Shown here in pieces: positions 1 through 22,632 of a stretch of DNA of 22,632 bases. The DNA is from Spongospora subterranea f. sp. subterranea (lineage: Eukaryota): assembly GCA_049724395.1 (NCBI GenBank), contig JAUGWO010000038.1, forward strand, positions 186,001-208,632, in the 5' to 3' direction. The translations under genes and the position numbers were made by a program. Below the pieces are notes generated by a model. It worked only from the letters and a program-made list of their open reading frames with translations, was not told the origin of the DNA and did no database searches. Within the stretch, counting starts at the first letter, position 1. Every line of letters starts with the position of its first letter.

Positions 1-17859: not shown

Positions 17860-20800
17860 TTAAATCTTAACATAGAACACATAATAAGAGAGACTTCGGG
17901 TTTCAAATTTGCCTTCCACATAACAGGCTCTGCCGTCGTTCTCCAGGTCGTTGTAATAATACCAACCAGGAATTTTGACGGTTTTTTGACGCAAGATGTG
18001 GTTTTTTGCATAAAAATGTGAACCTGTGTCCGATGTGGATGAGATGCGAGCAACAAGACGCCAGTGGAACCCGTTAGCAGTAACTTGTTCATTACACATC
18101 AGGCTTTCAGATGCACACTCTACTGGCAGCTCGATCAACATGATATTCTCTGGCATTGATATAATCTCGCGAACATCTTTCGTAAGAACCTGGGAACCAT
18201 ATGAATACACAGCAACGGAACATGCTTTCAGCCTCTACCACATCACAGGCCGGGTCTGAGCAAAGTCGGTTGGTCATTTCAAAGGCACCAGCAGATAGTA
18301 GAAGGTCCAAAACCGCCTGCACAGACGAACTCGCAGCTTGTTCCACCATATACTGCCGAATGTTCTATGGAAAGCAAACTTACTGACTGTTAACCTGTTT
18401 TTTCACAAAAGAACATACCAGGATGAACCAGCGCTGGACACCGGGTTTCTGGATGGGTTGTATGTGCCCGTTATGGCAGATAAATGTACGCTGTGGTCGG
18501 GTGAATATTCATATGCCCATCGCAAGACGATTACTGACCTGTACGTCAAAGGATACTTGTTTATAAACATCTTCGGAAGCCTGTTTCAAGAGATGTTCTA
18601 AAACATCGAAAGGATTGCCAAACGCGTTGGCCGCATATAACTTGATATCGTGAATTATCCACGATGTCAGAATTCTTAGTCCTTTCGAAAGCTCTTTCTT
18701 GACGCGGTTCTCTGGGCAGCCTCGACGCTTGCTCAAGTGCACCATCGTTTTGGAGAATATATTCGTGGGGCTGTACTCGTTAGTTTTGATCTATGCCAAA
18801 AAATTAGTTCAAAGAAACTAATACCCGGCCTGCAGCATACATCAATGTAATCAAAAACGGCATTTAAACATTCCAAAATCGTCGTCACATAGCACGTATT
18901 GTTCGTGTGTGCGTAGGATTGATAGGTCACGTGTGGGTCTCGGGAGACGTTTCTACTGCCTTTAGGCCTTCCAAGTTTTGATTTAGATTCTGACTTATTG
19001 GTTAACAATTTTTTCGACGTGTCGGGTGGGCGTCCGTCGTTTTCATATTGCGAACGTTGACGTTTACGATGTGTGACGGCTGAGGACGTGGTTAAAGTAT
19101 GGCATTTTTCAATGCTCCGCTTCCATCGTTCGGCTACACCTGACAATTGTTTCGGTATCTAGACTACAGATGTGGTCTCAGATTGACTTACCGTAATTTA
19201 TCGCTCGCCCAACAAGGACGTCGGCGAAATCCTGCTCCAAAGTCCCAGAAAACAACATCAGAGATGTTAACCCGAAAACCATCGAATTCTTGGTTTCAGC
19301 AATTTGATAAAACATTGAATGCATAGCTTCGATTGGATTGGTATCGTTGCGTGACTTCTCTGCGAACTCTGCATCCATGAATTTCCTTTTACAACGGAAA
19401 ACGAGGCGAGCGACACTCTCTTTTAGCCACCATTCAAACCACATGGCAGCGTTGGGATACGTGACCTAAAAAAATTTAGACAAGGTAGTCCGTTACGCGC
19501 AAATCGCACTTGAAGGGCATCAATAGCGATGTTGAAAGCGTCCTCCATGGGTTCTCGAACAGCTTGCTTTACAAGGTGTAAAAACTGTCCATTGTCCCCC
19601 ATTTCTGATCCGACAATTGCAGAATTCCTACTGATTCTCTCCGCCGAGTTGATGAAGTGCACTTCACAGCCTTTGATTAGACTATTTGCATCCTCTGTCA
19701 ATGTATCAAGACAGCATTGAATTCCCAAATCCCGATAGTAATCGCTCAACACCTACAGCACAGTAAGTGACTATTGAGATTACACCTGTTTATGATTGAC
19801 CTTCACGTATGCTGCTACAAATCCCTGGTTTTGGGCTTTGGAATAATCCATAACTGCCCCACAAAGTTGACGGAACAATGAGACACGGTCATTCATCGTA
19901 AAGTCGCCAGGTTGGCTCCGTAACCGAGACATGATCATTTCAAGCAAAACCACGAAATGAACTCGATGATGCTCGCTGGTGAGCCCGTCAAGCCACGAGT
20001 ACAAAACAGGAACCCACCTTTTGATCAACACGCAGTAAACGGCAGACGTCATCAAGTATCCGTTTTTAAAAAACGAATACGTGACGTCAGAAACGCACCC
20101 TCCACACTGGCGTCCTGTTAGCTCGTTTTGATCGACAAGCCTAGGGAAGAGATGGTTTTGGAATTGGATGGGTCTCGCGCATATCTAGAAAAAAACCTTT
20201 CAATCATGAAGGGAGAAGCAACAGACACGTGCATTCGTGATAAATGCAGGTCATTGGATCGGAGGCTATTTGTGAACGTAGTTTGGAACTGTTTGATCTG
20301 ATCCAATGTTTCGGAAACGCCTGTTGCGTTGATTAGATTAAGAAAACTTTTGTAAACCTATGAAAAAAATACCTGGCAGTGTAATACCTAGTTCCTTCAA
20401 AATCTCCCTGCGAAAGTAGGCGACCCTGCCTTTGTTCCCGAAAGCTGGCGAAATGTGCCGTATTGATTCGGTGGACGGACCCGGAGCTCCAACGATCAGC
20501 TGCATCGCCGTTTTGTTGGGCGCAGCGGAAATAATGTCAACGAGCTTCGCCTTCGTGTACACATCCGGCTTGTTCGTATGTGGGACATCATGTTTGTGAA
20601 TGCCATGATGCAAGATAATGCACCGGTCTTTCAACCAGTGATGAACCCACAAAACCTTGCATTCGCACTTGACATGCTCAAGGTCCATTAAGCAATTCTG
20701 ACAAACACTATAGAGCAAGGAGTTATTTTAGCCTATTCGCAAGTGTAAAACGAACCTCTGTATGATCAGTGATGGCTTATTCTGATTGGGCCGTTTGATA

Positions 20801-21105
20801 ACTTGGCACTCGCTGTTGGAACAGCGGATAAGGCCCGCACAAACTTTGTATTGCAGAGTTATGGCAACATCATTGGTTTTGGGATTAAGTAATTTCTTAG
20901 ATTTTGTGCAGCGAAACTGCCAATGGCTGTATCGCTGCATCAAATTCGCTTTTTCCGACATCCGTTCGAACCTATAACTGCATTCACCGCTGATAGCCAG
21001 TGGAACGCCATCTTTGTCCAGCTGGTGCTCACTACTGTTAACAGGTGAATATGCGAAGTCCTGTTCTTCGAAATCACACGCTTGCCAATCCATTCGCTTC
21101 ACCAT
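17860..21105 (-). CDS. Transposase: GCM-type zinc DNA-binding domain + MULE DDE core + AT-hook + USP (C19)-like peptidase; 11 exons, ~914 aa
   Basis: GT-AG introns at 20708-20755, 20321-20372, 20141-20196, 19753-19800, 19466-19509, 19140-19191, 18791-18840, 18491-18538, 18365-18418 and 18190-18238 leave 2745 nt in frame with no internal stop. Motifs: YKVCAGLIRC..C..RP, HHGIHKHDVP; SDVTY (D at 20086-88), VMDYS (D at 19846-48), GCEVH (CxxH), TNPIEAMH (E at 19328-30); LGRPKG; NNTCYVTTILECL; GSHFYA; WYYYND; YYVFY. Confidence 0.88.
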
Positions 21106-21189
21106 GACGAGAACTGAAATGCGGACATCACGAGGTATTCCCTTCGCCAGATTTTAGTCCGCGCAAAATGTGATATTCCACGTGACGCA

Positions 21190-21474
21190 GTTTCTAGGCC
21201 AGTATGTGCGGCCAGCTTTTGCAGGTTTTGGCCAGCTAGTGCGGCCAGTGAATTCTGTTACACCCTAGTTAGGGTGTGAATTAACTGGCCGCAATCGCTG
21301 GCCTACTTTGATCAATCAGGCCAGTGAATGCGGCCAGTTAATTCACACCCTACCAGCGGCCTACAGAAAACACTGGCCGCACTAACTGGCCAAGAAACTG
21401 CGGCCAGTTAGTGCGGCCAGTGTTTTCTGTACGGTGGGCGCCGGTAGAGGGGATAGGCCGTTTTCTGTAGGCCC
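21190..21474. repeat. Right TIR (reverse complement of left modules C, B and A)
   Basis: C at 21217-21267, B at 21270-21352, A at 21358-21431, then a spacer and the terminal TTTTCTGTAGGCCC (21461-21474). Confidence 0.95.
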
Positions 21475-21956
21475 GTATTTTACTGTGAGGGGGTGATGTG
21501 CGTGGTTCACAGTGCGCGACCCCAACAATCTCGGGCACGGGCCGCGCTCAGTCTCATCTGTGTATTTCCCGGTCCCCTCGTCATCTGAAGCGAACTTTCA
21601 TACTGCATTTAAAGGGTTGGCGTCGAGATCAGTATGGCGTTGGGGAACAGTATCATATTTCATGGGGCCATTGGCATCACCATTGGCGTCGCGTTTGGCT
21701 ATGTGTAAGGGGTATTTGGTTCGCCGTTGCCTTGACCTCACTACGCTTATGGCAGGTGGAAAACCTACCATTGGGGGCAAATCCGAAGGACCCGAGCGTT
21801 TTACGAGAACTTGGAGAAAGAAGCAGCCTCTACCTCTCAATAAAAGGGTGGATCAGTGTTATTAATAAACCGTGCGGCAGTCGGAAAGGGTGATTCTGAA
21901 GAAGTACAAACGACGCCAGTGGACATTGCATCAAATATTAATTCTACAGTATATTA

Positions 21957-22632
21957 TTATTGAAAATATCTCTTCAGATTTGCTTGCTTGTAATCAGCGC
22001 GAAGCTTGACGTAAAGATGGAGTTCTTCTCTGGGGATATGTGATGGCGATAGGGTTGGATCATCAGTGATCAATGATCGAAGACCATCGGCTGGGACGGC
22101 GAACACATTCGCAATATGGCGCAACGTCTCAAACCTGTCAGATACAGCAGGAACATGGAAATCGCGCAAACAATCCTATACAACCGATCAGCCCAGCTGT
22201 TGAAATTATGTTAAATGTACATCAACCTGATATTCGCGAATATCCCTCATTAACAGCAACGCACCGGCATTCGATATCGTATACGATTTCAAATGACCGG
22301 TTATAAGATCGTAGAGGCGGATTCCGAGTATAAGCAGATATTGATCTACAGGTGGCGTCAGCTCAGGAAGGATAACGCACAACAGTAATGAATAATACCA
22401 AGATTCCTCCCTTTTAGAGATTTCAGGACTGAAGCCGTATGATTTTGCATAAAAGTGACCACTTCTGTACACGCCACAGAACAGCCACTTCCATCGGGCA
22501 ACACCGAATCCTCTTTAGGTCGAAAATCGGTTTTTTGCTGAAGACGGCTAAGGGTCTTTGAGCAATACTCAATCCTTACCGCACCTGCGTTGAAGTTATT
22601 TTCTCCTCGATCAATGTAAATACCTTCCACTT
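21957..22632 (-). CDS. SEC10: Exocyst complex component Sec10/EXOC5, 3' part (truncated by the window end)
   Basis: Spliced translation LSRLQQKTDFRPKED..ACTEVVTFM..SLKGRNL|DQYLLILGIRLYDLITGHLKSYTISNAGALLLMRDIREYQ|DCLRDFHVPAVSDRFETLRHIANVFAV...YVKLRADYK matches the conserved Sec10 C-terminus. Confidence 0.88.

Follow-up and report, generated by a model that had tools for sequence, protein, structure and literature searches.

DNA transposons have repeatedly acquired peptidases that act on ubiquitin or SUMO, namely Ulp1, OTU, VTD and UCH. Mutator and Ginger DDE transposases can carry a C-terminal papain-like ubiquitin/ubiquitin-like peptidase of the Ulp1 (C48) or OTU type, often together with a PHD finger (PMC2836005, PMC1702500). 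The element described here has the same layout but a peptidase of another fold, a predicted USP with fingers and a zinc site. A Trichomonas vaginalis protein (XP_001314237.1, cited in PMC2836005) likewise joins a DDE transposase, of the transposase_11 kind, to a peptidase of family C19. Unlike our element, it belongs to an IS4/IS5-type superfamily, is a single protein and has a C19 domain detectable with CDD. Transposon-borne deubiquitinase domains are also known from elements of the rolling-circle kind. The UCH domain (PF00443) of Helentrons is encoded in a separate ORF and is detectable with Pfam (PMC11417382), and the VTD of Helitrons, proven active on ubiquitin and NEDD8, has a different fold (PMC9741609).

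The present element falls in MuDRF (Repbase MuDRF-1_PSt; Cantu et al. 2011), a group with hosts in Puccinia, Melampsora and Coprinopsis that is defined by GCM and DDE within one protein (PMC3164196). In their accessible portions, the text and supplements of that paper name GCM and DDE only, and no peptidase. No USP-fold domain was found described for MuDRF or other Mutator elements in the literature covered (Repbase Reports and subscription journals lay outside the search). The terms GCM, UCH and ubiquitin are absent from the accessible main texts of PMC5751038 and PMC6446971, and no such domain appears in those of a papain-like protease classification (PMC10318531) and a giant-transposon review (PMC6431247). 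The preliminary description of this DNA was not aware of any characterisation of the architecture; none was found for Mutator elements in the literature covered, and the T. vaginalis protein is a precedent for the combination of DDE and C19 (PMC2836005). Ubiquitin and SUMO peptidases on transposases are a known theme; what MuDRF adds to it is a hidden, family-wide predicted USP-fold peptidase, and not a new kind of system.

A MuDRF element in Spongospora subterranea

The window, meaning the whole stretch of DNA analysed, comprises 22,632 nucleotides of Spongospora subterranea f. sp. subterranea (GenBank assembly GCA_049724395.1, contig JAUGWO010000038.1, positions 186,001 to 208,632 of the forward strand). 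In window coordinates, the element and its gene are laid out as follows.

17255..21474, no strand: MuDRF element of about 4.2 kb; the outer ends are approximate, placed by the same short G-rich terminus at both
17255..17553, no strand: 3' foldback TIR with palindromic subunits, carrying a 77-bp internal duplication absent from the 5' TIR
21217..21474, no strand: 5' foldback TIR, complementary to the 3' TIR over 116 nt at 100% and 93 nt at 98%
17860..21105, minus strand: single spliced ORF of 914 aa with 11 exons, 10 GT-AG introns of 44-56 nt and no internal stops
21105-20756, 20707-20373, 20320-20197, 20140-19801, 19752-19510 and 19465-19192, minus strand: exons 1-6
19139-18841, 18790-18539, 18490-18419, 18364-18239 and 18189-17860, minus strand: exons 7-11
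20584..21018, minus strand: GCM DNA-binding domain, aa ~30-158, recognised from a profile of homologues that matches GCM1
19328..20088, minus strand: Mutator-type DDE core (D288, D368, C412-x-x-H415, E510), assigned by conservation in homologues
18946..19050, minus strand: motif conserved in the transposase tail, plus a basic linker containing a GRP motif; shares exon 7 (19139-18841) with the Cys box

The 21-nt TIR subunit occurs 10 times in the window and not once in 100 shuffles. No target site duplication (TSD) was found at the candidate ends, which are approximate, and every 8-11-bp match there falls within the TIR subunits; MuDRF elements are described with a 9-bp TSD (PMC3164196).

The GCM domain was recognised through its relatives. 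A profile of 29 homologues matches mouse GCM1 (1odh) at E 1.5e-16, and the window protein can be aligned to these homologues from aa ~25 onward. The Pfam GCM model is found in 5 of these 29 homologues and gave no match with the window's own exons. Equivalents of the DDE-core residues, the CxxH included, are invariant or at least 90% conserved across the 29 homologues. On the MULE pattern, we take D288, D368 and E510 to be the catalytic DDE, and the GRP motif of the basic linker is presumably AT-hook-like. Because one protein holds both GCM and DDE, the element is classed as MuDRF, the GCM+DDE branch of MuDR/Mutator. The original assignment to a Mutator-type element agrees with the foldback TIRs and the conserved DDE core, and is refined here to MuDRF.

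Splicing and transcripts

Transcripts of the gene are represented by contigs, from which the exon joins were read and which are assemblies, not single molecules. In the oligo-dT rhizosphere metatranscriptomes of one study (n = 2), contigs precisely skip 9 of the 10 introns, and in a second contig set (four runs) all 10 junctions were seen. Runs X1 and X2 are RNA by guess, X15 is of no recorded kind, and X2 and X15 apparently form one data set, leaving about three independent sources. A 1150-nt contig from an oligo-dT run spans 19463 to 18087, starting where the DDE core ends and reaching exon 11, which holds the His, Asn and Asp of the peptidase. Contigs of 2063-2124 nt from X1, X2 and X15 stretch from exon 2 to exon 8 and include the DDE core. 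Single spliced contigs unite the GCM domain with the DDE core and the Cys box. Compared with the window, the transcript contigs show in-frame 6-nt gaps at 19050 and 19599, because of which the transcribed copies may derive from another copy or allele than the one in the window.

Within the peptidase domain, the window gene is interrupted by introns at 18840-18791, 18538-18491, 18418-18365 and 18238-18190; the intron at 19191-19140 lies further 5'. The preliminary description had proposed introns at 19140-19191 and 18791-18840. Both have exactly these boundaries, and contigs skip both, as they do all 10 introns. It had likewise read the peptidase as in frame with the DDE core, and this reading recurs in the single spliced transcript of the contigs and in the intronless homologue P0027. 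That the peptidase is a separate gene was considered and ruled out, as exon 7 encodes both the transposase tail and the Cys box, and the two are joined in spliced contigs and in intronless homologues. Since P0027 is one intronless ORF, the fusion is independent of splice prediction. It is nearly certain that transposase and peptidase are fused in one protein, and the fusion is real, expressed and conserved.

Other forms of the element were also present among the contigs. In X1, X2 and X15, contigs were found in which 20810 is joined to 18280 with 3 other letters between, so that 2529 nt are skipped; these contigs represent a non-autonomous derivative that has lost its interior and is out of frame. 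For the element's 3' end (window 17520-18350), a variant that is about 3-4% different and has a 6-nt gap at 18001 occurs on separate contigs. Its depth in X1 runs to thousands versus about 200 for the gene body. A short RNA present in abundance is one possible source, a large number of derivatives another, but levels of expression cannot be ranked by contig depth.

The C-terminal peptidase domain

The C-terminal part of the 914-aa protein contains the features listed below. Conservation is counted over 23 non-redundant full domains, obtained by dropping 8 redundant cluster members from 31 rows.

17863..18924, minus strand: predicted USP-fold papain-like peptidase domain, aa 628-914, from profiles and a homologue's predicted structure
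18889..18900, minus strand: Cys box with oxyanion Asn636 (21/23) and catalytic Cys638 (18894-92; 23/23)
18245..18478, minus strand: fingers zinc site of C744 and H748 (18478-18464) and C798 and C803 (18262-18245), kept in 21, 12, 23 and 22 of 23, respectively; it spans the boundaries of introns 9 and 10
18013..18018, minus strand: catalytic His863 (18018-16; 23/23) and gatekeeper Phe864 (aromatic in 23/23)
17947..17952, minus strand: Asn885 (17952-50; N/D in 22/23) and Asp886 (17949-47; D/E in 20/23), third and fourth critical residues, at least one of them present in 23/23

In the gene model, the motifs named in the preliminary description (Cys box, zinc ribbon, GSHFYA, WYYYND and YYVFY) lie on the minus strand, in USP order, at the places it had given. 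It had taken the Asp at 17947-49 as catalytic. The position stands, this residue being Asp886, the fourth critical residue, whereas the canonical third residue is Asn885; in USPs either the canonical third catalytic residue or the "fourth critical residue" can be the essential one (PMC10867860).

Mean identity is about 21% across the peptidase domain versus 30% for the transposase. An HMM built from 22 homologous domains, with the window protein left out, scored the window protein at 124 bits versus at most 5 for 200 shuffles. A 21-sequence profile matches USP18 at E 3.7e-6 with the Cys, the His and the Asn-Asp in register (the "ND" of USP18). The sequence-profile matches listed comprise USP18, Ubp6, USP1, USP4 and USP28, with USPL1 not among them. 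Pfam UCH/UCH_1 (PF00443/PF13423) matched 0 of 47 homologues at E <=0.01, 0 of 29 at E 10 and none of the window exons taken singly, and Peptidase_C98 matched no homologue in the same scans of 47 and 29. The domain is unannotated because Pfam UCH and Peptidase_C98 match none of the homologues scanned. With the domain databases missing it, many hypothetical fungal proteins named "GCM domain-containing" probably hide isopeptidases. A match of Pfam Peptidase_C36 to exon 7 (E 0.006, below the cut-off) was set aside as a Cys-box look-alike. In word-indexed protein searches, which are weak evidence, single exons matched nothing and the alignment matched only 2 known rows.

The fold was computed for the intronless homologue P0027, which is 31% identical to the window protein over the whole length and 27% identical in the peptidase domain. 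The AlphaFold2 model of the P0027 domain has a pLDDT of 88.6 and a pTM of 0.88. When it was compared with 48,161 PDB representatives (VIA), the top 35 rows were all USP-family chains (Z 22.4-16.6), and the next fold reached Z 12.9. The best structural matches were USP30 (Z 22.4, rmsd 3.6, 272 aligned), USP11 (22.3), USP12 (22.2), USP2 (22.2) and USPL1 (21.7), and a further structure comparison placed USPL1 at Z 21.6 with rmsd 3.1. In a Foldseek search with the full-length P0027 model, USPL1 took the top three places (E 6e-12 to 1.3e-11), followed by USP18 (1.9e-11). The Atlas's own model concurs with a USP fold. The USP-like fold suggested from motifs alone in the preliminary description is thus recovered in the AlphaFold2/Foldseek check of P0027, and we regard it, on the strength of these models, as almost beyond doubt that the domain adopts it. 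As in the USP family C19 (USP30, USP2, USP18) and in USPL1 (C98), the family combines a right-hand fold with Cys-His-Asn/Asp, a zinc finger and a gatekeeper aromatic (Z ~22). It differs from both in its low identity to them (10-16%) and in having no Pfam match, and it is equidistant from ubiquitin USPs and USPL1. Giant-virus USPs also show structural likeness (TM 0.66-0.78). A scan of viral contigs for relatives gave 27 pattern matches and 0 confirmed cases, and since it gave no relative, this likeness is not taken as evidence of origin.

Distribution and history within MuDRF

With the DDE exon as query, phmmer found 357 matches at E <=0.001, and the census rests on the best 150 of them. Of these 150, 63 are long enough to cover the end region of the transposase; 38 of the 63 continue for at least 100 aa beyond it, and the peptidase domain is present in all 38. 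When held out, 38 of 38 scored at least 15 bits (17-239) on the C-terminal domain profile, versus 0 of 38 for the reversed sequences (maximum 5.5). The remaining 25 of the 63 comprise 21 that stop short of the transposase profile's end, 2 in which the beginning of the domain is visible and 2 that end 29-34 aa later; no clear loss of the domain was seen among these 25 shorter homologues. The preliminary description had spoken of this element encoding its own peptidase. The domain is indeed encoded here, yet it is family-wide (38 of 38 testable homologues listed); the predicted peptidase is a general part of MuDRF and not peculiar to the window copy.

Named homologues, from the 30 of the 150 listed that were looked up, come from Spongospora, Puccinia, Melampsora, Coprinopsis, Mycena, Coniophora, Plicaturopsis, Leucocoprinus, Leucoagaricus and the chytrid Obelidium. 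The closest named one among those looked up belongs to Spongospora, a plasmodiophorid (42% over 767 aa). Taken with the rhizosphere origin of the contigs and the 51-53-nt introns of nearby host genes, this probably indicates a plasmodiophorid host and not a fungal one, unlike the hosts of MuDRF named above. Homologues with the peptidase occur in rusts, agarics, a chytrid, Spongospora and environmental sequences. One domain with an intact active site in every long-enough homologue, from fungi and a protist alike, points to a core role rather than cargo.

Pairwise distances of transposase and peptidase correlate strongly (Mantel r 0.90, reached by 0 of 5000 permutations), a correlation that is also expected from shared host ancestry. 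The two trees have their main clades in common and differ at weakly supported nodes. From these comparisons, a single fusion early in the history of MuDRF is likely, with the peptidase passed on together with the transposase since then.

A scan of metagenomes for relatives gave 1 locus. The intronless ORF of P0027 (locus L001) sits in a compact 3.3-kb MuDRF on a metagenome contig, with foldback TIRs at 18-150 and 3145-3277 and no obvious TSD. Such compact intronless elements, together with the copies in the laboratory mushroom Coprinopsis cinerea, open a direct experimental route to the substrate and to whether transposition needs the domain. A PHD finger was detected in 12 of 29 homologues; in the longer homologues P0074, P0117, P0120, P0130 and P0132 it follows the peptidase. 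The longer agaric homologues have several hundred extra residues without a Pfam match.

Activity, substrate and proposed role

Because Cys and His are retained in 23 of 23 domains at ~21% mean identity, the peptidase is very probably catalytically active. The pseudo-USPs PAN2 and Sad1/USP39, which were met in the structure search, share the USP fold and illustrate how the domain could instead be a passenger or a non-catalytic scaffold; given a Cys and His that do not vary across rusts, agarics, a chytrid and environmental sequences, this is highly improbable.

As to the substrate, an aromatic residue after the catalytic His marks Gly-Gly-cleaving ubiquitin and ubiquitin-like proteases and limits their substrates to those with a Gly-Gly end (PMC7391069). 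The gatekeeper aromatic, the fingers and the zinc site of the family point to a ubiquitin-like substrate, and the chances that ubiquitin is the main one appear about even. Ubiquitin is favoured because the profile matches are ubiquitin-type USPs, not USPL1, and because the nearest named Atlas clusters carry PF00443. The motifs GLxN, QxDxxE, KRF and HxG are not conserved in the family's peptidase domain. No conserved Gln, Asp or Glu was found at model columns 713-718, whose register to USP28 is inferred, and the HxG position has a His in just 4 of 23 domains. As the QxDxxE residues and the HxG His are not conserved, the canonical grip on ubiquitin's tail is missing. The "ubiquitin isopeptidase" of the preliminary description is a candidate activity: the catalytic set is intact, but USPL1 ties with ubiquitin USPs structurally and the ubiquitin-tail residues are not conserved.

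These same features raise the possibility of an active USP-fold deSUMOylase like USPL1, that is, of a second fold recruited for the task that Ulp1 (C48) has in other Mutator and Ginger transposases; it would free the element from silencing by SUMO, or the transposase from inhibition by it. USPL1 provided the top three Foldseek matches, albeit by a slim margin over USP18 and as a shorter target, and by structure it is level with the ubiquitin USPs (VIA Z 21.7 vs 22.4). It departs from ubiquitin USPs at the very features, the ubiquitin-tail Gln/Glu and His, that are unconserved here (PMC8983731). In USPL1 both blocking loops of the USP fold are deleted. In the sequence alignment, the loop before the catalytic His has only 6 residues in 9 of 23 domains, which would also suit a deSUMOylase, whereas the equivalent of blocking loop 1 has 12-40 residues and so is not deleted. 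In Mutator and Ginger transposases, Ulp1 and PHD are likewise located at the C-terminus (PMC2836005). Against this stand the absence of USPL1 from the sequence-profile matches listed and the lack of any match to Peptidase_C98. We consider a deSUMOylase possible but rather doubtful, and it is with equal reserve that the MuDRF peptidases could be seen as an unrecognised, ancient SUMO-specific USP-fold family that belongs permanently to the transposase and would join animal USPL1 as the second USP lineage to cleave SUMO. If this were true, Mutator elements would have taken up Ulp1 and USP, unrelated in fold, for one purpose, the erasure of a single silencing mark of the host.

Cleavage of another Gly-Gly modifier such as NEDD8, or processing of the transposase polyprotein itself, seems unlikely. 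Arg677 is invariant and Arg853 near-invariant, both are family-specific, and they suggest a distinct substrate surface. Two Helitron VTDs also cleave NEDD8 (PMC9741609), and autoprocessing has been proposed for OTU-fused MULE transposases (PMC1702500). The retained fingers, zinc site and gatekeeper aromatic, however, argue for a ubiquitin-fold Gly-Gly substrate and not a linker peptide.

On balance, we lean slightly towards the reading that the MuDRF transposase ends in a predicted USP-fold isopeptidase whose task at the site of transposition is to release from proteins a tag with a Gly-Gly end, ubiquitin being the likeliest. GCM would bind the TIR subunits, and the DDE core would carry out cut-and-paste transposition. 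The peptidase, tethered to the transpososome, would likely strip ubiquitin either off the transposase itself, countering proteasomal turnover, or off nearby chromatin or repair proteins. Protection of the transposase and removal of histone ubiquitin, both put forward in the preliminary description, are candidate roles of this kind. Chromatin is suggested as the place of action because many homologues carry PHD fingers. Removal of the tag would likely let such elements evade the host.

Sequences flanking the element

Variant contigs and loose ends in 15900-17250 suggest that other repeats adjoin the element. A TIR-subunit look-alike (66%) is present at window 16529-16563, and 15172-15308 contains a 58-nt hairpin. 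The plus strand at window ~6000-12900 bears the exons of a P-type cation ATPase, with Pfam Cation_ATPase_C at 12387-12872, and this region includes a near-perfect 160-nt tandem duplication at 9901-10220. On the other side, the 3' end of the host Sec10 (exocyst) gene, whose spliced introns measure 51 and 53 nt, occupies window 21960-22632 on the minus strand and stops some 500 nt upstream of the element. In the interval that separates the two, a spliced plus-strand transcript covers window 21489-21943; it has a 51-nt GT-AG intron at 21705-21755 and is directed away from the 5' TIR.
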